Shown here piece by piece: positions 1 to 64,000 of a DNA stretch of 64,000 nt (positions within the stretch are counted from its first letter, which is position 1; each line of letters begins with the position of its first letter). Source of the DNA: an uncultured cyanobacterium (GTDB lineage: Bacteria > Cyanobacteriota > Cyanobacteriia > CAKZMO01); the NCBI GenBank assembly GCA_963719515.1, contig CAVRCJ010000003.1:256001-320000 (forward strand), read 5' to 3'. The notes under the pieces were generated by a model. The model worked only from the letters and a program-made list of their open reading frames with translations. It did no database searches and was not told the origin of the DNA. Position numbers and translations under genes: made by a program.

Positions 1-147
1 CAAGCGGCCTCCGGACAGAATTGAGGATTGTAGGAGCGATCGCGTAGAAGGTCTTGAATACTCTTCTGCGGTAGGCTATCCTATCCGGCGGATGCGGGTG
101 AAAAGGAGATGAAGCGGTGCTAACTCAAGGTGAAGATAGACCGGAGC

Positions 148-1044
148 CTAAACGGTTGGCTCCTGCTCGTCGCCAAAGCGAATCAGCAAAGCGATCGCCA
201 AACTCACCGCTAAAATTAGCATCATGCTGAGAGCCGAGCCAAAGCCCCAGTTGCGCGCTGCCCCCAAAAACTGGTTGTAGATTAAGCGCGGAATGGTCAT
301 GCTAGAGGCTCCCCCCAGCAGCTCGGGCACGACAAAATCTCCCATGCTGGTAATAAACACCAGCAGCATCCCGGCAACGATGCCCGGTAGGCTTTGGGGC
401 ACCGTCACCCGAAAAAACGTTTGGCGCGGCGTGGCTCCCAGATCCGCTGAGGCCTCTAGCAGCCGCCGGTCGAGCTTCTCTAGCGACGCATAGAGAATTA
501 GCACCATGTAGGGCAGGTAGTTGTAGGTGAGGCCGATGAGCACGGCAGGACTATCGTTGAGCCACCCTTGCCCCGGTAGGCCCAAAGCCGCCAGCGCCGT
601 ATTCAATACCCCCGAGGGCCGCAGTATGGTAATCCAAGCATAGGACCGCAGCAAAGACGAAGTCCACAGCGGCAGCACGAAAGCCACTAAGAACAGCGTG
701 CGCCACCGCTGGGGGGCCATGAGGGCAATCCAGTAGGCCACGGGAAACCCCATCAGCAGGCAGGCTACGGTGGCCCCAGTCGCGTAGTAGAGCGATCGCG
801 CCATCACCTGCAGATACACCGGCTCTAAGATTCGCAGGTAGTTGCCGGGGCCGTAATTTTCGATGGCGTCCTCGGGCCGCAGCCCCGGCACCATGCTGAT
901 CTCCAAGATCAAGATTGTGGGTAAAACCAGCAGCAGCAGCAGCCACAGACCGGCGGGTGCGAGCAGGACTATGGGTTGAACAGCCTGCCTGAGGCGACGA
1001 CGCCAGGGCGAGGCGGCTGGAGGGACCGGAGTGGTGGTAGACAT
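148..1044 (-). CDS. potB: Spermidine/putrescine ABC transporter permease (PotB-like)
   Basis: Multi-TM protein with the EAA loop (LLEASADLGA) and the PotB-type motifs LPLWTSSLLRSYAW and GDFVVPELLGG. Confidence 0.85.
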   Translation of the reverse strand: MSTTTPVPPAASPWRRRLRQAVQPIVLLAPAGLWLLLLLVLPTILILEISMVPGLRPEDAIENYGPGNYLRILEPVYLQVMARSLYYATGATVACLLMGFPVAYWIALMAPQRWRTLFLVAFVLPLWTSSLLRSYAWITILRPSGVLNTALAALGLPGQGWLNDSPAVLIGLTYNYLPYMVLILYASLEKLDRRLLEASADLGATPRQTFFRVTVPQSLPGIVAGMLLVFITSMGDFVVPELLGGASSMTIPRLIYNQFLGAARNWGFGSALSMMLILAVSLAIALLIRFGDEQEPTV

Positions 1045-1077
1045 AAGGACTTGGGAGAGGTGATGGGTGAGTCCTCT

Positions 1078-3498
1078 CTAGGCATCCTTCACTTGTACCG
1101 CAAATCGTGCGCTCCGCAGCGTTTTCTCCTCAGAGGCGACGAATTCAAAGTGAATCTCCCCGCTCTGTACAGGGGGAATATCCACATAGGCGATGCCCAA
1201 AGGCGTCATCACAGCGTCTTGGGTCTGGCTATCAGAACCAGTACCAGAGCCAGCGCTAGAGCCGGACTGGGTCCACCAGCGGAGGGTAAACTCTTCGGGG
1301 ACCTGTACCCTGAGCACATACCCCGGCTTGATGCGAGCCACGCGGCGGTTGGGTTTCCAGATTTCCAGATAGCGGCGATTATCTCTAGGCTGTTGGTAGC
1401 GCTCTGCCACCTCTGGAATGTAGTCGAATACCTTGCCGTCGCTGAGCGATCGCAGCAGCTTAATATACTCCGAGTGCGCCCACATCAGCGGCATGGCCGA
1501 GCCGGTGGGCCGCCCGAGGTGCATATGGGCCTCGGGGATGTCATCTGTGTCCCAGCTTTGCTCCGGCAGCATTCCCGTGTCGTTGGCGAACCCCTCTATT
1601 GACTCCAGCAGTGGCCCAATGTCGTGGCCTGCCGCTAGCTCGTAGTGGGCCCGCTCTCCGGTGAGCAGGGGCCAGATGCGGCCCACGCCAGTCTCCTCGA
1701 AGGCGGTGCCGTCGGCCTGCTGGCCGTAGCCGTCGTGGTTGTAGCGGTGCCAGCCTACGCCGCTCGGCGTTTCGGTGCGTAGCGCGGCGTCTACGACCTT
1801 GAGCGAATCGACGATTAGCGGATCGTGGGGGCTGCGAATGCCGTAGCGCACCAGCTCTAAAAAGCCCCCATCTACAACGTCTTTGGCCGGAAACGCCTGG
1901 TCGCCTTGAGGGCGGTTGATGATGTAGAGCGTAGCGGTGTTGGGATCTTCGCAGGGAGCAGGGTCGTCTATCTCGGCGGGCAGCACCCGGATAAAGTGGC
2001 GGGGGATATCGGGGACAAGACTGCCTTGAGTGGTCACCGTCCAGGCTTCGAGGTGGTCTTCTAAAAAGTCAGCGTACTCCTCAAGGAACTGCGCCGTCTC
2101 GACTTCATCCCGCAGGCGGGCAAGGCGGGCTGCACAGACAAGAGCCGCGATGCTGGTGGCCAGAGTCGAGGGGGAGTATCCGCAGGCCTCTTCCCAGCGC
2201 TCTTGCTCCGTGGCGGGGCCGTGAATAATCAAGAAGCTCGCCGCCTTCTTCACCATTGTGTAGGGGTCGAAGTTTTGCAGCGTCTCTTCGCAGTGGAGGG
2301 TGTAGGCCAAAATGATGGGTAAGGCCACTTGGTCAAGCTGTACCCCGCACCAGTGGGCGTCGCCGTTGATCCAAAAGTTTTGGGGGAAGCCGCCGCTGTC
2401 CTGCTGGCTGGCCGCTAGGTAAATCAGCGCTCGCAGCGGCGTTTCCGAATTGCCCGCTGCCAGCAGCCCGCGAGCGCTGTTGACCATATCCCGCACCCAC
2501 ACGAGGTGATAGCCCCCCTGCTCATCGTCTCCTTTGGTGTGGCCCCAGGGAATGGCGAGGGAGGCAATCAGCGCCCCGGGATAGGTCTTGTCCTCATGGG
2601 CCATCAGCAGGCTGAGGCTGGTGTGGTAGAGGTGCCCTTCATCGTGGGTGAACTCGACTAGGGCAGCGCGCGTGTCGTTGCAGCAGGGCGGCTCCCACTG
2701 CTGCTGAAACTGCTCCTTTTGGGTTTCGAAAGGTTCGCTGAGCGCCTGCAGCACCGTCGTCACCGCCGCGTGACGACAGTCGCCGAAGCCAATGCCCAGG
2801 GTAAAACCATCGTCTTGCCGCCAGTCCAGCTCCGCCGTCAGGGCCGTGTTTCCGTCCTTGGCTTGGTCAGACTGATAGTCGAGCTGTCCGTTGTCGCGCA
2901 GGTCTTGCCAGCCGTCGCTAGTGCCCACATACCCAGCGGAGGCCTGGATCAGGGGAACCGTCGCGGCGATCGCCAGCCAGGTCTTTTCGCGGGTCGCCAC
3001 CAAGACGGTGCGCCCCGCCACGTTCAAAATCTGCGCAGTATTGCCCCAGCCCGCCACATCTATATGGGGCGCACACAGCACGTAAAGCTGTAGCGCATCG
3101 AGGACAGCGCTATCCCCTGAGAGGCGCGTGTGCTGCAGCACGCAGGGAGAGATAGGTGATGAAATAATTTCCTTGATAATCTCGAAGCGTCCATCGGGGT
3201 CCCGGTTGGTAACCCGGTAGCCCAAGGCGTGGGTCCACATTCGTTCGGTGGTCGACTGCAGGTGCGATTTCTCGCTTTGAAACTCGCCTTCTAGGGTGAC
3301 GAGATACTGCAAATCGCGGGTCTGGGGCCGATCGATGGTGGGGTAGTATAGCTCGGTGAGTACACCGTTCCACAGCGTAAACCAGACGCGGCTGGCGGTG
3401 GAATAGGCGGTGCCGACGCCGTCTTTATTGCCCTGAGTCCACCGAGGCTCGGCTCCAAAGGGGCCAAAGGCTTGCCGCTGTCCGCGAAGCTGTATCAT
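1078..3498 (-). CDS. Glucan 1,4-alpha-glucosidase / glucoamylase (GH15 with N-terminal glucodextranase-like domain)
   Basis: Motifs GGYHLVWVRD, QERWEE, GRIWPLLTGER, LPEQ and SAMPLMWAH. The ATG at 3498 is chosen because the longer ORF start lies inside the IS left end. Confidence 0.85.
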   Translation of the reverse strand: MIQLRGQRQAFGPFGAEPRWTQGNKDGVGTAYSTASRVWFTLWNGVLTELYYPTIDRPQTRDLQYLVTLEGEFQSEKSHLQSTTERMWTHALGYRVTNRDPDGRFEIIKEIISSPISPCVLQHTRLSGDSAVLDALQLYVLCAPHIDVAGWGNTAQILNVAGRTVLVATREKTWLAIAATVPLIQASAGYVGTSDGWQDLRDNGQLDYQSDQAKDGNTALTAELDWRQDDGFTLGIGFGDCRHAAVTTVLQALSEPFETQKEQFQQQWEPPCCNDTRAALVEFTHDEGHLYHTSLSLLMAHEDKTYPGALIASLAIPWGHTKGDDEQGGYHLVWVRDMVNSARGLLAAGNSETPLRALIYLAASQQDSGGFPQNFWINGDAHWCGVQLDQVALPIILAYTLHCEETLQNFDPYTMVKKAASFLIIHGPATEQERWEEACGYSPSTLATSIAALVCAARLARLRDEVETAQFLEEYADFLEDHLEAWTVTTQGSLVPDIPRHFIRVLPAEIDDPAPCEDPNTATLYIINRPQGDQAFPAKDVVDGGFLELVRYGIRSPHDPLIVDSLKVVDAALRTETPSGVGWHRYNHDGYGQQADGTAFEETGVGRIWPLLTGERAHYELAAGHDIGPLLESIEGFANDTGMLPEQSWDTDDIPEAHMHLGRPTGSAMPLMWAHSEYIKLLRSLSDGKVFDYIPEVAERYQQPRDNRRYLEIWKPNRRVARIKPGYVLRVQVPEEFTLRWWTQSGSSAGSGTGSDSQTQDAVMTPLGIAYVDIPPVQSGEIHFEFVASEEKTLRSARFAVQVKDA

Positions 3499-3583
3499 GG
3501 GAAATTTGCTGAACGGGATTATCCTTTCAAGGTACGAAGGGCAGAGCAGCTTAGCGTCAATCGGAAGAGTTATATTTTGGCTC

Positions 3584-3605
3584 GGGGCGAGGGTGACCTC
3601 GCCCC
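3584..3605. terminator. GC-rich stem-loop just outside the IS left end
   Basis: GGGGCGAGG-gtga-CCTCGCCCC, a perfect 9-bp stem; no clear U-tract. Confidence 0.4.
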
Positions 3606-3667
3606 TGCTGCATTGGCCCCATCGCCTAGGGCCTTGACCAAAAATCATGGGTCTAAAGCCCCGTCCT

Positions 3668-3808
3668 TCAGGACGGCTTCTCTAAATGTAGGCGATCTAT
3701 CCAATCTTCTACCAGTTGAGTCATGGTCTTGTCCCTCTCTTTTGCAATCGCCCTAAGCTTTTGCAATCTTTTAATAGAGACTCTTAAATTAAGCTGTCCT
3801 TTTGCCAT
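3668..3808 (-). CDS. Small ribbon-helix-helix (CopG/Arc-like) DNA-binding protein inside the IS, 46 aa; not in the ORF track
   Basis: Hand translation: MAKGQLNLRVSIKRLQKLRAIAKERDKTMTQLVEDWIDRLHLEKPS*. Alternating beta-strand pattern LNLRVS, helix 1, turn (KT-M-TQ), helix 2 (LVEDWIDRL). Confidence 0.7.
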   Translation of the reverse strand: MAKGQLNLRVSIKRLQKLRAIAKERDKTMTQLVEDWIDRLHLEKPS

Positions 3809-3810
3809 AC

Positions 3811-3844
3811 TGCCTACACAATGCCTACGCATCTATGCTATCAT
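3811..3844 (+). promoter_or_regulatory. Putative tnpB promoter with a tandem operator
   Basis: Direct repeats TGCCTACACA (3811-3820) and TGCCTACGCA (3822-3831), 11-bp period. Extended -10 TGcTATCAT (3836-3844) lies 7 nt before the ATG at 3852. Confidence 0.5.
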
Positions 3845-3851
3845 AAACAGT

Positions 3852-4976
3852 ATGAGAACATTGAAGTTTAAGATATACGAGCACAAGCGGAACCGGCACC
3901 TAAAGCGCACTATTAATGCTGCTGGGGTGATTTGGAACCACTGCATTGCTCTCCACAAACGGTACTACCGTATGTGGGGCAAACACCTCAATTGCTCTAA
4001 ACTTCAGTCTCATATTGCCAAGCTACGGAGGCGCAATCCGTTTTGGCAGTTGGTGGGGTCTCAGGCTGTGCAGGACATCTGCCAGCGAATTGAAAAGGCA
4101 TACCAGCTGTTCTTTAAGCATCACGGCAAAGGCTATAGGCCGCCTAGCTTTCAGAAGGTAAGGCGATACAAGTCGTTCACCCTAAAACAGGCGGGATACA
4201 AGCTGCTCAATGGTGGTCGTATCAAGATAGGCAGCAGGGTCTACCAGTATTGGAATTCAAGGGAGATAGAGGGCAAGGTTAAGACCGTCACGGTGAAGCG
4301 ATCGCCTTTGGGTGAGCTGTTTTTAGCCGTTGTGGTGGACCAGGAAGCTGAACCAGTTCAAGGCATCGAGACGGGTAAAACCGCTGGTGCTGATTTTGGA
4401 CTGAAGACGTTTCTCACTTTGTCAGATGGTACTCAAATCGAGTCTCCTGAATTCCTGAAAGCATCGCTCAAAGACCTTTGCCGAGCTAGCCGCAACCTAT
4501 CGCGCAAGCGAAAAAAGTCGGCAAACTGGCACAGGGCAAGACTAAATCTAGCTCGCTGCCATGAGGCCATAGCCAATAGGCGACGAGATTGGTTTTGGAA
4601 GCTTGCCCACCGGCTAACCGATACCTACGATGCGCTCTACTTTGAGACGCTGAACCTGAAAGGGATGCAGCGGCTATGGGGCCGGAAGATATCGGACCTA
4701 GCCCTAGCTGAATTTCTCGAAATCCTTCAGTGGGTGGCAAAGAAAAAAGGCAAGACCGTAGCATTCATCGACCAGTGGTATCCCAGCTCTAAAACTTGTA
4801 GCTGTTGTGGGCACGTACTGAAGGAGTTAGATCTAAAACAACGGCAGTGGGATTGCCCTATTTGCAACGAACATCACGATCGAGACTTAAATGCTGCAAT
4901 AAACATTCAACGGGTTGGGGCGTCAACCCGTGGGCTAGGCGATGTCAGACAGGCTCAGCCTGCGATCGCTGCTTGA
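3852..4976 (+). CDS. tnpB: RNA-guided endonuclease TnpB
   Basis: RuvC-I GADFGLK, RuvC-II YFETLN, Zn finger CSCC...CPIC, RuvC-III HDRDLNAA; all three catalytic acidic residues present. Confidence 0.95.
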   Translation: MRTLKFKIYEHKRNRHLKRTINAAGVIWNHCIALHKRYYRMWGKHLNCSKLQSHIAKLRRRNPFWQLVGSQAVQDICQRIEKAYQLFFKHHGKGYRPPSFQKVRRYKSFTLKQAGYKLLNGGRIKIGSRVYQYWNSREIEGKVKTVTVKRSPLGELFLAVVVDQEAEPVQGIETGKTAGADFGLKTFLTLSDGTQIESPEFLKASLKDLCRASRNLSRKRKKSANWHRARLNLARCHEAIANRRRDWFWKLAHRLTDTYDALYFETLNLKGMQRLWGRKISDLALAEFLEILQWVAKKKGKTVAFIDQWYPSSKTCSCCGHVLKELDLKQRQWDCPICNEHHDRDLNAAINIQRVGASTRGLGDVRQAQPAIAA

Positions 4977-5031
4977 TTCCAGAATCCCCGCTCTTCAGGG
5001 CGGGGAGTACGTCAATTTAACGGTCCGTGAC
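4900..5031 (+). ncRNA. Putative omegaRNA/reRNA (scaffold overlapping the tnpB 3' end and RE; guide from the flank starting at 5016). The 5' boundary is approximate.
   Basis: Established TnpB biology (right-end-derived RNA). The RE hairpin and TCAA end are visible; predicted guide TTTAACGGTCCGTGAC. Confidence 0.6.
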
Positions 5032-5496
5032 TTCAGGAACAGTGACGATAGCGGTGCCAAAGGGAATGAGTCCCTCCAGCATGGGGGTGGTGCCGAATAC
5101 CCGGTAAGGAACGGTCAGACCGTCTAGTCGCCCGCGGACGCGCGAATTGAGCATTACAAGTCGTACGGTCTCCCCTTCGGGAATCGCCTCGTCAAACGTA
5201 ACCGTAAACTCTTCGAAGCCGTAGTCGACGCTGGCCGGAATTGCGTTGCCGTCTTCGTCAAGGACCTCGACGTCGTCTAGTTGGTGAAACGTGACGCAGA
5301 CCACCTTGACCCGGTCGAGGCTTCCGCTCGAGGCCTCGATATCGATGAAGTGGTCCTGGTTTCGCTCTAGCGTGCCAGCATCAGCGACGTAGGGGGCTCT
5401 GATTTGAGCAACAGCGTCAACGACGATCGCCGGAACGGCAACCGTGGCTAGTGCGATCGCTGAAAGCGTTCCAAATACATGCTTTTTCATACCCAT
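5017..5496 (-). CDS. Secreted hypothetical protein (DUF2808-like)
   Basis: N-terminal signal peptide; beta-rich body with FTVTFDEAIPEGETVRLV. Confidence 0.6.
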   Translation of the reverse strand: MGMKKHVFGTLSAIALATVAVPAIVVDAVAQIRAPYVADAGTLERNQDHFIDIEASSGSLDRVKVVCVTFHQLDDVEVLDEDGNAIPASVDYGFEEFTVTFDEAIPEGETVRLVMLNSRVRGRLDGLTVPYRVFGTTPMLEGLIPFGTAIVTVPEVTDR

Positions 5497-5726
5497 AGCA
5501 AGTCATATCTCCGTAGTTAGGAACAGGTTGAACAAGGTCCAAGAGGCAGAAGACTGTAACAGCAGCCCTCGGTGGGTGCACTCATGGGTGTCTTGACTTC
5601 AACGGCCTCAATATTAGGAGCCACAGATGAGGACTGGATGAATGGGAGCCGAGCCCCGCTAAGGGAAGTGGTGGGTAAAGCCCTAGATTACGGCGAGCGG
5701 CGCCTTATCGCAGGTTTAACCAATTC

Positions 5727-6914
5727 TCAGACTTTTTCGTGGGGATACCAAATTGAGTCAACTTGACGACTGAGGACTAGGGCCTGATTGTCGATGGACT
5801 GGTCTGAGTCAAGCTTGATAGTCACATGGCCCAGCTTTCGCCCGGGCCTAGACTGACCTTTGCCGTACCAATACACCGTGGCATGAGGAATCTGGGCGAG
5901 CTGCCGCCGCTGAGCCTCATAGTTGCTTTGGGCCTCTTCGTAGCCCAGCAGGTTGACCATCAGCGCCCCCGCCCACTGCAGCGAGGCGTCGCCCAGGGGC
6001 AAGCCACACACCGCTCGCAGCTGCTGCTCAAATTGGGATGTGGCGCAGGCGTCGAGGGTGTAGTGGCCCGAGTTGTGGGTGCGGGGGGCAATCTCGTTGA
6101 TCAAGAGCCGGTTGTCGGAGGTTAGAAATAGCTCAATGCCAAAAATACCCACGACTTCCAGAGCCTGCAGCGTCGCTTTCGCAATTACCCGGGCCGTCTG
6201 CGCGACCGCCGAAGGAAGGTCAATTCCAGCCACCACCCGGCGGCAGACCTGCTCCACCTGCAGGCTTTCCACAACCGGATAGACGGCGATCGCCCCGTCT
6301 TGTCCCCGCGCCGCCATCACGGCTAGCTCACGCTGAAAGGGCACAAACTCTTCAAGCATCCAAAGATCGGCGGGACCTAGGGCGTCAGCCTTGCCGGATG
6401 AGACGACCTGTCGCAGCGCCTCCGAGGTGTGAACCACATGGGTGCCTTTACCGTCGTAGCCGTGGCGGCGGGCTTTGAGCACCAGCGGAAAGGGGAGCGT
6501 GAGGGACTGAGCTGGATCGGTAACGGCAGCCTCTTCTATTTGCGTTGAGGCGTCCAGCGCCATGAACTGCGGCACCGGCAGCCCCAGCGACTGTAGGTAT
6601 TGACGCTGCTCTAGCTTGTCCACTAGCGGAGCCAAAGCCTCTAAGCGGGGGCGAAATAGGGTTTGGCTGTGGGGCAGCGCCTGCAGCGCCGGAATGTCGA
6701 TAAACTCGTTTTCGAAGGTGATGATGTCGCAGCGCTGGGCGAGCCGAGCGGTTGCTTGGGCGTCCTCTACCGGGGCCAAGATGGTTTCTGTGGCGATCGC
6801 CGCGGCTGGGTCTGAGGGGTTTGGGGTCTGAACGATTAGATCGAGTTCTAGAGATTTCGCCGCAGCGCCCATCATCCAGGCTAGCTGTCCGCCACCGATT
6901 ACCCCAACGCGCAT
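5727..6914 (-). CDS. purK: N5-carboxyaminoimidazole ribonucleotide synthase
   Basis: GGGQLAWM, TFENEF, GYDGKG, NEIAPRTHNSGH, YGK..RPGRKLGH. Confidence 0.95.
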   Translation of the reverse strand: MRVGVIGGGQLAWMMGAAAKSLELDLIVQTPNPSDPAAAIATETILAPVEDAQATARLAQRCDIITFENEFIDIPALQALPHSQTLFRPRLEALAPLVDKLEQRQYLQSLGLPVPQFMALDASTQIEEAAVTDPAQSLTLPFPLVLKARRHGYDGKGTHVVHTSEALRQVVSSGKADALGPADLWMLEEFVPFQRELAVMAARGQDGAIAVYPVVESLQVEQVCRRVVAGIDLPSAVAQTARVIAKATLQALEVVGIFGIELFLTSDNRLLINEIAPRTHNSGHYTLDACATSQFEQQLRAVCGLPLGDASLQWAGALMVNLLGYEEAQSNYEAQRRQLAQIPHATVYWYGKGQSRPGRKLGHVTIKLDSDQSIDNQALVLSRQVDSIWYPHEKV

Positions 6915-6940
6915 TTTGAGCTACCCATAGTTCTACCTGG

Positions 6941-7711
6941 CTATTTTAGGCGGTTGCGGCTGCGGCTGCGCCCGGTATGCCTTTTGCTCAAATTCGGTGC
7001 GTCGCGCGGCGCTGACGGGACTACTGCGATTCGGTGCGTTGCGCCACTCCGATGCGGGTCCACAGCGCCAACCCCCCCCCCTCTTCCCCGAGCGGCAATA
7101 AAGTTTGGCTTGACCGCAAAATAGCGAAAGAAAGCCTGCTGTTTGAGGGGCAGTTGGGCAAACGCCGCTTCGCGAGAGACGCCATTACGAATCGCGAACT
7201 TGAGCGGTGACCACGGCCCCAAACCGACTGCCATGCGGGTGAAGTCAAAGGCTAAAATGCCGTTGGGCCAGAGCTTGGTTGGTCCGCTTACCGTCATTGC
7301 CGTCTCGACTAGGGCCACGCGGTTTTGCGCCCAGCCTATCTGGTCGACAGCGTCGGGGTCAGCAGCGTTAGGTGCCCCTATCCCTTCGGGCAGGGTGCCC
7401 AGCTCGGCCTCCGCCAGGTCTAGCCCGCCGTAGGTCAGCGAAACCGTTACCCAGCGGGGAACAAATCGCCCCTGCCCCAAAACTACCCCCGCCCGCTGCT
7501 GCGAGGCCCGAGTGCCGGTGATGAAGGTCAGCCGCCAGCTTCCCTGCAGCTCAGCGTAGGTCCAGCGATCGCCCTTGGGGCTGCGGCGACAGGCTTTTTC
7601 AGCGGACAGCACTGCGGCAACGACCTCGTCTGCTGACGGACGCGGGCCGCCGGACGTCATCCACTGATGCACCTGATCAAATACAGAGGCCGGTTCTATT
7701 GCTTGGGTCAT
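6941..7711 (-). CDS. Conserved cyanobacterial hypothetical protein (fibrillin/lipocalin-like); C-terminus probably frameshifted, likely true stop at 7021
   Basis: LQGSWRLTFITG, LAFDFTRM, AFFRYF, IAARGRGGG. A G10 run disrupts the GGGLALW ending, which continues in another frame. Confidence 0.6.
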   Translation of the reverse strand: MTQAIEPASVFDQVHQWMTSGGPRPSADEVVAAVLSAEKACRRSPKGDRWTYAELQGSWRLTFITGTRASQQRAGVVLGQGRFVPRWVTVSLTYGGLDLAEAELGTLPEGIGAPNAADPDAVDQIGWAQNRVALVETAMTVSGPTKLWPNGILAFDFTRMAVGLGPWSPLKFAIRNGVSREAAFAQLPLKQQAFFRYFAVKPNFIAARGRGGGVGAVDPHRSGATHRIAVVPSAPRDAPNLSKRHTGRSRSRNRLK

Positions 7712-7826
7712 AGGGGGGAGGGCTAGGGATGGGGGCTTCCAAGACGCTAAACAAGTACTCTGCCTGCGCCAGATCTCTTACAGAGTGTAGAGTGTCTTGC
7801 CGAGGAGGATGCCCTAGTATGATGTC

Positions 7827-9335
7827 ATGCCCCTCACTTCTCCGATGGACGACTGGCTATTTCAGCTAGCCTTTGACAACGCCGCCATTGGTATAGCGAT
7901 GGTCATGCCCGATGGCCGGTGGCAAAAGGTGAACGCAGCCCTCTGCGACATTGTCGGCTACACCCCAGAAGAGCTCTATCAGCTCACCTTTCAAGATATC
8001 ACTCATCCCAATGACCTCGCCGCAGACCTAGACTATCTGCAGCAGACTCTCGCCGGGGAGCGCCAGAGCTACCAGATGGAGAAGCGCTATATTCACAAGC
8101 TCGGCCACACCATTTGGGTGCAGCTCAATGTCTCCCTGGCGCGAGATGAGAATGAAAAGCCGGTGTATTTCGTCTCGCAGCTTCAGGATATCAGCGATCG
8201 CAAACGTCTAGAAAAGGAAATTCGCGCCCGAGGGCGGCGGCTCAACGCCTTTTTCGAAGCGGCTTCAAGCGCCGGAGTCGGCTTCTGTATTTACGACGAG
8301 CAGCGGCGATACCTGCAGGTCAACCAGGCTTTGGCCAATATCAACGGAGCTTCTATCGAGGCCCACGAAAACCGAACGACCGCTGATGTTTTGTCCGACC
8401 TAGCTGTGATTATTGAGCCCTTGCTGGTGCAGGTACAAACCACCCGGCAGCCCATCTTGAACGTTGAAATCGTGGGGGAAACGCCACAAAACCCTGGCAA
8501 GGCCCTGACGTGGCTGGCGTCTTACTTCCCCATAAAAACCAGCCGTTCTCAGGCGCAAATCGGCGTGATTGTTGTAGACATCAGCGATCGCAAGCAGATG
8601 GAGCGCACGCTAAAAAACATTAACCAAGAGCTGGCCCGCTCAAACCGAGAGCTGGAAAACTTCGCCTACGTCGCCTCCCATGACCTGCAGGAGCCCCTGC
8701 GCAAGATTCAGGCCTTCGGCGATCGCCTGTATACAAAGTACGATGAGGCGCTAGATAAACGGGGGCAGGACTACCTGCGGCGCATGCGCAACGCCTCTGA
8801 GCGGATGCAGACCCTGATCAAAGACCTGCTGCGCTTCTCGCGCATCACCACCAAAACCCTGCCTCATAAGTCTGTCGACCTCAACCAAATTGTTGTTGGG
8901 GTACTCTCTGATTTAGAAGCCGCCATCGTCGAGCTCGACGGTAAAATCCAGGTCGGCCCGCTACCACCGGTCTATGCCGACTCGCTGCAGATGCGGCAGC
9001 TGTTTCAAAACTTGATTGGCAATGCCCTTAAGTTTCACCAGCCCGACCAGCCGCCAAGAATCGAAGTGTCTCAGGTGTCATCCGCCCAAGCCGACCAGGT
9101 CAGCATCGCGATCGCAGACAACGGCATTGGGTTTGACGAAAAATACATTGACCAAATTTTTGAGCCTTTTCAGCGGCTGCATGGCCGGCTAGAATATCCC
9201 GGCACCGGTATGGGTCTGGCAATCTGCCGCAAGATCATTGAGTATCATAGTGGTTCTATCCACACCAGCAGCGCTCCCAACCAGGGAACTACCATAACTG
9301 TGACGCTCCCGACTCATCCACAATCAACATCATGA
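7827..9335 (+). CDS. PAS/PAC sensor histidine kinase
   Basis: Two PAS domains (FQDITHPND, QDISDRK, VDISDRK); H-box ASHDLQEPLR; N-box FQNLIGNALKF; G boxes DNGIG and GTGMGL. Confidence 0.92.
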   Translation: MPLTSPMDDWLFQLAFDNAAIGIAMVMPDGRWQKVNAALCDIVGYTPEELYQLTFQDITHPNDLAADLDYLQQTLAGERQSYQMEKRYIHKLGHTIWVQLNVSLARDENEKPVYFVSQLQDISDRKRLEKEIRARGRRLNAFFEAASSAGVGFCIYDEQRRYLQVNQALANINGASIEAHENRTTADVLSDLAVIIEPLLVQVQTTRQPILNVEIVGETPQNPGKALTWLASYFPIKTSRSQAQIGVIVVDISDRKQMERTLKNINQELARSNRELENFAYVASHDLQEPLRKIQAFGDRLYTKYDEALDKRGQDYLRRMRNASERMQTLIKDLLRFSRITTKTLPHKSVDLNQIVVGVLSDLEAAIVELDGKIQVGPLPPVYADSLQMRQLFQNLIGNALKFHQPDQPPRIEVSQVSSAQADQVSIAIADNGIGFDEKYIDQIFEPFQRLHGRLEYPGTGMGLAICRKIIEYHSGSIHTSSAPNQGTTITVTLPTHPQSTS

Positions 9336-9793
9336 CCTCACGTTCGACACGCCCTGTTCCTATTTTGATGGCTGAAGATGATGAGGACGACCGCGTTCTA
9401 TTTCAAGACGCCTTAGAGGAAAGTCACCTCGCTAATCCTGTCTATTTTGCGAAGGATGGTGAGGAGCTGCTTGACTACCTGCATCGGCGAGGCGACTTTG
9501 CTGACCCTAAAACCTCGCCTCGCCCAGGTCTGATTTTGCTCGACCTCAACATGCCAAAGAAAGACGGACGGCAAGCCCTGTCCGAAATCAAGTCAGACCC
9601 AGGGCTGCAGTCGATTCCCATTGTTGTGCTGACAACCTCAAAAGAAGAGCGCGACGTGCTTCAGTCCTATGACTTAGGCGTCAACTCGTTTATCGTTAAG
9701 CCCGTCACGTTCATCAAGCTGATCGAAGTCGTTACCTTTATTGGCCATTACTGGCTCGAACTCGTAACGCTGCCAAATTCTCCAGACGGTTGA
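9332..9793 (+). CDS. Single-domain response regulator (Rcp1-like)
   Basis: ILMAEDD, LILLDLNMPKKDG, VLTTS, FIVKPV, YW near the C-terminus; ATGA overlap with the kinase. Confidence 0.92.
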   Translation: MTSRSTRPVPILMAEDDEDDRVLFQDALEESHLANPVYFAKDGEELLDYLHRRGDFADPKTSPRPGLILLDLNMPKKDGRQALSEIKSDPGLQSIPIVVLTTSKEERDVLQSYDLGVNSFIVKPVTFIKLIEVVTFIGHYWLELVTLPNSPDG

Positions 9794-9911
9794 GCTGATC
9801 GCAGCTGAGTACGGACTTTCGCTCTTTTTAAAAAAGATATTTAAATTTCGTACCCTCCTAATTTTTTGTGTGTATGCTGAATACACATTCGGAGAGTCTT
9901 CTCGCTCCGCC

Positions 9912-11279
9912 ATGAGCAAGCTAATTCCTAACAACAGCCGCCAGCCGGGCCAATCTGGCGCATTCTCCCCTAGCGAGATACCCGCTTCCACCCAAAGCGG
10001 CCCACTTTTAGAGTCAAATCGCCTTGATAACAGCAGCTTGAGGTCAGACTTTCCCAGCAGTTCGTCTATCTTCGCATCCTCTGCTCGTTTGTCCCGCAGC
10101 ATAGGGCCCCTCAGGCTGCTGTTGGTCGAAGACGATGAAGATGACTATATTTTGATTAAAGACCTGTTGTCGGATCTGGAGGAGCCTGGCTTTACCCTGG
10201 ACTGGGTGCCGACGTTCAAGGCCGCCCTTGAGATGCTAGAGCGCCAGGCCCACGACGCCTATTTAGTAGACTATCGCCTGGGGGCGCAGGATGGTCTGAA
10301 GCTGATGAGCGCGATTCAGGAAAGGCACCACGCGCCAGTCATCATTTTAAGCGGGCAGGGAAGCCGGGATCTAGATATTGAGGCGCTTAAGCTAGGCGCT
10401 AGTGATTACGTCGATAAATCCAATCTGCACGCGTCCCTCTTGGAGCACTATATTCGGGCTTCTGTTGAGCGCAACGAGGCGCTACAGGCGCTCAGGGAAA
10501 GCGAGCAGCGCTATCGGAAGCTATTTAAGCAAGAGAGGCTCCTGAGGCGGCAGCTCAGCGAGTCGAATGCCGACCTAGAGCAGTTTGCGTTTATTGCCTC
10601 TCACGACCTGCGGGAACCGCTGAGGGCGATCGCCGGTCATGCCTATCTGCTCATGGATGAATATGGCGATCGGTTTGATGAGACGGCTACAGAATACGTC
10701 GCCTTCATTACCGACGGCGTTCAGCGAATGCAGAGCCTGATTCGCGATCTGCTGGGGTTTTCTCGGCTACAGGCTACCCCAATCGATCTCGCTGTGATAG
10801 CAGACTGCGATCAGGCAGTGCAAAATGCCCTCACCAATCTCCAGTCCGCCATTATTGAGAGCAACGCCGTCATCACCTGTGAGGCGCTGCCAGCGGTAGG
10901 CGGCGATCTCTCTCAGATTACGCGGCTTTTTCAGAACCTGATTGACAACGCGATCAAATTTAGACAGCCTGACCTACAGCCCTGTATCAACGTCACCGTA
11001 AGGCCTATTACCGACGAGACTCCTACGTCGGGGGCGGATCCAGCCGCAATCTGTTGGCAGTTCAGCGTCGCCGACAACGGCATCGGCGTTGAGTCAGAGT
11101 ACGTTGACTACGTTTTTAAGGCGTTTAAGCGACTTCACACTCACCAAGAAATACCAGGGACCGGAATTGGCCTTGCAGCCTGCCAGCACATCGTTCATCG
11201 ACACGGCGGCGATATCTGGTTGGAGTCTGAGCTTGGCCAGGGAAGTACGGTGCATTTCACCTTAAGAAATTCTATATAG
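9912..11279 (+). CDS. Hybrid receiver-histidine kinase (start uncertain)
   Basis: LLLVEDDEDD...LVDYRLG receiver, then ASHDLREPLR, FQNLIDNAIKF, DNGIG, GTGIGL. Confidence 0.88.
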   Translation: MSKLIPNNSRQPGQSGAFSPSEIPASTQSGPLLESNRLDNSSLRSDFPSSSSIFASSARLSRSIGPLRLLLVEDDEDDYILIKDLLSDLEEPGFTLDWVPTFKAALEMLERQAHDAYLVDYRLGAQDGLKLMSAIQERHHAPVIILSGQGSRDLDIEALKLGASDYVDKSNLHASLLEHYIRASVERNEALQALRESEQRYRKLFKQERLLRRQLSESNADLEQFAFIASHDLREPLRAIAGHAYLLMDEYGDRFDETATEYVAFITDGVQRMQSLIRDLLGFSRLQATPIDLAVIADCDQAVQNALTNLQSAIIESNAVITCEALPAVGGDLSQITRLFQNLIDNAIKFRQPDLQPCINVTVRPITDETPTSGADPAAICWQFSVADNGIGVESEYVDYVFKAFKRLHTHQEIPGTGIGLAACQHIVHRHGGDIWLESELGQGSTVHFTLRNSI

Positions 11280-11559
11280 CTGCAGCTTGTAAACAATTTG
11301 TTTTAATACTTCCCAGAGGCTGGGAAACCCCCTGTGGAAAGCTGCTCTAGGAATTTAGATGGCGCTGGATGGCCTTAAGAAAAGTGCTTATACTCTTCTA
11401 TGTTAAGGCAGCATTTCTTTGTGTTAATCAATGTCTCTTTTTATCAAGAGAACCCCACCTTCATTCTTGTTAGGCTAAAGCTTCAGTTGATAAAGATTGG
11501 CCGAAGTACAGGCTATCAACGCAGATGCAACCGTCCGGCCCCTTACTCAGACCTGTAAT

Positions 11560-12006
11560 ATGACGTCCAGCTCATCTAGTCTTCTTCTTGTTGAGGATTC
11601 TGCCAGTGATGCTAGTCTCTTCAAACGCTACGCCCGCCGAAGCCGCCTCACGCATGAAATTAATTGGGTAGAGACAGGAGAACAAGCGCTAATGTACTTG
11701 CGGCAGGACGGTCCGTACCGTCAGGCCCCTCGCCCCAGCCTCATTGTTCTTGACCTTGACCTTCCCGGAATCGATGGTCAAGGCGTCCTTGCCATCATCA
11801 AGGCAGACCCGCTGCTGAGGCAGATTCCCGTGGTCGTATTCACCGGCTCTATGGATGAGGCCGACATCTGCAGAGCCTATGACCTCTACGCAAACTGCTA
11901 CCTCAAGAAGCCGCTAGAGGTTTACAACTATAGAGCAACGCTGGAGGCAATTGGAAATTTTTGGCTCAGTTTGGCCCTTTTGCCATCTGAAAGCTGCACA
12001 GCCTAG
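11560..12006 (+). CDS. Single-domain response regulator (Rcp1-like); alternative TTG start at 11497
   Basis: LLLVEDS, LIVLDLDLPGIDG, ANCYLKKP, NFW. Confidence 0.88.
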   Translation: MTSSSSSLLLVEDSASDASLFKRYARRSRLTHEINWVETGEQALMYLRQDGPYRQAPRPSLIVLDLDLPGIDGQGVLAIIKADPLLRQIPVVVFTGSMDEADICRAYDLYANCYLKKPLEVYNYRATLEAIGNFWLSLALLPSESCTA

Positions 12007-12033
12007 ACGCGCTGCTCGGTAAGATTCTAGAAT

Positions 12034-13152
12034 ATGCATTCTGACCTTTCCCCCTCTCAATCCGGTGATGCTATTTCACTGCTTCTCGTAGAAGATAGCG
12101 CTAGCGATGTCAGCTTGGTTCGCCGAATGCTGGAGCGATCGCGTCCTGACTACCAGGTTGACGGTGCAGTGCGGCTCGAAGAGGCGATCGCCCTAGCGCA
12201 GCACTATCGCTTCGACGTCGTCCTTCTCGACTTGAACCTGCCGGATTCAGATGGACTGGCCACCGTCGAGCAGTTTGTCTCAGCGGTTCACCTGCCCACC
12301 ATTATTTTAACGGTCCAAGATGATGAAGCGCTGGCGCTGCAGGCAATCAATAAAGGCGCTCAAGACTACCTCATTAAGGACGAAATCTCTCCAGAAATGC
12401 TGGTCCGCTCAATTCGCTACAGCATCGAGCGGGGACGGCTCATATCCCAAATTCAGGCCGCCAATGCTGAGCTAGAAGCGTTTAGCTATTCAGCCGCCCA
12501 TGACCTGAAGTCGCCGCTGCGAGGAATTGTCGGATTTGCGGATATTCTTTTGGCCGATGACGAAGAGATTGTTATCAACGCTGTTGCAGAAGGCTACGTT
12601 CGCTCTATCCGCAGCAGCGCCTTGTGTATGAGTACGCTAATTAACGATCTATTGGTCTACAGCCGCGTGAGCACTGACCGCATGCCGCTGACTGCGGTAG
12701 ACCTCAGCGACAGCATCAGCGGCGCTCTAGCGCAGCTGCAGGCCGATATTGACCAATCCCAAGCGACCGTCATTGTCGATGCCCCTTTTCCCCAGGTGGT
12801 CGGTCACGCCGCCATGCTGCAGCAGGCGATCGCTAACCTAGTCGGCAACGCAATCAAGTTTATTGAGCCAGACACACTGCCCAAAGTTCGCCTATGGGCG
12901 GAAGAGCGCCTGTGGCATGGAAAGCCTCGCGTCAGGCTATGGGTAGTAGACAACGGTATCGGCATCGCCCCTCAGCACCGCGAGCAGATCTTTCAGGTTT
13001 TTGAGCGCCTCAATCGCCACGAGAAATATTCAGGCAGCGGCATTGGCTTGGCCATTACCCAAAAGGCCGTTCATCGAATGGAGGGCGTCCTCGGCGTCGA
13101 GTCGAGGGTGAATCAGGGCAGTCAGTTTTGGCTTGAGCTGCCCAAGGCGTAG
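12034..13152 (+). CDS. Hybrid receiver-histidine kinase
   Basis: LLLVEDS...LLDLNLPDSDG...GAQDYLIK receiver; AAHDLKSPLR, NLVGNAIKF, DNGIG, GSGIGL. Confidence 0.9.
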   Translation: MHSDLSPSQSGDAISLLLVEDSASDVSLVRRMLERSRPDYQVDGAVRLEEAIALAQHYRFDVVLLDLNLPDSDGLATVEQFVSAVHLPTIILTVQDDEALALQAINKGAQDYLIKDEISPEMLVRSIRYSIERGRLISQIQAANAELEAFSYSAAHDLKSPLRGIVGFADILLADDEEIVINAVAEGYVRSIRSSALCMSTLINDLLVYSRVSTDRMPLTAVDLSDSISGALAQLQADIDQSQATVIVDAPFPQVVGHAAMLQQAIANLVGNAIKFIEPDTLPKVRLWAEERLWHGKPRVRLWVVDNGIGIAPQHREQIFQVFERLNRHEKYSGSGIGLAITQKAVHRMEGVLGVESRVNQGSQFWLELPKA

Positions 13153-13258
13153 CGGCAATGGCGAATCTATAGCTTTGGCCACGTCGCTTAGGCAAACCTA
13201 TTGAGTCAAGGCGCTGCGCTACAAAGGTGTGCAGCGCGCAATCTTCAAGTCGCTACCC

Positions 13259-13319
13259 TCTCAGCGCGTTGTCCTCTCAGCGCATCACCGTCTCAGCGCG
13301 TCACCGTCTTAGCGCGTCA
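13259..13319. repeat. Intergenic tandem repeat, about 4 x 16 bp
   Basis: TCTCAGCGCGTTGTCC / TCTCAGCGCATCACCG / TCTCAGCGCGTCACCG / TCTTAGCGCGTCA. Confidence 0.8.
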
Positions 13320-13676
13320 AGATATTGCAGCCGCAAGGCTGTTAGAACAAGCAGCGCCCTAGCCGCGATAATTTGCCAATCTGTTAAGCGGACTACGGCA
13401 GCCGGGCTTGGCTATGTGCCAATTAACTGTGACAAATCGCTGAAAGCTTCTTTCAGTCAAAGGTACAGCGATTTGTCGCGTTCCGGACGATTTTGCTCAT
13501 TTTTAGACAGTTGATAAACTCGCCGGTCTGCAACCTCATCCCATGGCGGTCCTGGAAATAATGGGGACAAGCCCAGAGGACAGCACTACTACCCACTCGT
13601 CATCCTGAATGTAGGTGCTTGATCTGGATTCCATAACCCCCACGAATCACAACACCCCATAACTTAGGACTAGACC

Positions 13677-14918
13677 ATGAAATCACTCCGCCAAATCGCA
13701 GCTCTCGCCGCAATTGCTACCACCGCCGCCGCTGGCGCGATCGCCGCCGTCGCCCCCTTCACGCCTAGCGTTGCCGCTCCCCTATTCGGTCAAAAAGAAG
13801 TTGACCAAAACAAGTTTGTGGCGATCGCCGCCCCCTTCGGACGCGACAACCACCAGCTTCTCGTCTTAGAGCAGGTTTCAAACCAGCGCTCCTGCTGGGA
13901 AGAGAGCGGCAGCACCCCCGCCGTTGTTGACCCACTGCTGACCACGTTTGATTTTACCGGCATCTGCGGTCGCAGCACCGACAGCAACGGCTACTCCATC
14001 CGCGTCGACGGTGAAGACCTAGGCCTTCAGTACAGCCTGCGGGTCATCGAGCGAGAAGGAGACCTGAAGCTGGTGGGTCGCCCCTTCCGTTTAGGGAGCG
14101 GCAGCGAGCTTGAAATTGGCAGCGCCAAGGGCACCGCAGACGGCTTCGTCAAGCTTAATCTCAATCCGGGCTGGCAGTTTGCCAAGCGCACCTATGAAGG
14201 ACAGACCCTAGGCCATGTGTACCTGAGCTACAACAGCGCTCTGCCGGGGATCAACCTTCCTGGGGAAGAGGCTACTCCCAGCTCCTTTACCTTCGCCGAC
14301 ACCGCTAGCGACATCTATGCTAGCGACATCGAAGCTGCCGTAGAGCTAGGGTTTGTCGCCGGCTTCTCTGAGGACAATACCTTCCGACCTCGCCAGAGCC
14401 TCACCCGCGAACAGCTAGTCTCCATCGTGGTCGAAGCGCTAGACACCCTGCCGGAGGCTGACGTTACGCTTTCCGCTCAGGTCGGCGCCAAGCCCTACCC
14501 TGATGTCGACGCCTCTCGCTGGAGCGCCGCCAAAATCAAGTTCGCCCGCGACAACAATATCATCAGCGGCTACCAAGACGGCACCTTCCGGCCTACCCAG
14601 ACCGTTACCCGCGCTGAGCTGATGGCCATCATGCGCCGGGCCGCTGAGTACAGCCAGGGCACGCAGTCAAACGTGGCGCTGTGGCCGACTCAAGACGCCT
14701 TTGAGTTCTCCGATGTTGAGGGTCACTGGGCCTCCCGCGTCGTGACCCAGATGTCCTCCTACTGCGGCGTAGCGTCTCCTCTCAACGAGTCGGGAACGGC
14801 CTTCTACCCCAACAGCGCTACTCAGCGTAACTATGCCGCTGCCGCAACGCTGCGCATGCTGGACTGTGTAGATGGCGACAGCGAAACTGAAACCGCAACG
14901 TCGATCAGCGCTCGCTAG
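13677..14918 (+). CDS. Secreted DUF3747 + S-layer homology (SLH) domain protein
   Basis: Signal peptide; DUF3747 motif VDPLLTTFDFTGICGRSTDSNGYSIR; SLH motifs FRPRQSLTREQ, GYQDGTFRP..VTRAE, FSDVEGHWA. Confidence 0.85.
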   Translation: MKSLRQIAALAAIATTAAAGAIAAVAPFTPSVAAPLFGQKEVDQNKFVAIAAPFGRDNHQLLVLEQVSNQRSCWEESGSTPAVVDPLLTTFDFTGICGRSTDSNGYSIRVDGEDLGLQYSLRVIEREGDLKLVGRPFRLGSGSELEIGSAKGTADGFVKLNLNPGWQFAKRTYEGQTLGHVYLSYNSALPGINLPGEEATPSSFTFADTASDIYASDIEAAVELGFVAGFSEDNTFRPRQSLTREQLVSIVVEALDTLPEADVTLSAQVGAKPYPDVDASRWSAAKIKFARDNNIISGYQDGTFRPTQTVTRAELMAIMRRAAEYSQGTQSNVALWPTQDAFEFSDVEGHWASRVVTQMSSYCGVASPLNESGTAFYPNSATQRNYAAAATLRMLDCVDGDSETETATSISAR

Positions 14919-14940
14919 TCTTCCGTTACGAAAACGCTTG

Positions 14941-14975
14941 ACGCCGCTAAGGAACCATTTCCTTAGCGGCGTTTC
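14941..14975 (+). terminator. Intrinsic terminator between convergent genes
   Basis: ACGCCGCTAAGGAA-ccat-TTCCTTAGCGGCGT, a 14-bp perfect stem followed by T-rich sequence. Confidence 0.8.
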
Positions 14976-15003
14976 TCTTCATTTGACCCAGACCAAGCAT
15001 TAA

Positions 15004-15330
15004 TTACGCCGACTTAGCAAGAGAATCCTCAAAGGTTTCTACAGAATCGTGAATCGTAAAGAGCTTGTCGGTATTGGTGAGATCTAAAACCATTTGGGTT
15101 TGCTCTTGGACCCCACATAGGGCGAAGATACCGCCTGCCTGCTGCACCCGCTTCTGCATTGAGAGCAGCAAACCTAGGCCTCGGCTGTCCATAAACATGA
15201 CATTTTTTAGGTCGATGGCAATGGTGCGCACGCCTTGATGCAAATTTCTAGCAGTCCAGCTCTCTAATGCCTCGGCGTCGGCGGCGCTGAGCAGATGGGT
15301 AAGCGGTTGATAGACTTTCATTCGCGTCAT
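15004..15330 (-). CDS. STAS-domain anti-sigma factor antagonist
   Basis: IDLKNVMFMDSRGLGLL. Confidence 0.88.
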   Translation of the reverse strand: MTRMKVYQPLTHLLSAADAEALESWTARNLHQGVRTIAIDLKNVMFMDSRGLGLLLSMQKRVQQAGGIFALCGVQEQTQMVLDLTNTDKLFTIHDSVETFEDSLAKSA

Positions 15331-15579
15331 GGTGTTGGGGCTGTTGTCGCGTCTCAGTGATCTGACTTGAGTCTGGAATTAATTTGAGTGTAGCGAGCTA
15401 CATCAGTGTTCCCATAGTGGAATGATAAATTTTGCCGAGGGATACATCACGAGAGCGCAAAGATTTAGGAGGACATGCGATCGCCTCTGAATGGTAAGTT
15501 CGGTATTTTTGGGGGTGTCGTCTATATCTGACGCGGGAATAGGTAGATTAGCCTTCGCTAAATCCTCGCTAAATTCCCT

Positions 15580-16299
15580 ATGTTGATGACCCAGCCCCCG
15601 CGAGTTTCCGACCTGCCCAGTCAAGACCGCCCTCGGGAGCGCCTGCTCAGCCAGGGCGCTCAGGCCCTCTCTACCGCAGAGCTGTTGGCCATTCTCGTCG
15701 CGACAGGTCAGGGCACCGGTAAGCTTTCCGCCGTTGGACTGGGTCAGCATATTCTGCAGGTCCTCGGTCGCCACCAGCAGGATGCCCTGGCCGTCTTGCG
15801 TCACGTCGCCCCTCAAGAATTGATGGCAATTCCGGGGATTGGCGAGGCCAAAGCTTCGAGCATTTTAGCCGCCATTGAGCTGGGGCGACGGGTACTCCAT
15901 ACTCGTCCCCCTATGGGCACCGTCATTGACGACCCGGCGATCGCTGCCGCCATTCTCAGCAACGATTTGATGTGGCAGCCTCAAGAACGCTTTGCCGTGC
16001 TGCTGCTCGACGTCAAGCACCGGGTAATCGGCTCTCAGGTGATCAGCGTCGGCACCGCGACGGAAACCTTGGCTCATCCCCGCGATATCTTTCGGGCCGT
16101 CATCCGCCATGGGGCTACCCGAGTGGTAGTCGCCCATAACCATCCATCAGGAAGCGTGGAGCCCAGTGCTGAGGACTTAGCGCTGACCCGCCAGCTCTTG
16201 TCGGGCGCAGATATTTTGGGCATTCCTCTCCTAGATCACCTGATTTTGGGAAATGGAACCTTTGTCAGCCTACGCCAAAAGACTGATCTTTGGGGTTGA
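15580..16299 (+). CDS. radC: RadC/JAB-domain protein
   Basis: DRPRERL, ELLAIL, GIGEAKA, AHNHPSG..EPSAED, LLDHLI. Confidence 0.92.
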
Positions 16300-16503
16300 T
16301 TGCGGCGCGCAGCTGTTGCCTGGAAGGCACCGGCTACCCATAGGCCAGGGGCATAGCCGCCCTTAGGTTATATTAGGAGCGCGATCGCCCAAACAATGCA
16401 CGAAACTGTGGCAAGCTAAGAGTTGCCGCAGACGGAATCGTGTCCTATACTAGAGCCTCCAGTTTTATTAGATGCTGTATAGATTAAATTTGAGGAGGCT
16501 ATC

Positions 16504-16866
16504 ATTCCTGAGCAAATCACTCTAACCGTTAGCTTGAGAGGTACTCGCGACGCAAAAGAGAAGTACCAGCTGTTTCGGTTAGCTGGGCTCCTAGATGCGT
16601 TTTCTGAGCCAACCTTTCGCAAGGTGCTGAGCAAGTACATTGAAGACGGGCCCTCTGACGTAGTGCTCGACCTAAGCGGCATCGATTTCATCGATAGCTC
16701 TGGTCTGGGGGCACTGGTTCAGCTCGTCAAGAAAGCGCAGACGGCAGGGGGGAGTCTACAAATTGTCACGAACCCCAGAGTTACGCAAACCGTTAAGCTT
16801 GTGCGCCTAGAGAAGTTTCTGTCGCTACAGCCGACTGTTGACGACGCCTTGAAAAGTCTCAAATAG
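16504..16866 (+). CDS. STAS-domain anti-sigma factor antagonist (probable ATT start)
   Basis: LDLSGIDFIDSSGLGALV. SD GAGGAGG (16492-16498) sits 5 nt before the in-frame ATT at 16504; the ORF track uses TTG at 16534. Confidence 0.85.
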   Translation: MPEQITLTVSLRGTRDAKEKYQLFRLAGLLDAFSEPTFRKVLSKYIEDGPSDVVLDLSGIDFIDSSGLGALVQLVKKAQTAGGSLQIVTNPRVTQTVKLVRLEKFLSLQPTVDDALKSLK

Positions 16867-16959
16867 CTGCGTTCATCCTATTTACAGAGGTTTCACAGGC
16901 GCGATCACCTTCGTGCATCTTTGCTGTGACCTTGGCTGCCGCGTTCTCGCTATCGGGCT

Positions 16960-17328
16960 ATGTCAGTGGTAAACGCTAACCAGCTATCGCCTACTGCCCT
17001 AGCCTATATTGGTGATGCGGTGTACGAGCTATATATCAGGATGCGTTACTTATACCCTCCACAGCGCATTCAGTCCTATCATCGACGGGTTGTCGAGCAA
17101 GTTCGCGCTGAGGCACAAGCTCACCATCTACAGCAGCTTTTACCTCATTTAACCCCTCTTGAGAAGGACGTCACTCGGCGGGGTCGCAACGCGGCCTCCA
17201 ATCCGCCAAAGCGGGCCAGCTTCGATATCTACAGGCGAGCAACGGGGTTTGAAGCCCTAGTGGGATATCTCCACTTAACCGACCCCGAGAGACTTCAAGA
17301 GCTGCTGCTGCTGCTGTCGTTGGACTGA
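16960..17328 (+). CDS. mrnC: Mini-ribonuclease III
   Basis: LAYIGDAVYELYIR, RRGRN, YRRATGFEALVGYL. Confidence 0.9.
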   Translation: MSVVNANQLSPTALAYIGDAVYELYIRMRYLYPPQRIQSYHRRVVEQVRAEAQAHHLQQLLPHLTPLEKDVTRRGRNAASNPPKRASFDIYRRATGFEALVGYLHLTDPERLQELLLLLSLD

Positions 17329-17406
17329 CGGCTGAGGCGATCGCTCAAGAGCGTCCAGTTTTATCCCCTTTCATCGCGTCTATCCACAGAGTTGCAGCCT
17401 TATACC

Positions 17407-18459
17407 ATGACAGACTCTTCGTCCGATCGCCCCAAGCCCGTGCGTTCATCCAAACCAATACGACGGGCTAGACCTCAAGGGGCCAAGCCGTCAAGGCCCG
17501 GCGCTAAGAGTCGCCGCCCGTCTCATGGGGGCTCCTTTAAGCGCCCCGGCCTGCCCAAGCGGCGAGAGGGTCGGCAGCAGGATCGCCCTGACTCCTTCGA
17601 GTCCTCCTCCGCGCCGACTCCTGATTCTTCTGCGGCTCCGGCATCCTATGGCCCGGCTAGTACCCCACGCTCATCCCAGCCTGAAAATCCCGACTTGATC
17701 TATGGCTGTCACGCAGTCTTGGCGGCCCTGAACGGGGAGCGGACGCTTAACCGCGTGTGGATAACCGCTAAGCTGCGCTACGATCCCCGATTTCATATCC
17801 TTCTCAATCAGGCCAAAGAAGGGGGCACCGTCATTGACGAAGTCTCCCACCCGCGCCTGAATCAAATTGCCAATATCGACAATCATCAGGGGATAGTGGC
17901 CCAGGTTGCGCCCTACAACTACCTGGATCTTGGCGCGCTGATCGAAAAGTCTGCCGACGCTAAGCCTTACCCGGTTCTGGTCGTGGCTGATGGGATCACT
18001 GATCCCCACAATCTTGGGGCTATTATTCGCAGCGCAGAAGCCCTAGGCGCACAGGGCCTAGTAATTCCCCAACGCCGCGCAGCGGGCGTGACCTCCACCG
18101 TGGCTAAGGTCGCTGCCGGCGCGCTAGAGACCTTTCCTGTGGCACGGGTGGTCAATCTAAACCGCGCGTTAACGCAGTTTAAAGAAGCTGGGTACTGGCT
18201 TTACGGCGCTTCTTCAGAGGCAGATCAGTCCTTAGGGCAAACTACGTTTGATCGCCCCACGGTGATTGTGGTGGGCTCTGAGGGAACTGGATTGAGCCTG
18301 ATGGTGGAGAAATGCTGTGATATCCTCGTCTCTATTCCGCTCAGAGGAGCAACGCCGAGCCTCAATGCCTCGGTTGCTGCAGGGATTTTGCTCTACGAGG
18401 TTTGCCGGCAATGGACCAAAGCTCCGCTCCAATTGGGGGATTTACAAATCAAATCGTAA
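17407..18459 (+). CDS. rlmB: 23S rRNA Gm2251 2'-O-methyltransferase
   Basis: [35 protein letters not shown] (SPOUT fold). Confidence 0.92.
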
Positions 18460-18640
18460 GCGGTATAACATTACATAAAGTTTTATAAAGGCATGAGATT
18501 CTATAAAACGAGCGTTCGGAATTGCTTTTGCGGTTACCTTGTGGTTAAGGGCCGGAATTCTAGTCCGCTATGGAAGCGATTGGCTTTCACAGCGTGATCC
18601 AAGTTTTATAAAATTTGTGAAATTACAGGGAGCGATAACT

Positions 18641-18910
18641 ATGTGGTTGAGCTTACTTCAGGCGCTTGGCCTTGCCTGGTGGGTAGAAGTTAAAACGGAG
18701 AATCCGAACTACACCTACTACTTTGGTCCCTTTGTGGCGCAGGACGAGGCAGAAGTGGCCAAGGGTGGCTACGTTGAAGATTTGGAGCAGGAAGGGGCGA
18801 CCAATATTCGGCTTTCCGTGCTGCGGATGAAGCCTACAAAGCTGACCATTGAGGGCAATACGGTGGCCCATGAAAGCACCCCAGGGTCGGCGCTAACGGG
18901 TCAGGCCTAA
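18641..18910 (+). CDS. DUF1816-family protein
   Basis: LAWWVEVKTENPNYTYYFGPF...GYVEDLEQEGA. Confidence 0.8.
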   Translation: MWLSLLQALGLAWWVEVKTENPNYTYYFGPFVAQDEAEVAKGGYVEDLEQEGATNIRLSVLRMKPTKLTIEGNTVAHESTPGSALTGQA

Positions 18911-19779
18911 GCGCTGGTCGGCTCGTTTGGGCTGGGACAAAACGAGTTGGCGGTAAGCCAGGTGTTGATATCGGCCTCTAGAACGTCGGGGATTTCCCAC
19001 GGAAATAGGTGAGCGACGTTGGGATAGGTAATCCACTGGCAGTTGGGCAGGGCCCGCGCGGTCTCCAAACTCGCCTCTAGGGTGATGTGGCGGTCTTGCT
19101 CTCCTGCCAAGACCAGGCAGGGGACATCAAGCTTCTGAATTTCCGGAATGCGGTTATGGCCCTTTCGAAGCGCCGCATTGAGCGCTTGGCTCGCTTGGCT
19201 AGAGGTTTGTAAATAAGCGGGCAGCCCTTCGCGGGCGAGATGGCCGTAGGCCCGAGCAGTGTGCTGCTGAATGAGATGGCGGTAAAGGGATCGCTTGCCA
19301 AAGGTTTCGATGTTCCATTGCCAGCCGGGACGCGCCCGGTTGAGCAGCGAGGCTACCCCGGTGTAAACCTGGTCGGCCACGGTTATGGGGGGATGGCTGC
19401 CGCGCGGCCTTGCCGCTGTCGCCACTAGAATTAGGCCGCTCACCCGTTGCGGCATCTTCAGGGCCAGCTCCAGGGCCAGGATGCCCCCTAGAGACCAGCC
19501 CAGAACCAGGCAGGTCTCAATTCCCTCTTGGTCCAAGAGCGATCGCAGGTCGCTGATGTGGGCCTGCATCGGGAAAGGGTGGCGGTAGCGGCTGCGCCCG
19601 TAGCCCCGTAGGTCGGGGGCAAGGGTTTGAAACTGGCGCGAGAGGAACTGGGTGAACACCGACATTGACGCCCCTGAACCGGGATGGCCGTGGAGACAGA
19701 GCACCGCCACGCCGGTGCCTTGCCGTCGGACGTAGAGCGGATGGGGGGCTAGGTCGTCGATGTTGATGCTAGAAGCCAT
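18907..19779 (-). CDS. Alpha/beta-fold hydrolase
   Basis: LHGHPG, PDLRGYGRS, nucleophile GWSLGG, GEQD, AHLFPWE. Confidence 0.88.
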   Translation of the reverse strand: MASSINIDDLAPHPLYVRRQGTGVAVLCLHGHPGSGASMSVFTQFLSRQFQTLAPDLRGYGRSRYRHPFPMQAHISDLRSLLDQEGIETCLVLGWSLGGILALELALKMPQRVSGLILVATAARPRGSHPPITVADQVYTGVASLLNRARPGWQWNIETFGKRSLYRHLIQQHTARAYGHLAREGLPAYLQTSSQASQALNAALRKGHNRIPEIQKLDVPCLVLAGEQDRHITLEASLETARALPNCQWITYPNVAHLFPWEIPDVLEADINTWLTANSFCPSPNEPTSA

Positions 19780-21097
19780 CGTTTTGGGCAATATGCTCGG
19801 CGATCTCTTTGACGATGCGGCGGACAGCGGCCTCATGGGCGCTGCGGTCGAGGGTGACCGTGAGCACGTAGCGCTCGTCGTTGATCTTGGCGGCCACGGT
19901 GGTGCCCAGTACCTTAGAGTTTTGGCCCGTCTTCTCCCCAATCCAGAAGACATCGCCCTCCGCCGCCTTCAGCCCGGCGTAGCCCAGCTTCCAGTCCCAC
20001 TGCTCCACCAGAGAGTCGAGCAGCACGTCGTCGCCCTCGTTCTCGAAGTTGTAGATCTGCACCATCATTTCGGTAATTTCGTCGGTGGTGGTGCGGTTGG
20101 TGCCCCCTTCGCCGAAGTCCTCGGGAAACGTGGTCTCACCCACCAGCTTGTGGCCCACGAAGGTGGCGGTGTAGCCGCGATCGCTCAGAACCTCATTGAT
20201 GTAGTCTAGACCCGCAAAATCGATCATCTGGTTGGTGGCGATGTTGCTGCTGTCGTTGATCATCCGTCGCAGCACCTTACGCATGGGGTACTCCACGCCC
20301 GCGCGGATGTCGGAGGCGTCTTCGGTGTAGTTGCCCTCTTCGACTAGCATCGGCTGGTCGAGGTCAACATTTTCGTCGATCACCTTTTCCATCACCGCGA
20401 CGCCAATGGGCAGCTTAATCAAGCTAGCCGGGCTATCGGGCGGCTTCTTGCCGTTGAGGCGTCGGCATTCTCGCGTTTCAATGTGGCAAACCGTAATCCG
20501 GACTCGCCCGGTGCCCAGCCCGGCGGTTTCGGCGATGGGCACCAGGAACTCGGAGCGGGCGGTGTCGTATCGGTAGGCGATCTCAGCTAAGTTAGGGGCG
20601 TACTCTTCTTGCTTATCTCGAGCGACCTCCGCCAGCAGGGAGTCTTCTGGAATGTTCTGCAGCTGGGCGATCGCCTCTCGCCACAGCCCGTCAATTTTGC
20701 CCAAGTCTTCAGCGTCTAGATCCTTCTTTTTGCCCAGCTTGACGGCCCGACGAGCGGTATCCAACGCCTGATCCCAAGTCTGCTGAGCTGCCCCCTCAAC
20801 GTGAATTCGGGTGTCTATCGACTGCAGCAGCCGCTGCTGCTCGTTCGGAGAAAGTAAAGTTTGCGCTAGGGGCAGGTAGCGCGGCGCGGCGCCCTCTTCC
20901 GCAATTTGGACCTGGAGGCGATCGCGGATGGCGCGCAGCTCCTCTAGAGAATCCCAGTTTGACAAAAACTCCCCCCCCTTCTGATGGAGGAGATCGACGT
21001 TCGGGGCCAGCGCCCCAGTCGCCCACACCGCGCTTCCCCCTATCGTCGCCGTTAGCGCCGCGGCTGAGAGCACTATCATTCGAGTAGACCAGCGCAT
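19769..21097 (-). CDS. Class A beta-lactamase-like serine hydrolase with an N-terminal helical domain
   Basis: SxxK (ASLIK), SxN (DSSNIATN), KTG (EKTGQ); N-terminal signal/anchor. Confidence 0.8.
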   Translation of the reverse strand: MRWSTRMIVLSAAALTATIGGSAVWATGALAPNVDLLHQKGGEFLSNWDSLEELRAIRDRLQVQIAEEGAAPRYLPLAQTLLSPNEQQRLLQSIDTRIHVEGAAQQTWDQALDTARRAVKLGKKKDLDAEDLGKIDGLWREAIAQLQNIPEDSLLAEVARDKQEEYAPNLAEIAYRYDTARSEFLVPIAETAGLGTGRVRITVCHIETRECRRLNGKKPPDSPASLIKLPIGVAVMEKVIDENVDLDQPMLVEEGNYTEDASDIRAGVEYPMRKVLRRMINDSSNIATNQMIDFAGLDYINEVLSDRGYTATFVGHKLVGETTFPEDFGEGGTNRTTTDEITEMMVQIYNFENEGDDVLLDSLVEQWDWKLGYAGLKAAEGDVFWIGEKTGQNSKVLGTTVAAKINDERYVLTVTLDRSAHEAAVRRIVKEIAEHIAQNDGF

Positions 21098-21259
21098 GCA
21101 CAACTCCTCGCCCAAAGCCTCAGTGGCTATTGCTCATCTAAAATCAATGCAGATGAATAACTAAACGTTAGCCCGTTATTCAAACTCCGTGGGCGGGAGG
21201 GCGGAGGCTAAGCGATCGCCTACGCAACCCGACACAAAATTTAATCTCCATAATACGCT

Positions 21260-22183
21260 ATGTCCATCGCCTCTCATACCCCACTGTCACAGACCCTTCA
21301 TTTTCTAGGGCACGAAGTCTCTAAGCCTTACTCAGAGGCGCAAGTGGTTATTCTGCCTGTTCCCTTCGAGGCGACGACCACCTACCGCAAAGGCTGCGTC
21401 GCGGGGCCAGAGGCTATTTTAGAAGCCTCTCACCAGGTCGAATACTACGACGATGAGTGGGAGCGCGAGTTTTGGCCGCTGGGAATCCATACCCACGCTT
21501 CTGTTGCTGACTCGCGACAGGGACCGCTCTCCCCCGAAAACATGGTGGCGAGGGTCAGCGCTGCTGCCGCTCCTCTCATTGCGGACAACAAGTTTGTGAT
21601 CGCCCTGGGGGGAGAGCACAGCATCACGGCGGGCCTAGTGGCGGCCTACCACCAGAGTTCCTCCGCGCCGTTTACCGTGGTTCAAATCGACGCCCACACC
21701 GATTTGCGCCACAGCTATGACGGATCGATCTACAACCACGCCTGCGTAATGCGGCGGGTTTTAGACCTGGGGGTGCCCACAGTCCATCTGGGCATTCGCA
21801 GCCTTTGCCAAGAAGAAGCCACCCTGATTCGCGATCGCCAGCTGCCGGTGTTTTGGGCGCGCCACCTAGCTGTTCAAGACGACTGGGTTGACGCGGTGCT
21901 AGCCGCCGTCACCACCCGTCAAGTGTTCCTGACTATTGATCTCGACGGCCTTGACCCCAGCCTGATGCCCGGTGTGGGTACCCCTGAACCGGGAGGACTC
22001 AGCTGGTATGCCCTACTGGGGTTTTTGCGACGTCTGTTTGAAACCAAACAGGTGATCGGAGCAGACGTGATGGAGCTAGCGCCGCTTCAAGACTCGGTGG
22101 TCTCTCAATTTACCGCTGCCAAGCTGGTCTACAAGCTGATAGGCTACCGGGCGATGGCGGCGAAAGCGCCTTCATCTGCTTGA
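21260..22183 (+). CDS. speB: Agmatinase
   Basis: GGEHSIT, DAHTD, DLDGLDP, PGVGTPEPGG (ureohydrolase motifs). Confidence 0.9.
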   Translation: MSIASHTPLSQTLHFLGHEVSKPYSEAQVVILPVPFEATTTYRKGCVAGPEAILEASHQVEYYDDEWEREFWPLGIHTHASVADSRQGPLSPENMVARVSAAAAPLIADNKFVIALGGEHSITAGLVAAYHQSSSAPFTVVQIDAHTDLRHSYDGSIYNHACVMRRVLDLGVPTVHLGIRSLCQEEATLIRDRQLPVFWARHLAVQDDWVDAVLAAVTTRQVFLTIDLDGLDPSLMPGVGTPEPGGLSWYALLGFLRRLFETKQVIGADVMELAPLQDSVVSQFTAAKLVYKLIGYRAMAAKAPSSA

Positions 22184-22333
22184 GTCTAGGGGACTTAGAG
22201 CTTTCAATGGCTTCTGAGAGAGCCCTAGAGCGAGTTAAGCCTTGATGAAAATCGTCTAAAGGGGCGCTAAAGTTCAGATCCCGCTAGATTGGGCTGTTAT
22301 CTTAGGTGGTGATGTAGCGCCGGGGAACGGGAA

Positions 22334-23062
22334 ATGGGAGCGAAGTATCAGCGGGTTTTACTCAAGTTGAGCGGTGAGGCGCTAATGGGGGAGCTGTCGT
22401 ACGGCATCGACCCGGCGATTGTAGAAAAGATCGCCCGTGAGGTTACCGATGTGGTGGCGGCTGGGGTAGAGGTGGCGGTTGTTGTGGGTGGGGGCAACAT
22501 CTTTCGCGGCGTCAAAGGAGCCGCTGCCGGCATGGATAGGGCCACCGCCGACTATATCGGCATGATTTCCACCGTCATGAACGCGATGACGCTGCAGGAT
22601 GCCCTAGAGCGTATGGGGTCCCCCACGCGGGTGCAGACGGCCATCGAAATGAAAGAGATCGCTGAGCCCTATATCCGTCGCCGCGCCATTCGCCACTTAG
22701 AGAAAGGCCGCATCGTTATTTTTGGCGCAGGCTCCGGTAATCCTTTCTTTACCACCGACACTACTGCGGCCCTGCGGGCGGCTGAAATCAACGCTGATGT
22801 CGTCTTTAAGGCTACCAAGGTGGACGGCGTCTACGACTGTGATCCCAAAGAAAACTCCGATGCTAGGCGGTTCAACAGCCTCACCTACAGCCACGTTCTA
22901 AAAGAGGATCTCAAGGTAATGGACAGTACGGCGATCGCACTGTGCAAAGATAACAATATCCCTATTATCGTGTTTGATCTCACGGTGGCGGGCAATATTC
23001 GTCGCACCGTGATGGGGGAGTCTGTTGGAACTATTGTCGGAGAGTCTTGTGAAGTTAGCTGA
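22334..23062 (+). CDS. pyrH: UMP kinase
   Basis: [32 protein letters not shown]. Confidence 0.97.
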
Positions 23063-23597
23063 AGTTGAACAGTCCATGCAGAATGCGCTAGAGGCGACTC
23101 AGCGCTCGTTTAACACCATTCGCACGGGGCGAGCCAACGCCTCCCTCTTAGACCGTGTCATGGTGGACTACTACGGTAGCCCGACGCCCCTGAAGTCTTT
23201 GGCCAATATCAATACGCCGGACTCCAGCACCATTGCCATTCAGCCCTATGATCCCGGAAGTCTAAGCTTGATCGAGCGGTCTATCTCAATGTCAGATTTG
23301 GGGTTGAACCCCAATAACGACGGGTCCGTGATTCGCCTCAACATTCCCCCTCTCACCAGCGATCGCCGTAAGGAGCTAGTGAAGATGGCCTCAAAGCTGG
23401 CGGAGGAGGGCAAAGTCTCGGTCCGCAACGTCCGCCGCGATGCGATTGACTCCATCCGCAAGGACGAGAAAAACAGCGATGTCTCCGAAGACGAGTCTCG
23501 CGATCTGCAGGAGGATGTGCAAAAGCTGACGGACAAGTATGTCAAAAAGGTAGAGGAGGCGTTCGCGGCTAAAGAGCAGGATATCCTCAAGGTTTAG
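23049..23597 (+). CDS. frr: Ribosome recycling factor
   Basis: [30 protein letters not shown]; follows pyrH; GTG start. Confidence 0.97.
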
Positions 23598-23633
23598 GGT
23601 ATTTTCGGACGATCAACGTAGCTGCACCTGCAC

Positions 23634-23658
23634 AAAAGGACATGGCACCGCCATGTCC
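23634..23658 (-). terminator. Intrinsic terminator
   Basis: GGACATGGC-acc-GCCATGTCC with an adjacent A4 (U-tract on the minus strand). Confidence 0.6.
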
Positions 23659-23699
23659 TCCATACTGCTATGCCCTACAGCATCATGCCCCACAGCCCG

Positions 23700-24329
23700 C
23701 TAAACCGGCTTCACCGCCTGCAGCACCTGCAGGCTGCCGCCCCCATAAAACTGATGCCGCTGCACCTCAAACCCGTATTTTTTCAACATCTCGGCTAGAT
23801 CAGTTTTAACCAGCCGCCACGCCGTTTCCGTCTCAAACAGCGCCATAAACGCATACAGCCCCGGCACCATCAGCGGATTGCTGGGTTGATGCAGATCGAC
23901 AAAAGCAAACGCTCCCCCAGGCTTCAGCACCCGGTACACCCCCTGAAAAATCTGCTCAAGCTGCTCGGCAGTCATCTCGTGCAGAGCGACGCTGGTGTGA
24001 ACGAGGTCAAAGCGCTCAGCCTCAAAGGGTAGCGACTCCGCCCAGCCCTCGACGTAGTCTGCCTCAGGCACGTTGCGGCGAGCCCGCTCAATGGACTTGG
24101 GAGAGGCGTCTAGCCCCGTGACCTGTCCGTATCGCTGGGTGAGATAGCCTGTGGCTTGGCCACTGCCGCAGCATAGGTCAAGTACCTCAGCGCCCTTGCC
24201 TAGGGTTAGCCCTTCGAGGGGGAGCTGATGGAAGCGGGAAAGACCGCCCACAGCAAGAGCGCTAAACCAGGAAATTGTGTCGTAGAGCCACTGATACCGA
24301 TAGCTCCAGCTGCGTAAAATAGTGGCCAT
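23700..24329 (-). CDS. Class I SAM-dependent methyltransferase
   Basis: VLDLCCGSG, GLDAS, LPF..FDLV, ALHEM, RVLKPGG. Confidence 0.88.
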   Translation of the reverse strand: MATILRSWSYRYQWLYDTISWFSALAVGGLSRFHQLPLEGLTLGKGAEVLDLCCGSGQATGYLTQRYGQVTGLDASPKSIERARRNVPEADYVEGWAESLPFEAERFDLVHTSVALHEMTAEQLEQIFQGVYRVLKPGGAFAFVDLHQPSNPLMVPGLYAFMALFETETAWRLVKTDLAEMLKKYGFEVQRHQFYGGGSLQVLQAVKPV

Positions 24330-24627
24330 GACGTTGAAGTTACTTCGAGCTACCATCAAATCATCAGCTCTCTTGCCGCAAGTCGTCAACGTTGAGAATC
24401 GTTCTCAAGCGATCGCCCCGGCTCAATTCCCCCTGAACGAAGTACCCGCGATCGCCCATAGGCCCAGCCTCAAACGGATTGCGATCGTGGCCATCAAAAC
24501 CGCTGCTATCGCTAACAAAAGGGATAGGGGGAGCGCGTGACCATTGGCCATAGGTTTGTTAAATTCCGGCTCCAAAATCAACAGGAGCTGCCTAGAATTG
24601 AAGCAGCCGCCACAGCCATGACTCCTG

Positions 24628-25272
24628 ATGCAAACCGCCCCAGTCTACCCCTCTGCTCAACCAGCGCTAGCCGCGCTGTTGGGATTAACGTTAGGACTAG
24701 CGACATCCTGTTTCCCGCTACCCCCCGACACCGCCGCACCCCCTACCGACGTGACGACAGCTCCCGAGACTGAAGCGGTTGATCCCGATGAGCAAACGAC
24801 CACCGGCAGCGAATCTACCCGCGACGAGCCCCGCGAAACGGCGATCGCGCCTGAGGACCAAGCTGAAGTTGCTGCCGCCAGCTCAGCTGCCATGCCTGCC
24901 GTTGATACCTTCACCACAAACGAGCTGTTTGCGGCGGGGGGCGGGGGCTGCGGTATGTCCCTTTGGCGGGCAGATGCGGAGCCTAGAGAAGAGGGATTTT
25001 TATTTTTCAGCGGTCTCGAAGGCTCAGCGATGATGCGCTTCGATGGGGAACTCGTAGCCCTAGAGCGAGACGAGACCACGGGGGAAGAGTTCTACGGCCA
25101 GTACACCTCCCAGACCTTTGTCGCTCCTGACGATTCGCTGAGCGCGACGGCTAACGTAGTGCTGGGGGAACCAGGGGAAATAGAATCGGTCGCGATTCCT
25201 GCCGGAACTCTTTTAATTCAAGCCGGAAGCGCAACCACGGAAATTCCCGTCACGGGTGATGCGGGCTGTTAG
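24628..25272 (+). CDS. Hypothetical lipoprotein
   Basis: Lipobox-like LATSC after a hydrophobic stretch; low-complexity linker; GCGMSLW ... C-terminal AGC. Confidence 0.65.
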   Translation: MQTAPVYPSAQPALAALLGLTLGLATSCFPLPPDTAAPPTDVTTAPETEAVDPDEQTTTGSESTRDEPRETAIAPEDQAEVAAASSAAMPAVDTFTTNELFAAGGGGCGMSLWRADAEPREEGFLFFSGLEGSAMMRFDGELVALERDETTGEEFYGQYTSQTFVAPDDSLSATANVVLGEPGEIESVAIPAGTLLIQAGSATTEIPVTGDAGC

Positions 25273-25338
25273 GTGTGCGGTAGGAGGACAGCTTGCTCCC
25301 CCTTACCATCACCTAAATCCTCATCATCAGAGATAGGC

Positions 25339-26793
25339 CTAGCTCAGCGCCATAGCCCAATCCTTGGCCCAATCTAAGTTACGGCGCACGTCCTCCAGGG
25401 ACATTGCCTCCGAGTACAGCCGCAGCACCGGCTCCGTGCCGCTGAAGCGAATCAGCAGCCAGCTTTCATCCGCCAGCTGAAACTTGTAGCCGTCGATGGT
25501 CAGGCAATCGGTGACCGCCTGTCCCGCCACTTCCGTAGGCCGATTCGCCTCCAGTTCGTTTACCAAGCGCGATCGCACCTCCATATTCGCCAACGGCAGA
25601 TCGATGCGGTCATACTCTGAGCTAAAGCCGGCCTGCTCCTGCAGCTGGCGATACAGATCGCTCAGGTCCTGCCCCGACTGCACGACGGCCTCCAGCACGT
25701 ACATGGCCGAGAGCAGCGCATCCCGCTCGGGAATATGGTGGCCGTAGCCGATGCCGCCGGATTCTTCACCCCCGAGCAGCACATCTGCGTCGTTCATGCG
25801 ATCCGCGATATATTTGTAGCCAATGGCGGTCTCATGCACCGGCAGACCGTAGAGCGCCGCCACCTTGGGAAATAGGTTAGAGCCGCTGATGGTCTTCACA
25901 AGCTCGCCGCTGTAGCCGCGCCGGGTGGCCAGATGCTCTAGCAAAATCGGAATCAAAATCTGAGAGCTGAGGAAGGTGCCGCTGCCGTCCACCGCCGCGA
26001 TGCGATCGCTGTCGCCGTCAAACACAAGACCCACGGCCAGGCCGCCCTTATCGCGGTCTTTCATCTGCTGAAGCAGATCCGGCAGATAGCGGGGCAAAGG
26101 TTCCGGGGCCCCGCCGCCGAACAGCGGGTCGCGATCGCTGTTGAGCTCGTTAATCTGGGTGCCCAAAATGCGCTCAATGCCGCTGGCCGCCGCCCCATGC
26201 ATCACGTCGGCAAAGACGGTTAGCGTCCCGCTGGCGATCGCCTCACGGATGGCTTCAATGTTGACCTGCTGCTGGATAATGCCGCAATAGCTAGGCCAGG
26301 GGTCGAAGGTGGTGAGGCTTCCTGGCTCGCCGATAGGGGCAGGCGGCTGCTCTAGCATCGCCTCGACTTTTTGGGTCACCTCGGGCGGCACCGATCCGCC
26401 AAAGCCCCCTTTGATCTTCAGGCCCGAGTACGCACCGGGGTTATGGCTCGCCGTAATCACGATTGCCCCTAGCGCCCCTTGGTCCTTAGCGGCCCAGCTA
26501 AAGGCTGGGGTCGGCGCGTAGCCCTCAGAGAGCATGACGTCAAATCCGGCCTGCTGCACCGCCTGGGCCGCGAGCTGGGCAAACTCCTCAGATAAAAAGC
26601 GGCGATCGTAGCCCACAATTACCATGCGGCTGTCGATGTCGCCGTAGGTTTGCTGCAGGGCATGGGCGGCCAGCGGCGCTACCTGGGCGACCCGCTCAAA
26701 GGTGAAGTCGGCGGCGATAATACCGCGCCAGCCGTCGGTGCCAAATTTAATCGGTTTGCCTATGAGGGCAGCGGGGGAAATAGGAGCGGCCAT
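25339..26793 (-). CDS. Phosphoglucomutase/phosphomannomutase
   Basis: FGTDGWRG, TASHNP, FDGDSDR, GEESGG, RFSGTEP. Confidence 0.93.
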   Translation of the reverse strand: MAAPISPAALIGKPIKFGTDGWRGIIAADFTFERVAQVAPLAAHALQQTYGDIDSRMVIVGYDRRFLSEEFAQLAAQAVQQAGFDVMLSEGYAPTPAFSWAAKDQGALGAIVITASHNPGAYSGLKIKGGFGGSVPPEVTQKVEAMLEQPPAPIGEPGSLTTFDPWPSYCGIIQQQVNIEAIREAIASGTLTVFADVMHGAAASGIERILGTQINELNSDRDPLFGGGAPEPLPRYLPDLLQQMKDRDKGGLAVGLVFDGDSDRIAAVDGSGTFLSSQILIPILLEHLATRRGYSGELVKTISGSNLFPKVAALYGLPVHETAIGYKYIADRMNDADVLLGGEESGGIGYGHHIPERDALLSAMYVLEAVVQSGQDLSDLYRQLQEQAGFSSEYDRIDLPLANMEVRSRLVNELEANRPTEVAGQAVTDCLTIDGYKFQLADESWLLIRFSGTEPVLRLYSEAMSLEDVRRNLDWAKDWAMALS

Positions 26794-27122
26794 AAGAATA
26801 TTTGGTTTGAATAACAACAAGATAGGAGGGTGAGGGGCGGTGCGGCGCAGTATGCCCTGCCCCTGCAGTATGCCCATTGCAGGGGCAGGGCAGTGCCACA
26901 GTCCTACCGCCTGACTTTAAGCTGACTCTAGTGCTGAAGACTCATCAACGCCGTCTACTCTTTCACCGCGTTTTTGGCTTAAATAACCCCAGCATGGCCA
27001 GTCTAAACGCATACCACACCCCAGCCTTCACAGTGTATCCGCCTCGCTTTGCGATCGCTACAGTAGCGAAACCGCTAACCGTAAAGACTGGATAAAGGCA
27101 CCGCCAAAAGATAGTAATATAA

Positions 27123-27917
<795 letters not shown>

Positions 27918-27920
27918 ACC

Positions 27921-28655
27921 CTAAGTGCCCTGCTGCGTAGGGCGCACCAGCACGTCATGCACCTGCACATGGTCCGGCTGGGATATCATATACCACACCG
28001 CGTTCGTAATATCCTCGGGCTGCAGGACGGGAAAACGACCGTAGGTTTCTGCCGCCTTCTCTGCGCTGTCCATCTGAGCGGCAAACTCCGTTTCCACCAG
28101 GCCGGGACTGACGGAGGAAACGCGAATAGCGCTTCCTGCCTTGCGCAGCTCCTGCCGCAGTCCTTCCGTCAGCGCCCTGACGGCAAACTTAGTAGCGCCG
28201 TAAAACGCGCTTCCTGCCAGAACGCGATGTCCGGCCATGGAGCTGATGTTGACGATGTGGCCGCGATCGCCGTTGGCCTGCATTTGCTTCACGGCCTCGC
28301 GGGTGCAGATGGTCAGCGCCAGTACGTTCACCTCTAGCATTTCGCGCCAGCTCTCGGTGTCTCCCGACAGCAGCGGGGCCCGATGCCCTAATCCGGCGTT
28401 GTTGACGAGCAGGTTCACGCCGCCCCACTGCGCTTCAACTTGCTCAAACAGTGACAAAATTTCGTCTTCCTGCCGCAGGTCTACCGTTTTTGGGACAATC
28501 TTCTCTGGAAAGTCGGCCGCCAGAGCTTCTAGGCGCTCTAACCGGCGGGCCGCGGCGACCACGCGGTAGCCTTCGCGGGCAAGTTGACGGGCGATCGCCT
28601 CACCGATGCCGCTGGAGGCCCCGGTAACGAGGGCCGTTGGAGAAGATGCAGTCAT
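27921..28655 (-). CDS. SDR-family oxidoreductase (YdfG/DHRS11-like)
   Basis: [26 protein letters not shown]. Confidence 0.88.
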
Positions 28656-28662
28656 AACGGGA

Positions 28663-30009
28663 TTACGATGAACGACTTGATGCGGCCTCCGGCAGTACCG
28701 GCGGCGCAGAAACGCTGGTGGTATCAGCGCTGACCATCACGCTTTGGTAGATTTCCAGCATTCGATCTACCTTAACGTTCCAATCGAAATGACGCAGCAC
28801 TTTTTCTCGTCCCGCTGCGCCCATCGCCGCTCGCTCTTGAGGCGATCGCGCTAGCCGCACCATAGCAGCGGTTAACCCCTCAACGAACGCCTCTTTAGAA
28901 GAGGGCTCGACGAGAATACCACAGGACGGGTCGAGGTAGTCGGCCGGGCCGCCCCAGTGGGTTGCGATCGCCGGAATACCGACAGCCATAGCTTCTAGCA
29001 CAACGGCCCCACCACATTCTAGGAGGCTGGGTAGAACCAAGGCATCGGCTTGTCTAAGTCGGCTTGCACAGTCTTGCTGCGGAAGCCAGCCTGCAAAAAA
29101 TATGCGACCTGCTTGACTGGGAGCCGTTGCCAAGACGCCTAGCGCTTCCGCCTGGTGTTCTAAACTTGCTCTCTCGACGCCGTCGCCAATAATTGTCAGC
29201 GTGATCTCAGCCTCTGAAGCCGCTTGCCTAAACGCCGGCAGCAGCAAGTCGACGGCTTTCCAATCCACTAGCCTGCCCACAAAGACGTAGTGGACGGCCT
29301 CAGTTTCTCCTGCTGCTCCGGCTTCTTCCACAGCCGCCTCTAGCGCATGAGACTGCCAGACGGATAGGTCTACTCCATTTTCCACCAGCTCGATAACCTG
29401 CTGACACTCTGTTTGAGGCAGGGCCTCGCGCGTGCGCTCATTTGCCACCATGAGCAGCGCGGCTTTCCGCTTCCCAGGCATTATTCTGTTGATGACATTA
29501 GCGGCCCGTCGCCCGAACTCTAAAGTAGTCTGCTCTATAGGGCTCTGATTCTTTTGAAACGCTGGGGGATAATTCATGCCACCGTTCATTGGACCAATGA
29601 TAACGGGCGCATCCATCCCAAAAATCGTAGAGGGTTCTTTGGGAGATACCGGAATCGGCTGATGGATGACGGTGATTTTCTTCTCTTTTACAATCTGCTT
29701 AGCGATGCGCCTTTGCGCTAGCTGAGTCATGAGACGCATGGCGAAGCCTACTGTGAAGTAGAACAATCGACCGGGCAATACAGTGTTGAGCCGCCAAAGC
29801 CAGCGTTGCCAGATATTGTCTTCGATATAGATAATATGGTCGTCTTCAGGAAACAGCCTTTGCAGCTCTGGGCGGGTGCGGGCATGCACCAGCATCCAGG
29901 ATGGAATATCTCGCTGACGGAGAATGCGATAGTAATGCAGGGGCAGAACAGCTTCGCCCCCAAACTCAGCAGAGGCGTGCTCGGCGACAATCAGTATTCG
30001 AGGATCCAT
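28663..30009 (-). CDS. Glycosyltransferase family 4
   Basis: [26 protein letters not shown] (EX7E). Confidence 0.88.
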
Positions 30010-30956
30010 CTAAGTTGACGCTCACAGATATATCCATTTCTTTTATTTCTGCTCAATAAATTTGGTTGGGTCAGGACAATGCGCTGAGTCAAGCTGTGAG
30101 CGTTGAGTAAAGAGTTGACGAAGGACCCCTCTTCAAAAAGCGATGCTGGGGCAACTTTCAACTGAGAATCTTTCCGAGGTTGAACCAGAACTGTTTTTGA
30201 AAAGCGCCCTGGCAAAGTTCGGACGAGATTTATCTACAGCGGCAGTTGCTGTAGATACGCTTGTTTAGAGCCGGTTGAGGAAACCTTTCTTAAAAATCGC
30301 CGTCATGACAGGTGTATTGCTCAAAAGGCTTGATAAAGAGCCGAAAACGTGCATTACGCAGCATCTATCGCTACCATCACGGAAACCAAGGTAGAAACAC
30401 GGGGATAACGAGCTAAGAGCGCCCCGACTGCCCGAAGCAGCTCCGAGTTTGTCAATAGTTTTACTGAGCTTCTGGGCGCAAGCACAAAGAGGGCCAAAGG
30501 GGTTTCCCAAGGCAACAGCCTTCTATTGCCGGGATCTTTAAAATCTTCTCCCGGAACAACATTGGCCTTTCAGCGTCCAACGTAGCTAGCAACAGGGCAT
30601 CTCAAAAAATCAGCATCTCCGTAGAGAACAGGCCCGACAGCTAATTTGTTTTATCTGCCCTATTGCTTGAAATAGGGTTTCTAGCTCGAAGCGCCGCGTA
30701 GGCGATAGGGCGCGTCATTGTCCTGATGCATCAAGACAATCGGCAAAAAGATTTACGCATCAACCGCAATCAGGAGCCCTGCCAGTTTGGACGATTCTGG
30801 CACTCAGCTTTGCTTGGGCAGCTCTGACGAGTCAGTCCATTGCCTCGTGGCCTCCGGATAGGCCGCCTGCCAATGGACAGGCTTGCACCAAAGATAATCG
30901 CCTCCTGCTGTATGGCAGGCGAGCACTGCAACACGACCATAAGGATTCTTCACGCT

Positions 30957-33900
30957 ATGAACATGCAAGCTCATCATTCATCTGGAATGGCCCACGCTGA
31001 CAACCCCGCCAAGCAAAAAGAGCACATGGCGGTGCTGGACTTGGTGAAGCATGGTGACGCCACTCACGTCGCTGTCAAAAATGGAAACTGGTCTGATGCC
31101 AGCACCTGGAGGGGGGGGAAGGTTCCTGGAAATGGTGCCAAGGTATTGATTGGCGACAACCTGAACGTTAAGTACGACGCCCAAAGCGACGCTCGCCTAA
31201 AGACCATTCGCGTCGACGGTCAGCTCGACTTTGCCACCCAACAAAATACCAAAATGGTGATTGACACCTTTGTGGTGTCACCCAGCGGCACGCTTACCGT
31301 CGGCACCAAGCAGAATCCCGTTGCGGGCAACGTTGACGCTGAAATTTGGATTGCAGACAACGGCAAGATTGACCGCAGGTGGGATCCCACTCAGATCAGC
31401 CGAGGCCTTATCTCCCATGGTGAAGTAGAGATCTATGGGCAAGAGAAAGCGAGCCACGTAAAGGTCTCCAAAAACGCAATGGCGGGGGACCAAGAGCTGG
31501 TTCTTGGCGAGGCACCAAAGAACTGGCAGGTAGGCGACTCCCTCGTCCTGACGGGAACTAAGCACGTTCCGAGCAAGTGGAATCCGCAAAAGCGCGAGAT
31601 GGAATGGCAGGGCACTCAAGATGAGGAGCTCACGATCAAAGCGATTAACGGCAACCGCGTTACCCTCGATCGCCCTTTGACCTACGACCACGACACGCCG
31701 CGCAGCGACCTCAAAGCCTACGTCACCAACTTCAGCCGCAACGTCTCGATTACTAGTGAGAATGCCGACCGGCTGCCGTCTAATCAGCGGGGCCACGTCA
31801 TGTTCATGCACTCCGACGATGTGGACGTGCGCTATGCCGAGTTTCGCGAGCTGGGCCGTAGCGATAAATCAATCCGGTTTGACGATTTTCGCACCACGAG
31901 CAACGGCACCCGCATCCTAGACGGTAAGGGTAATACGCAGGCCGGCCCTTCAAACAATATTCGAGGGCGATACGCCGTTCACTTCCACCGCTCTGGGGAC
32001 GACATCAGCGGTGAGCCGGCACGCGCCGTCGGTAACGCCGTTTGGGGATCTCCCGGCTGGGGCTTCGTGAACCACGATAGCCACGTAGTGATGGAAAAAA
32101 ATGCCGCCTACGACGTATTCGGCTCTGCCTTCGTGACCGAAACCGGCAACGAGACCGGCGCGATGCGCAACAACATTGCCATCAAGTCCGAAGGGGCTGT
32201 CGAGATTGCCAAAGAGGGAACCCGTAACCACGATATAGCCCGCAACGGCGTGGGCTTCTGGTTCCAGGGCCGTCTGGTAGAGAACGAAAATAACGTTGCT
32301 GCAGGCCAGCGTCATGCCGGTTCAGTCTATCTGCTGCGGGGCGAAGACCAAATGGACGTGGCCACCAGCAATCTAGACTTTCCTGAAACAGCTCGGTATC
32401 AAGACAAGCTGCTGAACGGGCGTCCGCATATTGAGAGCTTTAAGAACAACGAAGTATTTGCGACCAACAAAGGGCTAGAAGTCATCAAAGCCAATCCCAA
32501 CCAGGGGCATGACGCTCGCAGCGTCATTGATGGCCTCAAGGCTTGGGAGGTTCGTACCGGAACGCACCTGGAATATACCAGCAAGTACACGCTTAAGAAC
32601 CTTGACTTCGTGGGAGCCGAAAAGGATGGCAAGGTGGGCATCAGCTTCGGCAACAATGCTGAAGACATGGTGGTCAACGGGGCTAAGGTCAAAGGCTTTG
32701 GCGTCGGGATAGCGACGACAAAGAAGCATACCTTTGGTAAGCTCGACGACTGGAGCTATGCCTTTGTTGATGCTGATATTGACGGCAAGAAAATCAACAT
32801 TGATGGGAAAGATCGATTTCTTTCGGGTAATGACCTCAACAAAGGCCGCTTGAAGCTAGACGTCAACAGCAACACCGATTTTCACTTCAACGGACGGGAA
32901 GACGTCAACATCAACGGGACGAAGACGGACAGTATCGGCTCTCGCCGCTACTGGTCGGGTACCGACTCTTACGAAATTAAGGCGTCTGGTATACGGAATC
33001 GCATCAAGCAGGGCTACTATACCGACAAAAACGGGACGCCTTTCTTTACGGTTGAAGAGCGCATTGCCGATCGCGCTACGGGAGAAACCACCAAACTCGA
33101 GTATGTTTTCACCATCGACCAAAGTCAGAAGGGCTTACTGGACGGGGCTCGTAAGCTAGGCACCTACGGTGGCACCGTGCAGCGGGGACTTGCTCAAGGT
33201 GGGCTTAAGTCGTTCATTGACAGCACGTCTGGAGGGAGTCAGGGTGGAAAAACAAACTCCGATGGCGATATGGACCATAGCGATATGGACCACGGCGGTA
33301 TGGACCACGGCGATATGGGCGATGCTCCCAGCCCCGACGCCGGCCCAGCACCTTCTGGGGACATAGACCAGGGCGATATGGGTGATGACATGGGCGACAT
33401 GGGCGATGACATGGGCGATGACACGGGCGACATGGGCGACATGGGCGATGTGGATTCAGAGCCGGGCGACACGCCAGCTCCTGGCCCTGATGCTGGCCCA
33501 GTGACCGATAACAGCGTTGAAGACGATGCCAATGGCAGCGGAGACGACGGCGCTGGTGCGGCTCCGCCTTCGAGCCCTACTGGAGAGTCTATTCGCATAG
33601 AAGCCGAGGACATGGACCTCGACGGCTATCGCGTTGAGAACAATGGCCGTCTATCGGGTGAGCAGCTGATTAGCTTTGTCAACGGCGGCTCTGCCGAGAC
33701 CGGTAGCGCTAGCACGACTTTCGACGGACCGGCGGGAACCTACGACGTTGTCGTCTCTTATATCGATGAAAACGACGGGCAAGCGGGCTTAGAAGCTAAG
33801 CTCAACGGCCAGTCTCTCGATGCTTGGCAGCTTGACCAAAACCTGGGAGATGGCTACATCACTGACCGCACCCAAACTCAGCGCACTGTAGGCGATCGCG

Positions 33901-35273
33901 TCTCCCTTGCCCCTGGCGATCGCATCGAGATCGTGGGTCAGGAGCAGGCCAACGAGCATGCCCGAGTTGACTACTTGGAGCTGATTCCTGTAGAAGCCGA
34001 TTCTGCCAACGACCCGCCCAATACGGCAGGCGAGGATGGCGGGACCGATGGTGAGGCGACGGATGGTGAGGCGACGGATGGTGAGGCGACGGATGATGTA
34101 ACCGATGTCAGCACCGATACTCCTATCAGCGACCCTGCGGCTCCTACCCCCGACGTCGAAGATAATGCAGACGATGGCCCCTCCAACGAGACACCAGAGC
34201 CTAGCAGCGAGCCTGACCCAGCGCTAGATGACGCTGTAAATGGGGCCAGTGAAAGCAGCGATGCCCCAAGCCCCTCCCCAGATACAGCCCCGTCTGATCC
34301 GATGCGTATAGAAGCTGAGGATATGACCCTCGACGGCTACCGCATTGAGAACAATGGCACCTTCTCTGGCCAAAAAGCCATCAGCTTTGTCGGCCAGCAG
34401 TCTGGGGAGTCCGGCAGCGCCAGCACGACCTTTGATGGCCCAACCGGCACCTACGATGTCGTTGTCTCCTATACCGATGAAACCGACGGCAACGCTCGCC
34501 TAGAGGCGAAACTCAACGGCAGCTCTCTTGAAGCCTGGCAGTTTGACCAAGATCTGGGTGACTCCTTCATTAGCTCCCGCAACCAGGTGCAGCGTACCGT
34601 TGCCGAGGGCGTCACCCTAGAAGCGGGCGATCGCATCGAGATCGCTGGGCAGGAGCAGGGCAATGAGCATGCTCGGGTTGACTACGTGGAGCTGATTCCC
34701 GTTCAGGGCAGCGCGGCGAGCGATTCTGGCGCTGATGCGGGTGCCCTAGCCGGGTCGCAGGGTTCCGGTTCTCAGGCTCCAGCTGCAGCTCAGGTGCTCA
34801 AATCGCCGGTCCAGCTGCAGGGCTCAACTTGGAAGGCGATTCCCATCGACTACCAGGTGACCCCAAACACCGTCATGCAGCTGGAGTTCCGCAGTGGCGC
34901 AGAGGGCGCAATCCACGCCATTGGTCTCGACACCGATGCCTTTGTAGACGCGTCGGACCGCAGCGAGCTAGTGCAGCTGTCCGGGACGGAGAATTGGGGA
35001 ATTGAGGGCTTTGACTACGTCACTAGCTCTGGCTGGCAAGCTTACGACATCCCTGTGGGTCAATTTACTAGCGAGGGCGCAGCTTACCTCTCGTTGTTGA
35101 CGGTTAACGGCGAAGATGGCGGTGACGCAATGAGCGAATTCCGCAACGTTCGTCTGTCGGAATCGCTGGGTAGCGACACTCTGCCGGCTGCGAACGTGAT
35201 GGCCGATCCGCTAGCGGCATCTTCTACTGATGATCCTAGCCTAATGGCAATGGCGGCCGACTCTACATTTTAG
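30957..35273 (+). CDS. Large G8-domain protein with a predicted parallel beta-helix region, two CBM-like repeats and acidic low-complexity linkers
   Basis: G8 signature GNWSDASTWRGGKVP...IRVDGQL...GTLTVGT; NFSRNV, RGHVMFMH, FRELGR, GRYAVHFH; duplicated IEAEDM..GY...ARVDY module. Start uncertain (30957 vs 30840). Confidence 0.8.
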   Translation: MNMQAHHSSGMAHADNPAKQKEHMAVLDLVKHGDATHVAVKNGNWSDASTWRGGKVPGNGAKVLIGDNLNVKYDAQSDARLKTIRVDGQLDFATQQNTKMVIDTFVVSPSGTLTVGTKQNPVAGNVDAEIWIADNGKIDRRWDPTQISRGLISHGEVEIYGQEKASHVKVSKNAMAGDQELVLGEAPKNWQVGDSLVLTGTKHVPSKWNPQKREMEWQGTQDEELTIKAINGNRVTLDRPLTYDHDTPRSDLKAYVTNFSRNVSITSENADRLPSNQRGHVMFMHSDDVDVRYAEFRELGRSDKSIRFDDFRTTSNGTRILDGKGNTQAGPSNNIRGRYAVHFHRSGDDISGEPARAVGNAVWGSPGWGFVNHDSHVVMEKNAAYDVFGSAFVTETGNETGAMRNNIAIKSEGAVEIAKEGTRNHDIARNGVGFWFQGRLVENENNVAAGQRHAGSVYLLRGEDQMDVATSNLDFPETARYQDKLLNGRPHIESFKNNEVFATNKGLEVIKANPNQGHDARSVIDGLKAWEVRTGTHLEYTSKYTLKNLDFVGAEKDGKVGISFGNNAEDMVVNGAKVKGFGVGIATTKKHTFGKLDDWSYAFVDADIDGKKINIDGKDRFLSGNDLNKGRLKLDVNSNTDFHFNGREDVNINGTKTDSIGSRRYWSGTDSYEIKASGIRNRIKQGYYTDKNGTPFFTVEERIADRATGETTKLEYVFTIDQSQKGLLDGARKLGTYGGTVQRGLAQGGLKSFIDSTSGGSQGGKTNSDGDMDHSDMDHGGMDHGDMGDAPSPDAGPAPSGDIDQGDMGDDMGDMGDDMGDDTGDMGDMGDVDSEPGDTPAPGPDAGPVTDNSVEDDANGSGDDGAGAAPPSSPTGESIRIEAEDMDLDGYRVENNGRLSGEQLISFVNGGSAETGSASTTFDGPAGTYDVVVSYIDENDGQAGLEAKLNGQSLDAWQLDQNLGDGYITDRTQTQRTVGDRVSLAPGDRIEIVGQEQANEHARVDYLELIPVEADSANDPPNTAGEDGGTDGEATDGEATDGEATDDVTDVSTDTPISDPAAPTPDVEDNADDGPSNETPEPSSEPDPALDDAVNGASESSDAPSPSPDTAPSDPMRIEAEDMTLDGYRIENNGTFSGQKAISFVGQQSGESGSASTTFDGPTGTYDVVVSYTDETDGNARLEAKLNGSSLEAWQFDQDLGDSFISSRNQVQRTVAEGVTLEAGDRIEIAGQEQGNEHARVDYVELIPVQGSAASDSGADAGALAGSQGSGSQAPAAAQVLKSPVQLQGSTWKAIPIDYQVTPNTVMQLEFRSGAEGAIHAIGLDTDAFVDASDRSELVQLSGTENWGIEGFDYVTSSGWQAYDIPVGQFTSEGAAYLSLLTVNGEDGGDAMSEFRNVRLSESLGSDTLPAANVMADPLAASSTDDPSLMAMAADSTF
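33261..33450 (+). repeat. Coding repeats encoding (D/G)MDH x3 and GDMGD(D) tracts
   Basis: Repeated atggacca(t/c) and gacatgggcga(t/c) units. Confidence 0.85.
33591..34703 (+). repeat. Internal duplication of a 402-bp (134-aa) module at 33591-33992 and 34302-34703, plus 3 x 15-bp GATGGTGAGGCGACG (34047-34091)
   Basis: The two translated copies align without gaps from RIEAEDM to ELIPV. Confidence 0.9.
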
Positions 35274-35324
35274 TTGACGTTCTAATTCGAGTTGCGTAAC
35301 CGCAATCCTAGTTGACAGAAACTC

Positions 35325-35375
35325 ATGGGCAGCAGGTAAGGAGGGGCCATCCCCCCTTTCCCTGTTGCCCATTTT
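35325..35375 (+). terminator. Stem-loop terminator between the convergent G8 and Rrf2 genes
   Basis: ATGGGCAGCAGG...CCTGTTGCCCAT followed by TTT. Confidence 0.65.
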
Positions 35376-35476
35376 GCTTATGGGTGATGTGTTGGGCATC
35401 GAGTGGTTAGAGATTAATCTGCGCCGACACGGCTCGCTCAAGAAATAGCGTTGCTGGCAAAGCGGACTTAAATTGT

Positions 35477-35920
35477 TTAAACAATAAAACTTGTTGCTTC
35501 CCCTTGCGCTGCTTGGCGACTGCGAGCATCGTAGTATAAATCTTCGAGAGAAATACTGTATATTGCCTCATTTAGCTTTTGATGGAGTCGCTGCCATAGC
35601 CGTTGGGTAACCCAATCCTCCGCGTGCTCCAAGATATCAGATGACAACACAGGGGCTTCAACGGCTTCCCCCATCGCCTCTAAAATTTGTCCGATATAAA
35701 TTTTATCTGGCGAACGTTTTAGTTGATATCCGCCCTGAGCCCCCCGAAGTGAATTAACGATCCCTTTACGCCTCAGCTCAATTAAAAGTTTCTCCAGGTA
35801 GGGGGCCGGTATGCTCTGCCGCTGAGCGATCGCGTTCACCGACGCGGGTCCATAGTTAGGCTGTAGACTGAGGTCGAGCAGCGCCTTGACGCTGTAATGG
35901 CCGCGAGTTGTTAGCTTCAT
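35477..35920 (-). CDS. Rrf2-family transcriptional regulator (cysteine-free)
   Basis: MKLTTRGHYSVKALLDL, YLEKLL, SLRGAQGGY. Confidence 0.9.
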   Translation of the reverse strand: MKLTTRGHYSVKALLDLSLQPNYGPASVNAIAQRQSIPAPYLEKLLIELRRKGIVNSLRGAQGGYQLKRSPDKIYIGQILEAMGEAVEAPVLSSDILEHAEDWVTQRLWQRLHQKLNEAIYSISLEDLYYDARSRQAAQGEATSFIV

Positions 35921-36321
35921 TGACGTAAATTCGCCGACAGAATACTGAAATTCTATCTCAGCATAGGCTCGATACAGGCTCGACATGGACTCAATGTTAA
36001 TCGCTAAGTCGATAGAAGGAGACGCGATGCTGCGGTTTTCTTGCCTGACCCGACGATGAAGTTCGGGGTTTCCATTTCCTCAGCAATACCCTGGCGTTGC
36101 TCTAACAGTATTGCTCTAGTGAAATAGTGATGCAAACTGTTAGCCTTTCAGGTAATATAGAATGCGATCGCTAGAATAAAGCCGCAGTCATACTATGAAT
36201 TTTGATAGTATATTTTGCCTGCATTGTTAAAACACCATTAATTTGGCTAGCGTTGCGGCGCAAGAGCTGCGCCTTTACTTAAACTGTTGAATGATTTCGT
36301 TGAGTGATTACAAAGACATTA

Positions 36322-36702
36322 ATGGCTAGAAAGAAACTTGAACCTCTTGTTGGCGAAACCCTGTTGCAAAGAGTCAAAGACCTAGGTGAACTGACTAAAG
36401 AAGAGAAGGCAAAGGCCTGCGGCTACTTTACGATTACCAAGAGCGGCGTCGAGCGCGTCAATATGATGCGGTTTCTAAACGCTCTGATTGACGCTGAAGG
36501 TATTGATCTTGACAGTAAGCAGAGCAAAAACGGTCGCGGCGGGCGAAGCGCTAGCTACCGGATTACCGTTCAATCTAACGGCAACCTGCTCATCGGCTCG
36601 GCCTACACGAAGCAGATGGAGCTTGAACCCGGTGATGAGTTTGAAATTACGCTGGGGCGTAAGCACATTCATCTCAAACAGATCACCGAGGACGAGGAGT
36701 AG
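36322..36702 (+). CDS. Cyanobacterial AbrB-like regulator (cyAbrB)
   Basis: AKACGY, GRSASYRITVQSNGNLLIGSAYTKQM, FEITLGRKHIHL. Confidence 0.92.
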   Translation: MARKKLEPLVGETLLQRVKDLGELTKEEKAKACGYFTITKSGVERVNMMRFLNALIDAEGIDLDSKQSKNGRGGRSASYRITVQSNGNLLIGSAYTKQMELEPGDEFEITLGRKHIHLKQITEDEE

Positions 36703-36769
36703 GCCTAGATGGCTGTAGGACAGCCTGTAGTCAAGATTCCACAGGTCGTTTATAGCTACAGGTGGAGCC

Positions 36770-36816
36770 GCTGAAGATTGTCCCTCCCGCCGGGGAGAAA
36801 TCTTCAGCTCGGCTTT
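36770..36816 (+). terminator. Stem-loop after cyAbrB
   Basis: GCTGAAGATT...AATCTTCAGC arms with downstream T-rich sequence. Confidence 0.55.
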
Positions 36817-36934
36817 GCTTGTTTATGGCAACCTAGTTTCCAAGTAAGAGAAGGCTGAGAGTATTTACTATACTGGGTTTGGGTTGCTCGGGTTTTGATA
36901 TCAAGACCCGATTCGTAGGACTCTACCTCAAGCT

Positions 36935-39436
36935 ATGGCTAAAGCTATGGACTCATCTTCTGGCGCGACCTCCAGTCCTCCCCCTTCTGGGGGCACTCGC
37001 CACGACGATCGCCTACAGCAGGGCGCAGCAGCTTTGGCCAAACAAGACTATCGGGCGGCGATCGCGTTACTGACGTCGGTGCTCGATGAGGCTCCCTCTC
37101 CATCCGCAGTCCGACGTGCTCAGGTTGGACTCGTCAAAGTTTATCAGCGTCAGGGGCGGTGGTCTGAAGCGATCGCCCACTGTCAGCCCCTGCTGAGCTC
37201 TTCCCACGGCCCCACGCGCGATTGGGGCCATCAGGCTCTCAAAGCGCTGCAGTCAGAACGCCAAAAGGCGACCCTAAAAGAGTCCGCGTCTTCGCAAAGC
37301 GCGGTGCGACGCCAGCCAGCGGTAAAACAGTCAGCAGTCGAAACGGGGTTTGTGCCCCTGCCCATAGCCAGTGAGGCTTCAGGGCCTGTACCCGCGTCGA
37401 AGGTGCAGCCTGATGGCGGGGCGTCGCGCCGCGCTGATTCCACAGCTAGTGCTTTCGATGCTGGTGCGGCGAGCGTTGAGCCTACCGATCTCGCTTGCGA
37501 CTCCGATAGCCCCGATGACCCAGGAGCGGAGGGTCTCCCTGCCCCACCTCTCGTCACGCCTCCCCCCGCCCCGCCAAAGCAGGCGAGACCCGAAGCGGTT
37601 CAAAAGCAGGCTGCGTCAAAACGGCGCTCTCCCCTTTCGCTGCCCTGGCGGCAGGCCGGCCGGGCCCAGCGCTGGACGCCGCTTCCCTGCGCTTCAGCCT
37701 TCGAGCAGGGTGTTGTTTCGGCCTGGACCCTGCTCAGTTTAGTTGCCCTTATCAGCGGACTGCTGCAGCTGCTGATGGCAGTGGGCAATCCCATTCGCTG
37801 GCGCTTGATGCAGTTTGTCTTGATGCCCCGCTGGCCTTGGCTAGAGCAGTCTCCAACGGCAATCGCGGCGGGCGCTTTGCTGGTGGTATGGATAGCATCT
37901 CCCTGGATACTGCAGGGAATTTTGCAACTTCAGGGGGCAAAACCGATATCTGCCGAGCGGCTGACACAGCTTAGCCCAGAGACAGGCCGGCTATTGAAGC
38001 GTCAGTTTCTGCCTCGGCGGCTGTACAGCCTGCCACTGCGATCGCCTCTGGTGCTGAGCTTTGGACTCCACCCCAAGCTATCGTGGCTAGTGGTCAGTGA
38101 GGGGCTGCGCCAGCTCAGCGATGAGGCGATCGCGGCGCTCGTGGCGGTGGAGCTAGCTCACCTGCAGTCTTGGACGACCCCCTGCCTAACGGTGGCGGTG
38201 GCGATCGCCCAGATCCCCTACACTCTCTACTGGAGCTTTTCGGCCTGGGGGAATCGCCAGTCCTTCCCCCCGCTGCGGGGCCTTTTTGAGGTTCTGGCAG
38301 CCCTGTGCTACGGGCTGTTTTGGCTGTTTCGCTGGCCTAGCCTATGGCTCTCGCGCTGGCGACGCTGGGAGAGCGATCGCCTTGCCGCTGGCCTTACGGG
38401 GAATCCCAATGCCTTGGCCCGAGCGCTAGTAACGGTTTCCGCCGCGTCGGTCGCCGAACGGCGGCGTGACCCAGAGATTGGTCGTCTCGATGGGCTATCT
38501 CCTTTGCTGCCGGTGGACCCCGAGGCCGCGCTGCCCCTAGGGGTGCTCACCCGCCAGACGCTACTTGAGGCGGACTTTTATGCCCTGCTGCGCCAGCGGC
38601 TGCGGTGGCCCTGCCCGCCTCGCTATCGCCGCTGGCTGACCCTCAATTGCACCCACCCCCCCCTTGACGAGCGTCTGCGAGCGCTCATGACGCTGGCAGC
38701 GCGCTGGCAGCTGGAGCCAGAAATTCCCCAAATCGATGCCCCCGCCCCTGACTCCCTTTCCCTCAATTCGCCTGGCGCTAATTCACTGGGTTCGGCGCTT
38801 TCTTTTTCCGAAATGCTGCTGCAAACGGCACCCTACTGGGGGGGGATTGCCGGAGCGGTACTGGCTCTGGCGCTGTGGGGAGTGGGGGGTATCGCCGGAC
38901 GGCAAAGCCCGCTGGGCTGGCTGTGGGGAGACCGCGCTATTCTCCAGGGGCTGACGGTGATCGGGGTCAGCATGGGGCTGCTGGCGAGGGTCAACCGCTA
39001 CTTCCCCGACATTCCGTCAGCGGCAGGACGCGCCGACCTCGCTTCGCTCCTGGGTACTCGCGGTGCACCGGTTCAGGCCGTGCCTGTGGTCTTTCAGGGC
39101 AAGCTTATCGGAGGGCACGGGCTGAAAAATGCTCTCTCACAAGACCTGCTGCTCGACACTAGCGACGGGCTCATTCGCCTGGCTTACACCTCAGCGCTAG
39201 GTCCGGGGGGAAACCTGTTTTTGGGCCAGTCCCCTGCTGCCCTCCTTGGCCGAACCGTGACCGTCACGGGTCGGTTTCACCGAGGGGCCACAGCTTGGGT
39301 GGATGTCGACCGCATTGGCCTGACGAGCAGTCCCGCAGGGCGCACCTGCTCGGCGAATCACCCCATTTGGTCTATCCTCGTGGCCTTTGGGCTAGCGCTG
39401 TGGGGCGCTTGGACGATTTATCAGGGCGGCGCTTAG
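36935..39436 (+). CDS. TPR + M48/HtpX-like membrane protein with a degenerate Zn motif
   Basis: N-terminal TPR; LVVSEGL, VELAH (HExxH position), SDRLAAGLTGNPNALARAL, THPPLDERL; several TM segments. Confidence 0.75.
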   Translation: MAKAMDSSSGATSSPPPSGGTRHDDRLQQGAAALAKQDYRAAIALLTSVLDEAPSPSAVRRAQVGLVKVYQRQGRWSEAIAHCQPLLSSSHGPTRDWGHQALKALQSERQKATLKESASSQSAVRRQPAVKQSAVETGFVPLPIASEASGPVPASKVQPDGGASRRADSTASAFDAGAASVEPTDLACDSDSPDDPGAEGLPAPPLVTPPPAPPKQARPEAVQKQAASKRRSPLSLPWRQAGRAQRWTPLPCASAFEQGVVSAWTLLSLVALISGLLQLLMAVGNPIRWRLMQFVLMPRWPWLEQSPTAIAAGALLVVWIASPWILQGILQLQGAKPISAERLTQLSPETGRLLKRQFLPRRLYSLPLRSPLVLSFGLHPKLSWLVVSEGLRQLSDEAIAALVAVELAHLQSWTTPCLTVAVAIAQIPYTLYWSFSAWGNRQSFPPLRGLFEVLAALCYGLFWLFRWPSLWLSRWRRWESDRLAAGLTGNPNALARALVTVSAASVAERRRDPEIGRLDGLSPLLPVDPEAALPLGVLTRQTLLEADFYALLRQRLRWPCPPRYRRWLTLNCTHPPLDERLRALMTLAARWQLEPEIPQIDAPAPDSLSLNSPGANSLGSALSFSEMLLQTAPYWGGIAGAVLALALWGVGGIAGRQSPLGWLWGDRAILQGLTVIGVSMGLLARVNRYFPDIPSAAGRADLASLLGTRGAPVQAVPVVFQGKLIGGHGLKNALSQDLLLDTSDGLIRLAYTSALGPGGNLFLGQSPAALLGRTVTVTGRFHRGATAWVDVDRIGLTSSPAGRTCSANHPIWSILVAFGLALWGAWTIYQGGA

Positions 39437-39446
39437 AGGACAGCCT

Positions 39447-40037
39447 ATGCGATCGCCCGAAGTACATCGGCTGAGCTATGCCGTTCTGGCCCTCATCGTC
39501 ATGCTTACGCTCTTCACCCTTTTGGTAACTGCCCTCTGGTTTCGCCTAGCCGCCGTACACCGTCAGGTTCCCAACCCCGAAGGGATTTTGGTGCTGGGCG
39601 GTGATCTGACCCGAGAGCGCCAGGCAGCCCAAATGGCCCGGACCCTCCCGCAGCTGCCCGTCTGGGTCTCCACGGGCGTCTCCAACACTCTATCTCGAAG
39701 GGTATTTCAAGCCGCTAACGTGCCCCTAACCCAGGTTCACCTCGACCGCCGCGCCGTGGATACAGTCACCAACTTCACGAGCCTGGTATCGGAGTTTCAG
39801 CAGCAAGGCGTTCGCCATCTCTACCTGGTCACCTCCGACTACCACATGCGCCGCTCCCAAGCGATCGCCTTTTTCGTGCTTGGCAGCCGGGGCATTGCCT
39901 TCACCTCCGTTTCTGTGCCGTCGGAGCAGCCGCCAGAATCGCTGCTGCGGATCGGGCGGGATGTGGGGCGAGCGGTGTTTTGGCTGGCCACGGGGCACAC
40001 GGGGGCAGGGTTGCACAATACGCCGCTAGATCTCTGA
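39447..40037 (+). CDS. YdcF/DUF218-family protein
   Basis: ILVLGG, AVDTVTNF, LVTSDYHMRRS. Confidence 0.88.
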   Translation: MRSPEVHRLSYAVLALIVMLTLFTLLVTALWFRLAAVHRQVPNPEGILVLGGDLTRERQAAQMARTLPQLPVWVSTGVSNTLSRRVFQAANVPLTQVHLDRRAVDTVTNFTSLVSEFQQQGVRHLYLVTSDYHMRRSQAIAFFVLGSRGIAFTSVSVPSEQPPESLLRIGRDVGRAVFWLATGHTGAGLHNTPLDL

Positions 40038-40175
40038 GCGCTGAGCCTCTAAGCCGCAGAGCTTCAAGGTATGGTATTTGAGTAAGCGATATTCTCGTGG
40101 CGATCGCCCATAAGCAGGTTACTTCTGATCAAGCCCCCCCGCAGCCTACCGGAGCGCCTCAGCAAAACCCGCTTC

Positions 40176-41561
40176 ATGCAGCCAGATTTCCCCTTCTCGC
40201 CCCGCCGGGTGCCCTTGTTTTACGGCTGGGTGATTTTAGGGGCAACTATTCTCGGTATCCTCATGAGCATTCCAGGGCAGACCGCTGGCGTCAGCGTCTT
40301 TACCGACGATCTGATTGCCGCCACGGGGCTGTCTCGGCTCACCCTCAGCAATGCCTATTTGATTGGCACCCTCACCAGCGGGCTGCTGCTGCCATTCGGC
40401 GGGACGTTCATTGATCGATTTGGGGCACGGCTGGTGGTGGTCGGGGCATCGGTATGGCTGGCGCTGACCTTGGGGTATCTCAGCGTTAGCGATCGCCTAG
40501 CCCAATGGATTACGGCACTTTTAGGGCTAGACAGCGCCCTGCCCCTCACCTTTGTGCTGCTGTGCTTCGGCTTTGCCAATCTGCGCTTTAGTGGCCAGGG
40601 CATGCTGACCTTAGTGAGCCGCACAACTCTAGGTAAATGGTTCGACCGGCAGCGGGGGCTAGCGTCAGGCATCGCGGGACTGTTTATCTCCTTTGGGTTT
40701 TCGGCGGCCCCGCTGCTGCTGAGCTTTTTTATTGACGGGTTTGGCTGGCGCGGCGCATGGCTGAGTTTGGCGGTGCTGGTGGGCATGGGCATGGGGCTAT
40801 TGGGCTGGCTTTTGTACCGAGACAACCCAGAGGAGTGCGGACTGGCGATGGATGGGATAGCGGCTGTGCCTTTAGCTGACTCGGCATCAGACGGCCTGGC
40901 CTCGACCCACCTCTCCCCAGCGGTAGCTCCAGACGCCCCCGCTGATATTCTCTCAATCGCCTCGCCCCGCCCCACCCGCGACTTCACCCGAGCCGCAGCG
41001 CTGCGGACTTTGGCTTTCTGGGCCGTCACCTTCGCCCTAGCCTCCCAGGCTCTGACGGTAACCGGAATTACCTTCCACATCGTAGATATTGGGGCCGCTG
41101 CCGGACTGCCGGAGAAGCAAACCGTGGCCCTTTTCCTCCCCATTGCCGGATTCTCAACGGTGACGGGCTATCTCGTTGGTATGGCGTCCGACCGGACTCA
41201 GCTGAGACTGCTGTTCATCGCCATGATGGTATTTGAAGCCATCGGCATTGTGGGGATGGCCCACCTCGACAGTCTGCCCCTGCGTATTGTGGCCATTGTC
41301 GGGCTGGGCCTGAGCGGTGGGTGCTTTGGCACGCTATCAACGGTAACGATGCCCCGATACTTTGGGCGGCAGAACCTAGGGGCGATCTCGGGTGTCGAGA
41401 TGATGACGCTGGTCATTGCTAGCGCCATCGGTCCCTCACTGCTAGCGCTGTTCAACGTGGTGTTTGGCAGCTACCGCTTGGGGCTGTATGTCTGCGCCGC
41501 CCTCCCCCTAGCGCTGATTGTGCTGCTAATTCCGTCGAGGAATCCCCAAGATGAGGGCTGA
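40176..41561 (+). CDS. MFS transporter
   Basis: About 12 TM segments; motif A-like GTFIDRFGAR; WFDRQRGLA; RYFGRQNLGAI. Confidence 0.88.
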   Translation: MQPDFPFSPRRVPLFYGWVILGATILGILMSIPGQTAGVSVFTDDLIAATGLSRLTLSNAYLIGTLTSGLLLPFGGTFIDRFGARLVVVGASVWLALTLGYLSVSDRLAQWITALLGLDSALPLTFVLLCFGFANLRFSGQGMLTLVSRTTLGKWFDRQRGLASGIAGLFISFGFSAAPLLLSFFIDGFGWRGAWLSLAVLVGMGMGLLGWLLYRDNPEECGLAMDGIAAVPLADSASDGLASTHLSPAVAPDAPADILSIASPRPTRDFTRAAALRTLAFWAVTFALASQALTVTGITFHIVDIGAAAGLPEKQTVALFLPIAGFSTVTGYLVGMASDRTQLRLLFIAMMVFEAIGIVGMAHLDSLPLRIVAIVGLGLSGGCFGTLSTVTMPRYFGRQNLGAISGVEMMTLVIASAIGPSLLALFNVVFGSYRLGLYVCAALPLALIVLLIPSRNPQDEG

Positions 41562-41631
41562 GCGGCCACAGCCGCAGGACGGGCTGTCCTCATCAGAGCT
41601 AACGTCTCTCAAAGACAGCTCGTCGCCCCCG

Positions 41632-42393
41632 CTAAACGACCCCTGCCGTCAGCACCGCATCGCTGACCTCAAAATTGGCGGTCACCGTCTGCACATCGTC
41701 TAGATCTTCTAGGGCATCCAGCAGCTTGATCAGCGCCTGGGCTTGGTCCACATCGTCTACTTGAATCGTATTCTCAAACACCCAGCGTAGCTCTGCTGAA
41801 GCAACTGTAAAATCAGCCTTAAGTGCTGCCACGAGCGCTTCTAGCTGGCTGACTTCTGTAAACACCTCCGCCCCGTCGGCGTCATCCACCTCTACCAGGT
41901 TATAGCTCTCCGCCCCCGCCTCCAGGGCCGCTAGCAGCAGCGCCTCCTCATTGAGGGGACCCGCAACGTTGGCCACTCCCTTTTGTTCAAACATCCAGCT
42001 GACGCAGCCGGTTTCTCCTAAGTTGCCGCCGTTTTTGCTAAAGGCCGATCGTAGGTCCGCAGCGGTGCGGTTGCGGTTATCGGTGAGCGCTTCAATGAGC
42101 ACCGCTACTCCCCCCGGCCCATAGCCTTCGTAGCGGATATCTTCGAGCTCAGAATCTCCCTCAAAGGTGCCGGCCCCTTTGGCGATCGCCCGCTCAATGT
42201 TGTCGCTGGGGATGCCGGCGGCTTTGGCCTTTTCAATGGCGGTGCGCAGCTGAAAGTTGCCGTCAGGGTCGGGAACACCGCTGCGGGCCGCCACAATAAT
42301 TTGACGGGAAATTTTGGCAAATGTTTTGCCTTTGACGGCGTCGACGCGGGCTTTCTGACGCTTAATGTTGGCCCACTTACTATGGCCTGCCAT
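41632..42393 (-). CDS. yebC: YebC/PmpR-family protein
   Basis: [32 protein letters not shown]. Confidence 0.95.
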
Positions 42394-42552
42394 AACTCAA
42401 AATCGTAAGCAAAGACATTGGGGTTCCAATTATAGCCGAGCGCAGGAGCCCTTAGTCGCTAAGGGCGGGAGCTTCGCTGTGCGGCCTGAGTGAGCAGCAA
42501 GGCTTGTTTCGAGCGCCGCCTGCCCGGTACCTTTCCTAAGAGCTCCTGACGC

Positions 42553-43935
42553 TCAGCAGGCCATGACAACCGTGTCGTCAAAGCTCAGCCACGCTAGCTT
42601 GTCAGGATTTTCCAGCAGTTCGTAGGTGGCCAAGAAGCCCGCAATAGTCCACGTTTGGGACAGCCGCGCCTCTTTGCCAATCAGCCGCCCGTGACGACCG
42701 TCGTAGTACTCAGGCCACTGATCTTGTTCTAGCCGTTCGGCAGCGATCGCCAGCGCCCGGTGGGCCACGTCAGTGCGGTTAAGCTTGATAGCAGCGGCCG
42801 CCAGCCAGATCAGCAGGAACGGCCAGCTGCCGCCGTTGTGATAAGACCAGGGGGTGTTTTTGGGGTCACAGCCCGTCACCAGCTCCCAGTCTCGTCCCTC
42901 AAGGGCGGGAAAGCAAACTTTGATCGGCATCGCGTTGACTAAATCCAGCCAGCGGGCCTCAATCTGGTTCAAAATCGCGTGGGCCTGCCCTTCGTCCGCT
43001 AGGGCCACCATGACACTGAGCAAATTTCCTTGGGTAAACCAGCGAAAATCCATGCGCCCTGGCCCGACATTGCCCACAAAGTATCCTCCCTCGTCGCCAA
43101 CCCAGCCCTCTAACCAGTCAGGGATGGCATCTGCGTAAATATTGAATTCGTTGACCGCCGTCAGCCCAAACTCTTCTGAGCGATAGCGGTAGATCTGGCG
43201 CAGCTGCGGCAGATCGAGCCAGTAGTATTGGCGAACGTGATAGGCCAGGTGAGACAGGCGCTTGTCAATGGCCGTGAGGTAAGTCTTATTGACAGAATTG
43301 GGACAGAGCAGCTCTTGGGCGGAGCGAAGAGCGGCAAAAAAGATGGCCTGAATATCAAGCGGGTAGCCATAGACCCCCATGCGACGGTCCACCATGAAGG
43401 AGCCATCGGGCACCAAGAGGGTAGGAAACATATTGAAGTGGGGCGTAAGGCACAGATCGAGGATGAACCGCATCCCCCGCTGAACGTCGTCCCGCTGGGC
43501 AAACGCCAAGTCTTGAGTGGCTTTAGTGTAGGCCCGCAGAATTATCAGCCACCAAAACACTGCGTCAATAGGGGCAACCTTAGCGATCGCCTGCTCCCCA
43601 AAGTCGGCATCGAGGTGCTCCCCCTCGTCGGTTTTGACCACCTTAAAGCTAGCGGGCATAACGCCCGAACCGGGCTTAAAGCAGCTCATCCGCTTCTCCC
43701 GGCTTTGGAGCGTCAGCGTTGTTTCGAGAAAGTGGCGCACCACGTCAGTTTCGCCCTTCAGCAAAAAGGCGATCGCTGAAATCGCGAAATCCCGCGTAAA
43801 GCACTGATCGTAGTTGAGGGCGTCAACCGTGTCGTCACAGGCTGCAACCGTGCCCACTGGCTTGCCCTGGTAGGACATTAGCGATCGCCGCAGTGCCTCC
43901 CAACCGGCGGTCAAACTCTGCGTCGAAACTCCCAT
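42553..43935 (-). CDS. Alkaline/neutral invertase (GH100)
   Basis: LNYDQCFTRDF, DFGEQAI, MVDRRMG, WSYHNGGSWP, WPEYYDG, QTWTIAG. Confidence 0.92.
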   Translation of the reverse strand: MGVSTQSLTAGWEALRRSLMSYQGKPVGTVAACDDTVDALNYDQCFTRDFAISAIAFLLKGETDVVRHFLETTLTLQSREKRMSCFKPGSGVMPASFKVVKTDEGEHLDADFGEQAIAKVAPIDAVFWWLIILRAYTKATQDLAFAQRDDVQRGMRFILDLCLTPHFNMFPTLLVPDGSFMVDRRMGVYGYPLDIQAIFFAALRSAQELLCPNSVNKTYLTAIDKRLSHLAYHVRQYYWLDLPQLRQIYRYRSEEFGLTAVNEFNIYADAIPDWLEGWVGDEGGYFVGNVGPGRMDFRWFTQGNLLSVMVALADEGQAHAILNQIEARWLDLVNAMPIKVCFPALEGRDWELVTGCDPKNTPWSYHNGGSWPFLLIWLAAAAIKLNRTDVAHRALAIAAERLEQDQWPEYYDGRHGRLIGKEARLSQTWTIAGFLATYELLENPDKLAWLSFDDTVVMAC

Positions 43936-44194
43936 AAAGCCGTCCTAGTACGTTAAAAGCTATACGTAGTGTAGACGACAATCTTGACATTCTCCTTACG
44001 CTGAAGAGAGCAGCATTTCCTGGAGGTCTCGACGAGGCTAAAGATAAGGCCTCGGTACCGCAAGTAAGCCCTACGCCAGCGCCTGCTCCTCCTAGCTGCT
44101 ACCCTGTCAAAATACCGGGGGAGGGCCGATACAGTGCCAAAGCCTCAACCCGCGCTTTAAGCCCCCATACTGACATTGCTGTGAGGAGTCACCC

Positions 44195-45115
44195 ATGGAC
44201 CCGATCGCCTCCCCTTCCGCAAACGAGCCCCAAAACGCAGGCTCAAAGAGTAAGAAGAGTAAAAAGAAGCTCAAAAAACAGAAAACTGGCCCTGGACATA
44301 GAGCCCCTCATCACCTCGCCGAGGCCGAAGGCAGCTCTAAGCTCTCCCGAAAAGTCTATGAAAAAGAGCTGGGTCGCCTGCAGTTAGAGCTGGTCAAAAT
44401 GCAGTACTGGGTCAAGCACACCGGCTGCCGCATCATCATTATTTTTGAAGGGCGAGACGCTGCCGGTAAGGGCGGCACCATCAAGCGAATCACTGAACCC
44501 CTCAACCCCCGGGGCTGCCGTATCGTTGCCCTTGGCACCCCGAGCGATCGCGAAAAGACCGAGTGGTACTTCCAGCGCTACGTGGTCCACCTTCCCGCCG
44601 CCGGAGAAATCGTTTGCTTCGACCGCAGCTGGTACAACCGCGCCGGGGTGGAACGCGTCATGGGATTCTGCACTGAGGCGCAGTACCAAGAATTTATGCA
44701 GACCTGTCCCCAGTTTGAGAAAATGCTGGTGCGCTCCGGCGTTATCTTGCTGAAATACTGGTTTTCCGTCAGCGATGAAGAGCAGGAGCGCCGCTTCCAG
44801 TCTCGGATCACTGACCCGGCCCGCCGCTGGAAGATTAGCCCCATGGACCTCGAGTCGCGCGATCGCTGGGTGGACTATTCCCGCGCCAAGGACGCCATGT
44901 TTGCCCACACCAACATTCCAGAAGCGCCCTGGTTTACGGTGGAGGCCGACGACAAGAAGCGGGCACGGCTCAACTGCATCAGCCACATCTTGAGCAAGAT
45001 TCCCTATGTCGACATGACCCCTGAGGAAATTGAGCTGCCGCCCCGCAGGCCTGAGCCCGAAGACTACGTCCGTCCTCCAATCAACGAGCAGTTCTTTGTG
45101 CCTCAGCGGTATTAG
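44195..45115 (+). CDS. ppk2: Polyphosphate kinase 2
   Basis: FEGRDAAGKGG, WYFQRY, FDRSWYNR, WKISPMD. Confidence 0.95.
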   Translation: MDPIASPSANEPQNAGSKSKKSKKKLKKQKTGPGHRAPHHLAEAEGSSKLSRKVYEKELGRLQLELVKMQYWVKHTGCRIIIIFEGRDAAGKGGTIKRITEPLNPRGCRIVALGTPSDREKTEWYFQRYVVHLPAAGEIVCFDRSWYNRAGVERVMGFCTEAQYQEFMQTCPQFEKMLVRSGVILLKYWFSVSDEEQERRFQSRITDPARRWKISPMDLESRDRWVDYSRAKDAMFAHTNIPEAPWFTVEADDKKRARLNCISHILSKIPYVDMTPEEIELPPRRPEPEDYVRPPINEQFFVPQRY

Positions 45116-45813
45116 CGCTCCGGGCCTACGTGCTGGTCAATTAGCGTTTCAATGTCTGCCTTACCCACGCGGCTGTAGCGGGCCTTGCCCGGCATCACCA
45201 CCAGATTTGGCCCCGACTTGCAGCGGTCCATACAGCCCGTTTTCTTGATGGTGACGGCGTCGCTCAAGCCGCGATCGCTCAGCCGCTTCTCTAACCGCTC
45301 ATGGACTGCTTGCCCGCCTCGCTTTTTCCAGCAGCTTCCCTTCTGGCAAATCAAGATTTTGGTCTGGGCGTTCTTCATAGGCTTTACGCCGTTGGGGGAA
45401 TCGACGACGGGCACATCTGGCTCCAGCGCCCCCAACACCACCGGGTCCAGCGCCGTCTGGGCCTTAGCGCCATCCCCGGCGCTGTCGTTATCGACATCTA
45501 TGAGGTCCAAAAACGGAGCGACTGAAGCCCCGTTCAGCATCTGTAGGTCTTCTGCCTTCAGCTTCAGCCCGCCGCTTTTCTTCTGCTTCACCGCTCCGGA
45601 AACCTGCACCGAACCGCCTTTCTCTAGCTCCGGCGGCAGCGACTTCCGGAGCGGCTTCGCTAGCTTGATGCGATACTTGATGCCGTCCACCTTGACTTTG
45701 ATGCCCTTCAGCTTGCGGCCAGCTTTGACGAAGCCAACCAGCTTGCCGCTGAGGATGAAAGATTTTGCATCGGTGTGTGGGGGTTTCAAGCCGCTAGTCC
45801 TAATTCTTAACAA
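45112..45813 (-). CDS. Thioredoxin-like (2Fe-2S) ferredoxin-domain protein (start uncertain)
   Basis: ICQKGSC...TGCMDRCKSGPNLVV. Confidence 0.8.
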   Translation of the reverse strand: MLRIRTSGLKPPHTDAKSFILSGKLVGFVKAGRKLKGIKVKVDGIKYRIKLAKPLRKSLPPELEKGGSVQVSGAVKQKKSGGLKLKAEDLQMLNGASVAPFLDLIDVDNDSAGDGAKAQTALDPVVLGALEPDVPVVDSPNGVKPMKNAQTKILICQKGSCWKKRGGQAVHERLEKRLSDRGLSDAVTIKKTGCMDRCKSGPNLVVMPGKARYSRVGKADIETLIDQHVGPER

Positions 45814-45823
45814 TCTTTTCTAG

Positions 45824-45851
45824 TTTATACCGTCGGCTTTATACCGTCGGC
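45824..45851. repeat. Perfect 14-bp tandem duplication
   Basis: TTTATACCGTCGGC x2. Confidence 0.85.
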
Positions 45852-45890
45852 CCTCGGTGAGAATTCCCCCGCCTCAACTCGCCCTCAATC

Positions 45891-47249
45891 TCACGTGCCG
45901 CGCCGCAGCCGCGCTACAAAAAAGCCATCCATCTGCTCGCGGTGGGGCCAAAGTTTCAGCCAGCCCTCGGGCGATCGCCATTGAGACTGCAGGTCATCCT
46001 CCACGCCCTGAAGCTCGATCGGATCGAGGGCCCAATCTTCTTGGCGCTCTAAAAACTGCTGCACCACCTGCTCATTTTCCATCGGGTGCAGGGTGCAGGT
46101 GGCGTAGACCATCACCCCGCCCGGTTTGACCCAAGCGGCGGCGCGGGACAGCAGCGCCTGCTGCAGCTGAGCGAGCCCTGCCACCGTCTCCGGCGTTTGC
46201 CGCCAGCGGGCGTCGGCGTGGCGGTGCAGCGTCCCTAGCCCTGAGCAGGGAGCGTCAATCAACACCCGGTCCACCGCCTCAAAGCTCAGCTCCCGCGCGT
46301 CCGCCACCTTGATCTGTAGTGACGTTAACCCCAAACGAGCCTGATTGTCCTGCAGGCGCTCTAGCCGCTTGGCGCTGCGATCGCAGGCCCACACCACACC
46401 CGGACGGCCAGACGGACCTGAAGCTCCATCGCCCATCAGCTCTGCCGCGTGGGTGGCCTTACCGCCAGGGGCGGCGCAGGCATCGACGATGGTTTCTCCC
46501 GGCTGCGGGGCGAGGCAGTGGCCCACGAGCTGGGCGCTGCTGTCCTGAACGCTCCACCCCCCCGCCTCGAAGCCCGGCAGCGCGGGGACCCGCTGGGATG
46601 AGGTCAGGCGAATCGCCTGGGGCAAGGGCAAGAGCCTGTGGTCAACGCCAGCCGCTGATAGGGCCGCTGAGACGTCAGGACGGGTGGCTTTGAGGGAATT
46701 AATCCTTAAGTCGAGCGCTGGGGGTTGGTTGAACCAGGCGCACAGCTGCGCCGTCTCTTCTAGGCCAACGGCGTCAGCCCACAGCGCCACGATCCAGTCG
46801 GGATAGCTGTGCTGCACCGCCAGTTTTGCCACGGGGTCGTCAGGCAGCACCAGCGGGTCGCCTTGGGCCTCTAGCCGCCCGTACTGCCGCAGCACCCCAT
46901 TCACCAACCCCGACAGCCCGCGCAGACCGTTGCGCTTGGCCAAATCAACGCTGGTGTTCACCGCCGCCGAGGCCGGGACGTGATTCAGGTATCGCAGCTG
47001 GTAGAGCCCCAGCCGCAGAATGAGCTGCAGCTTCACGGGGTGGCGCGATCGCTTGCGAGAGAGCTGGTCGATGAGGGCGTCGAGGGTGCGGCGACGGCGG
47101 GTGACCCCGTAGACGAGTTCGGTGACAAACCGGCGATCGCGCCCATCAAGGGATGTTTGGCCGAGGGTAGAGTCTAGCGCTGCGTCCGAGAATACGTCCC
47201 GCTCAATCTGCGCTAGGGCGTCTAAGGCGAGCTGTCGTGCGTTTGGCAT
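45891..47249 (-). CDS. rsmB: 16S rRNA m5C967 methyltransferase
   Basis: NusB-like N-terminus; VQDSSAQ, DACAAPGGK, DAPCSG, YATCTL..EN, DGFF. Confidence 0.93.
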   Translation of the reverse strand: MPNARQLALDALAQIERDVFSDAALDSTLGQTSLDGRDRRFVTELVYGVTRRRRTLDALIDQLSRKRSRHPVKLQLILRLGLYQLRYLNHVPASAAVNTSVDLAKRNGLRGLSGLVNGVLRQYGRLEAQGDPLVLPDDPVAKLAVQHSYPDWIVALWADAVGLEETAQLCAWFNQPPALDLRINSLKATRPDVSAALSAAGVDHRLLPLPQAIRLTSSQRVPALPGFEAGGWSVQDSSAQLVGHCLAPQPGETIVDACAAPGGKATHAAELMGDGASGPSGRPGVVWACDRSAKRLERLQDNQARLGLTSLQIKVADARELSFEAVDRVLIDAPCSGLGTLHRHADARWRQTPETVAGLAQLQQALLSRAAAWVKPGGVMVYATCTLHPMENEQVVQQFLERQEDWALDPIELQGVEDDLQSQWRSPEGWLKLWPHREQMDGFFVARLRRGT

Positions 47250-47369
47250 TCCACTCCGTCGATGACAGGCTGCAGGATTTGCCTAGACGATCTGCGCCAC
47301 GAGGGCTACTCCCCATAGGTACAGCTTTATCGCTATGCTAGAGAAGATCCGTGCAAAATATGCAGCCGT

Positions 47370-47954
47370 ATGATAGTAACAGAGCGCCAGCGAATCATGG
47401 CTTGGCTCACTGAAAACTTACCCAAACCTCGATTATCCCACGTGATGCGGGTGGAGCAGATGTCGGTAGAGCTTGCCGACTGCCATGGCCTCAACGTGGA
47501 CAAAGCCGCCGCTGCGGGGCTGCTGCACGACACCGCCAAGTACTTTAAATCTGACCGGCTGCTGGCGATGGCGCGGGCCGAAGGGCTCAAGCTAGACGAC
47601 ACATTTTGTGATAATCCCCGGCTGCTGCACGCCGACGTGGGGGCGATTGTGGCGCGAGACGAGTTTGGCGTTACCGACACCGACATCCTGCAGGCGATCG
47701 CCAACCATACTCTGGGTCAGCCCAACATGGACGGCCTCAGCTGCGTTGTGTTTCTAGCCGACGGCCTCGAACCCGGTCGGGGCCACAGCTCAGAGCTCAA
47801 CCAAATGCGTCAGGTGAGCTACCAAGACCTCCACACCGCCGTCTGGATGAGCTGTGACTACACCATCCGTCAGCTGCTTGAGGCCAAGAAGCCCATTCAC
47901 CCGCGAGCGATCGCCACTCGTAACTGGTTTTTAAAAAGCGCTAAGACAAGCTAA
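47370..47954 (+). CDS. yqeK: YqeK HD-domain Ap4A hydrolase
   Basis: RLSHVMRV, GLLHDTAK, LLHADVGA, AIANHT, FLAD..EP.R; upstream of rsfS. Confidence 0.88.
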   Translation: MIVTERQRIMAWLTENLPKPRLSHVMRVEQMSVELADCHGLNVDKAAAAGLLHDTAKYFKSDRLLAMARAEGLKLDDTFCDNPRLLHADVGAIVARDEFGVTDTDILQAIANHTLGQPNMDGLSCVVFLADGLEPGRGHSSELNQMRQVSYQDLHTAVWMSCDYTIRQLLEAKKPIHPRAIATRNWFLKSAKTS

Positions 47955-48053
47955 GACAAAAGGCGGCTTCCGTTAACCCTCGGTACAATGCAATTAAGCC
48001 AAAACTGCTCGCTGTATAATCCCATTCGCCCGAACAGGAGAATCAAGTTCTGA

Positions 48054-48473
48054 ATGATTAATCGCTCTAACGCTAACCGAACCTTTGATGACGCGTCCTC
48101 AATCGGCGACCCCACAAGCGCAGATGAGACTCTCCAGGTTGCCCTCGATATTGTCAACGCCGCCGACGATCGCAAAGCCGTCGACATTTCGGTTCTAGAC
48201 GTGTCGGATGTGTCCTACCTCGCTGACTACTTCATCGTCATGACGGGACTCTCCAACGTTCAGGTTAGGGCGATCGCCCGTTCCGTTCAACAGGCCACCG
48301 AGGAGCACTGGGGGCGATCGCCCCAGCGGGTGGAGGGCGTTACCGACGGCAACTGGATTTTGCTCGACTACGGCGATATCATCGTCCATGTCTTTATGCC
48401 CCACGAGCGCGAATACTACAACCTAGAGGCATTTTGGGGCCACGCCCGCCGCGTCGATCGCGCTGCCTCTTAG
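48054..48473 (+). CDS. rsfS: Ribosome silencing factor
   Basis: DDRKAVDI, ADYFIV, WILLDYGDIIVHVF, REYYNLEAFW. Confidence 0.93.
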   Translation: MINRSNANRTFDDASSIGDPTSADETLQVALDIVNAADDRKAVDISVLDVSDVSYLADYFIVMTGLSNVQVRAIARSVQQATEEHWGRSPQRVEGVTDGNWILLDYGDIIVHVFMPHEREYYNLEAFWGHARRVDRAAS

Positions 48474-48526
48474 GGTATTGCCACAACTGCCGCTGTTCTG
48501 GTGGTCTACAGCCTTTTAGTTTCTCT

Positions 48527-49024
48527 ATGAAGTTTTCTTCCGTTTGTCCCGTTCCATCAGAGCAGCTGCCGATTAACGAATATGGCGAGCTCAAGGACTC
48601 TTGGTTTTTTCGGTGGGCAACCCTCAGCCACTTGCCCTACCACCGCCCTACCCTGTTGCTGTGGCTGCTGAGTTGGAGCGTTGCGGGGCCTGTGGCTGCT
48701 GTGAGTTTTGCGCCTGATAGGCAGCCGCTGCCGTTTGTGCTGAGCGCCGCTGCCGGGGCCGCCGTTGTTCCAGTTTTGACGCTGATTCAGCTCTATTCGG
48801 GCTGGATATATGTCTATAATCGGCTCGACAGCGACGCCATTCCCTATGAGGAATCGGGGTGGTATGACGGTCAAGTCTGGCGAAAGCCCGATGAGGTCCT
48901 CCAGCGAGACCGGCTGATTGTGGCGTATGAACTGAAACCCTTACTGAAAAAGCTGCGAAGAACGCTTTTGCTCATTGGCCTGCTTTTGGGCGGAGACCTC
49001 GCACTACTGTTTTTAACGATTTAA
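48527..49024 (+). CDS. CGLD27/DUF1230 (Ycf36-like) protein
   Basis: CPVPSEQLPINEY, YEESGWYDGQVWRKP. Confidence 0.88.
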   Translation: MKFSSVCPVPSEQLPINEYGELKDSWFFRWATLSHLPYHRPTLLLWLLSWSVAGPVAAVSFAPDRQPLPFVLSAAAGAAVVPVLTLIQLYSGWIYVYNRLDSDAIPYEESGWYDGQVWRKPDEVLQRDRLIVAYELKPLLKKLRRTLLLIGLLLGGDLALLFLTI

Positions 49025-49031
49025 CTGCCTT

Positions 49032-49979
49032 ATGGGAAAACGTACGCAAACCGCCGAACTTGAGGTTCGGCTTCTGAGGGAAGGTATTGTTGAATCGGTC
49101 CACCACGTGCAGGCAGCGGTCTGCGACGACAAAGGTCGGACGCTGTCGGTGGCGGGACGTTCTGAGGCAGCGGTCTTCGTTCGCTCAGCCCTGAAGCCGT
49201 TTCAGGCGCTGGCCGTCACGTCTAGCGGCACCATGGAGACCTACCGCCTCACCGACAAAGACCTCGCGATTATCTGCAGTTCCCACAAGGGCACCATCAA
49301 ACAAGCGCGTCAGGCCTTCAACATTTTGTGGCGGGCCAATATTGACCCGGCGGCGCTGCAGTGCCCGACCCCGCGTAAGACACAGAGCCCTCTGCAGCAC
49401 AACTGCTCGGGTAAACACGCCGGCATGCTTGCGGTCTGTCAGCAGCGCAGCTGGCCTCTAAAGAACTACCTGCAGCGAGATCACCCTGTTCAGACGCTGA
49501 TCTTCGGCAAAGTCGCGGAGCTGCTGCACATGCCGGCAGAGGAATTTATCAGCGTCCACGATGACTGCGGGGCGCCGACCTATCTCATGCAAATCAACCA
49601 GCTCGCGACCCTCTACGCACATTTAGCCTCCGGCGGTAACCTCAGCCTAGAGCGCGTTATTCGCGCCATGACGCACCACCCGGCCTTAGTTTCAGGAGAA
49701 GGTGAGTTTGACACCCGCGTCATGGAAATCAGCGAGGGTGAGCTGGTGAGTAAATCTGGCGCGGAAGGTGTGCAGTGCATTGCCCGAGTCGGCAGCGGGT
49801 TGGGCATGGCTATCAAAGTCAGCGACGGCGCAAAGCGGGCCAAGCATGCGGCGGCGATTCACCTGATGAAGCAGCTTGGCTGGATTAGCCCAACGGCGGC
49901 GGAGAGCTTGGCAGACTCGTTTATGACTCTAGGCGACTATAAACGTCTCGACGTCGTGGGCGAATTGACCATGATTTAG
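49032..49979 (+). CDS. L-asparaginase II-family protein
   Basis: RSALKPFQA, HNCSGKHAGM, DDCGAP, KSGAEG. Confidence 0.88.
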   Translation: MGKRTQTAELEVRLLREGIVESVHHVQAAVCDDKGRTLSVAGRSEAAVFVRSALKPFQALAVTSSGTMETYRLTDKDLAIICSSHKGTIKQARQAFNILWRANIDPAALQCPTPRKTQSPLQHNCSGKHAGMLAVCQQRSWPLKNYLQRDHPVQTLIFGKVAELLHMPAEEFISVHDDCGAPTYLMQINQLATLYAHLASGGNLSLERVIRAMTHHPALVSGEGEFDTRVMEISEGELVSKSGAEGVQCIARVGSGLGMAIKVSDGAKRAKHAAAIHLMKQLGWISPTAAESLADSFMTLGDYKRLDVVGELTMI

Positions 49980-50017
49980 CCAATTTCAAAAAAGAGTCAC
50001 ACATCGGTAAATCGGGC

Positions 50018-50026
50018 TGCTATACT
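50018..50026 (+). promoter_or_regulatory. Extended -10 element of the tRNA promoter
   Basis: TGcTATACT, 11 nt upstream of the tRNA. Confidence 0.5.
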
Positions 50027-50037
50027 AGTTGAAGCGA

Positions 50038-50111
<74 letters not shown>

Positions 50112-50127
50112 CTTTACTAAAGACAAG

Positions 50128-50166
50128 AGCAAGAGAGACCTCACTAGGTGAGGTCTCTCTTGCTTT
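50128..50166 (+). terminator. Intrinsic terminator after the tRNA
   Basis: AGCAAGAGAGACCTCAC-tag-GTGAGGTCTCTCTTGCT, a 17-bp perfect stem. Confidence 0.85.
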
Positions 50167-50585
50167 ATGGCGCTTCTAGATTACGAAACGAGTTTAGCTA
50201 CTAGACAGGAAGCCCCGCGCTCTACCCGTCAGGGTGAGCGTCGGGATGAGAGTCGCGCTAGCCGAAGTGCGCCCGCAAAATGATGCACAGCGGATAGTGC
50301 GCTCAGCGCTGAGGCTAGCAGTTGGTATGATAGAGATAGCAAGGTGATACACCCCGCAAAGAGTGTGACGGGCCCGTAGGCGAAAGCTGCAAGTCACCCG
50401 TTCCTCAGTTTGCAAATGTATCTGCGACACATAGTGCGTATCCTCCCTCGCGGAGATGAAAATTCAAAACTCTGCCGTGGGGCATCAGGCGGAGTATAAA
50501 CCTATCTCAGGATATGTCTCGGCAATAGCTGGGAGTCACTGAGGAAGCCCGCGCTGTACAGCTTGCTGTCAGCGTCGGGAGGATG

Positions 50586-53369
50586 TCACGCTTTTGACTC
50601 GGCGTCGGCCTTAGTCTCTGTCGCGATCGCCTTCGACGTCGCGGAGGCCTTTTTCGCAGAGGCTTTACCGGCAGTGGTCTTACTGCCGGAGGCTTTGGCC
50701 GCTGTGGATTTCTTAGCGGTAGATTTAGTGGTTTTGGCGGTAGTTTTCTTCGTTGTAGACTTGGTAGCTTTCTTCGTCGTAGACTTCGTCTTGGTCTTGC
50801 CCTTAGTTTCCGCCTTGGCCGCCAGCAGCTCCACCGCCTTTTCTAAAGTAATCGACTCAACCGTCTCCCCCTCCGGCAGCGATGCGTTGGTCTTACCGTG
50901 CTTCACGTAAAGCCCGTAGGGACCGTCATAAACGCCAATCATCTCCCCGCCATCGGGGTGGTTGCCCACCTCTCGCAGCGGCGTCGCCGACTTGCGTCCC
51001 CGTCCGCGCTTGGGCTGGGCCAATAGCTCTAGCGCCCGTTCGAGGCCCACCGCCAGGACATCGTCCTCTTTTTTTAGGGAGCGGTAATCTTTGCCGTCTT
51101 TTCCCTGGTCATGCACCACATAGGGGCCAAAGCGCCCTAGGCCGGCTTTCACCTTAGCGCCGGTATCGGGATGCTCTCCTAATAAGCGGGGCAGGGACAG
51201 CAGTCCCACCGCTTTCTCCAACGTGACGTCGTTGAGGGTCATGCCCTTAGGCAGCGAGGCCCGCTTGGGTTTTTTAGCCTTTTTGCCGTCCTCGGTTTCC
51301 TCTTCCTTGACCTCCTCGCCCATCTGCACATAAGGGCCGTAGGGGCCAATCAGAACGTAGATGGGTTCGTCGGTTTCAGGATGAATTCCGAGCTGCTGCG
51401 GGCCTTCAGTTTTTTGCTTTAGCAGCAGCTGAATCTGGTCATCAGTCAGGTCAGAGGGCGTCAGGTCGTAAGGAATAGAGGCCTTGACGGGGCCTTCCTC
51501 TCCGTCCGCCTCAATGTAGGCTCCGTAGCGACCAATGCGGACCTTGACGTCGAGACCCTCAAGGTTGACGGTGCGGGCTTCTCCGGGATCAATTTGATCC
51601 TCTCGCTGCTTGACCAGCGTATCTAGCCCGCTTTGCCCTGAATAGAACTCCTTTAGATAGGGCAGCCAGCTGGTCTCTCCCGTAGAGATGTCGTCCAGGG
51701 TCTGCTCCATGCGGGCGGTGAAGCTGGGGTCGACGAGGTCAGGAAAATGCTGCTCTAGCAGGGCAGTGACGGCAAAGGCGGTAAACGAGGGCACCAGGGC
51801 GTTCTTAATCATCTGGGCATAGCCCCGGTCGATGATGGTGCCGATGATGGTGGCGTAGGTGCTAGGGCGTCCAATGCCCTCGCTCTCTAGCGTTTTCACC
51901 AGAGAGGCCTCAGTGTAGCGGGCGGGGGGCTGGGTTTCGTGGCCCACTGCCTCCAGGGTGCGGCAGTCTGGGGCATCCCCCTCCCGCAGCGCTGGCAGCA
52001 CCACCTCCTGGTTTTCGATGGCCGCGTTGGGGTCATCAGAGCCCTCGACGTAGGCGCGGAAGAAGCCCGGAAAGTCGATGCGCTTGCCGGAGGCGCGGAA
52101 CAGGGCATTGTCTACCTGCAGCTGGACGGTGATGTGGGTCTGGCGGGCCTCAGCCATCTGAGTGGCTACGGTGCGCTTCCAGATTAGGTCGTAGAGCTGT
52201 AGGTCGCGCCCTGACAGGGCGGTTTGCTTAGGGGTGCGGAAGGTGCCGCCCGCCGGACGAATCGCCTCGTGGGCCTCCTGCGCACCCTTAGATTTGGTTG
52301 AATACTGACGCGGCGACGGGCTGAGGTAATCCTCACCGTACATATTCTGCACGCAGCTGCGTGCGGCGGCAATCGCCTGCTGAGACAGGTGCACCGAGTC
52401 GGTCCGCATGTAGGTGATGAAGCCCCGCTCGTAGAGGCCCTGGGCGGTGCGCATAGTGTCGCGGGCCGAGAGGCTGAGCTTGCGGTTGGCCTCCTGCTGC
52501 AGCGTGGAGGTAGTAAAGGGAGGGGAGGGCTTGCGGGTCGCCGATCGCTCCTCTAGGCCAGCGACGGTCCAGGTCTGGGTGCGCAGCCGCTCCTGGAGCG
52601 ATCGCGCCTGCTCCTCATTGAGCAGCAGCACGTTGCGGCCTTCGATAACCTGGCCGGTGGATTCGTCGAAGTCGCTGCCCGTGGCCAGCCGCGTCCCGTC
52701 TAGGGACACTAGCTTGGCGTCGAAGGGCGTTTCGTCTTTGGTCAGCTCAGCTTTTAGATCCCAGTAAGCGCCCTGGCGGAATGCGCGGCGCTCCCGCTCC
52801 CGTCTGACCAGCAATCGCACCGCCACCGACTGCACCCGGCCTGCCGACAGGCCCCAGGCGATCTTCTTCCACAGCAGCGGCGAGAGCCGGTAGCCCACCA
52901 GCCGGTCCAAGATGCGGCGAGTCTCCTGGGCATGGACCAGCTGCTCATCCACATCGCGGCAGTTTTCTAGCGCCGCCTGAATGGCGCTTTCGGTAATCTC
53001 GTGAAACACCATGCGCTTGATGGGCACGTTGGGCTTCAAAATCTGCAGCAGATGCCAGCTAATGCTTTCCCCTTCACGGTCTTCGTCCGTCGCTAGCACC
53101 AGCTCGTCAGCGTTCTTGAGGGCCTGCTTCAGCTCTTTGACAACCTTTTTCTTGTCCTTTGGCACCACGTAAAGGGGCTGAAAATCAGACTCCACATTGA
53201 CCCCCAGCTTCGCCCACTCCTCTGACTTGACCGAAGCCGGTATCTCAGTGGCCGACTGGGGCAAATCGCGCACATGCCCCATGGACGCTTCCACCTGGTA
53301 GCCCGCTGGTAAGTAGTTTCGAATTGTCTTTGCCTTTGTCGGAGATTCAACAATAACGAGTGTTGACAT
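50586..53369 (-). CDS. topA: DNA topoisomerase I
   Basis: [41 protein letters not shown]; Topo_C repeats and a Lys/Thr-rich tail. Confidence 0.97.
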
Positions 53370-53813
53370 GGGCTTTTAATTAAAACGTATCTAATGGTGT
53401 GAGTATCTTTGAGGCTTAGTCTAGCGCCACAAACCTTAGAGCTGCCGGTGGTCCGTGCGGCGGTGGGTCAGAGGATTGCGTGTCTACGAGCTTACCGATA
53501 AACGGGTGTGTCCCTATCTACAGGCTATAGTCACATTAGCGGTATCGCTGGCATACCCATCCTGATTCTGTTATATATCTTTGTTGAGATTGCGCCAACA
53601 GACCTTCACGCCGTGTCTAATGTTTTACTTATAGCCAATACCAGCAGAAAACAAGGTGAAGTTATCCCTACCCGTGCCAAAATCCAGAGAGGTCACGCGG
53701 TATGATTCTCTGTAACGGATCATTACGGCTCTGATCGCAGACTCTGGGATAGCCAAGCCCAACTCGCTTTCTCCGTCAATCGTTAATGAATAGACCTACA
53801 GCGCCAATTTAGT

Positions 53814-55367
53814 ATGGATATTGCTAATTTATCGAGTCAGCTCAACGCAGGGGCAGTTTTGCCAGAGGGTATTGTCCTGTTGTCCTTGCTCACCGTTTTG
53901 GTGGGCGATTTGGTCACGGGCCGAACCTCCTCAGCCCGGTGGTCTCCCTACGTCGCCGTTGCCGGTCTGTTGGCAGCCCTGATTCCGCTCTATTGGCGGT
54001 GGAATATCGGAGAGACGTCCGCCTTCCTGGGGGCCTTCGATTCAGATCCCCTGAGCGTTGTCTTCCGGGGCATTATTGTCCTTTCAACCGCTATTACTAT
54101 CCTGATTTCGGTGCGGTACGTTCAGCAGTCCGGGACTCCCCTGGCTGAATTTATCGTCATCTTGCTGACGGCTACCCTAGGCGGCATGTTCCTCTCTGGC
54201 GCAACAGAGCTGGTGATGATCTTCGTTGCGCTAGAGACCCTAAGTATTTCTTCTTATCTGCTGACGGGCTATATGAAGCGCGACCCGCGCTCTAACGAGG
54301 CGGCCCTCAAGTATCTCCTGATTGGCGCGGCCAGTTCCGCCATTTTCCTATACGGCTCGTCCCTGCTCTACGGCCTCTCTGGCGGAGAAACCCAGCTGAC
54401 GGCGATCGCGGCCCAGCTCACGGACAGCAACGATCTGGGTCTGCTTATTGCCCTGGTCTTCGTGATTGCGGGCATTGCCTTTAAGATTGCTGCTGTTCCT
54501 TTCCATCAGTGGACCCCCGACGTCTATGAAGGGTCGCCAACGCCGATTGTGGCCTTTTTATCCGTAGGCTCGAAGACCGCTGGCTTTGCCCTCGCCGTAC
54601 GGATGTTGGTGACGACTTTCCCCCTGATCTCCGATCAGTGGCAGTTTGTGCTCACGGCTCTAGCAGCCCTGAGCATGGTTCTGGGTAACGTGGTGGCCTT
54701 GGCCCAAACCAGTATGAAGCGGCTGCTGGCCTATTCCTCTATCGGCCAGGCGGGCTTTGTGATGATTGGTCTGGTGGTGGGGACTGAGACCGGCTACGCC
54801 AGCATGGTGTTCTATCTCTTGGTCTATCTACTGATGAACCTAGGGGGCTTTGCCTGCATCATTCTATTCACCCTGCGCACTGGGACTGATGAGATCACCG
54901 AGTACAGTGGCCTATACCAAAAGGATCCGCTGCTGACGCTGGCGCTGAGCATCTGTTTGCTATCTCTAGGCGGAATTCCACCATTAGCCGGGTTCTTCGG
55001 CAAAATCTACCTGTTCTGGGCAGGCTGGCAGGCCGGAGCCTACGGCTTGGTCTTGTTGGGACTGGTCACCAGCGTCGTCTCCATCTACTACTACATTCGC
55101 GTCGTGAAGATGATGGTGGTCAAAGAGCCCCACGAGATGTCTGACGCCGTCAAGAACTACCCTGAAGTGCGCTGGGATTTGCCGGGAATGCGCCCGATTC
55201 AAGTAGCGATTGTGATCACGCTGGTGGGCACCTCTCTAGCAGGCATCCTTTCCAACCCGCTGTTTGCGATCGCCAACGGTTCGATAGCCCGTACGCCTCT
55301 GTTCCAGCCCAGCCTCACGACTTCGGCGGCAGCGCTCTCGCCAGTGGAAAGCGCAGAGACGCTTTAG
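53814..55367 (+). CDS. ndhB: NAD(P)H-quinone oxidoreductase subunit 2 (NdhB/NuoN)
   Basis: [50 protein letters not shown]. Confidence 0.96.
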
Positions 55368-55375
55368 GATCAGCG

Positions 55376-57889
55376 TCACCGCTCGCGGTCTGGGAGGCGC
55401 GAGGCGCGATCTGACCGGCTAGATAGCCGCAGCTCCGCCTCGGCGATCGCCTCCCAGGCTGTTGCTGCCGCCTCTGCTGGAACAGAGATGGCGCCAATGC
55501 CCCACTCTACAAGTGACGCAATCGTCTGGGGGTGCTGGCTCGGCAAATCGCCGCAGATGGCGCTGGCGATACCGAGCTGTGCCGCCTGCTCGACGAGCTG
55601 TTTGATGGCCCGCAGCAGCGCTGGATGGGTGTGAAAGCGACTGCTGATGTCAGGCTGACTACGGTCGGCGGCAAACAGCAGCTGGGCTAGGTCATTGCTG
55701 CCCACCGCGATGCCCTGAACCCCTGCCTGCACGTACTCCGGCAGCAGCAGCAGCACTGACGGCACCTCCGCCATAATCCACAGCTGAAAACTCCCTACCT
55801 GGTTTAGCTGAGCCCGGACGATCATTTCCTGGGCGTAGGTGACCTCTTTCACAGACCGCACAAACGGCAGCACCAGCCGCAAGTTTGAGTATCCGGCCTG
55901 CTGGACCTGACGCAGGGCCGCTAGCTCAGTCTCGAACAGCTCGGGGTAAAGGCTGTAGCTATAGGTGCCGTGCTGACCTAGAGCCGGATTCCGCTCGTGA
56001 GGCTGCGGGGCTCCTTCGAGGTAGGAATACTCATCCGTGCAGAGATCGAGAGAGCGATAGAACACGGGGTCTGGAAACACTGCCGCCGCTATTTGGCTGA
56101 TGCGGGCGGCGATGCGGGCAACGAGTGAAGCTCGATTTCCAGTGGAGAGCCAGTGGAGGGGATGCCGCTGCTCTAATAGCGGCAGGAGCAGTAGCTCCGA
56201 GCGCAGTAGACCAATGCCGTCGATGGGAATGTTGGTGACGCTATAGAGCTGGTCGATGTGGCTGAGGGTGAGCATCAGCTTGGTGCGCGAAGTCTTTTGG
56301 GACGGCGATAGGCTGCAGAAACTCCCTATGGGGCGAATCCGATACTCTAATGTGTTGGCGGCCTTGGGCTTGAAAGGGGTTCTCCGAGCTAGGTGCAGTA
56401 GTGCGTGACGGTGCTTTGAGGTATTTTCGGCGGAGGAAATAGCGCTAGGGGAACCACTAGGGGGGAACTGAACGACGCTGCCGCGATCGCCATCTAGTAC
56501 AACGATGTCTCCGTCCTGCAGAAGCTGGGTAGCGTTAGTGACCCCGACCACAGCCGGAATGCCCAATCCCCGGGTCAAGATCGCCGCATGGCTCGTCATC
56601 CCTCCCTGCTCCGTTACCACGCCAGCAGACTGCTGGAGCAGCGGCATCCAGTCTATGGTGACGTCCACAGCAAGCAAAATAGCGTTGGGGGGAATCCAAT
56701 CTCGGGGGGAGTGGACCCGATAAATCCGCCCCCTCACCTGTCCTGGGGATGCTCCTAGGCCCGTTAGGCTGGCTGGGGGTGCTGCCAGCCGCTGGTTCAC
56801 CGGTAGGGCCGCCTTGTGCTCTATAGACGGGCAGGGGGGACCAGATGGTTCGGTCTGCTCGACGGTAGCCGGTTGCGCTGGGGCCGTAAGCTGGGTGAGA
56901 TAGACAGAGCTGTCTTGGTGGGGGCGATCGCAGATTATCCAGTCCAGCTTAATTTGAGTCGCGGCAGTTGGCTTGTGGGACCAATGCTCCGCAACAGAGC
57001 GGCCCAGCGTGACGAGCTGCTGCCGCTGGGTTGGGCTGAGAATAGAGGGCTGGAGGCATTGCCGGTACTGCAGGGTTGGGGGGACGCCGATAAGCAGGCC
57101 AGGAGCCTCTGCTTTGGGACTGTCACTAGATCCAAGCCAGTAAGCATGGGTCTGCTGGGCAGCGCTGTCTTGCGTTTGAGCCGCTTGGCCGGTTTGAGCA
57201 GACTGCTTAAAATCTACATGGTGACATTCGGGCAATGCTTCCCCTAGGGCGAGGGCATGGCCCAGTCCTTGGACGCTTCGCAGGGTCAGCCGACTATCTT
57301 TAATTTCTAAGTCCCCCGACGCGACGGCGGGCAGCAGCGGTTGAATCACGAGGGCTAGCTTCACCTGGGTCAGACAAACCCCAATTTTTCGCCAATAAAA
57401 TAGACTGCTGGCCGCAAACAGCTGCGCCCAAGCCGCCTTCATGCCGCCAACAGCCGCCTCTAGGTTCGCTAAAGTAAGCTGCGATCGCAGCAGCCCTTTC
57501 GGGGGTGGCATTGCCATTCCCTCTACCGTAAGAGAGGGGCGAAAGACGAGGGTAGAGGCCTGCAGCTCGGCAAGATACTGCTCTAGGGGCGATCGCCAGC
57601 GCTGTGGTAACGGCTGAGCGTGGATAGTCCCCTGCAGCTGCTGGGCCACAGACTGGAGCTGATAGGAGTCATTGACGTTAACCTGTAGCGCTGACGCTGG
57701 CAGGCCGTCCGTTAGAGGCTCTCCCCAGTCAATTTGAGCTAAAAACTGAGGCCACATTGGTGCTGTAGCGACGAGCCCAGGCACACTTTGAAATCCCCGC
57801 TGCAGCAGCGAAGCAAGATGAGCAGCTTTACTGCCTACGACGAGCGGATCTTCAGCTCGGGGATCGCTAAGAGAATAAAAGGAGACCAT
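55376..57889 (-). CDS. PEP-utilising enzyme-like protein (PEP synthase paralogue with a divergent N-domain)
   Basis: VGSKA; mobile His domain GGMTSHAAI; GIGLLRSE, ERNPALG, MAEVPS, GSNDL, ICG. Confidence 0.8.
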   Translation of the reverse strand: MVSFYSLSDPRAEDPLVVGSKAAHLASLLQRGFQSVPGLVATAPMWPQFLAQIDWGEPLTDGLPASALQVNVNDSYQLQSVAQQLQGTIHAQPLPQRWRSPLEQYLAELQASTLVFRPSLTVEGMAMPPPKGLLRSQLTLANLEAAVGGMKAAWAQLFAASSLFYWRKIGVCLTQVKLALVIQPLLPAVASGDLEIKDSRLTLRSVQGLGHALALGEALPECHHVDFKQSAQTGQAAQTQDSAAQQTHAYWLGSSDSPKAEAPGLLIGVPPTLQYRQCLQPSILSPTQRQQLVTLGRSVAEHWSHKPTAATQIKLDWIICDRPHQDSSVYLTQLTAPAQPATVEQTEPSGPPCPSIEHKAALPVNQRLAAPPASLTGLGASPGQVRGRIYRVHSPRDWIPPNAILLAVDVTIDWMPLLQQSAGVVTEQGGMTSHAAILTRGLGIPAVVGVTNATQLLQDGDIVVLDGDRGSVVQFPPSGSPSAISSAENTSKHRHALLHLARRTPFKPKAANTLEYRIRPIGSFCSLSPSQKTSRTKLMLTLSHIDQLYSVTNIPIDGIGLLRSELLLLPLLEQRHPLHWLSTGNRASLVARIAARISQIAAAVFPDPVFYRSLDLCTDEYSYLEGAPQPHERNPALGQHGTYSYSLYPELFETELAALRQVQQAGYSNLRLVLPFVRSVKEVTYAQEMIVRAQLNQVGSFQLWIMAEVPSVLLLLPEYVQAGVQGIAVGSNDLAQLLFAADRSQPDISSRFHTHPALLRAIKQLVEQAAQLGIASAICGDLPSQHPQTIASLVEWGIGAISVPAEAAATAWEAIAEAELRLSSRSDRASRLPDRER

Positions 57890-58170
57890 ATGCGCTGGAG
57901 GCGTTCCTTGAAGGGGGCGCTGCAAACCGAAGCGTAACGCATTTAGCGCCAGGATAACTGTCCATTGAGTGAGCAAAGCTCCTCAGACCTAATCGATAGG
58001 TGACCTTGTGTCAATGGAGAACAGCCACATCTTGACACAAGATCTGCCTCAAATACCATTTTCGCGAAGCAGCGAATTCGTAAAGCAGCCCAGTTGTGAA
58101 GTGGTACATTGAAGGACCGGCACGGCGTCTACTGCCATGCCCTTACCACCCTTACCGACCCCTACCCACG

Positions 58171-59217
58171 ATGGTTCAGGCGAGCGATTCAGTCGCAGTA
58201 CCGCAGGACGAGCAAAGTCCATCAGTCGATTCTCTTTCCCCTCCGTTCCAGCTTCCCGACCCTGAGGACGATGGCGTCTCAGATGTGGAGTTTCAGCAGC
58301 AGGTGACCGTTGCCTGGCAAATTTGCCATCGATTTGACCTACAGACCGATATTTGGCGGGGTCGCATCCTCACCGTGGTGCGCGATCGCGAAAGCCGCCG
58401 AGGGGAGGGGCGAGGCACTGGCTTTTTAAACTGGCTCAAGGACCACGAAATCAGTAAATCCCAGGCCTACCGGCTCATTGAGCTGGCGGACAGCGCCGAC
58501 GCCGTGTTTGAAGAAGGCTGGCTACAGCCCCAGGACGTCAACCAGTTCAGTAAGCAGGCTTTTTTAGAGACGGCACAGGCAGCACCCGAGGTGCGCCAGT
58601 TGGTGAGCGAAGCGGCTCAGCGGGGCGATCGGATCACGCGGCAAAACGTGCGGCAGCTCTCGGACGACTGGAGCGCCATGACCTCAGAGCTAGTGCCCGA
58701 CCAAGTGCGGCAAAAGGTGGCCAACGACGTCATCCCTACCCGCTACGTGGGACCGCTGGTGAAGGAGCTAGAAAAGCTACCCCCCTCCCACCAGTCTTCC
58801 CTACAGGAGGAGCTGGTGGAGAACCCTGACCTCGATACCCTGAAGCAGGTGACCGCAGACGCTCGCTCATTGGCAAAGTACTTGGCCGCCGCCGAGCAGG
58901 TGCAGGCCATCCGCGAGACTTTAGATATGGAGGCCGCTCTTGATGAGGCGCTGCGGGTGGGCTGCTTAACGGCGGTGGCGGATATGGTGCAGCAGGCGGG
59001 CCAGCTGGAGCAGGCGATCGCCCGGGTGTATACCACCTGGAAGCGGGTGGTGCAGCTTTCGGAGCGGGTCTATGTGGATAGCGGAGCCAGCACGCCACAT
59101 TTGCGATCGCTATTGGCCCATTTAGAGCCGCTGAGCGGGGAGACCGTCGAGATTCAGATGGGGGAGCCGGACAGCGGGTTTTTCCGGCAAATTCGCCTGA
59201 CTATAGAAGACACCTAG
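58171..59217 (+). CDS. Conserved cyanobacterial hypothetical protein
   Basis: Long ORF with FDLQTDIWRGRIL, GFLNWLKDHEISKSQAYRLI (HTH-like) and SGASTPHLR. Confidence 0.75.
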   Translation: MVQASDSVAVPQDEQSPSVDSLSPPFQLPDPEDDGVSDVEFQQQVTVAWQICHRFDLQTDIWRGRILTVVRDRESRRGEGRGTGFLNWLKDHEISKSQAYRLIELADSADAVFEEGWLQPQDVNQFSKQAFLETAQAAPEVRQLVSEAAQRGDRITRQNVRQLSDDWSAMTSELVPDQVRQKVANDVIPTRYVGPLVKELEKLPPSHQSSLQEELVENPDLDTLKQVTADARSLAKYLAAAEQVQAIRETLDMEAALDEALRVGCLTAVADMVQQAGQLEQAIARVYTTWKRVVQLSERVYVDSGASTPHLRSLLAHLEPLSGETVEIQMGEPDSGFFRQIRLTIEDT

Positions 59218-59358
59218 ACTTAGCTGCTCCTGTTTACCCTACTCGTCGCTGGATACTGAGGCAGGCTCGCCTCTGGGTACTAAGGCGGGCTCGCCTCAGC
59301 GCGGTCGGTAATCCTAAGTAAGGTGGTGTACAGAGTTCTCAGCTGCAGATGCGATTGC

Positions 59359-60456
59359 CTAAACACGCTGAGCCCAAACCGCATTTACGTCCGCTTCCAG
59401 ACGCGCCACAAGCTGATCACGCTGTTTGTACAGCCGCTTCAACGGTCGAGGCGCACAGTGCTTGAGGACATAGGCTGCCAAAATAGGCAGGGCGATGGTG
59501 CTGTCGGTGTAGCACACCACGCTGCTGGGCAGCTCGTTGGGGTCGAGCTTGCCCCAGCTTACGGCCTCGCTTGGCGTTGCCCCCGACAGCCCTCCGGTAT
59601 CGGGCCGCGCGTCGGTAACCTGCATGAAGTAATCGTGTCCCCGCTCCTCCAAGCCGAGCACCTCGTGTAGGTGGGGCTGGGTTTGAAGCAAAAAGTTTTT
59701 GGGGCTACCTCCCCCCAGAATCAAAGCGGCGCTCTTGCCGCGATTGTCCGGGTCTCTGGCCCCGTAGGCGATCGCCGCCGTCTCGTTGACGTCAAGGGAG
59801 GGGTCTAGCACCAGCTGGTTGCCCCTCAAGGCTAGGGCCGCGACGTTCATGCCGATAGAGCTGTCGCCCGGAGACGAGGTATAGATAGGAACGTCACATT
59901 GGTAAGCCGTCGACAGCAAACAGGTATGCTCTGCCCCCCGGTGGGCCTCTACCTGGGCGATCGCTTCCCCAAGCCGATAGTGCAGCTCGGCGGTGCTCAT
60001 GCGCCTTTGAAAGCAGGCGGACTGCAGTACAGCACGGATGAAGGCGTCGGTTTCCAACAGGACGCTGTAGTCAAACACGATGTCATAGATACGGATGCTG
60101 CCCTGGGCTCTGAGCTGAGCGTCATCCATCTGAGGCTGCCCTTTGCTTAGACAGTGGCCCAAGCCATAGTGCAAATCGTGGTAGAGGTTGGCCCCTGTGC
60201 TGATGATGTAGTCAATCGCCCCCGCCCGAATTAGGGGAGCTAGCACCGAGGTGCCAAACCCGGCTGGCGTCAGCGCCCCAGACAGGCTGAGGCCAACGGT
60301 AACGTCAGGCTTGACCACCTGTCGATGGAGCAGCTGGCACAGCTCCCTCAATCGGGCAGAGTTGTAGGCCGTGAAGTACGAATTAACAATTTCTTCGAAA
60401 GGCGTCTCTGCCGTCAGGGGGGTCGGAGAAATTTTTTGGCGATTCGCCTTGGTCAT
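59359..60456 (-). CDS. Deoxyhypusine synthase-like homospermidine synthase (SpeY-like)
   Basis: SGALTPAG, STGANLYHD, LGGGSPKN, GGLSGATPSEAVSWGK (catalytic Lys present). Confidence 0.88.
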   Translation of the reverse strand: MTKANRQKISPTPLTAETPFEEIVNSYFTAYNSARLRELCQLLHRQVVKPDVTVGLSLSGALTPAGFGTSVLAPLIRAGAIDYIISTGANLYHDLHYGLGHCLSKGQPQMDDAQLRAQGSIRIYDIVFDYSVLLETDAFIRAVLQSACFQRRMSTAELHYRLGEAIAQVEAHRGAEHTCLLSTAYQCDVPIYTSSPGDSSIGMNVAALALRGNQLVLDPSLDVNETAAIAYGARDPDNRGKSAALILGGGSPKNFLLQTQPHLHEVLGLEERGHDYFMQVTDARPDTGGLSGATPSEAVSWGKLDPNELPSSVVCYTDSTIALPILAAYVLKHCAPRPLKRLYKQRDQLVARLEADVNAVWAQRV

Positions 60457-60870
60457 GGTGTTTAGGAGTTCCTTCGGAATTAATGTCGATGTGCCGCGCA
60501 AACATGCCGCAGCCTGAGACAGGTCGAAATCTTTCTTGATATCCTGGTAGAGGTAAGACCCACACGGCAGATGTGCTTATTTCGATGAAACGGTTAGAGA
60601 TGCCGTAAAACTGAGGCGGCTCTCTTCTCCAGGGTGCAAAGCTACAGTGACATGGATTTGCAGGGCAAGCGGCTATATTCCCCGCATTGCAGGATGCAGT
60701 TTAGCTATCTTAGCGCTGGCTTCTCTGCAGCTAATCCGCCTTTCCCCCTATCGCTGACGTGATCCGGACAATGCATTTAGTTTGGTGCATACGTCGTTCG
60801 TATCGTACCTAGGGCTGTTGCGTGGGTCCTGTAGCGCGCTCGATACGCTTTTAACGCATCACCAATTCCC

Positions 60871-62268
60871 ATGGCCGCACAAGACAAGTGGTTCTCAAGT
60901 CTATTCTGCCGTCAGCCCGCTGCGGCGCTTCCTGATTGGATACCCCGTCCGCTTTCTCAAGCGTCCCAGTTTTGGCGAGTCTCTAGTCTCTTGGGGGGCA
61001 TTGTTCTGGCATCGGCAGGCCTGTATGCCATTACGCGCCCCTGCGTTATCGGCCCTTGTCCGCTCCTGGCCCAACCGGTAGGCCACACGGCTGGTCTACT
61101 CGCCCCCACCGCCACCTCGGAAGACGTGGTCGAGGCCTATGATTTGGTGCTAGAGGCGATCGCCGCTCTGAGCCATATTCCGGTTTGGTCTTCTCGCCAC
61201 GCTACTGCCCAGTCCCATTTGCAGCTCTATACTGCTCAGGCTGACGAGCTGGCCAAGCTAATGGCGGCGCTGCAGCATGGGCGAGAGGCCGCTATTGCCA
61301 GTCAGCATGCCCCCCACTCTCTCGATGTTTGGCGCAGCGTCGAGCAAGACTGGAAAAGGGCGATCGCCGAGCTAAACCGGGTTCCTGCGGGTACCTCAGG
61401 GTTCCACGTTGCCCAGCGAAAACTGCAGGAGTATGAGAACAATCAAGCTGCGATCGCCCGCCGTATCGCCTTAGAGCAGCAGGCTCAGACGAGAGTTTCC
61501 GAAGCGCGTCAGGCTGCAGCCTTAGCGGAAGCCCGCGCCAGCCGCGCCAGATCAGCCGAAGATTGGCAATACGTCCAGGTGACTTGGCAGGTGGTTCTCG
61601 ATCGCCTAGCGGAGGTGGATGGGCAGACCATGGCTCACGCTGAAGCACAGCAGCTTGAGGCCCTCTACAGCCCTCTCCATCAGCTTGCCGACGAGCAACA
61701 GCGCCAAGAGCAGCGCTCCACCGCCGTCTACCAACAGTCTAAGACCCTGGCACGGCAGGCTGAGAGCTTTGAAGAGCAGGGGCAGTGGTCCCTGGCAGTA
61801 GCTCACTGGCAGCAGGCGCTTCAGCAGGTGCGTCAGGTGCCTGAAGATACCCTCTACTACGATCGGGCCCAGCCGCTGGTCAGCGCCTACACAAAGTCTC
61901 TGGAGCGATCGCTGCAGGGATTTCAGATTTCGTCTACGGTACAGACGTCTCGGTCAGACGTTGACCAGGCCTGTCAGCGGTCGGAACTCTGTCAGGTGAC
62001 GGCGGCAAGCCACGCGATTCAAGTTTGGGTCACCGATGTCTATCGGCAGGCGGTAGACCAAGCCATCCGCGATCGAAGCTCGGGAGCGCCTGCTACCGTA
62101 GAGAAGCCGGTGCAGTACCTCGTGCAGTCGATGGCGGCCCTCGGGACCGCGGTTCAAGTTCCCATCGAGTTTTATGATGGGGCGGGGCTGCTGATGGGCA
62201 CCTACCAACCCGATACCGCCAGCTACCGTCTCCCAGCTGAGCCGGCCTTAGCTTGGGTTGCCCCCTAG
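60871..62268 (+). CDS. Membrane-anchored hypothetical protein with helical repeats
   Basis: TM segment followed by TRPCVIGPC; repeated W..AI..L..VP motifs. Confidence 0.7.
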   Translation: MAAQDKWFSSLFCRQPAAALPDWIPRPLSQASQFWRVSSLLGGIVLASAGLYAITRPCVIGPCPLLAQPVGHTAGLLAPTATSEDVVEAYDLVLEAIAALSHIPVWSSRHATAQSHLQLYTAQADELAKLMAALQHGREAAIASQHAPHSLDVWRSVEQDWKRAIAELNRVPAGTSGFHVAQRKLQEYENNQAAIARRIALEQQAQTRVSEARQAAALAEARASRARSAEDWQYVQVTWQVVLDRLAEVDGQTMAHAEAQQLEALYSPLHQLADEQQRQEQRSTAVYQQSKTLARQAESFEEQGQWSLAVAHWQQALQQVRQVPEDTLYYDRAQPLVSAYTKSLERSLQGFQISSTVQTSRSDVDQACQRSELCQVTAASHAIQVWVTDVYRQAVDQAIRDRSSGAPATVEKPVQYLVQSMAALGTAVQVPIEFYDGAGLLMGTYQPDTASYRLPAEPALAWVAP

Positions 62269-62339
62269 CCGAGCCTATACAGTACAGTGCGGTCTGTGGT
62301 AGGACAGTAGAGCATTTTCCCAACTTGGCAGTAAGACGA

Positions 62340-63524
62340 GTGCAGTCAATCCCCCCCCTCGATTTAACCCAGCAATACCAGCACATCAGCCAGGATATTA
62401 ATCGGGCTGTGCTAGAAGTATTGTCCTCCGGACAATACATTAAAGGTCCACCCGTTAAGCAGTTTGAAATCGAGTTTGCCCACTACATCGGCACTTCAGA
62501 CTGCGTTGCCTGTAATTCGGGCACCGATGCCCTCTACCTGGCTCTTAGAGCGTTTGATATCGGCCCCGGTGACGAGGTGATCACCACTCCCTTCACCTTC
62601 ATTGCCACGGCAGAAACCATCAGCGCGGTGGGGGCCACGCCGGTTTTTGTCGATGTCGATGCCCAGACGTTTAACCTCGACCTCGAGCAGGTGGCGGCGG
62701 CAATCGGCGATCGCACGCGGGCCATCATTCCCGTACATCTGTTTGGGCAGCCCACCAATATGTCAAAGCTGATGGCGATCGCTAAATCGCGAGACCTAGT
62801 GGTCATCGAGGACTGCGCTCAGGCCGTGGGGGCGCAGTGGAACGGTGAGACAGTGGGTAGTATTGGCGATGTGGGCTGCTTTAGCTTTTACCCCACCAAA
62901 AATCTTGGCGCTTACGGCGACGGGGGGGCGGTGACCACGAGCGACAGCGCCGTTGCGGCCAAAATGCGAATTCTCAGCGACCACGGGCGCACCGGCACTT
63001 ACTACCATGAAGCGGTAGGGGTCAACAGTCGGCTAGATAGCATTCAGGCCGCTATCTTGCTCGTCAAGCTGCGGCACCTAAACCGGTGGAATGTTCAGCG
63101 CCGCGCCGTTGCTGAACGCTATTCTCAGGGGCTACAGGCAGCGCCTAACCTAGTCGTGCCGCTGCCGATCGCTGGAGGCTATAGCGTTTGGCATCAATAC
63201 ACGGTGCGGGTGCCAGAACCCCAGAGACCAGAATCCCAAAAGCCAGAATCCCAAAAGCCAAGACCACCGCAAGACCACTCCCTTCGCGATCGCCTCAAGG
63301 ACGCGCTGCAGCAGCAGGGCATCAAGACGATGGTCTACTACCCGGTTCCCCTCAACCAGCAGCCGGTCTATGCCCAGACCGCTATGGCGTCATCCACCCC
63401 AACAGCGCGTCGCCTCGCCCAAGAGGTCCTGTCGCTGCCGATGTTTCCAGAGCTGACCTCAGAGCAACAGCTGCGAGTGATCCACGGTATCAAAGACGTC
63501 ATGAAGATAATCAGTCCGGGGTGA
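62340..63524 (+). CDS. DegT/DnrJ/EryC1/StrS PLP aminotransferase
   Basis: NSGTDAL, PVHLFG, IEDCAQA, SFYPTKNLGAYGDGG, NSRLD; GTG start inferred. Confidence 0.92.
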   Translation: MQSIPPLDLTQQYQHISQDINRAVLEVLSSGQYIKGPPVKQFEIEFAHYIGTSDCVACNSGTDALYLALRAFDIGPGDEVITTPFTFIATAETISAVGATPVFVDVDAQTFNLDLEQVAAAIGDRTRAIIPVHLFGQPTNMSKLMAIAKSRDLVVIEDCAQAVGAQWNGETVGSIGDVGCFSFYPTKNLGAYGDGGAVTTSDSAVAAKMRILSDHGRTGTYYHEAVGVNSRLDSIQAAILLVKLRHLNRWNVQRRAVAERYSQGLQAAPNLVVPLPIAGGYSVWHQYTVRVPEPQRPESQKPESQKPRPPQDHSLRDRLKDALQQQGIKTMVYYPVPLNQQPVYAQTAMASSTPTARRLAQEVLSLPMFPELTSEQQLRVIHGIKDVMKIISPG

Positions 63525-63553
63525 TATTTTTCCTGAACCGTTGCCACGGGATT

Positions 63554-63567
63554 GTAATAAGTGTTAC
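63554..63567. promoter_or_regulatory. Candidate NtcA box
   Basis: GTA-ATAAGTGT-TAC matches GTAN8TAC. Confidence 0.4.
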
Positions 63568-64000
63568 GTTTTAGGGACAAGAATTAGAGTTTGGCCCCTG
63601 TTTGCGGTGAGCTGCTTTACGCCGTGGTGATTTTGAGCTACACCGCCGGTTAGAGCCCAATCTGAGAGCGCATCTATCTTTAGGAATTTCTTCAACTGAT
63701 AAAGATCTTCCGGGCGCTGTGCGGATCAGATTGAAATGGGTCAACCTAGAGTAGCGCCCAAAGATTCATGGTAAATTAAGCAATGGTTCATCCGGAACTT
63801 TTTTAGTTCCTGTGCTGCTGCGCTTGCGCAGTAAGCGCCTTCCACGTTGGCTGGTTTACACTTCCTCAAACGGTAATTACGCGGACAAAGATGGGGCGGC
63901 GTACGGCAAGGCTTTCAGTTAAAAGAATTTGCAGATTAAAGACTTGGTACTCCTTGAAGTTTATACCCCACGCTTTACTGCGCCTACTGTCTCTACCAAC

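Follow-up and report, generated by a model that had tools for sequence, protein, structure and literature searches.

A 46-amino acid (aa) ribbon-helix-helix (RHH) protein, encoded back-to-back with tnpB inside an insertion sequence (IS) of an uncultured cyanobacterium, probably acts as an autoregulated repressor of the tnpB promoter (probability about 0.7, judged from sequence signals and by analogy). We infer DNA binding, repression and autoregulation by this protein, and favor a repressor role because phased repeats lie over a predicted tnpB promoter and because the Arc proteins of clostridial IS605 elements, according to the main text of a recent preprint, bind the intergenic promoter (ChIP-seq) and repress a tnpB-promoter reporter (Moon, Zedaveinyte, Wiegand, Sternberg; bioRxiv 10.64898/2026.09.24.754181, Oct 2026). 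The principle of an RHH repressor placed back-to-back with tnpB is already in print for other bacteria; what is new is its cyanobacterial member, and no description of a cyanobacterial RHH-TnpB family was found in the literature searched (on TnpB, ribbon-helix-helix, DUF6364 and CvkR).

A tnpB-only insertion sequence in nine copies

Cas12 descends from TnpB elements, whose genes rank among the most abundant in cyanobacteria, and a practical question is how damage is avoided where dozens of RNA-guided nucleases are active in one cell. The genome studied here has 76 TnpB loci. One of them lies in the window, by which we mean the whole stretch of 64,000 nucleotides that was analyzed, within an IS200/IS605-type tnpB-only IS of 1377 bp that is present in nine near-identical copies (Table 1). 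Aligned within their own genome, these copies are 98.5-100% identical over exactly 3639-5015 and diverge outside it into unrelated flanks, which bears out the element boundaries of the original prediction; no target duplication is visible in the flanks of the nine copies. The motif 5' of the other copies is TTTAC in seven and CTTAC in one, and TTTAC also precedes a sister element on C16 of the same genome and a mini-element on C6. Subterminal hairpins at both ends, termini that lack inverted repeats, insertion on the 3' side of a short motif, a TnpB with RuvC and zinc-finger motifs and the absence of a Y1 gene inside the element are all as in IS200/IS605 tnpB-only (IS1341-like) elements.

The core of the left-end hairpin (CGTCC 3662-3666, loop TTCA 3667-3670, GGACG 3671-3675) folds as DNA with -7.9 kcal/mol over 3634-3700, and the DNA fold of the right end places a hairpin at 4985-5006. 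From the family of the element, the RNA of the right end is presumed to be an omega RNA; the Rfam family HgcC matches 4941-5026 below threshold (23.8 bits against a cut-off of 50, E 0.0074), sot0042 matches more weakly, and no Rfam family reaches its gathering score within the element. The encoded TnpB matches OrfB_IS605 (2.9e-24), Cas12f1-like_TNB (1.1e-21) and the NCBIfam model guided_TnpB (258.6 bits, cut-off 100), aligns with the ISDra2 TnpB structures in the PDB (8bf8/8exa, E 1.1e-47) and has a canonical catalytic motif (HDRD...NAA).

Table 1 Features of the tnpB element in the window (positions from the first letter of the window)
Feature	Position	Strand	Details and basis
Target-adjacent motif	3634..3638	+	TTGAC, just 5' of the left end; aligned flanks of nine copies
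IS200/IS605-type tnpB-only element	3639..5015	+	Span common to nine copies
Left-end subterminal hairpin	3661..3676	.	CCGTCC / loop TTCA / GGACGG
RHH (Arc/CopG-like) gene	3668..3808	-	46 aa and stop; conservation, predicted fold, dimer model
Putative operator	3811..3830	.	Direct repeats TGCCTACAC (3811-3819) and TGCCTACGC (3822-3830), 11 bp apart
Promoter-like site for tnpB	3815..3844	+	-35 TACACA (3815-3820), 18-nt spacer, TG-extended -10 TATCAT (3839-3844)
tnpB	3852..4976	+	374 aa; has the RuvC D/E/D motifs and the cysteines of the zinc finger
tnpB transcript 3' end and right end, presumed end of omega-RNA scaffold	4941..5015	+	Sub-threshold Rfam match, DNA fold

A small conserved gene divergent from tnpB

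The open reading frame (ORF) of the RHH protein runs on the minus strand from an ATG at 3808 to a last sense codon at 3671-3673 and a TGA stop at 3668-3670, divergent from tnpB and with 43 bp between the two start codons. It lies where it had been predicted and translates into the same 46 residues; its stop codon, as had also been noticed, falls in the loop of the left-end hairpin (3667-3670), the 3' arm of which provides the codons for the final two residues (Pro-Ser). A 54-aa version starting from the ATG at 3832 was rejected, as the extension is not conserved and the homologues begin at the position of 3808.

As 4 kb of this sequence hold 42 ORFs with a length of 30 aa or more, 46 aa is unremarkable by chance, and the ORF is lifted above chance because it is conserved as a protein. 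Homologues were retrieved from 79 cyanobacterial loci and are intact at 77; in related IS copies the frame is thus kept free of stops, as the original prediction required. Among 78 homologous cores (72 unique), mean pN is 0.226 versus a pS of 0.837 in the ORF frame, with no such contrast in the other five frames, and the entropy at the three codon positions is 0.80/0.46/1.38 (78 cores). The median dN/dS is 0.12 among the 435 of 2556 pairs with unsaturated dS. The RHH ORF is a real gene under purifying selection. It could be argued that it is a by-product of conserved left-end DNA from which no functional protein is made, as its final codons overlap the hairpin and the conserved C-terminal "...KPS" could stem from a constraint on the DNA, but a third codon position about three times as variable as the second, synonymous differences near saturation in a protein that is still 60-76% identical and the high share of intact loci leave this reading next to no probability. 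One homologue is located on a Calothrix plasmid, where it is annotated as "hypothetical protein", and a plasmid collection gave one distant match to the family; a conserved 46-aa putative regulator, if it is called in the first place, is thus labeled "hypothetical protein".

Predicted fold and dimer

The 46-aa protein is predicted to fold as a ribbon-helix-helix, in agreement with the Arc/CopG/MetJ-like pattern first recognized in its sequence. The AlphaFold2 model (103 sequences, pLDDT 92.3) has an extended N-terminus followed by helices at residues 12-24 and 29-39, i.e., the β-strand/helix/helix topology of about 45 residues that characterizes the RHH superfamily (MetJ/Arc). RHH proteins or domains occupy the top Foldseek rows against the PDB (P22 Arc 1myk_B with TMq 0.74 and rmsd 0.7 Å, ParG, MazE-mt9, CopG and TacA), with E-values (0.7-2) that are weak because the protein is so small. 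In a profile search against the PDB, ParG was matched with E 0.056. The protein of the window itself scores below every Pfam gathering cut-off, both for the best family, DUF6364 (18.8 bits versus 27.3), and for Antitox_RHH and RHH_10 (14.8 bits versus about 27). When members were searched individually (E<=0.01), DUF6364 was matched by 72 of 103 and other RHH families by 1-12 each, including CopG_antitoxin (7), Antitox_RHH (5), TacA1 (3) and Arc PF03869 (1).

The homodimer model passes its controls: its ipSAE is 0.50 versus 0.00 for the best control, a mark that 20 of 30 solved homo-pairs and 1 of 23 single chains also attained. It may do so through its resemblance to RHH dimers of known structure. 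Contact agreement between runs was at least 94% and partner pLDDT at least 79. In the model, residues 5-9 of the two chains pair antiparallel, with cross-chain contacts 6-8, 7-7 and 5-9.

Linkage to tnpB and a shared cassette

A TnpB-type Pfam domain was detected in the divergent upstream ORF at 40 of the 79 loci (67 ORFs scanned) and TnpB fragments were detected by tblastn at 11 further ones, so that the predicted co-occurrence with tnpB inside IS ends was found, as divergent TnpB or remnants, at 51 of 79. The linked TnpBs belong to four lineages with at most 34% identity, and the matching RHH cores are 61-79% identical, some of them fully so. In the window's own genome, tblastn with the RHH protein (E<=10) recovered only the nine IS copies and one divergent solo copy, and no family member was found at the 65 other TnpB loci (<50% identity). 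Y1_Tnp has 14 matches elsewhere in this genome, one of which is in the sister element on C16. This element, with a tnpB that is 86% identical, carries its Y1 tnpA in exactly the divergent slot that the RHH gene fills in the window, as the original prediction had proposed from IS605; its intergenic gap is likewise 43 bp but is without the tandem repeat. Within 3 kb of the 79 RHH loci no tnpA was found by tblastn with the C16 TnpA as sole query, a search that a very divergent Y1 could escape.

The left end, RHH gene and promoter region make up a single 225-bp cassette that travels as a unit and has the same ends. The RHH gene is also retained in 21 mini-elements that lack TnpB, with Nostocales among the carriers of such elements, where it is under purifying selection (pN 0.139, pS 0.753), and a search of the mini-element RNA in Rfam gave nothing credible. 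HNH ORFs and a PemK-like ORF adjoin RHH family members as well.

Candidate operator and promoter

The tandem repeat site next to the RHH gene occurs nine times in the genome, exclusively in the nine IS copies. Its repeats abut the RHH start codon, and an 11-bp spacing with at least 7 of 8 matches recurs in 43 of 74 unique upstream 40-mers (0 of 74 at spacings of 8-10 and 12-14, shuffle mean 0.4), which are related sequences and not 74 independent observations; the remaining 31 fall short of 7 of 8 matches at this spacing. In a subgroup made up of 12 loci, an inverted repeat takes the place of the direct ones, and the type of repeat tracks the type of β-strand. Candidate operator types in the family are GCTACCC, TCTACA, TGCCTAC and the inverted TAGAC-N-GTCTA, and the two repeats of the window fit TGCCTACRC.

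The first repeat overlaps the predicted -35 of tnpB. This promoter was called from a match to the consensus and nothing more, which is weak by itself (1 found versus 1.3 expected in shuffles), and it would have transcription begin on the tnpB ATG or immediately beside it. Inspection by eye revealed no convincing -35 for the promoter of the RHH gene itself. A palindromic -10 box pattern, found at only 43 of 77 loci, was left out as evidence.

Regulatory model and alternatives

In the model that we favor, the RHH dimer would form a two-stranded β ribbon from residues 5-10, and two such dimers would occupy the pair of 9-bp direct repeats, which are offset by one helical turn within the 43-bp intergenic gap. 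Arc and CopG bind repeated half-sites as dimers of dimers. Since the first repeat lies over the predicted -35 and both lie within the presumed 5' leader of the divergent RHH transcript, binding would repress tnpB and autoregulate the RHH gene. Repression of tnpB would also cut the guide RNA derived from the 3' end of its transcript, and RHH binding would hold the nuclease low across all nine copies.

RHH proteins can activate transcription too, and the sign of the regulation is therefore not fixed by the anatomy. Most RHH regulators with operators over promoter hexamers repress. The protein might be an activator of tnpB or omega-RNA transcription, as activation from sites centered near -35 is possible and is seen with some RHH proteins, e.g., AlgZ (bioRxiv 10.64898/2026.09.24.754181), but the IS605 Arc proteins tested in the same preprint repress, and the -10 is TG-extended and near consensus, so that the promoter should need no activator; we consider activation very improbable. 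Action on TnpB itself, with an antitoxin-like RHH protein that blocks guide or target binding, would follow the toxin-antitoxin reading proposed for archaeal RHH-TnpB pairs (PMC10691335) and would suit the antitoxin-type Pfam matches of some members. It is improbable here, given that the genes are divergent and do not form an operon, that the TnpB D/E/D motifs are canonical and the element mobile in nine copies, that the mini-elements keep the gene under selection without any TnpB, and that RHH cores so similar beside TnpBs so dissimilar fit poorly with a specific interface between the two proteins.

A role as transposition accessory factor, in which the protein would attach to double-stranded DNA some 170 bp in from the left end and modulate TnpA excision, integration or end choice instead of transcription, accounts for the shared travel of gene, promoter region and left end in one cassette, for the position of the gene in the tnpA slot and for its retention in mini-elements that need only mobilization. 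We nevertheless regard it as unlikely: IS200/IS605 transposition uses single-stranded hairpin ends recognized by TnpA, the repeats are situated at the promoter, away from the hairpins, and the experiments on clostridial Arc favor transcription (bioRxiv 10.64898/2026.09.24.754181).

If the protein is a repressor of tnpB, a wider and more tentative scenario, which we hold to be possible but doubtful, is that the approximately 225-bp cassette of left end, RHH gene and operator-promoter is exchanged between unrelated TnpB lineages of one host and persists in mini-elements without TnpB, in which its RHH-controlled promoter would drive a structured RNA of about 390 nt ending at the right-end hairpin. 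One RHH type might then act in trans on all operator-bearing elements, forming a repressor network that senses copy number and controls RNA-guided nucleases along with their guide RNAs, in which repressor-only mini-elements would be dampers or cheaters. For tool builders, RHH-operator pairs are predicted to be compact, orthogonal switches of TnpB expression.

Comparison with known systems

P22 Arc and plasmid CopG share the predicted fold (TMq 0.74-0.75, rmsd 0.7-0.9 Å) and size (45-53 residues) of the RHH protein, but they are only 19-23% identical to it in sequence and come from a phage or plasmid context. The archaeal RHH/MazE-TnpB pairs described by Altae-Tran et al. (PNAS 2023, PMC10691335) likewise have a small RHH gene beside tnpB; in the part of that study that bears on them they are co-directional, non-mobile, rearranged in RuvC-III and read as toxin-antitoxin, whereas the pair in the window is divergent, mobile in nine copies and canonical in its catalytic motifs. 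Closer in host are the CvkR/Arc-like regulators of type V-K (Cas12k) CRISPR-associated transposons, the analogy drawn in the original prediction, which are transposon-encoded repressors of a TnpB-derived RNA-guided protein in cyanobacteria. CvkR, however, is of the MerR type (bioRxiv 10.64898/2026.09.24.754181), unlike the RHH protein, and Cas12k elements are Tn7-like whereas the window element is of the IS200/IS605 type.

Homodimeric RHH ORFs associated with TnpB, homing endonucleases, toxin-antitoxin systems and Cas12k were first reported by Zedaveinyte et al. (bioRxiv 10.1101/2023.11.20.567912). Their Arc-like ORFs occur in IStrons, TnpB elements and Cas12k transposons, and HNH and PemK-like ORFs neighbor members of the cyanobacterial family; their account, as far as its main text goes, is descriptive and seeded from a Clostridium protein, and a group I intron was not detected here with Rfam.

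The nearest counterpart is the Arc of Moon et al., a data set of 8,024 proteins (bioRxiv 10.64898/2026.09.24.754181). Like these repressors, the RHH gene is encoded inside the IS boundaries (3639-5015) beside tnpB; according to the main text of that preprint, they are small RHH proteins of IS605-family elements, some of at most 50 aa and some missed by annotation, their elements include ones with arc and tnpB only, and arc is divergent from tnpB over a short bidirectional promoter region, as here. Their binding motifs over the tnpB -35 and their two-dimer model also resemble the operator predicted in the window. The tested proteins, on the other hand, are from Clostridia with a typical layout of arc with tnpA, whereas the 79 cyanobacterial loci gave no tnpA within 3 kb with the single query used; cyanobacteria are not mentioned in the main text, and the cyanobacterial family scores best on DUF6364 and not on Pfam Arc (72 versus 1 of 103 members). 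Set beside both preprints, the cyanobacterial family would carry RHH repression encoded by the element itself into a second phylum and into elements that are strictly tnpB-only, and would supply a clear operator grammar (a pair of half-sites with an 11-bp register that abuts the start codon) together with natural experiments (tnpA or RHH as alternatives within a single genome, TnpB clades that share a cassette, and mini-elements of putative repressor plus RNA) that are absent from the main text of either.

The insertion sequence and its TnpB

The window carries at 3639-5015 a tnpB-only element of the IS200/IS605 family (see table). By DNA search, the genome to which the window belongs (21 contigs, 5.28 Mb) contains nine copies of 98.5–100% identity, whose flanks are unrelated beyond the element and show no visible target duplication. 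The motif 5′ of the element is TTTAC in seven copies, TTGAC in the window copy and CTTAC in one. TnpB scores 258.6 bits against NCBIfam guided_TnpB (cut-off 100), and the solved ISDra2 TnpB (8bf8/8exa) resembles it with an E-value of 1.1e-47. Besides a CxxC...CxxC finger it contains the motifs GADFG, FETLN and HDRDLNAA, which we take to be the RuvC D/E/D triad. The copy span, the hairpins and the TnpB profile scores all bear out the tnpB-only element of the original prediction.

Features of the window element and of related elements in the same genome
Feature	Position	Strand	Remarks
Insertion sequence, IS200/IS605-family, tnpB-only	3639-5015 (1377 bp)	+	nine genomic copies over exactly the same span
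Subterminal hairpin, left end	3661-3676		
RHH ORF, 46 aa	ATG 3808 to 3671, TGA 3668-3670	-	
Promoter-like site for tnpB	-35 TACACA 3815-3820; TG-extended -10 TATCAT 3839-3844		18-nt spacer; consensus scan, sole site in element
tnpB, 374 aa	3852-4976	+	OrfB_IS605 2.9e-24, Cas12f1-like_TNB 1.1e-21
Subterminal hairpin, right end	4985-5006		
Sister element, autonomous IS605	G000 C16:9040-10650 (L010 ~1010-2690)		
Y1 tnpA of sister element, 146-aa ORF	C16:9053-9406	-	Y1_Tnp match; divergent from tnpB
Mini-element in own genome	G000 C6:326340-326870 (L011 ~1440-1973)		

At the right end (4941-5026), Rfam HgcC, an archaeal RNA overlapping the 3′ ends of tnpB genes, scores 23.8 bits (E 0.0074), below its cut-off of 50. 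The last 34–38 bp of the right end (the hairpin plus GAGTACGTCAA) recur with 89–94% identity at eight other places on several contigs of the genome (L014-L020, L022); these are probably parts of the right ends of further TnpB elements, and several lie within ~150 bp of TnpB matches. The insertion sequence is located just downstream of the start of an 856-aa minus-strand ORF (1078-3648), whose first residues are encoded at 3646-3648, and its left end may supply the annotated-looking start of this ORF.

The divergent ORF is a gene with a predicted ribbon-helix-helix fold

The 46-aa ORF divergent from tnpB is a real gene, and reads on the window sequence with the coordinates and translation first given for it. 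As was also predicted, its stop codon falls inside the left-end hairpin, in the TTCA loop (3667-3670), and the last two residues, Pro-Ser, are encoded by the hairpin's 3′ arm. A 54-aa reading from the in-frame ATG at 3832 was rejected because homologues start where ATG 3808 does. Word-indexed searching turned up 10 relatives (65–76% identity); HMMER, run exhaustively over 1.84 billion cluster representatives, returned 108 at E≤0.001, two of which, long repetitive proteins, we take as spurious. Scanning one genome per prokaryote species gave 296 pattern matches, 197 of them confirmed by tblastn; the best 80 of these 197, corresponding to 79 distinct loci, form the locus set used below. Every locus with a named organism is cyanobacterial, and one is titled just “uncultured bacterium”.

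The ribbon-helix-helix (RHH) core is uninterrupted in 77 of the 79 loci, with one stop in L031 and L068 cut by a contig end. Over the 78 cores (the window and these 77; 72 of them unique as DNA), first, second and third codon positions have column entropies of 0.80, 0.46 and 1.38, and mean pairwise pN is 0.226 versus a pS of 0.837 in the frame of the ORF, compared with 0.26–0.39 versus 0.22–0.63 in the other five frames. Of 2556 pairs, 2094 have reached saturation at synonymous sites; the 435 usable pairs have a median dN/dS of 0.12, every one below 0.5. Conservation and selection thus both uphold the predicted ORF.

The window protein itself stays below every Pfam cut-off (DUF6364 18.8 bits versus 27.3; Antitox_RHH and RHH_10 ~14.8 bits). 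Scanned singly at E≤0.01, 103 family members gave matches to DUF6364 (72), RHH_10 (12), 56B_RHH (8), RHH_1 (CopG; 7), CopG_antitoxin (7), Antitox_RHH (5), TacA1 (3), RepB-RCR_reg (2) and Arc (1), as well as one match each to four unrelated families. The family profile retrieved ParG (E 0.056) and protein 56B (E 0.47) from the PDB, both of them RHH proteins, and by language-model look-up the window protein falls among RHH clusters. The AlphaFold2 model (103-row alignment, mean pLDDT 92.3) has an extended N-terminus and helices at 12–24 and 29–39. Foldseek returned nothing from the PDB at E≤0.001, as expected at 46 residues; its top rows were RHH proteins or domains (ParG, MazE-mt9, CopG, TacA1, PutA, P22 Arc), with P22 Arc (1myk_B) at a TMq of 0.74 and 0.7 Å rmsd across 36 columns. 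The Arc/CopG/MetJ-type fold originally proposed agrees with this model.

Modeling as a homodimer gave an ipSAE of 0.50 (runs 0.50, 0.54 and 0.49; best control 0.00), a mark reached by 20 of 30 solved homo-pairs and one of 23 solved single chains, with contact agreement of at least 94% and partner pLDDT of at least 79. Residues 5–9 pair antiparallel across the modeled chains, as in an RHH ribbon. The modeling supports a homodimer, although the pass may come from likeness, because RHH dimers have already been solved.

Linkage to tnpB and a shared cassette

Linkage was assessed from the longest opposite-strand ORF starting at most 450 nt upstream of the RHH start at each of the 79 loci. Among the 67 upstream ORFs scanned, each of at least 60 aa, 40 matched OrfB_IS605, Cas12f1-like_TNB or HTH_OrfB_IS605 at E≤1e-5, and tblastn found a frameshifted, truncated or interrupted TnpB in the same place at 11 further loci (L035, L037, L038, L043, L046, L048, L055, L058, L072, L073, L079). 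Divergent TnpB or its remnants therefore accompany the RHH gene at 51 of 79 loci, the co-occurrence expected under the original prediction, and start-to-start distances are ~40–60 bp in intact cases. With 76 TnpB loci in the 5.28 Mb of the window's genome, a chance neighbor within 450 bp would, by a rough estimate, be rare.

Together with the window TnpB, 35 upstream TnpB ORFs form four groups (sizes 17, 17, 1 and 1), between which identity is at most 34% or BLASTP gives no match, while the RHH cores are 61–79% identical; where TnpB identity falls below 40% (358 pairs), the RHH cores have a mean identity of 69% (range 53–100%). In one Microcoleus genome, two elements with TnpBs from different groups (~30% identical) have a 225-bp stretch in common (L043:2951-3174 and L054:2950-3174; 94.7% identity), which begins at the tnpB start codon, takes in the promoter region and the RHH gene and extends to the left-end tip; 37 bp of their right ends match as well (89%). 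Three more pairs share a like cassette at 85–89% identity. Such sharing across TnpB groups implies that the ends and the regulatory cassette travel together and have been recombined onto different nuclease genes.

Other genes were seen beside some RHH genes. In L072 (2050-2889) and L073 (2493-2912), tnpB is displaced and separated from the RHH gene by HNH endonuclease ORFs, and the cluster representative P0013 has, by eye, a GIY-YIG-like N-terminus running on into RHH sequence. Divergent from an RHH gene of the window's family, the ORF at L064:2441-2944 has a TnpB-like N-terminal start (by eye) followed by a PemK/MazF-like toxin domain (E 5.2e-23), which may be an insertion or a fusion.

The TnpA slot and TnpB-less mini-elements

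The RHH gene had been placed in the slot that TnpA occupies in IS605, and two elements of the same genome, which has 14 Pfam Y1_Tnp matches, corroborate this. The sister element carries a divergent Y1 tnpA there and encodes a TnpB 86% identical to that of the window; it shares the TTTAC motif, has a comparable tail at its right end and an equal-length 43-bp gap with the same TATGCTAnCATA box, and has neither a clear tandem repeat nor an RHH gene. It would be the likeliest transposase source for the nine RHH-tnpB copies. The mini-element on contig C6 has the sister's left end, nearly base for base, and also its right end; its slot holds an intact 44-aa RHH gene (68% identical), followed by its own 11-bp-spaced repeats ATGTGC...ATGTGC and ~340 nt of non-coding sequence, without tnpB. 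In a single genome, one IS lineage thus carries either tnpA or the RHH gene at the same position. With the C16 TnpA as the only tblastn query (E≤1e-5), no tnpA turned up within 3 kb at any of the 79 RHH loci.

TnpB is absent from 28 loci, and 21 of these, from Nostocales and relatives, have a common unit of ~650 bp with no TnpB found nearby (L071:2600-3270, L061, L066, L067, L074, L077, L078, L081-L084, L086, L087, L089-L094, L099, L101; the other seven are L039, L042, L051, L064, L065, L068, L069). The unit consists, in this order, of a left-end hairpin, the RHH gene (52–78 aa, with a “...DRLP...” tail), phased repeats and a -10 box, a conserved non-coding stretch of ~390 nt and, at the right end, a hairpin that precedes an invariant GGTACTTCAC. 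All 21 RHH genes are intact, with pN 0.139 versus pS 0.753 (19 unique cores, 171 pairs). The non-coding stretch has no Rfam match; RNAalifold on 13 of the 21 loci predicts 51 pairs, 19 with compensatory changes. One Scytonema genome contains three full copies and several partial ones, two with a frameshifted RHH gene and none with TnpB within 1.5 kb. The mini-element at L083:384-2760 is split by ~2.2 kb in which Rfam RF00029 marks a group II intron signature (51.8 bits, 451-528).

Operator-like repeats and a predicted promoter

The 43-bp gap between the RHH gene and tnpB in the window (3809-3851) reads TGCCTACAC-AA-TGCCTACGC, then TCTATGCTATCATAAACAGT. Upstream 40-nt sequences, 74 of them unique, were compared from the 77 loci that have a start codon and sufficient sequence. 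In 43 of the 74, the best 8-nt direct repeat spaced at 11 bp reaches seven or more matches, versus none at spacings of 8, 9, 10, 12, 13 or 14 bp and a mean of 0.4 (maximum 4) in mononucleotide shuffles; in 55 of the 74, no other spacing does as well as 11 bp. Being related, the 74 sequences are not independent trials. The repeat sequence differs between RHH subfamilies at constant register and tracks the ribbon type: at least two GCTA[CT]C occur in 22 of 40 [RK]LS[IVL]R loci, two or more TCTACA in all nine GLNLRIS loci and two or more YCYACC in all three RLN[LV]RVS loci. Cross-occurrence is nearly absent (a single [RK]LS[IVL]R locus among the 40 has two YCYACC as well), and 12 GRLNLR[IL]S loci have an inverted repeat, TAGACNTAC...GTANGTCTA, instead of direct repeats. 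The exact tandem site occurs nine times in the genome, one per IS copy, whereas single half-sites occur at the chance rate (89 versus ~81 expected). The predicted promoter, from a consensus scan whose yield is not above chance (1 versus 1.3 in shuffles), would have transcription begin at the tnpB ATG, and its -35 would lie under the first repeat, a weak pointer when taken alone.

A candidate repressor and its relation to known systems

Given the gene, fold, tnpB linkage and repeats demonstrated here, the best-supported reading is that the RHH protein acts as a repressor of the tnpB promoter. Two RHH dimers would occupy the phased repeats, occluding the -35 of the predicted promoter and also sitting on the leader of the divergent transcript, so that the protein would repress both tnpB and its own gene. 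In such elements, as established for ISDra2, the 3′ end of the tnpB transcript gives rise to the guide RNA, which would for this reason be repressed too; with nine identical copies, protein from any one would act on all. The observation behind the original prediction is confirmed and its interpretation supported; the principle is already in print.

The literature searched yielded no description of the cyanobacterial RHH family. Archaeal co-directional RHH/MazE-TnpB pairs have been read as toxin-antitoxin systems (PNAS 2023, PMC10691335), and the window element lacks the defining features reported for them. Arc-like RHH ORFs have been associated with TnpB, Cas12k, homing endonucleases and toxin-antitoxin systems (Zedaveinyte et al., bioRxiv 10.1101/2023.11.20.567912); the HNH ORFs and the GIY-YIG-like N-terminus seen here echo the homing-endonuclease link. 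A further report is that clostridial IS605 Arc proteins bind the intergenic promoter in ChIP-seq, also in elements with only arc and tnpB, that they repress a tnpB-promoter reporter, and that ribbon residues and motif bases are needed; its main text mentions neither cyanobacteria nor DUF6364 (Moon et al., bioRxiv 10.64898/2026.09.24.754181, 4 Oct 2026). Three side results may be new: that tnpA and the RHH gene alternate within a single IS lineage, that unrelated TnpB clades have the left-end/RHH/promoter cassette in common, and the repressor-plus-RNA mini-elements.
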